64,000 nucleotides of DNA from Octopus vulgaris (Eukaryota). The stretch lies in the NCBI GenBank assembly GCA_951406725.2, contig OX597833.1:56420001-56484000 (forward strand), read 5' to 3'. Positions within the stretch are counted from its first letter, which is position 1; every line of letters starts with the position of its first letter. The translations under genes were made by a program, and so were the position numbers. Of the stretch, positions 1 through 64,000 are shown piece after piece. Below the pieces are notes generated by a model. The model was not told where the DNA came from and did not search any database. It saw only the letters and a list, made by a program, of their open reading frames with translations.

Positions 1-1279
1 GGTTTTCTTGGGTCTACCTCTTCCACAGGTCCCCTCAACTGCCAGGGTGTGGCACTTTTTCACACACTTATCTTCATCCATTCTCACCACATGACCATAC
101 CAGCGCAATTGTCTCTCTTGCACACAACATCTGATTCCTCTTAGGTCCAACTTTTCTCTCAAGGTACTTACACTCTGTCGACTATGAACACTGACATTAC
201 ACATCCAACGGAGCATACTAGCTTCATTTCTCGCGAGCTTACGCATGTCCTCAGCAGTCACGGCCCATGTTTCACTGCCATGTAGCATGGCTGTTCGTAC
301 ACATGCATCATACAGTCTGCCTTTTACTCTGAGCGAGAGGCCTTTAGTCACCAACAGAATTAAGAGCTCCCTAAACTTTGCCCAGGCTATTCTTACTCTA
401 GCCGTTACACTTTCAGCACACCCACCCCCACTACTGACTTGGTCACCAAGATAACGGAAGCTATCAACTACTTCTAGTTTTTCCCCCTGGAAAGTGACGG
501 AAGTTGTTTTCTGCAGATTTTCAGAGGTTAATGCTCCCGAGCATCTGCCACATACAAAAACCATCTTCCTAGTTAGCCTTCCTATGACATTGCTGCACCT
601 CTTATGTGTCCATAGCTTACACTTGGTGCATCTTATAGAGTTTCTACCTACACCTTTTCTACAGATCGAGCAGGGCCATCTACCTGAAGGCGTTTGTGAT
701 TTGTCTACCTTCCTACTTATTAGGACTTTGGTTTTAGCTAGGTTGACTCTAAGGCCCTTCGATTCTAAACCATGCTTCCACACCTGAAACTTCTTCTCCA
801 GTTCTGATAATGACTAAGCAATTAGAGCAAGGTCATCAGCATAGAGGAGCTCCCAGGGGCATCCTGTCTTGAATTCCTCCGTTATTGCCTGGAGGACTAT
901 GATAAATAGGAGGGGGCTGAGGACTGAGCCTTGGTGGACCCCTACCTCTACCCGGAATTCTTCACTGTACTCATTTCCAACCCTCACCTTACTAGCAACG
1001 TCCCTGTACATGGCTTGCACAGCTCTCACTAACCATTCTTCTATTCCTAGTTTCCTCATTGACCACCATATGAGGGATCGGGGGACCCTGTCGAAGGCTT
1101 TCTCCATGTCAACAAAAGCCAGGTACAGGGCCTTATCTTTGGCTAGGTATTTCTCCTGCAGCTGCCTTACCAGGAATATAGCATCAGTGGTACTTTTCCC
1201 TGGCACGAAACCAAACTGCATCTCATCTAAACTAACTCTCTCTCTAATTAGTTGGCTTATGACCCTCTCTGTAACCTTA
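1..1279 (-). mobile_element. 5'-truncated RTE-clade LINE, reverse transcriptase region (disrupted; continues off the left edge)
   Basis: ORF 814..1428 has RT motifs QFGFVPGKSTTDAIF, FVDMEKAFD, GVHQGSVLSPLLF and LLYADDL, with an in-frame stop at 814-816. Bases 1-30 read CGRGRPKKT on the minus strand, the RTE C-terminal motif. Confidence 0.92.
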
Positions 1280-1745
1280 TATATATCATTGTTTAACGTC
1301 TGTTTTCCGGCTAGCACAGGTTGGACAGTTTGACTGGGGTCTGGGAAGCCAGGAGGCTGCACCAGGCTCCAGTCTGATCTGGCAGTGTTTCTACAGCTGG
1401 ATGCCCTTCCTAACGCCAACCACTTCATGAGTGTAGTGGGTGCTTTTTATGTGCCACCGGCACAGAAGCCAGCAAAAGTGGCGCTGGCATCGGTCACGTT
1501 CGGATGGTGCTTTTCACATGCCACCGGCACAGATATATATAAACACACACACAGATAATGTATGTATATGTATATTAGTGAAAGATGCACACATTGATAA
1601 GAAAATGAAACTCATACATTGAAGTAAGCATAACTTGTGGTATTTATTCTACCTAACGTACACTCTCTTTTGCCACTGGAAATGCACTGTGGTATAATAT
1701 GTCAGGATATATGTAGCTGGATGTGTTGTGGTATATATATATATA

Positions 1746-2122
1746 TGGCATGTGCAAAAAGATTCGAGCAAGGTCATTGCCAGTACCACCTGACTGGCCC
1801 CTGTGCTGTGGCACGTAAAAGGGCACCATTCGAGCATGATCGTTACCAACGTCGCCTTACTGGCACCTGTGCCGGTAGCATGTGTAAAAAAATTCAAGCA
1901 AGGTCATTGCCAGTACCGTCTGACTGGCTCCCATGCCAGTGGCACGTAAAAAGCACCCACTACACTCTAGGAGTGGTTGGCGTTAGGAAGGGCATCCAGC
2001 AGTAGAAACTCTGCCAGATCAAGATTGGAGCCTGGTGCAGCCATCTGGTTCGCCAGCCCTCAGTCAAAATTGTCCAACCCATGCTAGCATGGAAAGCGGA
2101 CATTAAACGATGATGATGATGA

Positions 2123-2126
<4 letters not shown>
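1746..2126 (+). repeat. RTE-LINE 3'-UTR-derived repeat (GGCACGTAAAAAGCACC...GGACGTTAAAC(GAT)n), representative of many copies
   Basis: The same sequence with a (GAT)n tail recurs at about 1286-1531(-), 3093-3284, 9160-9390, 9525-9920, 15263-15450, 18919-19315(-), 22980-23260(-), 41387-41690, 42680-43064, 49332-49730(-), 56540-56735 and 59000-59170. At 33308-34043 it directly follows an RTE ORF C-terminus. Confidence 0.85.
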
Positions 2127-2170
<44 letters not shown>

Positions 2171-2296
2171 TAGTATACTTATATATATATATAAGTATAC
2201 TAACATAGATATACATGTACATGCAGTGTTGTGCATACACATGCACGTAGATATACATGTGCATATTGTATGAGAAATAAACATAAATTTACTTAC

Positions 2297-2357
2297 AACA
2301 GGAATGGATGGTGTGCTGTTAATCTGTCCATTAGAGTGACAGAGGCCTGACAGGAAC
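2297..2357 (-). CDS. TUBGCP6: Gamma-tubulin complex component 6, coding exon 12 of 12 in window ((K)FLSGLCHSNGQINSTPSIPV)
   Basis: Acceptor cag at 2360-2358 and donor gtaagt at 2296-2291. The 61-nt length fits phase 2 in, phase 0 out. Resembles the remembered GCP6 segment YLAELC...FPT. Confidence 0.85.
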
Positions 2358-2778
2358 CTGACAACAAAAGTAACAAAACACAATAAGATATATATAAAAT
2401 ACACATACATTGGTGATAGGTGAGAGGATCTCTATGTGGTTATTCAAGCTGCTAGAAATAGCAGCTAAATCTTTCTTAAATCATACTGCAGTTTTGTAAC
2501 AAAAAGAAAATTAGATTAATTCTAGATTTCCTCAACAAAATATGGTATGTTCACAGTTGGAGTGTCTTTGATCATAGGTTTACTTGATAGGAGTTGACCT
2601 GGGGTTAAACATGTCATCAACATCACCACCATCTTCTCCTTGCATCCCATTAGTGAAGTTCTTTTGCAAACATTCTGACCAGTTACCAAGTTGGTTCCCC
2701 CTGTGTGTATATGTATATATACAGACAACAGGCGAGATCTAGAGATACTCAATATATACACACAAATATTGAACAGTG

Positions 2779-3040
2779 TGGAGGCGCGTGGCTTAGTGGT
2801 TAGGGTGTCAGCATCATGATCGCAAGATTGTGGTTTCGATTCCTGGACCGGGCGACGTGTTGTGTTCTTGAGCAAAACACTTTATTTCACGTTGCTCCAG
2901 TCCACTCAGTTGGCAAAAATGAGTAACGCTGCAATGGACTGGTGTCCCGTCCAGCTGAGGAACACATACGCCATTGAAACCGGGAAACTAAACCCATGAG
3001 CCTGGCTAGGCTTTAAAAGGGCACATTTATTTATTTATTT
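2779..3040 (+). mobile_element. tRNA-derived SINE with V-domain-like core
   Basis: A box TGGCTTAGTGG, B box GGTTTCGATTCC, core ATGGACTGGTGTCCCGTCCAG and (ATTT)n tail. 14-bp TSD AATATTGAACAGTG at 2765-2778 and 3041-3054. Confidence 0.85.
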
Positions 3041-3540
3041 AATATTGAACAGTGAGAACAAATGCTCAACAATGCATTGGTGGATAAATATTTGGCACCT
3101 GTGCCGGTGGCACGTAAAAAGCACACACTACACTCACGGAGTGGTTGGCGTTAGGAAGGGCATCTAGCCATAGAAACATTGCCAGATCAGACTGGAGCCT
3201 GGTGCAGCCTTCTGGCTTCCCAGACCCCAGTTGAACTGCTCAACCCATGCTAGCATGGAAAGCGGACGCTAAACGATGATGATGGGTTAACAAGGCTACC
3301 ATTGGTTTAGGTAGACCCAGGAAGACGTGGGACGAGGTGGTGAAGCATGATCTTCAAACTTTGGGCCTCACAGAGGCAATGACTAATGACCAAGACCTTT
3401 GGCGATATGCTGTGCTTGAGAAGACCCATCAACCCAAGTGAAATTGTAGTCAAGGCTATGCTGGTGTCATGCAACTGGCACCTGTGCCGGTGGAATGTAA
3501 AAAGCACCTGTCAAGTGTTGGGCCTCATGGAGGTAATATC

Positions 3541-3772
3541 TATTTCTTTTCTACCCACAAGGGGCTAAACACAGAGGGGACAAACAAGGACAGACAAACG
3601 GATTAAGTCAATTACATTCGACCCCAGTGCGTAACTGGTACTTAATTTATCAACCCCGAAAGGATGAAAGGCAAAGTCAACCTCGGCGGAATTTGAACTC
3701 AGAACGTAACGGCAGACGAAATATGGCTACACATTTCGCCTAGCGTGCTAACGTTTCTGCCAGCTCGCTGCC
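3541..3772 (-). mobile_element. SINE with Meta-domain-like core (GCCTTTCATCCTTTCGGGGTCGATAAATTAAGTACCAG), representative copy
   Basis: TSD TGGAGGTAATATC at 3528-3540 and 3774-3786. Other copies at about 8199-8429(-), 10591-10812(-), 10893-11123(+), 21151-21372(-), 36256-36404(-), 37558-37719(+), 47195-47420(+) and 48297-48520(-). Confidence 0.85.
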
Positions 3773-4045
3773 TTGGAGGTAATATCGAATGGCCAAAACC
3801 TTTGGCATTATGCCATGCTTGAGAAGAAGAGCCACCAAACCAAATGAAATTGTAGTTGTGACAGATACTGGTGTCACGCAAATGGCACCTGTTCCGGTGG
3901 CACACAAAAGCACCCATTACACTTTCAGAGTGGTTGGCATTAGGGAGAAACCATGTGAAATCAGACTAGAGTCTGGTACAGTCTTCCAGCTTGTCAGCTC
4001 CGGTCAAACTGCCCAACCCATGCCAGCATGGACAAGGGACATTAA

Positions 4046-4435
4046 CCCTTTCATTACTGTATTTATTTTGAGATGTTCTGTGTTTCTTCCAATTATTTTA
4101 AATATAACAAAGAGTTTAGTAAAATAACATCGTTATCATTGAGCTAGTGTTAGGAACATAAATTGTGACTAAGATTTGGTGGAAGATTTGAATTCAAAAC
4201 TTATGAAAACAAGACATTTATACTAAAGAGCCAGAGCCAGTTTTGGCCAGGTTGGTAACGAAAGGGTTAAATATAACAAAGAATTTAGTAAAATAACTAA
4301 GTTACCATTCAGCTAGTATTAGGAACATAAATTGTGACTAAGGTTTGGTGGAAGATTTTAATTCAAAACTTATGAAAACAAGAAATTTGTACAACAGAGC
4401 CAGAGCTGGTTTCAGCCAGGTTGGTAACGAAAGGG
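4046..4435. mobile_element. piggyBac-like MITE (TTAA target) with duplicated right end
   Basis: TTAA|CCCTTTCATTAC ... GTAACGAAAGGG|TTAA. The right ~170 bp is present twice (ends at 4266 and 4435). Inserted into the TTAA of an RTE 3'-UTR copy. Confidence 0.75.
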
Positions 4436-4596
4436 TTAAATGATGATGTGTGTGTGCAACACAGCAATACATGCTTGGACACACGATTTTCTTGAAATGA
4501 AAGTGAAAGTACAGGACAAAAAAAAAGGTTGAGAAACACTGGTCTATGCCAGTATAAGACTGCTACACATACACCCAATGTTCATAAGTTACTTAC

Positions 4597-4892
4597 TTCA
4601 ATTGTTTCACCAGTCGACGGCAATAAAACTCCAGCTGGAGCAATGTAATATCTTTGGGAATAGACAAAACAGCAGCTCGGTAGTAGAGTAGGTAGTTGTC
4701 AATAGCTTGTATGAAAGCCTGATATGTGTGTCCACCACTGTCGGTAATTTTATGGACGGGAAGCTGTACTAACAAGGACAGCTGATGGTAGATGCTACCA
4801 GATTCTACAAATGGTGCGAGCAGGTTATCCACTGATGTTGGTGTTAACCCTGATACACAAATCCAGTCTTTCATATAAAATTTCTGAGTTTC
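4597..4892 (-). CDS. TUBGCP6: Gamma-tubulin complex component 6, coding exon 11 (ETQKFYMKDWICVSGLTP...YLLYYRAAVLSIP...RRLVKQLK)
   Basis: Acceptor cag at 4895-4893 and donor gtaagt at 4596-4591; 296 nt, phase 0 to 2. Matches the remembered GCP6 GRIP1-region motif FQAF...YLQYYRACVLSTP. Confidence 0.93.
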
Positions 4893-5115
4893 CTGTGAAA
4901 AGAGACAAATGAAGCACATTCATAAAAAATAGAAAGTAGAGTGTGAACGTAACAAGGTTATCATTGTCATCATCGTTTAACATCTACTTTATTATGCCTG
5001 TATGGAAACAGGTGAGGAGTTGACAACAAGAATGATATCTGACTAGAAAATCCACCTCAACAAATTCCATCCAACCCATACGAGCATGAAAAAGAGGACA
5101 TTAAAACAATGACGA

Positions 5116-5146
<31 letters not shown>

Positions 5147-5219
5147 CTGCAAATTTAGGGTGAACACTTGATAAGTGTAAGCACCTGTATATGCCAGCTA
5201 GTGGCAGAGGTGAGAAAGA

Positions 5220-5490
5220 ATATATCAAATAAAATCAAAAACAGAACACAAAGGATATCACGGTACACGTGTTTCAAACTTTATAAACAACCTGTTCATT
5301 ACATAATTGTATAATAGATATAAAATATGGTTTAAAGCTCTCTTCAGCCGCATACATTGTTATTCCAAAGAGTTACATCACACTGTAAAAAATATGAAAA
5401 GTACATTACAAGGATGTAATGAACAGGTTGTTTATAAAGCTTGAAACACGTGTACCGCGATATCCTTTGTGTTCTGTTTTTGATTTTATT

Positions 5491-5497
<7 letters not shown>
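5220..5497. mobile_element. Penelope-type inverted-repeat fragment containing a hammerhead ribozyme
   Basis: Arms at 5220-5304 and 5414-5497 are near-perfect reverse complements. The left arm plus spacer carries a full HHR motif on the minus strand. Confidence 0.7.
5260..5351 (-). ncRNA. Type I hammerhead ribozyme motif (long stem II)
   Basis: Minus strand reads GCGG-CTGAAGA-GAGCTTTA-(49 nt)-TAAAGTTT-GAAAC-ACGT-GTA-CCGT. Canonical core, stem I GCGG/CCGT, palindromic stem III ACACGTGT and a GUA cleavage triplet. Confidence 0.75.
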
Positions 5498-5524
<27 letters not shown>

Positions 5525-5810
5525 CTGTCCTCCACAGCAGAAGTGTTACGGTTGCACCCCCTGGTGAAGAGGATTGGCCTACAAGAGCCTTGTGCTAGTG
5601 CCATGTAAAAAGCACTTGTGCCAGTGCCACGTTCAAAGCACCCAGCACACACTGTTGAGTGGTTGGCATCAGGAAGGGCATCCAGTCACAGAAACCAAGC
5701 CAAATCATATTGGAACTCAATACAGCTCTGGTCAAACTGTCCAGCCCATGCCAGCATGGAAAACAAACATCAAAGGATGATGATGATGATATATATATAT
5801 ATATATTTAC

Positions 5811-6018
5811 CTTGTTCAGTAGAAACAGGTGAGATGAGACCCCAACGAGTAACTGAAGAATATCATTGACAAGCTGTTTAACAGAGACAGTAACTTTAGA
5901 TGCTTCTTGAAGACTGGGACATAGTATGGACATCTCATTGAGTTTAACAGCAAATATTTTGTCCACTGCTTCTGGACCAGCCTCAGTGAGGTAAGGCAGT
6001 TCTTGTAATCCTGGATGT
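5811..6018 (-). CDS. TUBGCP6: Gamma-tubulin complex component 6, coding exon 10 ((K)HPGLQELPYLTEAG...LVNDILQLLVGVSSHLFLLNK)
   Basis: Acceptor cag at 6021-6019 and donor gtaaat at 5810-5805; 208 nt, phase 2 to 0. PYLTEAG and a LVKDVLNVLIGV-like stretch match remembered GCP6. Confidence 0.93.
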
Positions 6019-6082
6019 CTGAAAATACACAGAATGGTACAAATATTAGTTGAAGAAATAGCTTTGAAATTAGACATCCTCT

Positions 6083-6459
6083 CTTTACTCTTTCACTTGT
6101 TTCAGTCATTTGACTGCGGCCATGCTGGAGCACGCCTTTTTAGTCGAGCAACTCGACCCCGGGACTTATTCTTTGTAAGCCCGGTACTTATTCTATCGGT
6201 CTATTTTGCCGAACCGCTAGGTGACAGGGACATAAACACACCAGCTTCGGTTGTCAAGCAATGTTGGATGGGACAAACACAGACACACAAACATACACGC
6301 ACACACATATATATATATATATACATATACGACGGACTTCTTTCAGTTTCCGTCTACCAAATCCACTCACAAGGCTTTGGTCGGCCCGAGGCTATAGTAG
6401 AAGACACTTGCCCAAGGTGCCACGCAGTGGGATTGAACTCGGAACCATGTGGTTGGTAA
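6083..6459 (-). mobile_element. tRNA-derived SINE with internal (TA)n/(TG)n tract and CAGCATGGCCGCAGTCAAATGACTGAAAC tail, representative copy
   Basis: The family recurs at about 7410-7789(-), 15707-16240(+), 19497-20115(+), 25521-25900(+), 36675-37066(-), 46457-46989(+) and 62626-63003(+). Head GGAGTGGCTGTGTGGTAAG...GGTTCAGTCCC. Confidence 0.85.
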
Positions 6460-7051
6460 ACTTTGTAGAGGGTTTTACTTTCTCTCCTCTTTTTATTTTC
6501 ATCCTATTGTTTTTTTCAGAACAAGATTTAAGATTCCTATCCATGGCCTGTATTTTTAGAATGTACACACATCAGTCTCCAAGATATATCATACCCAGAG
6601 TAAATTTACTTCATGTAAACTCTACTATTTATAAATTTTCTCTAATGCTTGAGTCACTATAGATACATGCGGGATTGTTGGGGATCGCTTCTGAAATCCA
6701 CATATTCCCACGAAACTTCTTCCAAGGAAGAAGCCGACTCAACCCACCCAGGGTGAATGTTGCCACAAGTACAAGTAAGTAGTACTATAGACACAGGTTT
6801 TCACTTAGCCTTTTTTTTTAGTTTTAACAATGGCCTTTGCTCCTCTAAAATTGTTGACTACCATTTCCTGTTAATCTATTTAATGCACTCATCTTTCTCC
6901 TCTTTATATCTACTGTACACCATCTAGTCTTTTTAATGGCCTCTGTTTCTCTAAAAGTGCTGACTTTGTAACATCATGTGAATCTAAGAGATGAGGAATT
7001 ATGTACATTATTTACATTCGACGGATATTTGTCCTCATCTTGTTTGTTGTT

Positions 7052-7097
7052 AACACAACGTTTCGGCTGATATACCCTCCAGCCTTCATCAGGTGTC
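7052..7097 (-). ncRNA. Minimal type I hammerhead ribozyme motif
   Basis: Minus strand reads GACAC-CTGATGA-A-GGCTG-GAGGGTATAT-CAGCC-GAAAC-GTT-GTGTT. Stem I GACAC/GTGTT, stem II GGCTG/CAGCC, loopless palindromic stem III AACGTT and a GUU triplet. Confidence 0.75.
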
Positions 7098-7180
7098 TTG
7101 GGGGAAATTTTGAACCTGGGTTCTCATTCCTAAGGTATGTTTCGATACTATTATTATTATTATTATTGTTTGGGCCCATG

Positions 7181-7253
7181 GGCATATGGCATAGTGGGTT
7201 AAGAGCGCAGGCTACTAACCCCAAGATTCCGAGTTCGATTCCAAGCAGTGACC
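7181..7253 (+). promoter_or_regulatory. tRNA-derived head with Pol III A and B boxes
   Basis: A box TGGCATAGTGG (7187-7197), B box GAGTTCGATTCC (7231-7242) and an anticodon-like loop CTACTAA. No convincing acceptor stem, so not called a tRNA gene. Confidence 0.7.
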
Positions 7254-7318
7254 TAAACAATAATAATCACATCGAAAAATACCTTAGGAATGAGAACCCA
7301 GGTTCGAAATTTCCCCAA

Positions 7319-7364
7319 GACACCTGAAGACGGCTGGAGGGTATATCTGCTGAAACATTGTGTT
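7319..7364 (+). ncRNA. Degenerate minimal hammerhead motif (second copy)
   Basis: GACAC-CTGAAGA-C-GGCTG...CTGCT-GAAAC-ATT-GTGTT. CpG-type changes damage stems II and III relative to the 7052-7097 copy. Confidence 0.55.
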
Positions 7365-8507
7365 AACAACAAACAAGATGGCCTTTCTTTTTACTTTCTT
7401 TTCTTTTTTTTTTTTTTACTTGTTTCAGTCATTTGACTGCGGCCATGCTGGAGCAGCACCAAATCGACCATGGGACTTATTCTTTGTAAGCCTCGTACTT
7501 ATTCTATCGGTCTCTTTTGCTGAACCGCTAAGTGACGGGGATGTAAACACACCTGCATCAGTTGTCAAGCAATGCTAGGGGGACAAACACAGACACACAA
7601 ACACACACACATACATATACATATATACGACAGCTTCTTTCAGTTTCCATCTACCAAATCCACTCACAAGGCATTGGTCGGCCCGGGGCTATAACAGAAG
7701 ACACTTGCCCAAGATGCCACGCAGTAGGACTGAACCCGGAACCATGTGGTTGGTAAGCAAGCTACTTACCACACAGCCACTCCTGCGCCTTGTATAATTT
7801 CAGTAAACAAACTATTTGCAAGAATCAGTGAAAAGTCTGTTTACTGAAATTACAAACGAGGTCACTGGCTGTTGTCAGATTCATTAGTCCAAGTATGACT
7901 GGCTGAAAACACACAATGTCAAAACATCAGTGTTCCAGAGTCCCTTTACTATATAAAAATAACATTATCTAATATGCTGGTAGTTGAATATATGAAAATA
8001 GGGAGAATTTCTGATAGGGACACAAAATGGTTTCTGATTAAGGCACGAGGTCAGCAATTTTGAGAGGATGATGAGTTGTTAACACTATCAACCAGTGAAT
8101 TTGACTGGCATTTTATTTTATTCATTCTGAAAGGATGAAACACAAAGTTGGCCTTTGCAGAATTTGATGTGAGAATGTAAAAAGCCAGAACAAATACCTA
8201 TTTCTTTACTACCCACACGGGGCTAAACACAGAGGGGTCAAACAAGGACAGACAAACGGATTAAGTCGATTACATCGACCCCAGTGCATAACTGGTACTT
8301 ATTTAATCGACCCCGAAAGGACGAAAGGCAAAGTCGACCTCGACGGAATTTGAACTCAGAACGTAATAGCAGACAAAATACGGCTACGCATTTCGCCCGG
8401 CGTGCTAACGTTTCTGCCAGCTCGCCGCCTGAACAAATACCACAATGCTCTACCTTTTCTGCTAGTCCACCGCCTTTTCTAGGGGTTACATAATAAGACT
8501 GACTTAC

Positions 8508-8719
8508 TTTCCAACAGTTTCCCATGTATAATGTTCACTTGGTTTGAACGACAGCGCAGCATCCCAAATACTGGTCTTCAAATCCGATGGCTGAGAAATG
8601 CCACTGTCATTGGAGGAAGCTTCCATTGTGGTTACTATTGGAGACACCTCTTCTTCACGAGAAGTCTCTTCATCAAGAAATCCTTCATCAAACAATGGCG
8701 AAGAAGTCCTCATTGGCAC
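8508..8719 (-). CDS. TUBGCP6: Gamma-tubulin complex component 6, coding exon 9 (VPMRTSSPLFDEGF...IWDAALSFKPSEHYTWETVG(K))
   Basis: Acceptor cag at 8722-8720 and donor gtaagt at 8507-8502; 212 nt, phase 0 to 2. DEGF and WxAAL...WExVG match remembered GCP6. Confidence 0.92.
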
Positions 8720-10169
8720 CTGGATGTAAACATATATATATATATATATAGATATATATTTATTATATATTTATATAAGACCGGAGCCTGGTGCAGCCTT
8801 CTGGCTTCCCAGATCCCCGGTCGAACCATCCAACCCATGCTAGCATGGAGAACGGACGTTAAACGATGATGATGATGATGATATACAAAAGAAGAGAAAG
8901 CTCAGTACAGATCCTTAAAGACTTGTAGAATTATTTCATTTTGGCAGAGCAGTATCTATGTAAGCATGATTTGGTTTGTGCAGCTAACTGTCGTTCAACC
9001 TGCGCATAAATACACATCATTGCCTTGTCATGTTGTCATGGAACGCATGAAAGCTTAAACGGTTCCAGCCACCACAAAACTGTGGTGACCCCAACATGAT
9101 ATGAACATGTAGCCTTCTGATCTAGAACGTTTTATTATATACCATTATGTCATTTGTTGTGCCGGTGGAACGTAAAAAGCACCAACCGATCGTGGCTGCT
9201 GCCAGCCTACTCTGGCACGTAAAAAGCACTCACTACATTCACAGAGTGGTTGGCGTTAGGAAGGGCATCCAGCTGTAGAAACACTGCCAGATCAGACTGG
9301 AGCCTGGCGCAGCCTCCTGGCTTCCCAGACCCTGGTCGAACCATCCAACCCGTGCTAGCACAGAAAACAGACGTTAAATGATGATGATGATGTCAATAAT
9401 GACATTGTTAATTCAACAGAATTCATCTAAAGTTTCAGGATCAGCTATTTTTATACTGTGTGTGCATTTATAACTGTATATGAGAAAAATATAACAACAG
9501 ATTTCATTGTTTTCACATGACCTGCTGTGCTTGAGGAGACCTACTGAGTCAAGTACATCAACATCAAAATAAAAATCAAATGGAATAGTAGTTCAGATAC
9601 CCGTGCCGGCAGCACGTAAAAAGCACCATCCAAACGTGACCGATGCCAGCGCCGCCTAGGCTGGTTTCTGCGCCAGTGGCATGTAAAATGCACCAACCGA
9701 TCATGGCCATTGCCAGCCTCCTCTGGCCTCTATACCGGTATCACGTAAAAAGCACCCACTACACTCATGGAGTGGTTGACATTAGGAAGGGCATCCAGCT
9801 GTAGAAACACTGCCAGATCAGACTGGAGCCTGGTGCAGCCTCCTGGCTTCCCAGATTCCGGTCGAACCATTCAACCCATGCTATCATGGAAAACGGACGT
9901 TAAACGATGATGATGATGATTGAAACAGCTTAGAGAACAGACTTCATCCACTGCTCAGTTTAACACCATTACTAGGCCCTCGTGATCCTTTGGCAGGGTT
10001 CATTCTTCTTCATGTATTCAGATCAGGTCTCTGGTTTGAGAATAACTTCCGCCCTTCCTCCAACCAGTTTCAAAGACCCTGAAGAAATACTAGTCATGGG
10101 TGCTACAAACACACACACACTCCATCCTCTCTGATTAAGCAGTAGAAAAATTAAAAGTTAGATACTTAC

Positions 10170-10206
10170 AGTTTTAACCGAACGAATTTTGGGACACACA
10201 AGATGC
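10170..10206 (-). CDS. TUBGCP6: Gamma-tubulin complex component 6, coding exon 8 (37 nt, (R)HLVCPKIRSVKT)
   Basis: Pyrimidine tract plus cag acceptor at 10209-10207 and donor gtaagt at 10169-10164. Exactly bridges phase 2 (exon 7) to phase 0 (exon 9). Confidence 0.78.
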
Positions 10207-11408
10207 CTGAGAAAAAAAATGGAAATTATGAATGATTTATTAACTTCTTTAATGCATGAAATTTAATTAACCATAAAATAGTAGGAAGCCGAATTAGGGG
10301 AGCCTCTACAAAATTGTTCGATCTACTAGAAATAGAAGCCAAATCTCCCTTAAATCAAGTTCTACAGTTTCAAAAAAATAAAGGACACAGATATCCTACA
10401 AATGAAAAAAGTTGAGATGGTTATGGATAGAATGTCTTTGCTTATAGGTTTGCTTCACCAGTGCTTTTTATGTGGCACTTTGGTTTTAGGATAATTATTC
10501 TGTTGTGGTAAGCAGGTCTTAAGTACAGTAATGCGTCACATCTCGGCCCTGTCACACGTCACACACATACAACAGGCTTCTCTCAGTTTCTTATTTCTTT
10601 ATTGCCCAGAAGAAGCTAAACATTGAGGGGGCAAACAAGGACATTAAGTCGATTACATCGACCCCAGTGCATAACTGGTACTTAATTTATCGACCCCGAA
10701 AGGATGAAAGGCAGAGTCAACCTCGGCAGAATTTGAACTCACAACATAACGGCAGACGAAATACCGCTAAGCATTTCGCTCGGTGTGCTAACGATTCTAC
10801 CAGCTTGCTGCCTTCTTTCAGTTTCTGTCTGCTTAATCCACTCACAAAGCTTTGGTCATTTCCAAGAGTACTGTAGGAGTTATTTGCACAAAGGTGGCGA
10901 GCTGGCAGAAACGTTAGCGCGCCGGGCGAAATGCTTTGCGGTATTTCGTCTGTCATTACGTTCTGAGTTCAAATTCCGCCGAGGTCGACTTTACCTTTCA
11001 TCCTTTCGGGGTCGATTAAATAAGTACCAGTTACACACTAGGGTCGATATAATCGACTTAATCCGTCTGTCTGTCCTTGTTTGTCCCCTCTGTGTTTAGC
11101 CCCTTGTGGGTAGTAAAGAAATATATTTGCACAAAGTGCCACACAGTGGAAATGAACCTGAGACCATGTAGTTGGGAAGCAAACTTCTTACCACATGATC
11201 ACACCCACATCTATGATAGAAACTGAAAATAACTCTTAAACAGAACGGTCCCACCTGCAATAGACAGGTGTTGCAAACAGACTGCCTTAGAAAATGCTAA
11301 TGTGAAGTGAGGATTGTATTCCCATTATTACGCCTTCAGTAAGCCATTGGCTGCCCATGATAGATTTGCTGCAAAGAGCTAGTTGCTACTGTTTAACCCT
11401 AGGTCAAC

Positions 11409-11956
11409 CGCACCACCAAAGTACAGATCTACCAAGCACCAATGCAAACGATTCTCCTTTACGGCAGCAAGTCATGGCCGATGAGGGTGGAAGATATTAA
11501 GTGACTAGACTCTTTCGATCACATCTGTCTACGCTGCATCCTCCATGTCCGATGGCATCACTTTGTCTCCAACAATTCGGTGCGACACCAGTGCAGAATC
11601 ACCTCCCTCTGACAAGTCATCCTAATGAGATGTCTGCGTTGGCTGGGTCATGCCTTCTGTCGTCAACCAGGAGAATTCATCTAGAAAGCAATTGCCCCAG
11701 CTCCCCTTCAGGGTTGGCAAAAGCAATGTGGTGGACAACGAAAAACTTGGATGATGACAGTCAAGGCTGATCTGGAACCCAACCTATGCCCCCATATCTA
11801 CAGCGTTCGCTGCTGGAATAAGGAGTGGTTGGAGATCACGCAGTCATTAGCCTCAATCGCCAGACCTGGTCGGCGTTTGTGAGAGATGCAGCATTGAGGA
11901 TGAATGAAGCCAGCTCAATACACCCCAGGTGAATGCTGTCTCAAGACAAGACAAGA
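11409..11956 (+). mobile_element. Degenerate 5'-truncated RTE-type LINE (second family)
   Basis: Translates with stops as ILLYGSKSW...CLRCILHVRW...LRWLGH...NRQTWSAFVRD. (CAAGA)n tail and TSD AGGTCAAC at 11401-11408 and 11957-11964. Confidence 0.75.
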
Positions 11957-12226
11957 AGGTCAACTGATTGAGTTGATCTACAGTCAAGCATTTCAGCCTT
12001 GACCATTCTCTTTTTCTTGCCTCCAAACATAAAGTATCTAGGACTATAATCTAATGTATCCTTCATGTTTTAAGATAAAGGAGCAATTTTAGAGAGATTT
12101 GGCTATTTCTAGTAGATTGAGTGACCACATAGAGACATTCTTTGGGTCAGAGTTAACATAGTGGATAGAAAATGGAAGAAGAAAAAGAATAAAGGATAGC
12201 AATAATAGCACAGGTAGGAGTTTTAC

Positions 12227-12351
12227 CTTTGTTGGTTTGGTAGCAGGTCAGGTAGGCCCAGTTTAAGGTCCAGATTGTAAACACTGCGATGGCTGAGAGC
12301 ACCATACAATGTCCTCTGTGTAAGGTTTTCATGGTTATCGTTGAGGATATT
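12227..12351 (-). CDS. TUBGCP6: Gamma-tubulin complex component 6, coding exon 7 (NILNDNHENLTQRTLYGALSHRSVYNLDLKLGLPDLLPNQQ)
   Basis: Acceptor cag at 12354-12352 and donor gtaaaa at 12226-12221; 125 nt, phase 0 to 2. Matches remembered GCP6 SLFGALVHSRTYDMDVRLGLP. Confidence 0.9.
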
Positions 12352-12410
12352 CTGAAAAATAGGGTTAAATTTGCATTTTTCTAAAAAGCATAGAGCAATC
12401 ACAGGTATGT

Positions 12411-12712
12411 ATGTTTGTTCCTTCTCGAGCCATGCTTAGCTCATAAGGGCCGGTTTCCCGGTTTCCTTGGCATATAGGTTCCCCACCTGGACGGGACGCC
12501 GGTCCGTCGCAGGTGAGCTGCAAGATGTAGGAGGAAAGAATGAGAGAAAGTTGTGGCGAAAGAGTCAGCAGAAGTTCGCCATTACCTTCTGCCGGAGCCG
12601 TGTGGAGCTTAGGTGCTTCGCTCATAAACACACACATCGCCCGGTCTGAGATTCGAACCCGTGATCCCTCAACCGCCAGTCCACTACTCCTACCACTGGG
12701 CCATGTGCCTCC
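12411..12712 (-). mobile_element. tRNA-derived SINE (head GGAGGCACATGGCCTAGTGG, tail CTCGAGAAGGAACAAAC), representative copy
   Basis: A and B boxes plus a V-domain-like core. Other copies at 22256-22557(-), 43416-44286(+, trimer) and 53269-53833(-, dimer). Resembles the Octopus OR-type SINEs from memory. Confidence 0.82.
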
Positions 12713-13271
12713 AAGGTACATCTTTACATTTCCCCAGTCACCCCGCAAAGCCATTAAAAAATTAATAGAAGTGACTTTTTTGTGAATTTTCTATCCAAAA
12801 CCCAATCAAAATGCCCGAAACTTGATACGCCAATTGAATGCCAGCTAGCTGTATGTGATTGGTCAGAGATTTGGACAGTACTCGCGTGTATGTGCATACG
12901 CATGCAGCGTTGCTGGGTCATAGTGCTAGTTTAAGATAAATCACTTTTTATTGTTGTTACCATTGTTGTAGATGACCTCTGGTCCAACCATGTGACAGGA
13001 AAGCATGATTAACGAGAAGGTCTTACTGAGAGCAAAGAACAAATCTGAAGATAAAGTAACCAAATTACAGTAGAGATGATTGAGACACCTTGTACATCTG
13101 CCCAACACCCAACTTTCTAAAGTAGCCTTTTACATTATGTGGCAAACCGGAGTCCAACAATAGAAAGACCACAAGGTGCATACTAAAACAGAACAAGATA
13201 TCCTAAACTGGCAAAAGTTCACACTGGCTGGTCCTCAACTGGACCTAATCAATATCAATACATCTCAATCA

Positions 13272-13657
13272 GTGGAGGCGCAATGGCCCAGTGGTTAGGG
13301 CAGCGGACTCGCGGTCGTAGGATCGCGGTTTCGATTCCCAGACCGGGCGTTGTGAGTGTTTATTGAGTGAAAACACCTAAAAGTTCCACGAGGCTCCGGC
13401 AGGGGATGGTGGCGATCCCTGCTGTACTCTTTCACCACAACTTTCTCTCACTCTTACTTCCTGTTTCTGTTGTACCTGTATTTCAAAAGGGCCGGCCTTG
13501 TCACTCTCTGTGTCACGCTGAATATCCCCGAGAACTGCGTTAAGGGTACACATGTCTGTGGAGTGCTCAGCCACTTACACGTTAATTTCACGAGCAGGCT
13601 GTTCCGTTGATTCGGATCAACCGGAACCCTCGTCGTCGTAACCGACGGAGTGCTTCC
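13272..13657 (+). mobile_element. Full-length tRNA-derived SINE (head GGAGGCGCAATGGCCCAGTGG, tail GACGGAGTGCTTCC)
   Basis: A box, B box GGTTTCGATTCC and 12-bp TSD ACATCTCAATCA at 13260-13271 and 13658-13669. Related copies at about 16680-17308(-) and 53855-54170(-). Resembles the Octopus OK-type SINE from memory. Confidence 0.88.
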
Positions 13658-14205
13658 ACATCTCAATCACCAGAACATCTACTTTTACGGTTAGATGACT
13701 TTCCCATGGCTAACCACTCAACTGCGAAGTACAAATGATACTTATTTTCCAGCCAGCAGTCATTGCACAGAGTGTGGTTGATCGATTTAATCTGTCATCC
13801 AGTTTAATCCTTTTAATATTAATCCACCTGGAACCACTTCTAATTCTATGACACACACTGCCTGTTTTAGAGTAATCAAAATTAAAACCTTCCAATGAAA
13901 TTCGTATCAATTTATGTCCCAAACACCAGATTAATAACGACAAAGTTATTTGACAAAATTCTTCGTAATTTTAAAAATGGACCAAAACAAAGCAGTGTAT
14001 TTCAACAGAAATATGGCACGAGTTGGATTGGCATCACTACATGGCCTTTAGATGTCCCTAACAGAGTATTCTATGTTGCAATAATTAGGCCAAGTCTCCA
14101 CTCTGAGGGTAACTTCCTCCATTCCACCTGCCAGTCTTGGAGACCCTGAAAATGTGATAGGCTAAGTCATGTGAAAAAAACATTAAAAAAAAAACTAGAA
14201 CATAC

Positions 14206-14256
14206 CTTTACACGGAAATTGTCAGACAGACCCTGTCCTGGGGATTTTGCAAATAT
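14206..14256 (-). CDS. TUBGCP6: Gamma-tubulin complex component 6, coding exon 6 (IFAKSPGQGLSDNFRVK)
   Basis: Acceptor tttcag at 14262-14257 and donor gtatgt at 14205-14200; 51 nt, phase 0 to 0. PGxGL resembles remembered GCP6 APGTGL. Confidence 0.8.
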
Positions 14257-14548
14257 CTGAAATGATAAAGTGAATATCATATTAGAAGTTCCAAACAGAA
14301 AACAACAACATGGAAAGATTACATTGAGTAAAATGTTTATAAAATGCCTTATTGATCCCAAAAGGACGAAAAGAAAGAAATTGAGCTCAGCAGGATTTGA
14401 ACTCAGAACGCAAAGGGTTGTGAGCAAATACTACAGACACTTTGTCCGACATGCTAACGATCTTGTTAATTCACTGCTGTGATACAAAGTGTTAAAATCC
14501 ATTGAGTTCTAGGAGTTGATCTTGAAGACTTAACATTCAGCAAATGCA

Positions 14549-14881
14549 TCTCTATATATATAAACGGCAAAATGTTTGTCTGTGTGTCCTTTATACAAAT
14601 ACACAATTTTTCAGTTAGAGGGCTCGCACTTTCTATGGTCATTCAAAACCGTCCAAGGGTGGTCGTGCACATCTTTACATTTCCCCAGTCACCCCGCAAA
14701 GCCATTAGAAAAATCAATAGAAGTGACTTTTTTGTGAATTTTCTATCCAAAACCCAATCAAAATGCCCGAAACTTGATACGCCAATTGAATGCCAGCTAG
14801 CTGTATGTGAGTGGTTAGAGATTTGGACAGTACTCGCGTGTATGTGTGCACGCATGCAGCGTTGCCGGGTCATAGTGCTAG
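14549..14881 (+). mobile_element. Non-autonomous Helitron-like element
   Basis: Starts A|TCTCTATATATAT and ends GCAGCGTTGCCGGG...CTAG|T, with no TSD. The 3' part is duplicated at 12716-12992. Confidence 0.65.
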
Positions 14882-16277
14882 TTTAAGATAAATCACTTTT
14901 TATGCTTGTTACCATTGTTGTAGATTACCTCTGGTGCAACCATGACTGAGTAGACCTACAACTGAAGGCATTCCAGCCATGGCCCATTCTATATTATTTA
15001 GCAAGGATTGTGTAATACCTATGCCACTAACACCACAACACAACTGCCACCATCGTACAGTCTGTTGCTGCTACTAACTTCAACACCAAAAGTTGGGGAG
15101 TCGCGGCTGCTGCTGCTTCTAACTCAAACACCGAAATAACAAAATCTATGTAAATACACATTTCCTTGATTGCATTCTTCTGAAGATAGGGATTTGCACC
15201 CAAAATATAAAGGTTTTTTTTTAAACTTTATGCAATTTTAGAAGCTTTCCTTATTTCTCCTTCCGGCACGTAAAAAGCACCCACTACACTCTCGGAGTGG
15301 TTGGCATTAGGAGGGACATCCAGCTGTAGAAACTCTGCCAGATCAAGTTTGCAGCCTGGTGCAGCCATCTGGTTCGCTAGCCCTAAGTCAAAATCGTCCA
15401 ACCCATGCTAGCATGGAAAGCAGACGTTAAACGATGATGATGATGATGATTCATTTTCTAATTCAATGTGTGTTTCCTTTCTATATGATAAAGTATGAGT
15501 TGTAGTGATTTGACTGCTATTTCTAACAAATTGAGCAACCATGAAGAGGTTCCCTTACTGGCTCATTTTTGTAGTTGTTGTTGTTGTTGGCGTTTGCAAT
15601 ATTCAAACACCATCCAGTTAAAAGAAAAGAAAATTGTCAATAGTCATACTGTGATGATTAATTTTTAATGTGGCAGTTATTTTGCATAAAGAAATGCACA
15701 TTATGGGTGCAGGAGTGGCTGCGTGGTAAGTAGCTTGCTTACCAACCACATGGTTCCAGGTTCAGTCCTACTGTATGGCACCTTGGGCAAGTGTCTTCTA
15801 CTATAGCCTTGGGCCGACCAAAGCCTTGTGAGTGGATTTGGTAGACAGAGAGTGAAAGAAGGCTTGGAGTGATTGGCGTTAGGAAGGGCATCCAGCTGTA
15901 GAAACACTGCCAGATCAGACTGGAGTCTGGAGCAGCCTCCTGGCTTCCCAGACCCCGGCCGAACCGTCCAACCCATGCTAGCATGGAAAACGGACGTTAA
16001 ACGATGATGATGATGCATATATATGTGTGTGTGTGTGTTTGTGTGTCTGTGTTTGTCCCCCCAACATCACTTGACAACCGATGCTGGTGTGTTTACATCC
16101 CCATAACTTAGCGGTTCAGCAAAGACACCGATAGAATAAGTACTAGGCTTACAAGGAATAAGTCTCGGGGTCGATTTGCTCGACTAAAGGTGGTGCTCCA
16201 GCATGGCCACAGTCAAATGATTGAAGCAAGTAAAAGAGTAGAAGAGAGATTAAGAGTCTTAAAATCTTATCCCTTAC

Positions 16278-16326
16278 CTCTTGCCAGTCATGAGAGCAAT
16301 CCAACCCATTAGACTCAAATAACTCT
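16278..16326 (-). CDS. TUBGCP6: Gamma-tubulin complex component 6, coding exon 5 ((R)ELFESNGLDCSHDWQE)
   Basis: Acceptor ttcag at 16331-16327 and donor gtaagg at 16277-16272. 49 nt bridges phase 2 to phase 0. Confidence 0.78.
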
Positions 16327-16705
16327 CTGAAACAAGAAAACATTTAAAATATGTTAGAAATACAATATTTAAGGGACATTCTGTTAAGGTTATCACAATG
16401 CTGGAATCCTTGCAAATATGAAGAAATGGAAGTAAAGTGGCGATGATGAAAATGTTTATAAAATGCCTTGCTTTGTCTAAGACGGATTATAGGAACTGAC
16501 CTCAGGATTTAACAGGTATTTGATTTTATTGATCCCAAAAGGACACAAAGAAAGAAATTGGGCTCAGCAGGATTTGAACTCAGAATGCAAAGGGTTGTGA
16601 GCAAATACTACAGGCACTTTGTCTGACATGCTAATGAGTCTGTCAATTCACTGCTGTGATACAAAGTGTTAAAATTACAACGATGAGGGTTCCAGTTGAT
16701 TCGAT

Positions 16706-16966
16706 CGTCGGCTGCGAGGTCACTCCGAAAAGCTCTATCTGCGACGATTTCATCTCAATTGAAGGAGAGGGGCTTTCTCCGTCCGGGTTGCGGATCCAGG
16801 GAATAAGCTGCCGGACGAGATAGTGAAGATGCCGACGACCGCTCGGTTCAAAGTCTCTCTTGACCAGAAATGGCCTGAACTCTTTGCATGAACACCCTCC
16901 CTGTACATAACTCCATGTCCCCCTACATGGCCTTGCTTTTTGCCTTTTGAGCCGAAAAATTAACTT
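16706..16966 (+). mobile_element. CR1/L2-type LINE 3' end inserted inside a SINE
   Basis: Translates LRGHSEKLY...RRGAFSVRVADPGNKLPDEIV...FKVSLDQKW, the CR1-like C-terminal pattern. It interrupts the SINE between TTCGATC and AATGGAACAGCC. Confidence 0.75.
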
Positions 16967-17909
16967 AATGGAACAGCCTGCTCGTGAAATTAACGTGCAA
17001 GTGGCTGAGCACTCTTCAGACACGTGTACCCTTAACGTAGTTCTCAGGGAGATTCAGCATGACACAGAGTGTGACAAGGCTGGCCCCTTTGAAATACAGG
17101 TACAACAGAAACAGGAAGAAAGAGTGAAAGATAGTTGTGGTGAAAGAGTACAGCAGGGTTCGCCACCACCTCCTGCCAGAGCCTTGTGGAAAACACCTAA
17201 AAGGTGTTTTCGCTCAATAAACACTCACAACGCCCGGTCTGGGAATCGAAACCGCGATCCTAAGACTGCGAGTCAGCTACCCTAATCACCGGGCCATTGT
17301 GCCTCCACTGAATAATAATGGCAGGAACATAATTACGGATTGGTTTAAAGAGATCAAAATTTGAAAAAAAAACAAAAAACAAAACAAAAGAAAAAGAAAA
17401 GTGTGTACTAATTCACAAAAATCCATGTAAAAAAAGAACCCATGTTGGTACCACACATAAGTATCCATGCTGGTGTCACATATAAAGTGGATGGTGTTAG
17501 GAAGGGCATCCAGCCATAGAAACCATGCCAAAACGGACAACTGGGGCCTTGTACAGCTCTCCAGCTTGCCAACCCCTGTCAAACCTTCCCGTATGGAAAA
17601 CAAACATTAAATGATGATAATGATGATGTGGTAAACGTAAACTGAACCCATTCTACTCTAGATCAGTAGTTCACATCTGAATGACTGCAACAAATGGGAG
17701 ATGTTCTACTGGTGTAGATCTGTCTAATTCATGCCAGCATGAAAAAGCAGATGTGAAATTATGAAGATGATAGAATAGCTTATTAAAGACTACAATAATC
17801 AGCAAACTAGACTAATACAGTAAAATTTCCTGAATTGATAGACACAGGAAGGAACCCAACAGAAGAGAAGAGATGATGCATGACCTAACCATAGCTCCCA
17901 GGGTTGCAT

Positions 17910-18326
17910 GTGGCCCTCAAGCATCCTTCCAGCATCCTTCAAGCGGCCCTCAAGCATCCTTCTTGTGGCCCTCAAGCATCCTTCCTGTGACCCTCAAGCA
18001 TCCTTCCTGTGACCCTCAAGCATCCTGCAAATGGCCCTCAAGTATCCTCCAAGTGGCCCTCAAGCATCCTTCAAGTGGCCCTCAAGCATCCTTCAAGCGA
18101 CCCTCAAGCATCCTTCAAGCATCCTTCAAGTGGCCCTCAAGCATCCTTCAAGTGGGCCTCAAGTATCCTTCAAGCGGCCCTCAAGCATCCTTCAAGCGGC
18201 CTTCTTGTGGCCCTCAAGCATCCTTCCTGTGGCCCTCAAACGTCCTTCCTGTGGCCCTCAAGCATCCTTCCAGTGGCCCTCAGGAATTCTTCAAGCAGTC
18301 CTCAAGCATCCTGCAAGTGGCCCTCA
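17910..18326. repeat. Intronic minisatellite, ~22-bp unit GTGGCCCTCAA-GCATCCTTCAA
   Basis: About 19 imperfect units visible directly; explains the repetitive ORFs at 17873-18406. Confidence 0.92.
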
Positions 18327-18696
18327 GCTGTCTTCCTTCATCATCATCGTTTAACATCTGCTTTCCATGCTGGCATGGGTTGGATGGTTTGACTGAGGAC
18401 TGGTGAGCCAGAGGCTGCACCAGGCCCAATCTGATCTAGCAAAGTTTCTACAGCTGGATGCCCTTCCTAACGCCATAAATATAATAAATTTTTTCTTTAA
18501 TTGACTTACGTTCTACTTCTTTTAGTGTGGCCCCCACCCCTAAAAAAAAGTCCAGATTTTGGATCTGGTCCCCAGATATTAAAAAGGTCGAGAACCACTG
18601 GCCTCAGTGAAGCAGAGTGAAATGTATCATCATTGGGTGATTATGAACAACAAGTGAGGAATAAGGTATTCAAAGAGGAAAATAAATAGGCTATAC

Positions 18697-18794
18697 CTGG
18701 GATAGAGGGAATAATACATGAAACTAGCATTTTCTGAGGAATATTTCTGAGTAGATTTCAAATAGTCAAAGCCAACGAGTTTCAGCATAGTATT
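18697..18794 (-). CDS. TUBGCP6: Gamma-tubulin complex component 6, coding exon 4 (NTMLKLVGFDYLKSTQKYSSENASFMYYSLYP(R))
   Basis: Acceptor ttttag at 18800-18795 and donor gtatag at 18696-18691; 98 nt, open, phase 0 to 2. GFD resembles remembered GCP6 GYD. Confidence 0.78.
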
Positions 18795-20585
18795 CTAAAA
18801 TAATAAAAAGAAATGTTAGTACTGTTAACATTGCTAAGTGGCAAATAACAACAAAATTTATTGATAAACAGACTCAATACTAGTGATAGAGTTTTATATA
18901 TGTATGTGTGTGTGTGTATCATCATCAACATCATCATCATCGTTTAACGTCCGCTTTCCGTGCTAGCATGGGTTGGACGATTTTGACTGAGGGCTGGCGA
19001 ACCAGATGGCTGCACCAGGCTCCAATCTTGATCTGGCAGAGTTTCTACAGCTGGATGCCCTTCCCTAATGCCAACCACTCCGAGAGTGTAGTGGGTGCTT
19101 TTTACGTGCCACCGGCAAGGGGGCCAGTCAGGCAGTACTGGCAACGACCTCGCTCGAATCCTTATGCCACCAGCACAGGTGCCAGTAAGGCGACCTTGGT
19201 AACGACCATGCTCGAATGGTGCCCTTTTACGTGCCACTGGCACAGAAGCCAGTTGGCTGCTCTGGCAACGATCACGCTCGGATGTTGCTCTTGGCACCCT
19301 TCTAGCACGGACATCAAGACAAAATTTTTTGACAGCCAGATGCACTTCCTGTCACCAACCCTCACTTGATTCTGAGCAAGGTAATATTTTTTACTGGTCC
19401 AAACATGCTTTTATAGAAGACTGCAAACAAAACAACAGAGATGTTTTGCTTACAATTAGCATGCAATGTCAAGACAAGGAGACAGAACCATGCATAGGCC
19501 TGGCTGTGTGGTAAGAAGCTTGTTTCCCAACCACATGGTTTCGGGTTCAGTCCCACTGCATGGAATCTTGGGCAAGTGTCTTCTACTATAGCCTCAGGCC
19601 AACCAAAGCCTTGTGAGTGAATTTGGTAGACAGAAACTGAAAGAAGATCATCATATATATATATATATATCTTTACTATTTTAGTCTAGTTTGCTGACTA
19701 TTGTAGTCTTTAATAAGCCATTCTATCTTCATAATTTTACATCATTTTAGGATTTGGTTTGCAAGATTCTTTATGTGAGTTCGTGTGTTGAAGCTTATAC
19801 TGTTGTCTGGTGAGAGTCATTCTCTTTTTGTGCTTTATAATTTAACACACTCACTGGTAAAAGAGAAGGACTCTCCTCAGACACAACAGTATGTATGTAT
19901 GTATGCATGGATTCATATATGTATGTATGTATGTATATATGTTTGTCCCCCCACCATCACTTGACAACTGATGTTGGTGTGTTTAAGTCCCCGTAACTTA
20001 GCGGTTTGGCAAAAAAGCCCGATAGAATAAGTACTAGGCTTACAAAGAATAAGTCCTGGGGTTGATTTGTTTGACTAAAGGCGATGCTCCAGCATGGCTG
20101 CAATCAATAAAAGAAAAAGAAACACACACACAGTTTCTACCTACCAAATCCACTCACAATGTATTGGTTGGCTCAGAGCTATAGTAGAGGGACACTCACT
20201 CACGGTACTGCACAGTGGGACTGAACCCAAAACCACATGATTGCAAAGTGAACTTCTTAACCACACATTCATGTCTACACACAAACCCCAGTCCAGTCTT
20301 TTTGACATGTGTAAACAAAAGGCTCATTCATACGGTGTTGTTTGTTTCCTTTCGACCACATAACCATGTCTGGGCTGTTTGTCGCTCGACTGACTGGGAG
20401 ATTATTTATCCCCTTGCTTGGAAACAGGTAAGGATTGGTGTCAGGACGTCTAGTCATAATAAAACTGTTCCAACATATCTTGTCTGACCCATGCAAGTAA
20501 GGAAAAGTAGATGTTAAAACAGTAATGAAGTAATGATGATGTTTTTACAGTGTTGCTGGCAAACCTTTCTGATATTAGACTGTAG

Positions 20586-20850
20586 TAGTGCTTCATCTCT
20601 TGTGAAAGGTAGGAGAGTCCAGTTTGCTGGACATTGCCGTAGAGCTGAAAACGAGGCAATTTCTACTCTTCTCCTCTGGAAGCCATCTACTCGCGATACC
20701 AGAGGGCGCACACTCTCCTACCCTGATGTAATCTCCAGGGATACAGGCATCCAGCAACAGGACCTCCGTAATGCTATGATGGACCGTGAAGTCTGGCGTA
20801 GCATGGTAAATTCCATTGTCTCAACCACGGTCAAACAATGATGATGATGA
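20586..20850 (+). mobile_element. RTE-type LINE 3' end (third family)
   Basis: ORF tail RRVQFAGHCRR...LLLWKP...RGRTLSYPDVI...MMDREVWRSMV followed by a (TGA)n tail. Confidence 0.75.
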
Positions 20851-20897
20851 GTGCCTCATGTCTGATGTATAACATTGAGCAACGAAATAAAACTTAC

Positions 20898-21001
20898 TTT
20901 TCTTGGTTGGTAGTGGTTCCTTTGATAGCCAAGAAGTCCCTTTTTCTGTTCACATGAGCCTGCTAACTGCAGTAAAAATCTCAGACAAGACTCCAATTTA
21001 T
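20898..21001 (-). CDS. TUBGCP6: Gamma-tubulin complex component 6, coding exon 3 ((D)KLESCLRFLLQLAGSCEQKKGLLGYQRNHYQPRK)
   Basis: Acceptor ttctag at 21007-21002 and donor gtaagt at 20897-20892; 104 nt, phase 1 to 0. LLQLAGS matches remembered GCP6 LLVQLAGS. Confidence 0.88.
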
Positions 21002-21878
21002 CTAGAAGTTTACGAAAAAAAGATGCATTAAAAAAAAAAAAACCATTATTGATATTACAGTTTTTTGAGGAATTATGTACATTATTTACATTTGACGGAT
21101 ATTTGTCCTCATCTTGTTTGCTGTTAACACAATGTTTCAGCTGATATGCCTATTTCTTCACTGCCCACAAGGGGCTAAACACAGAGAGGACAAACAAGGA
21201 CAGACAAACAGATTAAGTCGATTATATCGACCCCAGTGCATAACTGGTACTTATTTAATCGTCCTCAAAAGGATGAAAGGCAAAGTCGACCTCGGCGGAA
21301 TTTGAACTCAGAACGTAGCGGCAGACAAAATACCGCTAAGCATTTTGCCCGGCGTGCTAACGTTTCTGCCAATTCAGCTGATATACCCTCCAGCCTTCAT
21401 CAGGTGTATTGGGGAAATTTCAAACCTGCATTTCGCCCAGTGTGCTAATGATTCTGCCAGCTTGCTGCCCTTGCAAAAGGACTACTTTACAACAAGATCA
21501 TTGTATTGTCTTCATCTCAGTACATTTTTAGTCCATATTCCTTCTTGTCTCTTTGTTAAACAGCCTCCTGCATTAATACTTTTCTCTCTGCTTTTATTGA
21601 CTGTCTTTTTTTCTTTATTGTAGGAGTGGCTGTGTGGTAAGTAGCTTGCTTACCAACCACATGGTTCCGGGTTCTGTCCCATCATCATCGTTTAACATCC
21701 ATTTTCCATGCTAGCATGTGTTGGATGGTTCAACCGGGTCTACAGGCCCATTTGAAATCGTAGAACCATGGGCAATTTCAAGTGGGTTGGTATTAAAATG
21801 GTTAATTATGACTGAATGTAATGATCATTAATTAATTTGTGAAATGTCTTTAATTGTAGAAAATTGTTCTCATCTCAC

Positions 21879-22036
21879 CTGAATCCAACTTGAGTAATTT
21901 CTCCACTAGTATCTGTAACTGTTGGCTTTCTTCGTGTTTGTTCTGTTGTAAGAGGACCACTACCCAAGACAGTAACTTCACCAATTGCTGGTTGATACCA
22001 GATATTGATGTCTTGTTTGAGTCAGTTTTCTTCTGC
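21879..22036 (-). CDS. TUBGCP6: Gamma-tubulin complex component 6, coding exon 2 ((R)QKKTDSNKTSISGINQQLVKLLSW...LQILVEKLLKLDS)
   Basis: Acceptor cag at 22039-22037 and donor gtgaga at 21878-21873; 158 nt, open, phase 2 to 1. Confidence 0.85.
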
Positions 22037-23378
22037 CTGAAGTAAAATACAGAAATTGTATCGTAGAACCATGGGCAATCAGTCAGGGTTCATCAGTTAG
22101 AATGGTTATCATCATCATCACTGTTTTAAGTGATGGGTAAATCTAGGTCAGTCTAGGGCTAAAAAACATCAAGCTGGCAAGATCATCATTTAAAGTCCAT
22201 TCTCCATGCTGGTATGGGTTGGACGGTTTCACAGGAGCTGGCAAGTCAGGGAGTTTGTTTGTTCCTTCTCGAGCCATGCCTGGCTCATAAAGGCCGGTTT
22301 CCCGGTTTCCTTGGCGTATAGGTTACCCACCTGGACGGGACGCTGGTCCATCGCAGGTGAGCTGCAAGATGCAGGAGGCAAGAGTGAGAGAAAGTTGTGG
22401 CGAAAGAGTCAGCAGAAGTTTGCCATTACCTTCTGCCGGAGCCGTGTGGAGCTTAGGTGTTTCCGCTCAAAAACGCACACATCACCCGGTCTGAGATTCG
22501 AACCCGCGATCCCTCGACCGCGAGTCCGCTGCTCTAACCACTAGGCCATGTGCCTCCCAAGTCAGGGAGCTGCACCAGTCATCTGTTTAGGCAGAGTTAC
22601 TGTGGCTAGATGCCCTTCCTAATGCCAACTACTTTACAGAGTGAACCGGGTGCCATTTACAAAGCACCCGCATGGGTATTTTTCATGTAGCGCCGGCACA
22701 TAAAAGCATTACATTTCCAGTTCTGAGAATAAAGATTTTGGTGCAGTATTTAGTACCAATTTCTCCCTGAAGTATTTTTAGAGTGAAAATACTCAAGTTC
22801 TAGTTCAGAGAAAAATAAAGTTTAACCCTGTCATGCTGTATTCCCACTATTTTGGGAATAGGTTAAACACAATCTCTACCAAATTCCTGGTAAAGCAGTA
22901 ATGACAAGCACACATAGGAAAAAAAATTGCAGCTGATTCTGTTCATCAGTTTCCTTCAATCATTACTTTTGAGCTGTATCATCATCATTTAACGTCCGTT
23001 TTCTATGGTAGCATGGGTTGGACACGGTTCAACCAGGGTCTGGTAAGCCATGGAGACTGCACCAGGCTCCAGTCTGGTTTGGCAGTGTTTCTACAGCTGG
23101 ATGCCCTTCCTAATGCCAACCACTCCGTGAGTGTAGTGGGTGCTTTTTATGTGCCACCGGCACAGAAGCCAGTCAAGGCGGCGCTAGTATCTGCCATGTT
23201 CGGACGGTGCTTTTTACGTGTCACCGGCAAAGGTGTCTTAACAACAATTTCCATTTGATTTATGCAACTATTTTTTTTTGGGGGGGGGGGCTCAGAAGTT
23301 CAGGTGGAGGATAATGTTAGACACAGGGGCCCAGGTCTGCGAGGGTTAAGAAGGAAAAAAAAAAACAATCCTATTTAC

Positions 23379-23560
23379 CTTGCCAGTTGCTCAAGGTAAC
23401 CAAATAATGCATTGTAAGCTTTAATCTGGAACCTCTTCACAAGTTGGTTGTGGTCCCCTTGCAGTCGTACTGGTTGAGAAAAATAATCCAAATCTTTGAT
23501 CATTTTTTCAACATGATGTTTACACAACTGCCGAACCAAACTGACAAAACTCACCTCCAT
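23379..23560 (-). CDS. TUBGCP6: Gamma-tubulin complex component 6, coding exon 1 (MEVSFVSLVRQLC...QIKAYNALFGYLEQLA)
   Basis: ATG at 23560-23558, 7 nt after an acceptor (cttttag, exon starts 23567); donor gtaaat at 23378-23373. AYNALF is the remembered GCP6 N-terminal motif. Confidence 0.92.
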
Positions 23561-26115
23561 CCTGGACCTAAAAGAGAAATACAAAATATATAAATAAATG
23601 AATGAAACACACACACATATGCACACAAAGTTTAACATATTTTTACAAGCTTCATCTTTCTACTTGTTTCAGTCATTTGACTGCGGCCATGCTGGAGCAC
23701 CGCCTTTAATCGAGCAACTCGACCCCGGGGTCTCATAAAGCAGGTCCTCGTAAAATGAGGTACTACTGTTTATACAAGAATCATGAGTTTCAGGCTTTAC
23801 TTGAGGCTATTTTATTTACTATCACTATTATCATTTCACTAAAGACTCAGTCTTTGGATTGCTCATACCACATTCCTGACAACACCATATATTAATTTCC
23901 TCAAGTTCTTGTAAGTTGAAGAGATTTTGTCAGAATATGAAGACATTACACATGCAAGGAGCAGTGTCAAGCATCTAAGTTGACCATTTCCTAAGAGTAT
24001 TAGCAACAGAAATTAAGTAACTGCAATTAGAAATCAAAATAACCTCAATCTTGACTTAACAGGAATTTACAGCCTATTACATGACACTTTTAAATTCTAT
24101 TTTTATTTTCAGAAAATAGAGGAAATATCAGGTCAAGATGTTTTAACACTGCAGTACTCAAAGTAAAGCTTTATATAGATCTCAAGCCACTTAGGAAATA
24201 GCGAGGTATGGCAGGCGTGGCTGTATGGGTAAGATGTTTGATTCCCAACCATGTGGTCTCAGGTTCAGTTGCACTGCATGGTAGTACCTTGGGCAAGTGT
24301 CTGCTTTAGCCCCATGTAATGTAAGCCTTGGGTGTGGATTTGATAGACAAAAACTGAAAGAAGCCCATAGAGTGTATGTGTGTGTGTGTACCCCAGTTTT
24401 GACATCATGTGATGGCTGTAAATGAGCATCACCATCACACAGGCAATGTTATATTTCCAGTCTTCTGTGTCTGGTCATGAGGAAATATAACAATGCTTAG
24501 AAGGTTGACAAGAGAAAGGGACTCGGACCATAGAAAATCTGCATCAATAAATTCTGTCTAACCCATGCAAGCGTGGACAAATGGACATTAAATAATAATG
24601 ATGCAGCAGCAATTATTGAGTTGTTTTATAAAAATTTCAGAATAAACCTAAGTTCTTTTTCTGTTTAAAATAATTAGTAATTATCTCCATTAGTAATTAT
24701 CCTTTGCGAGTCAAACATATGTACTGATAAAACCATAACCATAAAAATTATCTCTAACGAAAGGTAGGTTCTTAAAGACCTTTAATTACATGGCTATACA
24801 CACCTGTAATATAATAGTTATAAAATCAATAAAATAAATGAGAGTCAATATTGGTTTCAAATTTTGGCACAAGGCCAGCAATTTGGGAGGAGATAGTTGA
24901 TTATATCAATCCCAGTGCTCAACTGGTACTTATTTTATGGACCCCAGAAAGATAAAATGTAAAGTTGACTTCAGTAGAATTTGAACTCAGGATGTAAAGA
25001 TGAAATGTCGCTAAGCATTTTGTCCAGTGTGTTAACGATTCTGCCAGCTTACTGCCTTAATGAGAGAGAATATTAACATGGATATTACAACTGCTACATC
25101 AGAAAGGTCAATCTGTATTCAAGATAAAGTATTCAATAAGGTGATTTGCTGTGCTTGAGAACACAGGTCAAACTAGGTGAAATTGTAGTCGTGGCCAGAG
25201 CTAGTGACTCATTACTCTTTGGAGTGGTTGTCATTAGGAGGGGCATCCAGGCGTAGAAACCAAGCCAAAATAAACTGGAGCCTGGCACAGCTCTCTGGCA
25301 TACCAGCTCCAGTCACATCGTCTTACCCATGGCAACATGGAAAATGGACGCATGACGATGATAACTTGAGTGTATGAGAAAGTTCCAATTCCTAGATGAA
25401 GGAGCTTCACTTCCTTTGTACTGATATCAACACTGAGTAGGGCAAGTGTGTGTTTGAGTGTGTTTGTGTGGTTTGTACATTAGTAAAATGATGATCGCAA
25501 AAAGTGTACACTTTTTATATAGGCGTAGGAGTGGCTGTGTGGTAAGTAGCTTGCTTACGAACTGCATGGTTCCAGGTTCAGTCCTTCTGCATGGTACCTT
25601 GGGCAAGTGTCTTCTGCTATAGCCTTGGACCGACCAAAGCCTTGTGAGTGGATTTGGTAGACAGAAACTGAAAGAAGCCCGTAGTATATATGTTTATATA
25701 TGTATGTGTGTGTATATGTCTGTCCCCACCAACATCGCTTGACAACCGATGCTGGCGTGTTTAAGTCCCCTTAACTTAGCGGTTCGACAAAAGAGACCAA
25801 TAGAATAAGTACTACACTTGCAAAGAATAAGTCCTGGGGTCGATTTACTTGACTAAAGGCGGTGCTCCAGCATGGCCACAGTCAAATGACTGAAACGAGT
25901 AAAAAAACTTGTTTCCTTTTCTTTTCTTTTTTTTTCTGTTTTCAAAGATTTCCCAGTAGAAACATGGAGATCTTTCAGGTGAAATGATAGTACACCCATT
26001 GCAGTAATTATTTTAGAAAAATATATTAATTATTCTGCTGAACTGCACCGAGCTCTAAACATAGTTCATTGTCTGCCTTATTCTTAATAAGCAATTACTA
26101 TGATATATACATATA

Positions 26116-26520
26116 GTGAAAGTTTACGGAAAAAAACAAAAGACGAAGACAGGTGGTGTAAAAAACAAACAAATGTATTAGTATAGCACTCAGGAATAGA
26201 AAAAGTCTTATGTTTCGAGCCTATGCTCTTCTACAGAAAGGGACACAGAAAAAACAAGTAGAGAAAAAAAATGTGTGTAGTGGCTAAAGGTCTATCATGG
26301 CGTCTGACTCGGACAAAATAATATATATATATATGTTTATACCGCGTGTGTACCGTTGGCGATTTTTTTTCCTCTGTCTTCCCTTCTCCTATGTTTCCGA
26401 CGAAGAGCTCCGCTCGAAACATTAAGCCCTCCTTCTTTCCTGAGCATCCAATAATACTATAATTGTTCCATGTCCTCGCGTTGTGTTTTTTTGTGCTTTC
26501 TTGTTTGGATTAACTATATA
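26116..26520. mobile_element. Two divergent Penelope-type terminal fragments, each with a variant hammerhead-like motif
   Basis: Minus 26205-26240: CTTT-CTGTAGA-A-GAGC-ATAG-GCTC-GAAAC-ATA-AGAC. Plus 26393-26427: GTTT-CCGACGA-A-GAGC-TCC-GCTC-GAAAC-ATT-AAGC. The left fragment recurs at 60618-60750. Confidence 0.6.
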
Positions 26521-27966
26521 TACACACACACAAACACATATGTCACTGATCTTTCCCGTAAATTTGCGTCATTACTTGAAAAATCAAAATATATGAACAA
26601 AATGAATGAAATGTGATTGACTCAGAAGGCAAAAGGGTAGAAATAAAAACAAATTGGTTAAGTTTTGACAGAGCCAGACACCATTGCTAATATAAAGATA
26701 ACAAAATAAAGACAAATAATACAAAGTAATAATTAATTATTGTTAATATACACATCAAGGGCTTTCAGTTAAAGTCAGTACACAATTAATAAAATTCCAT
26801 TCATGCGTTGTTTTTCCTATCAATTATTATATCCAGAAAACTACATCTTTTCTACCCTAGGCACAGAGCCCGAAATTTTTGGAGAGGGGGCCAGTCGATT
26901 GGAACGACTCCAGTACGCAACTGGTACTTAATTTGGGGTTTTTATGCCCGGGTCAAGCCCTTTAGTTTAACCCTTAATTTATCGACACCGAAAGGATGAA
27001 AGCCAGAAAAATACATCTGAACATTTGACATCATTAAATTTCCCTTTAAAGTATAGTGTAAACAAGGTCTTGCTCGTATCTCCTTGTCTATCCCAAAACT
27101 TTCAAATCTTAATAGTTTTCTTTTTAATTCTAATTAAATAAAAGATAATGGTATTATACGTAGTCTTTGAATGACTCATAGTATTTTGGTAGATTCCCTC
27201 CAAAAGAAAACAAATTATGCAAGACAGATTGTTAAAACATTATATGACTGTAAGTAAATGCCAAAATGAAAAGGCTTCTTTCTAGTTTCGAAATAAATGG
27301 GTACTACTATCAAACAGTGGTCCCGGTGCGCGCTCTCGTGCATCCGTGCTAGCTAATCGTATGAAGTCGATCCTACAACGACTTCTTAACCCTAACCCTA
27401 ACCTTAGTTTGTTTATAAAAATTATTTATTTACTTAGTTTAAAAAATAATTTACTTTGCGTTTTATTTACTTTGTTCGAAAAATATTTAATTTCCTTAAA
27501 TCCTTAAAAATGTTTTAGCCCGAAGGCCGCGGCCATGCTGGGGCACCACCGCTGTGTAAAAAATATATATATACATTGTTTTAAAAAATAATTTATTTAC
27601 TTAGTTTTAAAACATTACTTACTTTGCTTTTTATTTACTTTGTTCCTAAAATATTATTTAATTTTGTTTTACTGCAGATATATAAAATATGTGTACGAAT
27701 GTATATGGATACATGTATGAACATGATTTGACAGAAGGGACAACTCTTATTGTCACGTTTTCATATTTCTTCCACTAAATACAAACAATTTTTTTATCCT
27801 AGGCAACCTACTTGCAATTAGAAGACCCTGTGGATGGAATTAAGAGATGTTACTGACGGGGACACAGAATAAACGAATCTAAAGTTTGGGTATTTCGCAA
27901 AAGGGTCGACCCTAAACTAATAACAACAAACAATTCTTGTGGTTTAAGGAATAAACGTAAACTTAC

Positions 27967-28110
27967 AATGTGTATAATGTTCTTTCAATAAATAAGTTAA
28001 ACAAGCAATAACATTAGCAAAGCATGGAGTTCATCGTAACATATTCAAAGTACATTTGTCAAGAATTGTTCCTGAAAAAGTTCGACGTGAGAAAAAATAA
28101 TTTCGTGTCT
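27967..28110 (-). other. TUBGCP6: Candidate non-coding first exon / promoter-proximal region of TUBGCP6
   Basis: The ATG exon begins at a splice acceptor, so an upstream exon is implied. A consensus gtaagt donor at 27966-27961 lies in repeat-free sequence with retained CpGs. The 5' boundary is a guess. Confidence 0.35.
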
Positions 28111-30290
28111 CCCTCCATTTTAGCTAAAATGGTTAGAGTGACACTCAACTACAGTTTCGTGAATTTGTTAAAGGTCTTCAGCCGAACAATTGATTTTTTA
28201 TAGTCTGTTCTTAATGCTTTTGTTAGTCTAGATCCATATCTGTCATAGCCAAGCAGATAGACGAACAAAGGCATTTCAAACCAGATCATCCCGGCTTTTT
28301 TTCTTTTTTTTTTTTCTCCAGATATAATTCATTTGGAACTACATTATCCAATGCCGCCTTGCTTTTTTTTTAACACGGTAGGTTGTGACTTGACAGAGAT
28401 TTGGTTGCTATGTCTATGAAGGGAGATAACTGCTTCTAACTCAAGGGAAGTAACTTCTTTATGGTATTAAAGTACCTTGCGGTATTTGTTCCGTTACTCG
28501 TCTTTACGTTAGAAGTTCAAATCATACCCGTGTCCACTTGGCTCTTTCATCCTTCTGGAACCAATAAAATAAACATCTGTCGAGTATTATAATCTATTTA
28601 GTCGACTATTCCATTCCCTAAAAATATTTGGAGCCTTGTGCTTAAATAAAGAAAAAATATTGTATTTCATTTTTGGATTTGGTTTGCAAGATTCTTTATG
28701 AGTTCGTGTGTTGAAGCATATTCTGTTGTGTATGGAGAGAGTCATTTTCTTTTTGTGCCTTATTATGTAACTCACTCACCGGTAAAATTTCCACTTATTT
28801 CTTATTTATATTTTCCTAAAATTTTCGTTGCGTCTTGCAACCTTTTCAATAGTCTTGACTCTCCCCAGACACAACAAAAAATATTGTGTTGTATCAGAAT
28901 TAGATGGCAGTGTCGTAGCATGGAAGGTTAGAAGCTGGATTCGAAACCTTAACGGTGTCACCTTCCTCGTCATTAAAATAAATAATAATAATGTTCTAAT
29001 AGAAATCAAATGAGTGTTGACACACTGAGTGAGGTATGCAAACAATTCTTACTGTATTGAAGTTCCCCTTTGTTAGAGAAATAAAACCGAAATTAACAGC
29101 AGACTCATAAAGAAAAGGGGAAGGTATCCTTAACATAGGTACTGGGTAGAATCAGCATGACAAAAGTCTGGCTATACCATTTTTGAATTACAGGTGCAAC
29201 TCATTCTTGCCAGCTGGGTGGAGTGAAGGAAAGGGAAAGGATAAAATTGAATCAATTCGTTCATCTACATCCCTTCTTCCTTTCAAATCAACAATTAAAA
29301 ATCATCTTAATTATAATGTGGCAAATTATATGAAACAGCACATCATACATGTTACCCCCCAGTATTGGAAGAGTTTATATTGAAATTAAGACCTCAATCA
29401 AGATTTTATGGTAACAATATGAAATTTTAGTTTCTCAACAGTATAATATATACCAATAGAGTTAGGCATTGAACTACATTCCTTAAAAATCTTGATTATA
29501 TTAAAAATTCATATGAATCAGATTGACAATTACAAAATCTGTCACTAAAGGGTTACACATGTGCACACATACATACACGCACACACACATACATACACAC
29601 ACACACATTGAAATGTAAAAGCTGTAAAGTATATTAAAGGGTTAATCTCTCATTCTTTCTTGCACTTTCTCTCTCTCACTCACGCTCTCTCGCTCTCTCT
29701 CTCTCTCTCTCTTTCTCTCTCTATTTTTTTACTTATGTTTGGTGTGGCATCCCTTCTCTGAACTCAAATTTTTGTTTGGACTAGCTTCACCTTTTATCCT
29801 TCAAGGATCAGTAAAATACCCACCAATAATATATCCGTAGTTATTCAGGTAACCACACACACACAATTCAAAATTTCATCCTGGTATCAAATTAAAAGAG
29901 CTCATTATTACTTAATAATCAGTTTTAATTATGGATCTCTCAGTTCTTTGCTTTAGTAAGTTACTCTGCTCCCTGAACTGTGCTATTCAGGAATCAATTC
30001 TTGTTGGCACTCCTCCCTTACCTAACATTTCTGTGGATGCATCCCCACCCATCTAACCCTAGCCATTCTATACACACACATCTCACCACCTTCTCATCTC
30101 TTAACTGCTGTTTTTATTCTACACCCTCTCATCTCTTCTACTCACAGTGCCCCAACACCCATAACCGAGGAGGAAATACTCAATTTATGCTTTCTAAGTG
30201 TATCACTTCCCCATACCTCTATTACCTATATCCTGCAACCATTCCTTCTTCTTTCTTCCAAAATCATGATGCTTGCATAGGGAGAATTTG

Positions 30291-30718
30291 GGATCTTTTC
30301 GGTTTGAACGGCAGTTTTTAAAATAATTTCCACGTAACTAAACACTTTTAAACTTTGTATACTGGTAGAATGTGTTTATAAAACATCTTTTTCTCTTGGC
30401 TTTATTGAGAAATTTCTATAGTTTGTAATATATTTGTTGTTTTTTTCTTCAATTTCAGCAATTTCAACCAATCAATGACGTCTATTGAGGTGAAAACATT
30501 CTGTGCCATATGAATATGTCCCTCGTTTAAGAAACAGATTGAGTTTATTTACATTTGTGAAGAAAAAAAGATACCCTTCCCCCCACCCCTAACCCTAACC
30601 CTAACTAACCCTAACCCTAAAACATTGAAATGCAATAGATCGAAACTAGGGTCATAATTATGGGTGACAATTTCATATGACACTGCTAAAAAAACTGCCG
30701 TTCAACCTGAAAAGATCC
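30291..30718. mobile_element. MITE with 28-bp TIRs starting GG and 8-bp TSD (Merlin- or hAT-like), carrying (CCCTAA)n
   Basis: TIRs GGATCTTTTCGGTTTGAACGGCAGTTTT and AAAACTGCCGTTCAACCTGAAAAGATCC. TSD AGAATTTG at 30283-30290 and 30719-30726. Telomere-like hexamers at about 30587-30620. Confidence 0.85.
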
Positions 30719-31237
30719 AGAATTTGCATTCTAGCTGCCTTTAGCTACCCTCCCTGATTCTTCTGTCACCATGCTCTCTTGGACATGTTACCTGGATGAT
30801 ATGCCCCTGGCCCCCCATCATCATATTATCTCTTTTCTGCATCACTCTATCCACATATAAAGTGCATTAGCACTGAATCTCGTCCTACTCACCCCCACTC
30901 ATTCTTCCTCACTGCTTTTATCATGCTCTCTCTCTCTCTCACTATTCCCCTATCTCTAACTTCCCTTCCCATTACCTACTTCCATCATATCTTTCCTTCA
31001 TGCACCACCTTATCCACCATGTATAATGTGAGCTAGCACAGCATTTCCTTCTACTCAATCCTCCCCGACTATCTTGTCACTCTCCTACTCTGTCTCTCTC
31101 CCTCTCTCTCTCTCACTAACTCCCTGATATTACTTTCCTAATGTTAAAAGTAGCCACTGAGTTTATCAAGAGTTTGCCAATGGGGTCACCAATTGTAACA
31201 GGATGAGAGTTCAAAAACACTGGAGGGGTGTCCGGTC

Positions 31238-31647
31238 TAATCTTGTCACATACAAGTTGAAGAAATGGAACCAAAGTCAGGCTGTCTTCAATAACAACAA
31301 TAGTAGTTTATTCTGTGGTTCACAAGTAAAACATATACATATGTATTTCTTGTGGGAAACCGGCAGCCGAGTCCACAGGACTGTTTACAATGTTCACTTG
31401 TGTGAGCCAAGAAAATACAGTGTTCGTTCCCGCTTCGAAGAGAGAGCTTCTCTGTGCATAGGGTTTTCCCTGAGAGAAGTCAAGCCATATCCGATCGCTA
31501 GATCTGCTCTGCCAGAAAGACCGATTCAGTGGTCACGCATTCAGGTTGCAGTTCCTGCACATGCGCATGAGGAAACTTCCGGTGGCTAACCGGAAGTAAT
31601 CCAATTCTGCGCATGCATGCTGAAACTTACACAGTAGCATCACTACA
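31238..31647 (-). mobile_element. Probable solo LTR
   Basis: Minus strand starts TGTAGTG, is CpG-rich, has AATAAA about 70 nt before the end and ends near GTGACA. Possible 4-bp TSD GACC. The left boundary is uncertain. Confidence 0.45.
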
Positions 31648-32074
31648 GGTCCTTCAGCAACAACACACCCTGATAAACTCAGTGGCTGCTTCTAATTTCA
31701 GACCCCAACAGACAGAGAGGATGCTCTTGAAGCTGAGAATTTGAACTTACAGAGACAATAGGCACATATCGCCTGAGGAAACACAACTAGATCTCATAAT
31801 GCAAGGGAAATGGTTGCATAATCAAGTACTTGCAGACATGGAGAACTATGTTGCATAGAAACAATTGTAGTGATTGAAAATAAATGTCCATCTGTATTCC
31901 TTCTTGTTAACTCTGAATCTTTTTCCATAATCTACTCACACACAACAGAAGCCCAAATGCAAACCTGGAAGTACTTATAATGCTACTGCTGGATAGCACA
32001 GGGTGAAATCTGAAGGTGGACGAGCTTTATACTGTACTCTACTACGTTCTTAACAGAATATACCATAACTGTAA

Positions 32075-32104
<30 letters not shown>

Positions 32105-32107
<3 letters not shown>

Positions 32108-32534
32108 ATAATAATATTAGGGAATAAATCCAAACTTACAGGGAAAAATGAGATTTAGGATTAAGTCCAATTTTATAGTATAAATATATTATATAATATT
32201 ATATTAAATTAGAGATAAAACCACTATTAGGCAAATCAAACAGTGAAAAACATAAGCCAATACATAAAATTAATTTAAAATATAAAAGTTAAAAATAAAA
32301 AATTATTTAAATAATTTAAACTTATAAATTTTATATATATATACAAATATATATATATATGTATGTATGTATATTTTCATATTTATATATTATTTTATTA
32401 ATTAACTAATTAATTAATTTATCTATTTATTTATTTATTTATTTATTTTTATAATTTTTTTTTTATATATCAAAAGTATTAAAAGTTTAATAAAAGATAA
32501 TGATTTGCCTAATAGTGGTTTTATCTCTAATTTA

Positions 32535-32560
<26 letters not shown>
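32105..32560. repeat. AT-rich inverted-repeat element (second copy at 40390-40620)
   Basis: TATATTAAATTAGAGATAAAACCACTATTAGGCAAATCA and its reverse complement face each other at both loci. Confidence 0.6.
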
Positions 32561-32573
<13 letters not shown>

Positions 32574-33164
32574 GCCTATATATATATATATACATACATG
32601 CATATATATATGTGTATATATATATATATGAATGCCTTTCCTCCCTTGGACACATACATCTGTTGCTCCCTCGCTGTTCTCAAAAAATAGTGTTCGTAAA
32701 AAATTTTATCTCGTTCGGCTTAACAGCCCTTCTTGTTTGTGTTACTGTTATTCTGCTTGTCCTGTCTTTTACTGTTTATATTTTGTGCTGTCGTTACTGT
32801 CCTGTTTTTGTTACCATTTTACCCCTCCGCAAAAAAATCTCAAATTTTATTTAATTTGATTTTCGCGGGAAGGATTGTTTCATTAAAGTCATGTATCGCC
32901 TTGACCTTCGAAATGTGGAGTAGATGAAACAAAGGCGACTGAAGAAGGGGAATTTTCCTTGTGTTATTTATGTCCTGTACTCTATTTTTTCGTTGTTTAA
33001 GAAAAATGTCCAGTTCCTTGGTTTTGTGTTTATGTTTTCGTTTCTCATTGTGTTCGACGTTTTTTTGGTGTCCTGTACCCATATATGCATGTATATATAG
33101 ATGTAGAGGTAGGTACATACATATATGTATGTATATATGCATATGTTTTATTTATTTATTAATT

Positions 33165-33204
<40 letters not shown>

Positions 33205-33307
33205 GCATATATATATGCATATATATAAATATACATGCTTATATATATATATATATATATATCGGATGTTTTGCGTTCTTGTCCCATTTTGTATTTTATA
33301 TATATAT

Positions 33308-34039
33308 ATCATCATCATCATCATCGTTTAACGTCCGCTTTCCATGCTAGCATGGGTTGGACAGTTCAACTGGGGTCTGGGGAGCCCGAAGGCTGCACCA
33401 GGCCAGTCAGATCTGGCAGTGTTTCTGCATCTGGATGCCCTTCCTAACGCCAACCACTCCAAGAGTGTAGTGGGTGATTTTATGTGCCACCAACACAGGT
33501 GCCAGACGAGGCTGGCGAACGGCCATGCTCGCATGGTGTTTTTTTATGTGCCACCGACACAGGTGCCAGACGAGGCTGGTGAACGGCCACGCTTGGATGG
33601 TGTTTTTTTATGTGCCACCGACACAGGTGCCAGACGAGGCTGGCGAACGGCCACGATCGGATGGTGTTTGTTACGTGCCCACAGCACGGAGGCCAGTCGA
33701 TGCGGTACTGGCTACGGCTACGTTCGGATGGTTTTCTTATGTGCCACCGGCACTGGTACCACAAAGATACAATTTCCATTGATGTTCATCTATTTTGATT
33801 TGGTTTGATTTTTTGTTTTTGATTTTCACTTGCTTCAACAGGTCTTCACAAGTGTCACAAGAAGGAAGGTATGCACAGGTGGACTGACTACGTCCCAGGT
33901 AGGGGCCACGGGTTATGGCCTCACTAGTCTTGCCGGGTCTTCTCATGCACAGCATACTTCCATAGGTCTCGGTCTCTAGTCATTTCCTTGGTGAGACCTA
34001 AAGTTCGAAGGTCGTGCTTCACCACCTCGTCCCAGGTTT

Positions 34040-34043
<4 letters not shown>
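33308..34043 (-). mobile_element. 5'-truncated RTE LINE: ORF C-terminus, full 3' UTR and (GAT)n tail
   Basis: [38 protein letters not shown], then tandem GGCACATAAAAA...CACC units and the common GAT-tailed end. Confidence 0.88.
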
Positions 34044-35765
<1,722 letters not shown>

Positions 35766-36404
35766 TCGGAATGAAAGAGCTGTTAAGTATATTAAAATAT
35801 ATTTACCTAGTGTAAATGTTATCTGATATAGAACTCAATCCATTGGGTAGAGTAGATATTATATCAAAAGCTGCTTGTTTACTCTGACAGCTGCAAACAG
35901 TTCAGCTATGTGTTGAACTTTGTGTAGGCTGTTAACTTTTGATATCCTCATCATCGTTGTCGTCGTTGTCATCGTCATCATCATTTAACATCTATTTTTC
36001 TTGATTGCATATCTTGGGATATTCAACAGTGGTTCGTAAGGCAGAGAACTGCACCAAGCTCCAACGTCAATGTGTACTTTGGCCCGGTCTCTATGGCTGG
36101 ATGCCCTTCCTAATGCAAATAACTTTACAGAGCATACTTGATACCTTTTTTGTGGCACTGGCACCAATGAGGTCACACACACACATGAACACAGACACAG
36201 GCACACATGCACACACACACACACACACACACACAATACACACATATACATATATATATTTCTTTATTGCCCACAAGGGGCTAAATACAGAGGGGACAAA
36301 CAAGGACAGACAAAGGGATTAAGTCAATTAAATCGACCCCAGTGCATAACTGGTACTTTATTTATCAACCCTGAAAGGCTGAAAGGCAAAGTCGACCTCG
36401 GCAG

Positions 36405-36437
<33 letters not shown>

Positions 36438-38018
36438 TATATATACACATACATAAAAGGATAAAAGGAGAAAGAGAGGAAGATAGGGAGTAGGATAATT
36501 GAGAAAGAGAAAGAAAAAACAAAGAGGGAGGAAAAGATAGACAGACAGAGAGAGGTTTCTTTTCAATGATATTGCATCAGTGTGGTCAACCCATTGAAAT
36601 TTAATTACAATTCAAGATGTTTTTTTGATTCAGTCATTGCTTTTGAAAACATCTCTCCCTCTTTCCGTTTTTCTTCATTTGACTGTGGCCATGCTGGAGC
36701 ACCACTTTTAGTGAGCAAATTGACCCCAGGACTGACCCCAGGACTTATTCTTTGTAAGCCTAGTACTTATTCTATCGGTCTCTTTTGCCGAACCGCTAAG
36801 TTACGGGGATGTAAACACTCCAGCATTTGTTGTCAAGTGATGTTGGGGGGACAAACACAGACACACAAACATATACACACACATATATATATATATACAT
36901 ATATATACGATGGGCTTTTTTCAGTTTCTGTCTACCAAATCCATTCACAAGGCATTGGTCGGCCCAAGGCTATAGTAGAAGACACTTGCCCAAGGTGCCA
37001 CGCAGTGGGACTGAACCTGGAACCATTTGGTTCGTAAGCATGCTACTTACCACACAGCTACTCCTATGCTATAAATGAAAAAATGGATATATCTACAAAC
37101 ATATTTACAAATATCTATTTACAAATATATTGATATGAAAGAAGAAAAAAGGAAAGAGGAAGATGTTTTGGAAAGCAATGACTGACTGAAGAATAATTGT
37201 AATTAAACATCAATGGGTTGACCACATCCATACAATATCATTGAAAAGAAACCTCTCTCTATCTTTCCCCTTCATTTTTTCTTCTTCCTCTTTTTTCTTA
37301 TCTTTCCCATCCTTCTTCCTAAAATTGACATCTTGAAGGGTTATTTAGCCCCTGCCTCCTATTCGTCTCCTCTCCTCCTATCCTTATTCCCAAACATGTC
37401 AATAAGTATATAATGAGGAAATGTGTATATTTACAAATATGTTGATAGGTATATAATTAGAGAGGAAAAAGGTGAGAGAAAAAAGATGCTTTCAAAAATA
37501 ACGACTGAATCAAGAACAACATTTTGAATTGTTATTAAATTTCAATGGGTTGACCACATTCTGAGTTCAAATTTCGCCAAGGTCGACTTTGCCTTTCATC
37601 CTTTCCGGGGTCGATAAATTAAGTACCAGTTACACACTGGAGTCGATGTAATCGACTTAATCCGTTTGTCTATCCTTGTTTGTCCCCTCTATGTTTAGCC
37701 CCTTATGGGTAGTAAAGAAACAGATACAATATCATTGAAAAGAAACCTCTCTCTGTCTGTCCACCTTTTCCCCCTTCTTTTCTTTCTCTTTCTTGATTGT
37801 CCTGCTCCCTATCTTTCCCCTCTTTCTCCCTTTCTCCTTTTTCCAAAATGCAAAATTTTCTTCTCTTCTAAGCAGAACAAAAAAAATCTGCTCTTCAATT
37901 CATACAAAAGGCTCTGTTTTATTATCTTGGTTTTAATTTCTCTAGAAGAGCTGGGTTAAACAAATGAAAGCACTAAGAATTATCTGAAATTCTGAATTTT
38001 AGAAGCAATAATAAATCT

Positions 38019-38440
38019 CTGGGGCTTCAAACTACAGTAGCATCCACCCTTAGGGGTTAGCCATATTTAAATGGCAAATATACGTCACAATGTGTTGCAG
38101 CTACTGTTTATAACTCGCTCTAAGACTTATTATTGCTCGTATACACTTTTTCAATATCAGTGTCTTTACGATTCTGGAAAAAGGATATGTATTTGTTAAG
38201 GGAACCTACTTTTCATCGACAACTGTGATTGTCACACGCCGATGACGGGTCAATATTCAGAAACTCGAGTCCGTGTGTATCATAAGTTGAAGACAGGAAG
38301 GATGGCTTCCCTTTGCAAATACTGATAGGGCACAGAAAGTGTGTCTATAGCCAGCTGGAGGCGGTGTCCTCCTGGGGCTACAAACTACAGTAGCATCCAC
38401 CTTTAGGGGTTAGCTATATTTAAATGGCAAATATACGTCA
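38019..38440 (+). mobile_element. Retrozyme-like unit: 353-bp period, 69-bp terminal redundancy, central hammerhead motif
   Basis: 38019-38087 is repeated at 38372-38440 with 3 mismatches. HHR motif at 38233-38277. Candidate TSD TGAATTTTAGAA at 37993-38004 and 38444-38455. Confidence 0.72.
38233..38277 (+). ncRNA. Type I hammerhead ribozyme motif (core variant CCGAUGA)
   Basis: CACACG-CCGATGA-CGGGTCAATATTCA-GAAAC-TCGA-GTC-CGTGTG. Perfect 6-bp stem I, palindromic stem III ACTCGAGT and a GUC triplet. Stem II is weak (GGG/TTC). Confidence 0.68.
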
Positions 38441-39847
38441 TGATGAATTTTAGAATTATCTAAAACTTGCCTGCTGTGCTGACGATTCTGCCAGCCCAAA
38501 TATATTAATTTGCACAGCAGGCAAAATGCTTAGTGGCATTTCATCCATCTTAATGTTCTGCGTTCAAATTCCGCTGAGGTCAACTTTGCCTTTCATCCAT
38601 CCAGGCTTGATAAAATAAGTACTGGTGGAACACAGAGGTTGATGTAATCAACTTACTCCACCCTCAAAATGCTGGCTTTGTGCCAAAATTTGAACTTGAT
38701 ACTCTATAGTTATTTCTCTTTATGCATTGGGTTCAAATCCTGTTGGAATTGAGCCTGATGTTCACCTTCCTCCCCTACCATTAATATAATGGAATTGCTT
38801 CAAGTAACTACACCATTTTTTTTACAGATTTGTGGCCAGATGTCAAAACGACATAGAAATAATTCCAAGATATTAACCAAAGTAAATGCAATATTTAAGT
38901 TTGTGTTAACATATTTAATGCATGAACATTCGAAAAGCTAATTAGAAGTAAATATGCAGCGAGGAGAAAACGATATTTGTTGACGACTAAAATTAACCAG
39001 TCAAGTACTGGGGTAGGAATTAATTCACTGTATCTTCAGCTAAAGTATGTGGCCATGTGCCAATGTTCAAAAGCAATATCATTTTCTTCTTTTAAACTAT
39101 GATACTTGAAAACCAACAGGAATTCAACTGTGAGATTACAATTATGATGTCATTAGGGAAGAGGATTATGGGATATCAGGAGTGATAAGGTTTCTATATT
39201 TGATGTCTAAGAGGTGTTGGAGGTATGTGGTTAACTATGATAATAAGACAGTATTGGAGTCTTGAGTGTGAAATTACAACTCTATGGTCGTTGGAGAAGA
39301 TTTATATAAAAGCTGTAGTGATAAGCTCTGTATGTTTGATGTGTAATAAGTTGGACAAATAGTAAATTATGATAGGAATTAGAACTACTCTGTTATTATT
39401 ATCAGCCAGAATATTCATTTCTGATGGCTGAGTTAGTGTTAATAGTTGATGCAGAGGAGATTAAACACTAAATATAGATATAGAGTGAGAAAAGATCCAT
39501 AGCTGGTAGAGCAGTACAGAAATTGGGGTTGGTAGGCATGTTACAAGGCAGATGAAGTGGGCTGCTGAGGTTTTATGGGGTTGTTCGTTTTTGTAAGGCT
39601 CTGATGCAGCGAGTAGGGGGGATATAAATTTCATAAATTGAAGCAGCAGAGAAGGTCACAAGGTGGCTTAGGATGAAGAGGGCAGAGCAGTTGTTTGCTG
39701 CTCCTGAGATGCAAGCTGGGGACTTGATTAACTGGGTAAGGCGGGATCTAATGTTGAAAGACCTGAAACTCCCTAACAGCCCAGAAACATCTCTGACAAT
39801 GCATCCCAGAGCATTCATGAGATTTATCTTAAAACTATGTAAATAAA

Positions 39848-39893
<46 letters not shown>

Positions 39894-40362
39894 TGTGTAT
39901 GTGTGTGTGTGTATGTGTGTGTGTTACCATGTGTGAATGCATGTGCATTCACACACACATATATAGATAGATAGATATGTGTGTATATGTATGTGATATA
40001 CGTATATATCATCATTTATCACCAGTTTTCTATGCTAAAATTCATTCCTGTGTGTGTGGGTGTGTGAGTGTGGTGTGTGTGTGTCTGTGTGTGTGCGTGT
40101 GTGTGTGGGGGCAGGTGGCTTAGTAGTTAAGCTGTTGCGCTCATGATCCTATGATTGTAGTATGGAGTCTTGCATCAGGTGATGCTTTGAGTTTTTGCAC
40201 AAAACACTTCATTTCACAATTCTCTTGTCCAATCAGCTGACCAAAAATGAGTAAACCTATGACAGATTGGCATCCTGTCCAGGGGAAATATATATTAAAT
40301 GCCATGGAATCTGGGGAACCAGCCTTACGAGTCAATGACTTTTGAAGGACCTTTGATCTTTT

Positions 40363-40398
<36 letters not shown>

Positions 40399-41354
40399 TT
40401 AGAGATAAAACCACTATTAGGCAAATCAAACAGTGAAAAACATAAACCAAAACATAGAAATAAAATTAATATAATATAGAAATAAATATAGTTTGATTTG
40501 CCTAATAGTGGTTTTATCTCTAATTTAATATAAATATATATTTATACTGTAAAATTAGATTTAATCCTAAATCTAATTTTTCCCTGTAAGTTTGGATTTA
40601 CTCCCTAATATTATTATAATATATATATAGATATAGACACAATATCGTCTTTACAGACAATGTAGAAAAAATACACCTTCTGTCATAAATGACAAAAGTA
40701 GATAAAAAGTTATTTTACCCTTTACCGGGCAAATTTCACAATAATTAAATGACAACAATTTTTTGCCCCATAGGGCGAAAACACCATCGAAACGACGTCA
40801 AAAGTTCAATTTACACGGGAATCCACAAAAGAGTATAACAATTAACAAAAATCACCAACAAAAATTAAGACTCACACTGGCAAAGATTCCAACAGCAAAC
40901 GATGTAGTGAAGAGAGGCAGCTCTGGAGATGTACCTAAGAAAGGCAAACCTGAAGGAACTAAATAAAGCTTATAGCTTTATATATAATTTGGCCAACAAG
41001 TTGACTGATTTGTATTAGTAGATTGTCCGATTGAGAAAAATATCCGAGTAATGGTGCAAAGCAGTGTTTACGTATAATCCCAATTTAGATTAATTGAAAT
41101 ATGTTTGTCACATATTTTTTCTCCACAGTAACTGCAGTGTATTTACCTTTAGCAGTTGAAATATGGGACAAACATATTTCAACTAACCTAAACTGTGCCA
41201 TGTAAAAAGCACTAAGTCCACTCTGCTGAGTGGTTAGTGTTAGGAAGGGCATCCAGCTGTAAAATTCTTGCCAAAACAGTCACAGAAGTCTGGTGTATGC
41301 TTCAGCTTGGCCAGCTCTTGTAGTACCATCCTACCCATGCTAGCATGGAAGACG

Positions 41355-41390
<36 letters not shown>

Positions 41391-41972
41391 CGTAAAAAGC
41401 ACCATCCGATTGTGGCTGTTTGCCAGCCTCGCCTGGCCTCATGCCGGTGGCACGTAAAAAGCACCATCTGATTGTGGCCGTTTGCCAGCCTCGTCTGGCA
41501 CCTGTACCGGTGGCACGTAAAAAGGCACCCACTACACTCATGAAGTGGTTGGCGTGAGGAAGGGCATCCAGCCGTAGAAACATTGCCAGATCAGACTGGG
41601 CCTGGTGCAGCCTTCTGGCTTCCCAGACCCCAGTTGCACCGTCCAACTCATGCCAGCATGGAAAGCGGATGCTAAACGATAATGATGATATATATACATG
41701 ATGTTTTTTTATTTTTACAGTCAATATAAGCAACAATTCTAGACATGACTCGGCTTTATTTTCTAAAAGATTTTCTAAATTATATGATTTTAAATGAATT
41801 CTGTTTCTGTACATCGAAAATTATGATGGCTTGTATAATTTACTTAGTGAATCATTCATCACTATTTCGACTACCAAGACGTGAACACATCTGGAGTTAT
41901 CTCCCATGCTTTCTTCTTGAACCTATTTTCAACTAACTACAGACAAAACACGCATCTAAACGCAATTGCTTT

Positions 41973-42096
<124 letters not shown>

Positions 42097-42098
42097 TG

Positions 42099-42143
<45 letters not shown>

Positions 42144-43415
42144 GTGATATTATTTAACTGTCACGTTTAACCAGTGGTCCAAACTTATTAGACACCATTC
42201 CAAGGTATCCAAGTCTTTTATAGTTATCATATAATTATCTAATCTTCCATACGAGATCTTAATACTGTGCAAGTATCCTGTTTCCCAGTCATCTAACTAA
42301 ATTGACTCCATTACAATGCATCCTACAACTAAGGTTATACCATTTATCTCTTCTAATTACAGCATTTGTTGTAATCATCTGGATTAGATCTTCATGCTAT
42401 TTAACTATCGTAATCAACCATTTGTCTAATCTCATGAATGAGATCTTGATACTTCACAACCATTTCATTCCTTGATTCCTATTTTTGATATTCCCTAATT
42501 CTGGAATGACAGAAATGGTAGTACACTAGACTAAATAGGTTATTTACTAGAACTTTTTTTTTGTGTGTGAGTTCATGGCTGTTTCCTGCACCTGCTTCAA
42601 ATAGAAGCCCCAACCCATCCAAAGTACCTTGGATCGCAAGATGGCCTGCTGTAGTTTACCTTGGATTGTAGGGCTTGGGGAGACCTATTGAGTCAAGTAC
42701 ATCAACATCAAAAAATCAAATGGAAATTATAGTTGTGACACCTGTGTCGGTAGCACGTAAAGAGCACCATCTGAACGTGGCTGATGCCAGTGCCGCCTTG
42801 ACTGGCTTCCATGCCACTGGTACATAAAACGCACCAACCGATCATGGCCATTGCCAGCCTTGCCTGGCCTCTGCGCCAGTGGCACGTAAAAAGCACCCAC
42901 TACACTCACGGAGTGGTTGGCATTAGGAAGGGCATCCAGCTGTAGAAACACTGCCAAACCAGACTGGAGCCTGGTACAGCCTCCATGGCTTATCAGACCC
43001 TGGTCGAACCGTCCAACCCATGCTAGCATGGATAACGGACGTTAAACGATGATGATGATGATGAAGGAAGCATCAATGACAATTCAAAACCAACAAGACC
43101 TGTGGGGAGGAAGGCCAACCCTTAGGGAAACATGATGTGATGCAGCAAAATCTGAAAGGAAACTTAACATCCTGCATGATCAGGCTCTAGTCTGGAACCC
43201 ATAAAAGAAACAAAAGAGAAGATACATTAAAAATAACTGGCGGTAGGATACTGAGGCACATTTGAAAAATGCAGGGATCTAACTTGAGAGAAGTAGAAAA
43301 GGGAGCTCAGAGTTGAGAATAGAGGAGAAAAGCTACCAATGGCCTCTACTCCATTGGGAGCGAAAGGCTTCTGACTATTATCACAATTCATTGGTACATG
43401 CCATGTATTTAGCCT

Positions 43416-44286
43416 GTGGAGGCACATGGCCTAGTGGTTAGAGCAGCGGACTCGCGGTCGAGGGATTGTGGGTTCGAATCTCAGACTGGGTGATGTGTGT
43501 GTTTATGAGCAAAACACCTAAGCTCCACGCGGCTCCGGCAGAAGGTAATGGCGAACTTCTGCTGACTCTTTCACCACAACTTTCTCTCACTCTTTCCTGC
43601 ATCTTGCAGCTCACCTGTGACGGACCAGCATCCCATCCCCTCCAGGTGGAGAACCTATAAGCCAAGGAAACTGAGAAACCGGCCCTTATGAGCCAGGAAT
43701 GGCTTGAGAAGGAACAAACAAACTCGTGGTTGAGGGATCACGGGTCAAATCTCAGACTGGGCGATGTGTGTGTTTATGAGCAAAACACCTAAGCTCCACG
43801 CAGCTCCGGCAGAAGGTAATGGCCAACTTCTGCTGACTCTTTCGCCACAACTTTCTCTCACTCTTTCCTCCTGCATCTTGCAGCTCACACCTGCAATGGA
43901 CCGGCGTCCCGTCCAGGTGGGGAACCTATACTCCAAGAAACCAGGAAACCGGCTCTTATGAGCCAGGCATGGCTCGAGAAGGAACAAACAAACTCGCGAT
44001 TGAGGGATCATAGTTTCGAATCTCAGACCGGGTGATGTGTGTTTTCATGAGCGAAACACCTAAGCTCCATATTGCTCCGGCAGAAGGTAATGGCAAAACT
44101 TCTGCTGACTCTTTCACCACAACTTTCTCTCACTCTTTCCTCCTCCTGCATCTTGCAGCTCATTTGCGACGGATCAGCGTCCCGTCCAGGTGGGGAACCT
44201 ATATGCCAAGGAAACCAGGAAACCGGGAAACCGGCCCTTATGAGCCAGGCATGGCTCGATAAGGAACAAACAAACAAACAACAACG
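43416..44286 (+). mobile_element. Head-to-tail SINE trimer inside one TSD
   Basis: Units start at about 43416, 43722 and 43992. TSD TGTATTTAGCCT at 43404-43415 and 44287-44298. Confidence 0.88.
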
Positions 44287-44368
44287 TGTATTTAGCCTCT
44301 CCACTTTAACAAGACAAGTAAAATAAGAAATTTAAGTAATAAAAATGTTGAAATAAGTGGCAGCTATA

Positions 44369-44369
<1 letters not shown>

Positions 44370-44402
<33 letters not shown>

Positions 44403-44790
44403 TGTGTACAGTGCTCAGGTGCACTACAACTCATCTAAAGTGTATATATAATCAGGTGTAGTTTCGGCGGATTTCGGAAAGCATGAGGGCCTTAAAGGAT
44501 GCAGTGTCATGGCAGTCAACAACTGACGCAGGCAGTTTATTCCATGCTTCAGCAATTCTGAGCGTGAAAATGTTTCCGAAAGTCATGGGAGCTGTGCTGT
44601 TTTCTGACTTTGTAGGCATGTCCACGTGTGTTAGACACATGGAGATCGAAAAGGTGTTCAGTGTTGTTGTTGGTGAGGTGGTTGATAACTTTGTGGGTGT
44701 TTACCAAGTCCGTCGCCAGACGCCGGAGCTTCAGTGAATCCATGCCCAGGGAAACAAGGCGCTCAGAATATGGTAGGTGTCTGATGGAGG
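44370..44790 (-). mobile_element. 5'-truncated CR1-type LINE 3' end
   Basis: LPYSERLVSLGMDSLKLRRLATDL...TRGHAYKV... (frameshift) ...LRIAEAWNKLPASVV...SFK, then a short 3' UTR and (TTA)n tail. Confidence 0.88.
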
Positions 44791-45465
44791 AGTTTTGAAA
44801 CATAAGCAGTATCCACTACTGTTGGTGTGTTTGGTAGATAGAGGGATATTTTTAATATCTTTCTTTTTTTTGTTAGGATAAAAATTATTAATAATGTTCT
44901 TCCAAGTTTATTTGACACACTAGAGTACCTTTCAAAGAGAAACTTTGCTGAGATCAGCATTTTGTTGCATTCCGTTATTCGACAGCAGTTTCTGCTCCAA
45001 CCCTAACGACTATAAATCTCAAATCTGATTCTTGAAGAAAGCTCTTGAAAAGGATTAAGTATGCTAATGTCGTAGAATATAAAAACAATCCAACATTCTT
45101 TAGACAACTTCGGTAGTTGTTGCTGATTGAGCTAACATAAGAGGAAAGACATCCTGACTTGTTTTAGAACCACATTCATTATCTAATATGTGTGTGTGTG
45201 CATGTGTACATGTCTCTCTCTCTCTCTTTCTTTATGATGAAGGGATACAATTTCATAGAGTTTTAGCTACTATTTCTAGCAACCTGAGCAGTAAGCAATA
45301 AAACAGGGCTTCACCCATCTATAGATTGCATTTGGTTTTATGAAAAAAAGAAAATTGGGGAAAATTGGAAGAACATAGCTAGGACTAATTTAATACAAGC
45401 TCCCTTTACATTTTTTTTTCAATTATTAGATAATATTTAATAATACGATAAAATGATAAACGTTA

Positions 45466-45754
45466 CCCTTTTCAAGCCTAGCCAGACTCACGGGCCCGGT
45501 TTCCCGGTTTCTGTGGTGTATGTGTTCCCTCTCAGCTGGACGGGACGCCAGTCCATCACAGCATTACTCAAGAAACAGGAAGAGAGAGTGAGAGAAAGTT
45601 GTGGCGAAAGAGTACAACAAGGGTTGCCACCAGCCCCTGCTGGAGCCTCATGGAGTTTTTAGGTGTTTTCACTCAATAAACACACACAACGAATTGAAAC
45701 CATGATCCTCTGACTGCGAGTCCGTTGCCCTAACCACTGGGCCATTGCGCCTCC
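45466..45754 (-). mobile_element. tRNA-derived SINE (GGAGGCGCAATGG head, CTAGGCTTGAAAAGGG tail); second copy at 52616-52905(+)
   Basis: A-box head shared with the 13272 family; core and tail shared with the 2779 family. Confidence 0.78.
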
Positions 45755-45775
45755 AATATTTAATAATAGAGGTAA

Positions 45776-46168
45776 CTAGCAGTATCGCCTGTCGTTGCTC
45801 GGGTTTGTTTCGACCCTTTAGAATTGGAATTTCTGAAAAGTAAAAATTTTGCATTAGGTAGCTTGTTATTCTCTTTAAGTGAACATTTTTCTGGTTGAAA
45901 TACACCGAAAATTGGCGACACAGCAGTCAAAAAATCGTTAAAAAATAGGGATTTTCATAGAAAAAAAGCACCTTTTTGATGTAAATATTTTTTGGTGTTA
46001 ACATGGTCCGATTTGAATTTTATCTTCTACGGAAGGAAGAGCAAGCCTTCTTCTATCATACTCTCAATTTTGGTCAACTTGCGCCACAGGGTCTCGGAGG
46101 AGATAGTGTTAGTTGAAGGCTACTAAACCTGCCATACACAGACAACTTCAGCTTTATATAGAGAGAGA
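45776..46168 (-). mobile_element. Non-autonomous Helitron-like element (copy of 62074-62462)
   Basis: Minus strand starts TC and ends CCCGAGCAACGACAGG...CTAG between A and T. Colinear with the plus-strand copy. Confidence 0.75.
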
Positions 46169-46701
46169 TTAATTATTGAATAGTGCAAATATTTTATCTC
46201 TTTCTTCTGAACCTCTAGTGAACATCTAATATAACACACTGAAATATTTACAGTGCAAAACTGATGTAAAGATTATTTCAACAGAATTTGTATCCATAAC
46301 TCCACTTTTGCTTCTCAAATACAGTTTTCCATTCTATCCAGGACTTTTGTTCCTTTAAACTTGACTGTCAAAGAGTGAAGTAGATAAGATGAATGAGAGA
46401 TAAACCTCTCCTGAGTGAAGATATTAGTCTGTAACCATCTGTAAAAATCTTGATCAGGAGTGGCTGTGTGGTAAGTAGCTTGCTTACCAACCACAGGGTT
46501 CTGGAGTTCAGTCCCACTGCATGGCACCTTGGGCAAGTGTCTTCTGCTGTAGTCTCGGGCCAACCAAAGCCTTGTGAGTGGATTTGGTAGACAGAAACAG
46601 AAAGAAGCCCATCGTATATATGTGTGTGCATATATATGTGTGTGTGTGTGTGTGTATGATACATATATATAGATATATATATATATCTATATATATGTAT
46701 G

Positions 46702-46761
<60 letters not shown>

Positions 46762-49700
46762 TGTGTGTGTGTATATGTTTGTGCGTCTGTGTTTGTCCCC
46801 ACAACATCGCTTGACAACCAATGCTGGTGTGTTTATGTCCCTGTAACTTAGCGGTTCGGCAAAAAGAGCCTGACAGAATAAGTACCAGGCTTATAAAGAA
46901 TAAGTCCTGGGGTCGATTTGCTCGACTAAAGGTGGTGCTCCAGCATGGCCACAGTCAAATGACTGAAACAAGTAAAAGAGTAAAAGAGTAAACCTTTAAT
47001 CAAGAGAGTTCTGCTATGATCATTTTGCCTTTTATTTAGGCACAATGTATCTAAGAAGGACCAAACTAGCTAATGTGTTTTTCTTTTGGTTGTTTTTGAG
47101 ATTGTACAGTGTAATATGATGTAATGAGAGAGATTTTGCTGTTATTTCTAGAAGGACAAGCGATACTTGAAGGAAGCAGGTATCTCATTTCAAAGGTGGC
47201 AAGCTGGCAGAAACGTTAGCACACCGGGCGAAATGCGTAGCCATATTTCATCTGCCGTTACATTCTGACTTCAACTTCCACTGAGGTTGACTTTGCTCTT
47301 CGTCCTTTCAGGGTCGATAAATTAAGTACCAGTTACGCACTGGGGTCGATATAATCTGTCCTTGTTTGTCTCCTCTGTGTCTCCTCTGTGTTTAGCCCCT
47401 TGTGGGTAGTAAAGAAATAGGTTCCTCACTTCAAAACTTGGTAAATATTTTACATACACAAGAGAATCGAAGCATGTAGAATAAAGTGTCCTGGTCAGAG
47501 ACAGCAATGATGTAATGACTACAACAGTGGTTTGAACTCACGATGAAGAGTTTAAAGCTGAGTATGTTTTCTATTTGGCCATTTTGAACTAACAGCGTTC
47601 AATGCACTGTTACACCAGTAATCAAATGTCAAAAAGATATTTCTTTTCCTTTTGCTTCTCTGTAACAAATATGTTTAATATTTTAATGAAGAAACTTATC
47701 TGAGGTAATATGACCCTTGGATTTGTAATCTACGTGAAGTGGTTACAGTTTGTGAGTTCAGACTGGTTCTGTAAGCCAATATATCAAAATGAGATGGGTG
47801 GTGCCAAGGAAGGGGAATTAACATGAGCCAATGTAGAAACTGAAGGATTATAGCAAGCTAGTCAAAAATTGCTCGATACTTATACTCTTTGCTTAGAGAT
47901 TTCATTAAAGTACATCCAACCCTGTATCTTGATACTGTTTTTCACTTGGGGTAATAATACTTCGAACCATTCCACTCCATTGTACCAATTTCAGACTTCT
48001 GGAGTATGTATGTAACTAAGTAACATAGATTCGTACTTGTAATGTTCGTTATTTCTTTCACCTCTCCAAGGAAAATGTGCTTGTGTCATCATGGGATGGG
48101 ATCAGGTTGTTATTGTATGTTTTGCAGACGGGGATCACAAAAGTTATATCTGTGTTTTGGAAGGGGATGGGATTAGGAAAAAAAATTATGTCTGTGTTTT
48201 GTGGGGATAGGGGTCAGAAATGTTATGTTTGCATTTTGGATAACAGGGACAAGGGTTCTAGTTGATCCTATCAACAACCTGCTCATGAAATTAATGTATT
48301 TCTTTACTACCCACAAGGGACTAAACACAGAGAAGACAAACAAGGACAGACAAAGGGATTAAGTCGATTACATCGACCCCAGTGCATAACTGGTACTTAA
48401 TTTATCGACCCAGAAAGAATGAAAGGCAAAGTCGACCTCGGCAGAATTTGAACTCAGAACGTAATGGCAGACAAAATATGGCTATGCATTTTGCCCCGCG
48501 TGCTAACATTTCTGCCAGCTCATGTGCAAGTGGCTGAGTACTCCACAGGCATGCATACCATTAATGTAGTTTTCAGAGAGGTTCAGCATGACCCAGACTG
48601 TGACAAAGCTGGCTCTTTGAAATACAGGTACTACTCATTTTTGCCAGCTGAGTGTACTGGGGCAGTGTGAAATAAAGTGTCTTGCTCAAGGACAATGTGC
48701 TGTCTTGCCTCAAATTCATGACCTTACGATTGTGAGCTGCATATCCTAACCACTAAGCCATATGTGTTTTGGTTATAAGATGAGAAAAATTATATTTGTG
48801 TTTGAGGGAAGAATTGTGTAAGTAGAATATTTTTTTTAAATTGCCATTTAGTCAGGAAAGAAAAGGCAGTGTCCATGGTTCTTTATTTTCCAGGGCCTTC
48901 AAGAATGGTGGCAGAAAAGTGAGGAAGTTATCCTCAAACTGGGAATCTTGTCCATATTCTTAGAACAGAGTAAATTCTGTAACTGTCTTACAAATAGTTT
49001 CTTTCGTTTCCGCTCTGTAACACAGCTGGACCTTTGAATTTTGGGTTCACTCCACCCAAAGAGCTTCCACACAGCTTCCATTAACCCAGTTTCACTCACA
49101 AGGTTTAATTTTACTTGTAGATTATGGTAAAAAAATACTTAAGCCAGATTATTACTGGTACTTATTTAATAGACATATTGAATCCTCAAACTCTTTCTCC
49201 ATTTCATCATGGACAGCCACTTGGTCAGAGAGAGAGAGACAAGCCACAAGAAGTGTTGCACAAAAGATTATCACACCAGTTCACTTTTGTCATTGTTCAG
49301 GAATCTTTGAGGTTGTATAGGTTTCAGCGTGATCATCATCATCATCATCTTTGTTTAACGTCCGCTTTCCATGCTAGCATAGGTTGGACAATTTGACTGA
49401 GGACTGGCGAACCAGATGGCTGCACCAGGCTCCAATCTTGATCTGGCAGAGTTTCTACAGCTGGATGCCCTTCCTAATGCCAACCACTCTGAGAGTGTAG
49501 TGGGTTCTTTTACGTGCCACCGGCACAAGGGCCAGTCAGGCGGTACTGGCAATGGTCACGGAAAATCGTGTTTTTTTTTAACGTGTCACCTGCACACTGG
49601 CACAAGTGCCAGTAAGGCGACGCTGGTAATGATCACGCTCGAATGGTGCTTTTTACGTGCCACTGGCATGAACACCAGTTAGCTGTTCTGGCAATGATCA

Positions 49701-50090
49701 CACTCGGATGAGGCTCTTAGTGCTCCACTACTCATGCATTATCAGCCTCAACCCTCTTGGAGTAGCTGTTGGCAGCAAATGGATCTCTTGACCAGCGGAC
49801 CTTGTCACTTGCACCAGAAACAACAGAGTATATTCTTTCATCTGGTCAGATATTTCCCTGAAACAAGTTGCAACAGTTAGATGGTAGTACATCAAAATAT
49901 AGACATGAGTTACTCCTATCCAGTTTTCAGAAATAGCTTCTTCTCAGCCCATTCACAACCTCTTGAAATAGGATGAAAGGTCTGTAACACTTGAGGGGTG
50001 CAGGTCTCATCGCTTAAACTATTTGTCGAAGGAAAAGCCAAGACTTTGAATATCTTCAACAACATAAATATTTTTTATTTTTCTGGATTC

Positions 50091-50128
<38 letters not shown>

Positions 50129-50628
50129 CCTTATTTAATAGACATATTGAATCCTCAAACTCTTTCTCCATTTCATCATGGACAGCCACTTGGTCAGAGA
50201 GAGAGAGACAAGCCACAAGAAGTGTTGCACAAAAGATTAGCTATGGAGCTAGTTGCTGTAGTTAAGTGGTGTGAACCAAATCCTGTTTTGTTCCAGCATA
50301 GAGTAGCTTCACCACGTGGTGGCAGCTTGGGATAGCTGTGAGCTTTGAGAGAGATCGATACATGGGAAGTTTTGCTGCTGGTAGTTCTCTGTGTCACTAC
50401 ACTCTTCTCAGTTTTAACCCATGTGGTGATATGATTTGAACTACATCTCCCAAGGATTTCTAATACTAGCCAGAAGGTTTTAGGGGCCTTGTGCTTATTT
50501 GTTAACCCTTATGGCTACAAGAGACCTTTATGGAGGTATTTGTTGGGAGAAAGCTATATATGGTCATAATTTATTGAAACAGCTGTGTGTAGTTGCATAA
50601 TATAGCTAATTACTTTATTAATTATTAA

Positions 50629-50852
50629 CCCTTTAATATTCATACCGGTAATATCTGGCCCATAATATTCTCTCTGTTTTATGTTCAGGCCAGCCAGATC
50701 CAGCTTCTCACACCTGCTCTATAATGTCAGTTTAAAATTAAATGGTCACATCATCAAAACTTTGAAGCCAAGAGATAATGCAGAATTAATTTTAAAAAAC
50801 TATGTGATTAAACAAGCATCACGTCTGACAGAGTAATCTGAATGCTAGAGAG
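50629..50852. mobile_element. piggyBac-like MITE
   Basis: TTAA|CCCTTTAATATTCA ... TGAATGCTAGAGAG|TTAA, degenerate TIRs. Confidence 0.55.
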
Positions 50853-51223
50853 TTAAGAGAAGAAAGACAGTTAACTCTGATTGGGCTTAAAATCAGATCT
50901 TTGAAGGGCTGGGGGAAAAAAAAACTAAATACAGTAGAGTACATTATTATATATGGGGGTTCTACTCTTTCACATCCCCTTTGAATCCTAGTATTTAACC
51001 TTAACAACAATAAAACAAGCACTACAATAACAACACTGATGACAACAGGGCTGGGTTTTTTTCTTCTTTAATTATTCTTTTTATTTATTCATGAAATTGT
51101 AATTTTAGAATTCCACATGAATGTTACAAAATTCCTCGTTTTGTTTAACGAATTTTTTTTCTAGTTGTTGGTGCTAGACCACACCTAAATTCCACTGAGC
51201 TGTGTGTGTTTTCTCTTTATTGC

Positions 51224-51224
<1 letters not shown>

Positions 51225-51277
<53 letters not shown>

Positions 51278-51301
51278 ATTATTATTATTATTATTATCAT
51301 T

Positions 51302-51342
<41 letters not shown>

Positions 51343-51345
51343 TAT
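51225..51345. repeat. Compound (TTA)n(TCA)n trinucleotide repeat
   Basis: Directly visible. Confidence 0.95.
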
Positions 51346-51934
51346 TTCCTCTTCTTCTCCAAGACTGGAATGTGTCAGAAGGAAACCAATTTGAGACTTT
51401 CTATTCAATACTATAAAAATGTTCCATATAACACCCTCCCGAAAAATAGCTAAGGTCCAGATCTCGTTTCAAGATAGTTGTTCCAGACACCAAACACAGA
51501 CAAACTAAACATTTAATATGAATGTTTTTTTCCCCACTTTTCATTTCACAAAATTTCAGAAATGTTTTTATTTCTTTTTTTATTTTTTATTTTTTCCTTC
51601 TTTAATTAAAATTAAATATTAGATTAAATGAATCAGATAAAATGTTTACGGTATTAATACAAATATTCTGTTTGTAAGCATTGGACTAAATGATTACGCC
51701 GCTATAATTGTTTATAGCCCTGGGTCAACATTGATTAAGAAGAACTATAACCAAAAGCTTTCCAACCATGTCCATCCCATCTGTTATTCTGGCATAGTGT
51801 TATCTGGGACTATATTATCTAAAGTGTTCTTCCTTTTAAAAAAAACAGGGAGATTTGGCTGTCAATTTTAGTGGATTAAACAACTATGTGTGGAGGCGCA
51901 ATGGCCCAGTGGTTAGGGCAGTGGACTTGCAGTA

Positions 51935-52975
51935 TGCCAAGTGACATCACTGTGTTTGCTTTGCAGTGTGTATGCTGTAGTCTGGACAGGAACGAAGAGC
52001 CAACATGAAATTTTGCATTAAACTTGGGAAGTCTGCCATAGAGATATCAAGCATGCTTCGGCTAGCTTATGGCAATGAAGCAATGGGTTGTATGCAATGT
52101 TCCAAGTGGCATGGGCACATCAAATGGAGAACATTCCTTGGAAGATGGTGAACGATCTGGAAGACCTGCCGTGAGCGTCACCCCTGGAAATATCGAGAGT
52201 TTTACTGCAACGTTTTGGAGCATTTGGGGAAGTGCATTCGGTGAAAGCGACCAGATTTGTGGAGCATCAAAAATTGGATTCTTCATGACGACAATGCACC
52301 CTGTCACTGAGCTCTCCTCACGCATGAGTTTGTTGCCAGAAACAACATGTTATTGCTTCTGCACCTACCCTCTTTGCCAGATTTAGCACCTGCAGACTTC
52401 CACCTCTTCCTCAAGGTGAAAATGCAGCTCAGAGGTTGCCATTTTAAAACTGTCCTCGAGAGCCAGAGCAAATTGCAGAAGGTCCTCAACTTGCTTACAG
52501 AAAATGACTGCCAGGCTGGATTCCAAAAATGGTAGGAAAGCTAAGACTGGTGCATTGCTGTGCAAGGTGACTATTTCAAAGGATATGATGTTAAAACTTT
52601 GGTAAAGGTAAAGAGGAGGCGCAATGGCCCAGTGGTTAGGGCGGCAAACTGACAGTTGGAGGATCGTGGTTTCAATTCCCAGACCGGGCGTTGTGCATGT
52701 TTATTGAGCGAAAACACCTAAAGCTCCACGAGGCGACCCCTGTTGTACTCTTTCACCACAACTTTCTCTCACTCTTTCTTCATGTTTCTTGAGTAACGCT
52801 GCGATGGACTGGCGTCCGGTCCAGCTGGGGGGAACACATATGCCACAGAAACCGGGAAACCGGGCTCATGAGCCTGGCTAGGCTTGAAAAGGGTGCATAT
52901 AAAAAAAATTAATAAAGGTAAATAAGTTATTTTAATTAAGCATAATTAGTCCTACAACTTTTTGATACCACCCTG
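51935..52975 (+). mobile_element. Internally deleted mariner transposon remnant with a SINE inserted near its 3' end
   Basis: Fragments ERRANMKFCIKLGKSA...LEDGERSGRP (HTH), WILHDDNAPCH, SLPDLAPADFHLF and CIAVQGDYFKG. Right end ...ACCACCCTG|TA. Confidence 0.85.
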
Positions 52976-53268
52976 TATATATATATATATAGAGAGAGAG
53001 ATAAACAGATCCAAGCTGACAGTAGAAGAGTAATTGGGTAAGAGAGAATGAGAGAGAGGGGGGGAAGGGGGAGATGTTGGAAGGGGTACATAACTGTCAT
53101 TGTTTAGTTGCAAGGTCAATTAATAAGGTCAACTCACTCCTACTCTTTCATTCATTATCTGTCTGTATGTCTGTCTGTGAAGTTTTCTGTCTCTCTCACC
53201 CTCTGTCCGCCTGTCTGTTTGTCAATCAGCCCATCTATGTTATTGTGTATCATGACAGTTAGAACTGT

Positions 53269-54240
53269 TTTGTTTTTGTTCCTTCTCGAGCCATGCCTGG
53301 CTCATAAGGGCCGGTTTCCCAGTTTCCTTGGTGTATAGGTCCCCCACCTGGATGGGACGCCAGTCCATCACAGGTGAGCTGCAAGATGCAGGAGGAAAGA
53401 GTGAGAGAAAGTTGTGGCGAAAGAATCAGCAGAAGTTCACCATTACCTTCTGCCAGAGCCGTTTAGAACTTAGGTGTTTCGCTCATAAACACACTCATCG
53501 CCCGGTCTGAGATTCAAACCCGTGATCCCTTGACCGTGAGTCCGCTCGAGCCATGCCTGGCTCATAAGGGCTGGTTTCCCGGTTTCTTGGCGAATAGGTT
53601 CCCCACCTGAACGGGACGCCGGTCCATCGCAGGTGAGCTGCAAGATGCAGGAGGAAAGAGTGAGAGAAAGTTGTGGGGAAAGAGTCAGCAGAGGTTTGCC
53701 ATTACCTTCTGCCGGAGCTGCATGGAGCTTAGGTGCTTTCGCTCATAAACACACACATCGCCCGGTCTGAGATTCGAACTCGCGATCCCTCGACCATGAG
53801 TCCGCTGCTCTAACCACTAGCCCATATGCCTCCACAGTTAGAACTGTGACAGTGGATGGAAGCACTCCGTCGGTTACGACGATGAGGGTTCCGGTTGATC
53901 CAAATCAACGGAACAGCCTGCTCGTGAAATTAACGTGTAAGTGGCTGAGCACTCCACAGACACGTGCACCCTTAACGTAGTTCTCGGGGATATTCAGCGT
54001 GACACAGAGAGTGACAAGGCCGGCCCCTTGAAATACAGGTACAACAGAAACAGGAAGTAAGAGTGAGAGAAAGTTGTGGTGAAAGAGTACAGCAGGGATC
54101 ACCACCATCCCCTGCCGGAGCCTCGTGGAGCTTTTTAGGTGTTTTCACTCAATAAACACTCACAACGCCCGGTCTGAGATTCGAACCTGTGATCCCTCGA
54201 CCGTGAGTCCGCTGCTCTAACTACTAGGCCATGTGCCTCC
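53269..54240 (-). mobile_element. SINE dimer plus adjacent chimeric SINE sharing a triplicated target site
   Basis: ACAGTTAGAACTGT occurs at 53255, 53834 and 54241. Confidence 0.82.
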
Positions 54241-55032
54241 ACAGTTAGAACTGTGACAGTAAGCAATTGACAATCTGTGTTCAAGTATTCTCTTCTAAAA
54301 CACAGTACAGGAACGAAAATTATCTGTCTGTCTGTCTATCAATCTGTCTGTGTGTCCGTCAATTCATCTTTCTACATTTAAATGTATTGTAATAACCATG
54401 GCAAGGAACAATTGACAAGCTTTGTTCAAGTAACCACTTCTAAAACAAAATAATGGAATGAAGATTACCAGCTTCCACTTTATTACCAAAATTCATTTAG
54501 TACAAGGTCTAGTGTATGAGTGAAGGCAAGTAGCCCATTGTTTAGAGGCGTCTAGCTCATGATCACAAGGTTGTGGATTCAGTTCTTTGACGAGGTAGAG
54601 AATGACATCCTTGAGCAAGACACTTCATTCCGTGTTGCTTCAGTCTACTTAGCTGCAATGAGTACCAGTCCTATACTAGTGCAGACACTGCCCTTTCTCT
54701 CTCACACTCTCCCTTTCTAGCTGTCATGTCCAGGATGTTTCACAGAAATAAAAGTGAGGTGATTGATAGGGTATCTAAAGCTGCCCATGAGCACATAGGC
54801 ATTTAAAGCAATTAGCAAAAGCCTGGTACATGTCACCAAACCATATTCACTTGTGAAAAATGGCTGGCTGAGTATGTAATACGTAGGTGTGAGTGTGTGC
54901 ATGTATTTTCAAGTAAGTATGTATTTCCACACACACACACACATGTGGATGTATTTAAGGGTGTGTGTGTATAACAATCCTATAGATTCATCAAAACCCA
55001 AAAAGTGACATAGGCTTGGTGTGTATATTAAA

Positions 55033-56732
55033 TAAAAATTTATCTTATTATTTTTATTCGTTGTTACTACGTTTATTCATACATTGTTACGAAAATTTAA
55101 CCTTTTAGGCTACTTTCAAGCCTTCGCCATAACTTGATTTATCTTTCCTATCTCTCTCTCTACAAAATTTAACCTTAGGCTGCCTCAAGCCGTAATCCCA
55201 TCTTTTCCCATCTTTCCGCCATTGGCGGTCTTTTTCCTCCTCTTCTTCTTCTTATGCTAAAACTTGAAAATCGCCATTACCATTACGATTCTGCAATTTA
55301 AATTCCCAGTTCAACTTACTTTCTTCTTCAATTTCAACTCCCGCTCGATGCCCGCAGCAAGTTCTTAAAAATTTATCTTATTATTTTTATTCGTTGTTAC
55401 TACGTTTATTCATACATTGTTACGGAAATTTAACCTTTTAGGCTACTTTCAAGCCTTCGCCATAACTTGATTTATCTTTCCTATCTCTCTCTCTACAAAA
55501 TTTAACCTTAGGCTACCTCAAGCCGTAATCCCATCTCTTCCCATCTTTCCGCCATTGGCGGTGCGCCCGCCCCCCCACCACCAATACCGATGAACACCAA
55601 TACCGATGAACACTGTTCTCACCCCCACCACCAATACCGATGAACACTGTTCTCACCCCCACCACCAATACCGGTGAACACTGTTCTCACCGCCACCACC
55701 ACCAATACCGGTGAACACTGTTCTCACCCCCCACCACCAATACCAGTATACCCTGTTCTCACCATCTACACCGGATACGCCTTACTCATCTACACCGAGT
55801 ACGCCCTACTCCCTCCTCCTCCCCCCACTACCCCTTCTCCTCATATGCTTTCACTGTGAAAAGACAAGCTGCTAGCGCCATAGCTCATCAACTGCCCACC
55901 GATCTTACGCTTCCTCCTGACACTGCCTCATTCCGACCATCCCCTTTAGTACCCTCCCGCCTCGTAATATCCTACGTTTTTATTTCTTAGGAACCTACAC
56001 CAACCCTTCCTGCCATCGTTCCTCCTTACCCCAACCTTCCCCACTGGTTGCTCCCCTATATTACCCGCCTCAACTGGACCCCCCCCCTCCCCAACTCAAC
56101 TCTAGAATATCTGTATTTCTTTCCTCTACCTAATTACGTTACTCAGTGACGATAACGAATGTCTTTATTTCTCAGGAACCTACACCAACCCTTCCTGCCA
56201 TCGTTCCTCCTTACCCCAACCTTCCCCACTGGTTGCTCCCCTATATTACCCGCCTCAACTGGACCCTCCCCTCCCCAACTCAACTCTAGAATATCTGTAT
56301 TTCTTTCCTCTACCTAATTACGTTACTCAGTGACGATAAATGCTGTGACTACAAAGACCCGGGCTGCTTTCTGCAGCAATTCCACATACCCCCTACCCAT
56401 TCTAAGTACCCCGGATCCCCAAAGTACCCTGGATCCCCAAAGTACCCCGATCCCCAAAGTACCCCGGACCTCGTTGCCCCCGTGCCGCTGACACGTTAAA
56501 ATGCTCGAACCGATCGTGACGATGCCGGACCCTCCGGCCCCTGTGCAGGTGGCACGTAAAAAGCACCCAATCCACTCACGGAGTGGTTGGCGTTAGGAAG
56601 GGCATCCAGCCGTAGAAACTCTGCCAGATTCAGACTGGAGCCTGGTGCGGCCCCTGGCTTCCCAGACCCGGTCAAACCGTCCAACCCGTGCTAGCGCGGA
56701 AAGCGGACGTTAAACGATGATGATGATGATGA

Positions 56733-56735
<3 letters not shown>
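55033..56735 (+). mobile_element. Composite non-coding element built from nested direct repeats, ending in the RTE 3' UTR and (GAT)n tail
   Basis: 197-bp repeat (55033-55229, 55366-55562), ~34-bp units (55574-55760), ~177-bp repeat (55979-56155, 56164-56339), ~19-bp units (56404-56468), then the RTE tail. Confidence 0.6.
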
Positions 56736-56776
<41 letters not shown>

Positions 56777-56831
56777 GTATACATACATACATACACATAT
56801 ATATATGTATATATATATATATACATATACA

Positions 56832-57718
56832 CAGGATGCGGTGAATAAACTGTTATCTAACTTACGCAAAACTGAAAATAATGCTGACATCTCATTTTAA
56901 CAGATATATTTACCAAAATTAAATTAAAATATCTTGAAATACTAAAGAGTAAATTTATTCAATAAATTCGCCATTGGCTTCAACCACGGCCTCCAGACGA
57001 CTTTGGAATCTCATGCAGCTCTTCTGGATGGTCTTTTTGTTTAAGTTGGTAAATGCTGCCATAATCCTTGCCGTCAGTTCATCTTTGGTGTTACAAGGAA
57101 TTTTGTTGGTCTCTCGCTCAACTGCACCCCACACATAATAATCAAGGGAGTTACAGTCTGGGGAGTTAGGTGGCCAGATGTTAGGGGTGATGTGGTCGCA
57201 GAAATTGTATGACAGCCATGACTGGGTTCTCCTGCTTCTGTGGCATGGTGCAGAGTCCTGTTGCCAGACATTGGGTCTTCCAGCAGCCACCCTCTTGATC
57301 CAGGGCAGCACTATCTCCTCCAGGCACTTGAATTAGGCCTCTGTGTTAAGTCTGAGGCCGTGTAGGAAGATGAACGGAGGCATAACGTCACCATCACTAA
57401 TGATCACTGCAAACACCATAAAGTTGACTGGATGTTTGATTTTTATCACTCTTGGTACATGTTTTGGGGTTACAGCAAACACTCTGATTGAGACCCAGAC
57501 ACTCAGAAATAATTGTATTGGAGCTTCCAGGGTGAATGCCAAGCAGTACAGCATGTCGCTTCCAAATTTCTGGTAGAGTAAATTGCATCAGGGTGCTATT
57601 TTTCTGACAGACAGTGCCCAACTGACCCTACTATACTGTGAAGTCAACAAAATCAAAAACAACGTGCATACATGAAATTAAAAATATAAAATGGTGACAA
57701 TTTACCCATTGCAACCTG
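56832..57718 (-). mobile_element. Internally deleted Tc1/mariner-superfamily element, DD37D (maT-like)
   Basis: WQQDSAPCH...WPPNSPDCNSLDYYVWG has 37 residues between the last two catalytic Asp. Degenerate TIRs CAGGATGCGGTGAATAAACTGTTATC and GTGACAATTTACCCATTGCAACCTG. Confidence 0.85.
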
Positions 57719-57981
57719 ATGATTTCTTTTGAATGAAACAGTTCTAGTCCTGTAGAAGCTCCTTCTATAAAATAAATTAATTTACTCTGCTATGTATTGA
57801 GTACCTTATTTACTGTGGTTAACCCCGACTCAACCCAGGACCTACATATATATATATATATAAATAAGTATAAGACCATTATTTAAAATACCAATCTTAT
57901 CAGGTGGCTAGCATGGGAATAAAAACCTCAAATGTAATAATTAATTATTAAAATTATAATTAAGGGTCTCAGCAATATCTA

Positions 57982-58532
57982 TTTTTTTTGCGCTAGGCCA
58001 CTGGTAATAAAAAATTTCTATAATTCTTATTACCCTAATATTACTTATTAGGTTTAAATGATTTTTGATAAATTTATTCGAGGTTTTTACCAGCATCCTC
58101 TCTGTTGCTGGAAATAAGCTGTGTCTGATAGGTGGATTTGAAAAGTTAGAATGTACAAATAATAAGTTTACATGTGGAATCAATCTCGTTGTGTGTATAT
58201 TTGAAATCTAAAGGCTACCTACTGATGAAGACTGGCCTCAGTAAATCTTTTATTTTACTGAAATAAGTCAGAAAGCATGGTCAAGGAACTAAATTAGATG
58301 GTAAAAGTTTTTAATTTTCTTTCCTTCGAGAATTTATCCCTAATTAGTGGTTTGAGTTGTTTACTGCTCTTTCTAGCGCAAGGCTTTCCTATGATGGAAG
58401 CCTCTTAATGTGTTTTAATGTATACGATATTTCATATGAATAATATATAGTCTATTGGCTAATTTTTTTTTGCGCCAGGCCACTGGTAATAAAAAATTTC
58501 TATAATTCTTATTACCCTAATATTACTTATTA
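57982..58532 (+). mobile_element. Second terminally redundant hammerhead-containing unit (482-bp period)
   Basis: 57982-58050 is repeated at 58464-58532 with 1 mismatch. HHR-like motif at 58218-58286. Confidence 0.65.
58218..58286 (+). ncRNA. Degenerate type I hammerhead motif with extended stem II
   Basis: CCTA-CTGATGA-A-GACT-GGCC-TCAGTAAA-TCTTTTA-TTTTACTGA-AATA-AGTC-A-GAAA-GCATG-GTC-AAGG. Mismatches at the base of stems I and III. Confidence 0.55.
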
Positions 58533-58816
58533 TGTTTATATACATATGTATATACATACATACACACACACACTCCCACACACATAAACAAATATATATA
58601 TACACACATACACACAAAAAAAAAGAGACAAAGAGAGAAGGGTTAAGGAGAAGGCAAGACAAAGAATAACGTTTAAGTAACAGTTTGTAACACAATCTTT
58701 AGTTTTGGCTGTCGATTTATATTGTTCATTTTTTTCCCTTCTCATTCAAATATTCATTTCTAACATTGACACAAGGCCACACACATCTTGTATATATAAA
58801 TATATATGCACATATG

Positions 58817-58849
<33 letters not shown>

Positions 58850-59662
58850 ATACATATGTGCACACACATATGTATGCATGTATATGTATATATGTATGTA
58901 TGTATGTATATGTATATGTACATATAAATATGTATATATATATATATTTGTACATATATATATACATATATATATATTTGTACATATATATATATATATA
59001 TACCCACTACACTCTTGGAGTGGTTGGCGTTAGGAAGGGCATCCAGCTGTAGAAACTCTGCCAGATCAGATTGGAGACAGGTGCAGCCATCTGGTTCCCC
59101 AGTCCTCAATCAAATCGTCCAACCCATGCTTGCATGGTAAGTGGACATTAAATGATGATGATGATGATGATATATATATATATATATTTTACATACACAT
59201 ACACATGTGTTTGTGTGTGAAAATGTTAACAAAACTGAGATGTAAACAAGAGATATTATAAAGTTTGAGAAATATCCTGTACAATATATAGTTTCCATAC
59301 CTATTGTTTGGCACCAAACTGAAAGAAGCCCGTCGTATATGTGTGTGTGTGTGTGTGTTTGTCTGTGTTTGTCTCCCCAACATTGATTGACAACCGATGC
59401 TGGAGTGTTTATGTCCCCGTAACCTAACAGTTCGGCAAGAGAGACCAATAGAATAAGTACTGGGCTTACAAAGAATAAGTCTTGGGGTTGATTTGCTCGA
59501 CTAAAAGGTGGTGCTCCAGCATGGCCGCAGTCAAATGACTGAAACAAGTAAAAGAGTAAAAGAGAGAGTATACATGCATATATGGGTACAGGATGTCACC
59601 AACGGTGCAAATAATATGAACTATGTAAAGAAATGGGTTAAATATATAAACAACAATGGTGT

Positions 59663-59795
59663 GAGCGGTTTAGCCTATTGGTTCAGAGCACCACCACGCG
59701 TAATCACGGAGGTGTGAGTTCGAATCTCATAGCCAGCCACCAACACTTTTAACGGTGGTACATCAGCATGGCCGCAGCTCTGAGCTGAAACTACA
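59663..59795 (+). mobile_element. Short tRNA-derived SINE-like element
   Basis: A box TAGCCTATTGG, B box GAGTTCGAATC, then a CAGCATGGCCGCAG...CTGAAAC tail shared with the abundant SINE family. Confidence 0.55.
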
Positions 59796-60552
59796 GGAAA
59801 AAAACAAGAAAATATGGAAAGCAGGACAAGTAAACACAGAGAAAGGACCCGTCATTAGTTGTTGGTTGTCTATCTACTCCTCATATCGAGCATCTAACGA
59901 CAATATGAGTGTTCAAAGACAGTTGCTCCTACAAATTCTAAAATAAAATTTAGGATTTATGGAGGGTCAAAGTTGGGAACAAAAACATGACAGTGGAGAC
60001 ATACCAGGAAACCGAACAAAACCAAACATGGAGGGTCGTTAGACCAGAATGAGAGGAAAAAAGTGAACACTGGGAGAAACATTTTTTTTGAAAAGAGAAA
60101 AGATAGAAGAGAGAGATATATATCAACATTAGCAGCATCTCATGTAATGTTCACTTTTCCATGCATGTAGGGACCAGATGGAACTTTGATGAAGATTTCC
60201 AATGCTTGATGCCTTTCTTGTCACTAAACTTTAGCTGTTTTCAAGTATGGTAATACTTCCCCGTGGCTGACAAGTTTCTCATGGGAAACAGAAATGAACA
60301 GCATTGCTTGTATGATGGTGATGCTAATTCGCAACCATCACATGATGTCAAAACAAGAGTACACACACACATATATAAATATATATCATATATATATGAT
60401 GATGATGATGATGATGATATATATATATATATATTACATAATAAAACATATGGTATACACTGGGTAGCTTACCAGTAAGACACATTAACTTTCAACGTTT
60501 CTTGTGGTGATTAATAAATATTCTCATATCTTCCATTTCTCTCATTAACCAA

Positions 60553-60596
<44 letters not shown>

Positions 60597-60706
60597 ATAT
60601 AAATATATATATATATAGGGAGAGTTTACGAAAAAAACAAAAGACGAAGACAGGTGGTGTACAAAACAAACAGATGTATTAGTATAACGCTCAGGAATAG
60701 AAAAAG

Positions 60707-60743
60707 TATTTTACGTTTCGAGCCTATGCTCTTCCACAGAAAG
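60707..60743 (-). ncRNA. Variant minimal hammerhead-like motif
   Basis: Minus strand reads CTTT-CTGTGGA-A-GAGC-ATAG-GCTC-GAAAC-GTA-AAAT. Same family as 26205-26240. Confidence 0.45.
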
Positions 60744-61214
60744 AAACAAGGAGATATATCATACACATACATACATATGATAGGATTCCTTTAGTTTCCA
60801 TCTGCCAAATCCACTCACAAAGCTTTGTTTTAAGGATATACCTTACCCATGTCCCACAGTGGGACTTTGCAAGAGACAACATGGTTGGGAGTCAGCTTCA
60901 TAACCATACAGCAGGAAGTAACATTTACTTGGCCTGGACTTTTAGCATGCTGTGGTTACATGACCAAACCATTTCATTTTTTGGCTTTTTAACAATTGAT
61001 AAAAGAGGTCTGTGGTTTACAGTATTCCTCCAAAATCATTTTCCTAACATTCTTATTAGTTTGATATTCTACACATGGAATGCAGAGCATCTTTCTATAA
61101 CATTTCATTTCAAAGGGCATGATCTCTTTATCTCTCTTTCAGCATCTAACATACATGATTCACACCCATAAAGTGCAGCTGAAATTGTGATTGCTCTTAA
61201 GAAAGAAAAAAAAA

Positions 61215-61246
<32 letters not shown>

Positions 61247-62073
61247 AAGAAAGAAAATGAACTATTGTTGTTATTGTAATCTTATTATTTTTTTCCCCAA
61301 GCAGTGTATCGTTTTACTGAAGCAATTGTAGTTGCTGCAAGCTGATATTTAACTTCTGATATTAACATTACAGTTTAAAATTTCCCCCAATTACATACAT
61401 GCCTTAGCATGTAATATGGGGTAAGTTTTTCGGAATTTCACCTTTATTAAGATGTTATCATAAATTATCTGAATTACAAATATAAATTCAAATTCAACGT
61501 TGTAAATGTTAATCGTTGTTGAGGTCTGTAATGGAGAGGGGTAAATAAATGTTTGTGAAGTTTCGGCATAAGTGTATTTAGATGGGTTTTATGATAAGCA
61601 AAGTGTAAATTCATTAACCCTTCTGTTTCCGTATTTCTGTTTGACTACATTGGTTTTGTTTCAATTAACTTTGAAATTAATGAAATATTTACTAAAATGA
61701 TATTGTTATATTTCGGAATGGTCATTTTGCCAGTTGAGCCAATAAAAACACACGCACTATATATTTGGTGTTACTTTGCTTCAGTGTTATTCATTTTTAC
61801 ATTAATCTTAATCTTATTTTGGCCAGAGTTCTTTTGTCACACTCCTGTGACTGCATCAGTGGTCCTTTGTTTTCTTCTTTCTTATTTGTGTCTCTCCTTA
61901 CTAACCGTCAGCCACTTTGTATTTCTATTGTATGTGTCTTCATTTGCGCATGCTTATATCTCTATGTGCATGTATGTTTATTTAGTGTGTGTATGTGGGG
62001 GGGATGCCTGTAATATTTGTATCTTCTGTTTATATACTAAAATAACTTTTGTCGTTATTAAGCTGCTGTTCAA

Positions 62074-62462
62074 TCTTATATATAAAGCAGAAGTTGTCTG
62101 TGTATGGCAGGTTTGGTAGCCTTCAACTAACACTATCTCCTCCGAGACCCTGTGGCGCAAGTTCACCAAAGTTGAGAGTATGATAGAAGAAGACTTGCTC
62201 TTCATTCCGTAGAAGATAAAATTCAAATTGGACCATGTTAAGACCAAAAGTTATCTACATCAAAAAGTGCTTTTTCCTATGAAAATCCCTATTTTTTTTA
62301 CGATTTTTTTACTGCTGTGTCCCTATTTTTCGGTGTATTTCAACCAGAAAAATGTTCACTTAAAGAGAATAACAAGCTACATAATGCAAAATTTTTACTT
62401 TTCAAAAATTCCAATTCTAAAGGGTCAAAACAAACCCGAGGAACGCCGGCCGATACTGCTAG
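62074..62462 (+). mobile_element. Non-autonomous Helitron-like element
   Basis: A|TCTTATATATAAAG ... CCCGAGGAACGCCGG...CTAG|T with no TSD. Nested in a piggyBac-like MITE (about 61618-62567). Confidence 0.78.
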
Positions 62463-63247
62463 TATATATTAAAATTAAATTTTGTTGGAAGTTTTTAATT
62501 AAGATCACTTCAAAATGGAAAATTGTATAATGGAACCAAGTGTGGCTTCAGGTTGGTATCAAAAGGGTTCAATATAATGATGTAAGGAATTTGGGGATAA
62601 AAAAATCTTTTTTTTTTTTGTTTATAGGAGTGGCTGTGTGGTAAGTAGCTTGCTTACCAACCACATGGTTCTGGGTTCAGTCCCACTGTGTGACACCTTG
62701 GGCAAGTGTCTTCTACTATAGCCTCGGGCCGACCAAAGCCTTGTAAGTGGGTTTGGTAGACGGAAATTGAAAGAAGCCCGTCGTATATATATATATGTGT
62801 GTGTGTGTGTCTGTGTTTGTCCCCCCAACATCGCTTGACAACCGATGCTGGTGTGTTTACGTCCCCGTAACTTAGCAGTTCGGCAAAAGAGACCAAGAGA
62901 ATAAGTACTAGGCTTACAAAGAATAATTCCTGGGGTCGATTTGCTCGACTAAAAGTGGTGCTCCAGCATGGCCACAGTCAAATGACTGAAACATGTAAAA
63001 GAGAAAAAGAATTATATTTTTATTGGTATTTATTCAAAATATTCAAGAATTATATTGTGTATGCTTATAGAGATATATTTTTCTAACACTCACCTTCCAC
63101 ATTTTGGTAAGTAGCAGCAAAAAGGTTCAGTTATTAAGGTCCAAAGTCTCTTTCACTCTATTCTTGAAACCCACTTGCTCTTTCAACAACTTTTTAAAAT
63201 TCTTCCATTTTCCAACAGTTGTTCAACTGTCCCTCTACTGTCTAAAC

Positions 63248-63465
63248 CAGTGGTTCTCAACCAGGGTTCCGTGGAATCTTAGGATTCTGCCAGTACAGTC
63301 CAGGGGACCCGCAAGAAGTTACAAAACTGCTAAAATCGGCAGTAATTTTAAAGTCTCCTGTGCAGATATGTGTGCATAAGACTATTAAATTATTGCACAG
63401 GGGTTCCTTGAGCCAGTGGAATGTTTCCTTGGGGTTCCGCTCCAGCAAAATTTTGAAAAGCACTG
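63248..63465. mobile_element. hAT (Charlie-like) MITE
   Basis: TIRs CAGTGGTTCTCAA and TTGAAAAGCACTG. 8-bp TSD GTCTAAAC/GTCTAAGC. Confidence 0.82.
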
Positions 63466-64000
63466 GTCTAAGCCCTCAACAGTTGTTCCGTTTCAATTCT
63501 GCTATCTCAACACCTAACAACTGTTCAAGTGTCTCTCTCTGCTTTTCAAAACACCTTCTGAACTCTCCCAACCATATGCAGTTGTTCAACTCTAACTTAC
63601 CTTGCATTGATCACATTGATCTCACCTCACTCTTGATTGAATTTCTTGTTTAGCCTCACATTAATTATGATCAAGTAAACTTTTTATGAGAAAGATATTC
63701 CAGCTGTGACCACCACATCTTTCAAGAAGTCTATTTTAGACTACATACTTCCCTTGCTTTATTATGGATGGTATGATTCATTCTGAGTGGTATTTGTTTG
63801 TTATTTCTATCATGTTGAGTAACTAAATGCTCTTCACTGGCAACTCATCTCTTTGAAGTCATCAACTTTGGTGACTTCAATGTACACAAGCACCTTTTGA
63901 TTCTCCCATCAACACAAAGAAAGACACATTGAAGAATGTAAACCGCTATACATAAAAAAAATTTTTTAAATCAAGCTTGTTAAAGCTGGATTATCTCTGC

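Follow-up and report, generated by a model that had tools for sequence, protein, structure and literature searches.

On balance, we read the locus at 6984..7380 of the window (the whole 64,000-nucleotide stretch of Octopus vulgaris DNA analysed here) as a head-to-head pair of pseudo-LTRs of a Penelope-type retrotransposon that encodes a reverse transcriptase (RT) and a GIY-YIG endonuclease, and whose repeat opens with a tRNA-derived A/B-box module; this module likely sets the start of the RNA, and likely does so for RNA polymerase III (Pol III). For the same DNA, the first-pass annotation had proposed an independent SINE, made of a tRNA-like head fused to a hammerhead body and mobilised by Penelope machinery. 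The head is instead internal to the terminal repeat of an autonomous element, and the body is the start of the ORF of that element.

Structure of the locus

The features of the two arms, and of a further arm of the same repeat elsewhere in the window, are the following.

6984..7171, minus strand: inverted arm, with linker, ORF start (ATG at 7127), hammerhead, the usual end at about 7001 and part of the optional tail
6984..7000, minus strand: initial part of the optional Penelope 'tail'
7052..7097, minus strand: minimal type I hammerhead, intact; predicted cut after GUU, last base 7057; predicted to require a second copy
7174..7380, plus strand: head-bearing arm, the pseudo-LTR from its 5' edge; about 95% identity to the family majority
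7174..7183, plus strand: palindrome of 10 nt that marks the repeat's 5' edge; the 5' ends of copies cluster here
7180..7254, plus strand: tRNA-derived segment, nearest to tRNA-Arg among the 6 isotypes sampled; no cloverleaf fold
7187..7197, plus strand: Pol III A box, 13 nt past the 5' edge
7233..7242, plus strand: Pol III B box
7255..7268, plus strand: short AAT/AAC linker, of highly variable length within the family
7290..7379, plus strand: start of the Penelope RT-endonuclease ORF, 30 codons from the ATG at 7290; frame open in the plus arm
7319..7364, plus strand: minimal type I hammerhead, decayed, with the core retained, stem II weakened and the dimer palindrome broken
21066..21428, minus strand: second, decayed arm of the same repeat (21428-21373 and 21150-21066), interrupted by another SINE

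The A and B boxes in a tRNA-like head, the (AAT)n linker between head and body and the opposite-pointing copy with an intact hammerhead had all been described in the first-pass annotation, and all are present. The inverted arm does have the longer 3' end ascribed to it, which includes part of the tail, but its boundary lies at about 6984 and not at 6993. Of the hammerhead that had been placed in the plus arm, the motif and the core stand, whereas stem II and the palindrome are decayed. The plus arm has lost its 3' end, stopping ~38 nt before the usual tail-less end and abutting the A-rich tail of one copy of a different, abundant tRNA-headed SINE of ~390 nt, which is found at 7381-7790 (minus strand) and also at 6088-6459. 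There is no target duplication around the unit at this locus, even with the neighbouring SINE included, in agreement with the earlier description, though the family has them (see below).

A third abundant SINE, of ~240 nt, occupies 8191-8430 and 21146-21371. Its second copy sits inside the decayed pseudo-LTR arm at 21066-21428, and this SINE was therefore active after the Penelope family. Elsewhere in the window, three tandem 271-nt units with a tRNA-like start (43450-44275, with an A/B-box pair at 43427) are a tandemly repeated SINE-like element.

The autonomous element that carries the repeat

Coding sequence lies directly upstream of the head at several loci. A search with the end of the ORF gave 30 loci, 29 of which run into the head ~30 nt past the stop codon. 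Of the copies whose anchor lies in the ORF just past the tail, all 38 (40 listed, minus the query and one locus already in the set) extend into the repeat. A full element begins with the head and the AAT linker; the ATG follows, then the hammerhead, which lies inside the ORF, and after it tail, RT, GIY-YIG, stop, 30 nt and head again. An autonomous Penelope partner with the same hammerhead terminus, for which the first-pass annotation had suggested looking, does exist. What had been taken for the body of a SINE is the first ~50 codons of the element's own ORF: the ATG after the linker (7290 and 7127 in the window) opens a frame that runs through hammerhead and tail into the RT (loci L142 and L170), and in the majority sequence this frame is open for 646 codons, up to an alignment frameshift. 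P0002, a full-length relative of 847 aa from elsewhere, aligns across the hammerhead-coded peptide (43.5%, E 7e-27). Partial tandems are present (L416, L423); no intact autonomous copy was seen.

The ORF is a single frame with an RT and, at its C terminus, a GIY-YIG domain, and has 283 homologs. Its fragments match RVT_1 (E 1.6e-9 and 2.8e-10), and the endonuclease fragment falls into the GIY-YIG clusters of the Atlas (0.96-0.97), with no Pfam match at E 0.01. The closest proteins, P0001-P0004 (ENA records, 54-61% identity), are as poor in Phe as the element protein (2.4%). An anole protein of 836 aa, P0043, is 42% identical to the element protein and is presumably the PAc protein of anole Poseidon. 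The zinc-finger linker between RT and endonuclease, which is present in other Penelope-like families, is absent from the translations as judged by eye, and this separates the family from Neptune. By these features and by pairwise identities it would belong in Penelope/Poseidon.

Two young Neptune-type Penelope-like families with open frames of 781-784 aa were also met in the genome (L381-L386 and L391, on G000 C6, C3, C2, C16 and C8), each with many near-identical copies. No tRNA head or standard hammerhead pattern was found within 600 nt past their stop codons, and the family of L391 terminates in tandem repeats with CCAAT-like and TGACGTC motifs.

Copy number and insertion signature

We surveyed the family in the 2.8-Gb genome. 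Of 76 tiles of 10 kb placed at even intervals, 16 contain pieces of the repeat, which gives ~59,000 loci (range 33,000-88,000). Head and body are linked at 39 other loci among 40 scored, as the first-pass annotation had expected; their junction is not unique to this locus. The head does lie inside an autonomous terminus, which by the annotation's own terms goes half way towards refuting it. To describe individual copies we used 91 of the first 93 listed hammerhead matches (in genome order, contigs C1-C2), a sample which is anchored on the ribozyme only and is therefore biased towards well-kept copies.

In the numbering of the repeat used here (ATG at 299), 3' ends are bimodal for 84 of the 91 copies, with 32 near position 427 and 52 at 445-463, and none of the 91 extends 3' into the ORF. 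An adjacent inverted arm is found in 39 of them. The tail is on one arm only in 56 of the 64 head-to-head pairs for which both ends were scored, out of 74 (P 6e-10), and a target duplication of at least 8 bases accompanies 19 of 39 inverted units, versus 28 of 1482 mismatched control pairs. Insertion is by Penelope machinery, as had been proposed, and bears its marks in the one-arm tail, the target duplications and the two 3' end sites. Copies are mostly solo or head-to-head, with a few direct pairs (L005, L020), and no head-to-tail tandem arrays of hammerhead units were seen.

At L024 (1250-1280 and 1750-1780), ~28 nt of flank are inverted-duplicated on either side and replace the direct target duplication, which suggests fold-back copying into the flank at that one locus. 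Five of the 38 ORF-start copies (L393, L394, L402, L409 and L413, near 850) begin exactly at repeat position 407, within a short direct repeat just before the tail-less end, where small inverted pieces start as well; these may be insertions into the element's own repeat. Finally, many copies that end in the AAT linker are fused to the AAT tails of other repeats (L184, L190, L191, L198), suggesting microhomology joining of the cDNA end.

The hammerheads

The minus-arm hammerhead (7097-7052) is the sole match to the minimal-hammerhead descriptor in the window, and 200 shuffles gave none. It has the core, stems I and II, the bulge and the palindromic helix III, and its exact 46-nt intact sequence occurs in 848 copies genome-wide (reversed control 0). 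The plus arm has a stem II mismatch at 7348, a change of C11.1 to U at 7351 and a break at 7357 in the ACGU palindrome, which is needed for the pairing of two hammerhead copies. The minus-arm motif is predicted to cleave as a dimer, the one in the plus arm is not. Of 55 complete copies of the hammerhead, 12 are fully intact. Both arms carry the same free N7 base in the core in 13 of 17 unanchored pairs, where 52% would be expected (P 0.03), indicating that the two arms mostly come from one source; the locus in the window is a discordant pair for this base.

Starts at the predicted cut are not enriched, with at most 1-2 among the 38 ORF-start copies. The minimal hammerhead of Penelope-like elements (PLEs) is described as cutting weakly, as a dimer (PMC4209133), and the one studied here is predicted to act only in pairs. 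By analogy with anole Poseidon, for which the hammerhead is reported to be dispensable (PMC11167929), it is probably not needed for insertion.

The tRNA-like head

The A-then-B box pattern occurs 4 times in the window, against a mean of 0.22 and a maximum of 3 in 100 shuffles. The family-majority head is identical to genomic tRNA-Arg at 48 of 64 and 51 of 69 positions (z ~8), the best match among 30 genomic tRNA genes from the 6 isotypes sampled. Two other SINEs at the locus were considered as the source of the head and rejected, the match to either being weaker than that to tRNA-Arg, and none of the 76 tiles holds a head joined to another kind of body. ARAGORN found no tRNA anywhere in the window, Rfam reported neither a tRNA nor a hammerhead at the locus, and a cloverleaf fold is not favoured for the head (z +0.26). 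A match to MIR2606 in Rfam (E 3e-7, far below its cut-off) was discarded, as it merely reflects the inverted repeat. Among copies, the A and B boxes are not visibly better conserved than the remaining head; such equal decay is expected for dead copies, yet it lends no support to transcription by Pol III.

The 5' edge of copies

Among the 91 copies, 14 end between linker and ribozyme, 34 end in the linker and 43 reach the head. These 43 mostly start at the head, which agrees with the first-pass reading: 34 do so at positions 165-200, 6 start further inside and 3 continue into the ORF (L245 and L250, classed as ending in the linker, probably add one to each side of this tally). Inverted arms that reach the head behave alike, with 20 of 22 starting in the same 36 nt. 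From this pile-up of 5' ends it follows that most templates ended at the edge of the head. ORF-bearing L404 and L406 also begin at this edge, against unrelated flank, and only 7 of the 38 ORF-start copies reach the head (2 at the edge, 3 inside the head, and 2 partial tandems that run past it). When only the 23 starts unconfounded by an inverted head are considered, 8 fall no later than position 173 and another 9 at 177-181, positions which hold both the tRNA +1 position and the centre of the palindrome.

In ORF-attached repeats, the edge is preceded at 28 nt by a TATA motif, within which the stop codon falls, and followed at 13 nt by the A box. This spacing around the edge is that of a tRNA gene.

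Terminators and transcripts

The template RNA likely starts at the tRNA promoter and would likely be made by Pol III. Pol III terminates at runs of four or more T (T4), and no such run occurs in the 2651 nt of the majority unit, which spans head to ORF end; P is 0.005 when single bases are shuffled, 0.055 for dinucleotides and 0.028 for synonymous codons. Decayed single copies have 0.3 T4 per kb over 16.8 kb. By comparison, 5 other Penelope-like ORF stretches whose base content is similar have 16 in 4491 nt (3.6 per kb), 4 other RT ORF stretches have 25 in 6840 nt (3.7 per kb), and two full-length Neptune-type ORFs have 6 and 9 runs, all of these in-genome controls being from other clades, with ~4.6% Phe versus 2.4% in the element protein. 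A control from the same clade with no tRNA head was sought in the genome and not found. With codons fixed the T4 deficit is modest, and one family is one observation. The absence of G4 runs was rejected as a special sign, as other Penelope-like ORFs are nearly without them too (1 in 4491 nt).

Three raw RNA-seq runs from one study contain many copies, with reads equal on both strands; they show no discrete start, and depth doubles at the head. This pattern mirrors copy number within longer transcripts and does not bear on Pol III. A search of indexed sequencing runs listed no RNA run that contains the repeat. The TATA motif at -28 suits Pol II equally, and two studied Penelope-like elements are reported to carry spliced 5' UTR introns (PMC8557442).

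Proposed mechanism

In a partial-tandem copy, the TATA motif at -28 would come from the end of one ORF, and transcription would proceed from the edge through the terminator-free ORF. The subsequent steps are modelled on anole Poseidon, whose protein is reported to prime internally on both cut strands in vitro (PMC11167929). The element protein would bind the RNA near the ORF start, cut both target strands and prime two cDNAs behind the ribozyme, one with the tail and the other without it. Priming in the 5' repeat would leave at most ~280 nt to copy and so give SINE-looking copies, while priming in the 3' repeat would give ORF copies truncated at the 5' end. The two cDNAs would unite head to head, often via the palindrome.

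One might go further and speculate that an autonomous, protein-coding retrotransposon captured a tRNA-Arg-type promoter, which became the 5' end of its repeat, and replicated by way of a 2.8-kb Pol III transcript, that its ORF has been purged of T4, and that internal priming in the 5' repeat has scattered SINE look-alikes through the genome by the tens of thousands; a Penelope element would then have led directly to a SINE. We put this full scenario forward tentatively, as one that is possible and somewhat doubtful.

Is the short unit a SINE, and what made its 5' edge?

Some properties of a SINE are found in the unit, namely a tRNA-related head with A and B boxes and a discrete 5' end at the head. 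Others are lacking: the unit is not independent of an autonomous partner, has no detectable lineage of its own and has no simple-repeat or A-rich 3' tail, the first-pass annotation having already noted that a simple-repeat tail is lacking at the locus. We consider it unlikely that the short head and hammerhead unit is nevertheless a SINE in its own right, whose solo repeats would be transcribed by Pol III from their own A and B boxes, re-copied in trans by the Penelope protein and sorted into their own lineages. Short copies do far outnumber ORF copies (16 of 76 10-kb tiles versus 404 RT candidates), the 5' edge at the head is sharp and the unit has no internal T4. However, the whole unit belongs to the autonomous element, and a comparison of 39 short with 32 ORF-attached copies gave no diagnostic site: the lowest uncorrected P over 17 variable columns is 0.025, nearly all of these columns reflect CpG decay, and divergence is shared (6.3% in short and 7.0% in ORF-attached copies). 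A separate short lineage is not detectable in a sample of this size, from which small subfamilies would escape. Moreover, solo copies have neither the upstream TATA motif nor the ORF sequence behind the tail which, if the analogy holds, the protein would require on its RNA as the anole protein is reported to do (PMC11167929).

The other alternatives concern the edge itself. The RNA could start there but be a Pol II product driven by the TATA motif at -28; the tRNA-like segment would then be a mere passenger, derived from an old tRNA or SINE head that became trapped in the 5' UTR. The motif is at a suitable distance, known Penelope starts are described as lying in the pseudo-LTR and as accompanied by spliced introns or by TATA/Inr motifs (PMC8557442, PMC3846280), and translation of the ORF would be accounted for. 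We nonetheless find this distinctly unlikely, as it leaves both the A box 13 nt from the edge and the T4-free ORF unaccounted for. It is very improbable, in our view, that the edge arises afterwards, either because a longer RNA is cut in the manner of RNase P at its tRNA-like 5' end or because the cDNA folds back at the 10-nt palindrome. The 9 of 23 unconfounded starts at the tRNA +1 position and palindrome centre would fit such an origin, as would the 8 at or before 173 and the inverted duplication of flank at L024, and palindromes at the 5' ends of pseudo-LTRs are known and have been interpreted as a sign of self-priming (PMC3846280). But the head has no tRNA fold, stops at the edge are seen also in copies with no inverted head at all, and the 56 of 64 pairs in which just one of the arms has the tail fit two primings better than fold-back. 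Our preferred reading remains that the tRNA-derived module sets the start of the RNA.

Relation to known elements

Described Penelope/Poseidon elements (anole Poseidon PAc, PMC11167929; rotifer Pen2a, Pen2 and Pen3a, PMC3846280) have in common with the present family, as far as the accessible text of these sources goes, a single ORF with RT and C-terminal GIY-YIG, an optional ~30-nt tail that one of the inverted arms carries, 3' ends at two sites, target duplications of ~8-13 bp and a palindrome at the 5' end of the repeat. In Pen2a and anole Poseidon the ORF start and the hammerhead also lie inside the pseudo-LTR, as they do here. The differences are the promoter and the abundance. The repeat of the octopus family has a tRNA-derived A/B-box module and an AAT linker where the described ones have a TATA/Inr or an intron-overlapping promoter (PMC11167929, PMC3846280), and there are tens of thousands of solo and paired repeats. 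The hammerhead does not differ in kind from the minimal type I hammerheads of metazoan PLEs as set out by Cervera and de la Pena (2014, PMC4209133): both have a core of CUGANGA and GAAA, a single bulged base ahead of stem II, a G10.1-C11.1 pair, a 6-bp stem II, a 5-bp stem I and a tiny palindromic helix III. In the window the cut triplet is GUU, and the plus-arm copy is decayed.

Schistosome Sm-alpha elements are described as tRNA-related and SINE-like, with hammerheads (PMC2770079). The unit in the window resembles tRNA-derived SINEs, Sm-alpha by its description included, in its A/B-box tRNA head, its ~280 nt, its high copy number and the hammerhead in the unit, and departs from them in lying wholly inside an autonomous element, in having no simple-repeat tail and in its Penelope insertion signatures. 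TRIMp3 elements (Helenus, Ajax and Cassandra; Kojima 2024, PMC10886601) likewise have a small-RNA-derived Pol III promoter in the terminal repeat; they are, however, non-autonomous LTR elements of less than 1.3 kb, whose autonomous partners are expected to use Pol II, whereas the repeat in the window is the protein-coding element's own. Non-LTR retrozymes (PMC7761336; bioRxiv 10.64898/2026.07.22.740005) share with the family the character of hammerhead-bearing non-coding pseudo-LTR derivatives, but are described as head-to-tail tandem arrays with circular RNAs, in contrast to its mostly solo or head-to-head copies. The word tRNA is absent from the accessible text of the retrozyme preprint (bioRxiv 10.64898/2026.07.22.740005).

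The repeats of Penelope elements, with their tails, inverted arms and minimal hammerheads, have been described before. We found no tRNA promoter described in a Penelope repeat in the literature covered, which excludes Repbase, Dfam, most subscription journals and supplements; the family may already be catalogued in Repbase or Dfam.

Implications

Autonomous retrotransposons are taken to use Pol II, or to ride on Pol I, with Pol III reserved for short non-coding passengers (PMC10886601, in its accessible text). A tRNA promoter in Penelope's own repeat would break this split between Pol II-autonomous and Pol III-passenger elements. Transcription by Pol III would in turn pose the question of how an uncapped RNA gets translated, and whether the hammerhead at the ORF start helps. 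For annotation, tens of thousands of these pseudo-LTR repeats would be called SINEs. The counts of tails, target duplications and breakpoints offer genome-scale support for two-ended priming, so far seen in vitro for one element, and SINE-like families may arise as by-products of internal priming by Penelope.

Follow-up and report, generated by a model that had tools for sequence, protein, structure and literature searches.

A terminally redundant hammerhead unit in Octopus vulgaris, probably an inactive non-autonomous copy mobilised by a Penelope-like element

Penelope-like elements (PLEs) often insert as partial tandems, in which a 5′-truncated copy, the pLTR, precedes a full copy; according to the accessible text of PMC8557442, they can also have an optional tail of 30–40 bp, show a preference for microsatellites and include non-autonomous versions. 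For the PLE of Anolis, the available part of PMC11167929 describes nicking of AT-rich DNA and reverse transcription that starts at internal RNA sites downstream of the hammerhead. Hammerhead mutants of this element insert normally in vitro, indicating that cleavage is dispensable (PMC11167929, same part). According to the excerpt available from PMC4209133, three traits mark PLE hammerheads, which are believed to act as dimers: helix III is palindromic, an additional base sits between positions 9 and 10.1, and there is a G10.1-C11.1 pair.

Animal non-LTR retrozymes consist of tandem units and are expressed as circles (PMC7229834, in excerpt). Their units measure 51–972 bp, are often found as monomers and are related to the pLTRs of PLEs; eight of nine tested retrozyme dimers did not cleave (bioRxiv 10.64898/2026.07.22.740005, available sections). 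Penelope-like families are abundant in O. vulgaris (PMC13282606, PMC8967140), with 31 recently active families reported (PMC13282606). Insertion at (TA)n is described for Octopus Naiads, among which one has a half core (supplement of PMC8557442), and 235 matches to Hammerhead_1 have been reported for the giant squid (PMC6962438), in each case as given in the accessible portion of the source.

We analysed a window of 64,000 nucleotides of O. vulgaris, which contains at 58 kb a terminally redundant, hammerhead-bearing unit (Table 1). The terminal repeats lie on the same strand at an offset of 482 and agree at 68 of 69 bases, which bears out the ~69-bp repeat and the 482-bp period that an earlier note had described from the letters. 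The BLAST match of the repeat is longer (78 bp, 96%), and the repeat opens with a T run that makes up its first 8 bases; its length is therefore uncertain by ~9 bp. As a whole, the insertion amounts to 1.14 units with a single hammerhead, which is situated outside the repeated part. We read the 5′ repeat copy as a pLTR-like, 5′-truncated remnant of an upstream unit; the 3′ copy would be the 3′ end of the insertion, and the microsatellite beside it would be the target site. An imperfect inverted repeat is present within each copy (58003–58034 and 58485–58516). The terminal repeat of a second element, at 38 kb, likewise folds into short hairpins. These could be structures at which reverse transcription initiates, but the z-scores of single repeats are weak.

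Table 1. Features of the 58-kb element and of two minimal-hammerhead families in the window.
Feature	Position	Strand	Remarks
5′ copy of 69-bp terminal repeat	57982..58050	+	68/69 identical to 58464-58532
Unique non-coding body of 482-bp unit	58051..58463	+	32% GC, no long ORF
Hammerhead stem I, 5′ strand	58216..58221	+	4/6 positions pair, innermost A·A
First core box CUGANGA, intact	58222..58228	+	
Domain II	58229..58270	+	A·A base, 4-bp stem, 4×4 internal loop, 8-bp capping hairpin
GAAA box (58271-58274), stem III, GUC	58271..58282	+	one G·G mismatch in stem III
Hammerhead stem I, 3′ strand	58283..58288	+	
3′ copy of terminal repeat	58464..58532	+	match may reach 58541
(TA)/(CA) microsatellite	58533..58616	.	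adjoins 3′ repeat copy directly
First minimal-hammerhead family, copies	6992-7161 (-), 7256-7380 (+), 21066-21428 (-)		
Second minimal-hammerhead family	26111-26240, 26397 (+), 60613-60743 (-)		motifs 26397(+), 60739(-)

We found no long ORF in any of the six frames of the unit, and neither six-frame translation nor PLE motif patterns revealed remnants of RT or GIY-YIG at the locus. An autonomous PLE was rejected, as there is no RT + GIY-YIG ORF. Inspection by eye showed neither a PBS nor a PPT. Alignments that sought a target-site duplication (TSD) remained within the range of shuffled sequences, and those that searched the left flank (57600–57981) for earlier units, in tandem or inverted, were no better than shuffles. 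ARAGORN returned 0 genes in the search for a tRNA-derived head, and a bacterial promoter scan of the locus, which is not relevant to this host, stayed at chance level. What the locus presents is a partial tandem without a detectable TSD at a microsatellite, the arrangement by which a non-autonomous PLE derivative is recognised. Because the 3′ end lies at a microsatellite and no TSD is detectable, as in PLEs (accessible text of PMC8557442), we favour a PLE-type insertion.

The earlier note had proposed an independent retrozyme-like family. A unit with a hammerhead and redundant ends, different in sequence from the 38-kb element, is indeed present, but the family remains putative, with no second copy of the 482-bp unit in the 64-kb window. 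Relatives were likewise absent from GTDB, plasmids and phages; these negatives are uninformative about a family, since a dispersed repeat abundant in the window is missing from GTDB too. Two short motifs of the element are absent from the accessible part of the Naiad/Chlamys/Hydra supplement of PMC8557442, within which we found no sequence link to any autonomous PLE, and a 3′-end fragment of Naiad_Obim appeared unrelated to the element by eye. A relic of a DDE transposase (56955–57332, minus strand), whose match is below the curated cut-off, lies ~650 bp to the left of the element. Far from the locus, an RT fragment (814–1446, minus strand) is 93% identical to an O. vulgaris protein, the highest identity among the matches listed.

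The plus strand of the unit carries, in the order of a type I hammerhead, stem I, CUGANGA, domain II, GAAA, a near-palindrome, GUC and the second strand of stem I. The mid-unit CUGAUGA...GAAA...GUC motif noticed earlier was recovered with its CUGANGA and GAAA boxes intact and a GUC that ends at 58282, after which cleavage is predicted from the sequence. Stem II had been described as GACT/AGTC extended by an 8-bp hairpin, and we find both parts: four pairs connect 58230–58233 with 58266–58269, a 4×4 internal loop follows (58234–58237 : 58262–58265, with a 5′ purine and a 3′ A), and the capping hairpin (58238–58261) is closed by 8 bp (58238–58245 with 58254–58261) at pair probabilities of 0.93–1.0. 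The stem III region (58274–58281) is, as also noticed, one change away from an 8-nt palindrome. Among the traits of PLE hammerheads, the extra base after A9 and the G10.1-C11.1 pair are present, and the palindrome is one mismatch short.

The motif departs from the ideal fold at 3–4 of ~40 constrained sites. The core is separated from the G-C pair that opens stem II by an A·A opposition (58229/58270); this G-C pair is present at the stem base, an extra A precedes G12, and a competing register is favoured. The hammerhead register of stem II reaches a pair probability of ~0.28, and the MFE fold adopts the other register, in which the G of GAAA (G12) is paired. In helix III, the 15.2-16.2 pair is replaced by a G·G mismatch, so that there is no perfect palindrome; this mismatch and an A·A at 1.1/2.1 break the pairs beside the catalytic core. 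This copy of the hammerhead is predicted to be inactive. A distal extension of stem I is not significant, as 200 of 2000 shuffles were equally stable, and was given no weight.

The extension of stem II by a hairpin is of a kind already known. The replacement of loop 2 by an internal loop, with helix II continuing beyond it, has a precedent in the CChMVd (−) hammerhead (PMC2632901), and loop 2 of the octopus motif fits the RNnA motif given there and ends as the Schistosoma loop 2 does. In the accessible portions of the respective sources, CChMVd (+) naturally carries one more A after A9 (PMC1636495), and an axolotl hammerhead is naturally mismatched at the foot of helix II (PMC7229834). Within an incompletely covered literature on PLE hammerhead variants, we found no description of a stem II base with an additional base on both strands.

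Together, these data make it probable, at roughly 0.62, that the element is an inactive, non-autonomous copy, either a non-LTR retrozyme or a pLTR derivative, which was mobilised by a PLE. A tandem source locus elsewhere would be transcribed as a multimer, or its RNA turned into a circle, through type I hammerheads; from what is known of PLE and retrozyme biology, these may pair as dimers via a palindromic stem III. The RT/GIY-YIG protein of a PLE would nick AT-rich or microsatellite DNA, for which the Anolis PLE offers an in vitro precedent, and reverse transcription would begin at an internal RNA site ~250 nt 3′ of the cleavage site. If one full 482-nt unit and 69 nt of the upstream unit were copied before a stop, a 1.14-mer with direct-repeat ends would result. 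Such a 1.14-mer is seen at the locus; its cause, the enzyme, the template and the order of events we infer. Having a single, imperfectly folding hammerhead outside the repeat, the copy would release neither a monomer nor a circle. The hammerhead was probably imperfect in the template already, and insertion need not have been blocked by this. Given one hammerhead outside the repeat, no 482-nt circle would arise from the 58-kb locus, and any such circle would come from other loci.

The 38-kb element (38019–38440) has a 69-bp repeat as well, 66 of 69 bases being identical, with a period of 353. Its motif possesses a perfect 6-bp stem I and an 8-nt palindrome, and the first core box deviates at one position; the circular fold of the element gives a z of −3.7. 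The two elements had been called unrelated in sequence, and this agrees with our alignments, in which repeat against repeat and motif against motif score like shuffles. Common to both are a 4-nt palindromic loop 3 and an N..A opposition outside the G-C pair at the stem II base. The distance from the cut site to the end is 250 nt in the 58-kb element versus 169 nt in the 38-kb element, whose second repeat does not adjoin a microsatellite. That the redundancy is equal, at 69 bp, in both elements is uncertain, with n = 2 and ends that are fuzzy by ~9 bp. A shared integration mechanism, as suggested in the earlier note, is plausible; by analogy, the published mechanism of this kind would be Penelope-type partial-tandem insertion. 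The left flank of the 38-kb element (38004–38018) is an inverted copy, at 14 of 15 positions, of an internal segment (38123–38137). Between two (TA)n tracts we also observed a 112-bp island (35125–35236), the reverse complement of which aligns to part of the 38-kb element with a score of 48 that 0 of 300 shuffles reach; from this alignment, the island is possibly a distant relative of that element.

The repeats and the hammerhead of the 58-kb element differ in apparent age. Divergence amounts to 1 of 69 positions in the repeat versus 3–4 of ~40 in the hammerhead (one-sided Fisher p 0.036–0.009), and ageing after one insertion therefore does not account for the two values together; in the 38-kb element this gap is absent (p 0.31–0.64). 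The gap could stem from an imperfect template, from homogenisation of the repeats, from natural departures of the hammerhead or from a later local duplication. In the last case, two events would have met at the locus: an old, decayed hammerhead-bearing PLE relic would have been joined by a much younger local duplication of 69 bp, the product of break repair or of template switching at the adjoining microsatellite, and the 482-bp period would be accidental. We regard this as unlikely but worth serious consideration. It accommodates repeats that look younger than the damage to the hammerhead, a 3′ repeat that adjoins a microsatellite, and the existence elsewhere in the window of a 110-bp duplication beside (TA)n that contains no descriptor-passing motif; on the other side, the 38-kb element has independently the same layout and length, its second repeat adjoins no microsatellite and its ages agree, and a degenerate template or gene conversion also accounts for the age gap.

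Local direct-repeat pairs of at least 40 bp, with at least 88% identity and a period of 150–1200, number 10 in the window; four were excluded as copies of dispersed repeats and six unique pairs were kept. Two of these six hold the only two motifs of the 8-nt-palindrome class in the window (38239 and 58222), and the remaining four contain no motif that passes our hammerhead descriptor. Unique local duplications cover 5.2% of the window, and the location of both motifs inside them has a p of ~0.003, which is a post hoc value. The 110-bp duplication (49161–49270 / 50130–50239) is 100% identical, its second copy follows (TA)n, and it is either a recent repair event or an assembly artefact. Partial tandems with periods of 333 and 185, without a hammerhead, occupy 55033–55562 and 55976–56339; the stretch around them is rich in C and strongly skewed, and several minisatellites lie within it.

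For the reading of the element as a PLE-mobilised copy, some of these observations are unfavourable. Four of the six unique local duplications lack the motif, the 110-bp one beside (TA)n among them. The redundancy of 69 bp exceeds the published tail of 30–40 bp, and the repeat is devoid of a hammerhead, unlike most pLTRs. The element also has no second copy, consensus or covariation to its credit.

A more far-reaching reading of the two elements, which seems to us quite unlikely, is that Octopus has several unrelated PLE-mobilised families with a fixed redundancy of ~70 bp that excludes the ribozyme, and with a stem II variant, invisible to Rfam, that has an unpaired base on each side. The fixed redundancy would in that case resemble the retroviral R region, and its length might by analogy follow from two constant points, the start of the RNA and an internal start of RT. 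Very unlikely, in our judgement, is a live variant, namely a family with a fixed end redundancy of ~70 bp whose hammerhead naturally leaves one base unpaired on either strand at the foot of stem II and is active as a dimer or with the help of a protein, and whose tandem loci give rise to a circular RNA of 482 nt. Two unrelated elements do share the 69-bp length, the palindromic loop 3 of 4 nt and the N..A opposition, and the low divergence of the repeats suggests youth. A natural mismatch at the stem II base in the axolotl and a protein-assisted PLE hammerhead, as described in the available parts of PMC7229834 and PMC11167929, respectively, point the same way. The G·G at 15.2/16.2 and the A·A at 1.1/2.1 nevertheless disrupt pairs beside the catalytic core, the competing fold pairs G12, and the comparison comprises n = 2 elements with repeat ends uncertain by ~9 bp.

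The tolerances of the relaxed descriptor were set after the 58222 motif had been seen, and the p-values are therefore optimistic. This descriptor matched 4 of 20,000 dinucleotide shuffles of the unit, and the 8-nt-palindrome class matched 0 of 20,000. As a null for the whole window we used 600 block-shuffled windows, which yielded 429 matches with at most one core mismatch (six in the real window), 18 with an intact core (two in the real window), 40 of the 8-nt-palindrome class (two in the real window) and a single match that combined this class with an intact core (one in the real window). The repeat and the motif are real and well beyond chance.

At the gathering score, Rfam returned 0 matches in the whole window. 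At E ≤ 10, there were 11 matches in 57600–58700 and two in 58190–58310, with no hammerhead among them. The 38-kb motif, as a control, gave 0 and 1 matches, again with no hammerhead; the silence of Rfam on the 58222 motif is of low weight because this well-formed motif was also missed. Compared with shuffles, the fold of the whole unit is stable (circular z −2.8, 0/100). Its linear z of −2.84 is reached by 7 of 42 background tiles, of which one is the 38-kb element and several are microsatellite-rich, and the fold was rejected as evidence for an RNA circle. Both hammerhead core boxes also occur, with a 3-bp stem II and without stem I, at 57716–57760, 506 bp upstream of the main motif; this look-alike failed the descriptor as a second hammerhead and is probably due to chance. 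The least likely explanation, that core boxes and an AT-rich hairpin fell together by chance inside an ordinary local duplication or a long target-site duplication, can appeal to a descriptor tuned after the fact, to four departures from the ideal, to the silence of Rfam and to this partial look-alike nearby, but it has to contend with an expectation of only 0.002 matches of the same class per shuffled window, with the failure of Rfam on the 38-kb motif too, and with the co-occurrence of motif and terminal redundancy on two occasions.

Minimal hammerheads of the PLE type occur elsewhere in the window. One family has motifs at 7092 (−), 7324 (+) and 21403 (−); two of its copies form an inverted pair, and its copies end 44 bp apart (7036 versus 6992). 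The inverted pair and the optional 44-bp extension resemble the inverted copies and the tail of PLEs. The 21-kb copy of this family is broken by another repeat. The second family adjoins (TA)n tracts and has an inverted arrangement at 26 kb.

If the element was indeed mobilised by a PLE, it adds an octopus example to a class known across animals. Its value lies in the pair of elements, as small insertions of 1.1 units preserve where reverse transcription by a PLE began and where it stopped; what follows RT initiation in PLEs is still described as unvalidated in the available part of PMC11167929. Should the redundancy length prove constant across copies and families, it would constrain the mechanism of PLE insertion. 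The stem II base geometry common to both elements could account for curated models missing these ribozymes. If the reading with a fixed redundancy is true, it would provide a countable genomic readout of the RT start and stop of PLEs together with a new tolerated core geometry. We found no description of octopus retrozymes or of a fixed ~70-bp redundancy in the accessible literature, of which subscription papers formed a small part.

Among known systems, plant LTR retrozymes (PMC4918200, as far as accessible) are similar in being non-autonomous, with terminal direct repeats and a hammerhead. Their hammerhead is of type III and lies inside each ~350-bp LTR, and they have a PBS, a PPT and a 4-bp TSD, none of which is seen here; a plant-type LTR retrozyme was rejected on the type I order, the location of the motif outside the repeats and the absence of a TSD signal. 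The CChMVd (−) hammerhead (PMC2632901) also has an internal loop in place of loop 2, with a 5′ purine and a 3′ A. It is, however, a viroid ribozyme of proven activity whose helix III is complete, whereas the octopus motif is genomic, of type I and imperfect.

The element agrees with metazoan non-LTR retrozymes, as portrayed in the available parts of PMC7229834 and bioRxiv 10.64898/2026.07.22.740005, in being non-coding and low in GC, in having in each unit a single type I hammerhead whose palindromic helix III is weak, in showing neither a PBS nor a PPT, in a unit length within 51–972 bp and in a monomeric state that is common among them. Its 482-bp unit is longer than the circles of ~170–400 nt of invertebrate retrozymes, and active non-LTR retrozymes have two tandem units, each with a hammerhead, instead of 1.14 units with one. 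With a single hammerhead where an active retrozyme has two, the copy is best filed as a dead monomer derivative. In contrast to PLEs (accessible text of PMC8557442, PMC11167929 and PMC4209133), the element has no RT or GIY-YIG ORF, its hammerhead lies outside the repeat, no inverted 5′ copy was found, its 69-bp redundancy is longer than a tail of 30–40 bp, and an extra A precedes G12. With the partial tandems of PLEs and their pLTRs, as described in the same texts, it shares the partial-tandem structure, a 3′ end at a microsatellite and the lack of a detectable TSD, and with PLE hammerheads the extra base after A9 and the G10.1-C11.1 pair.
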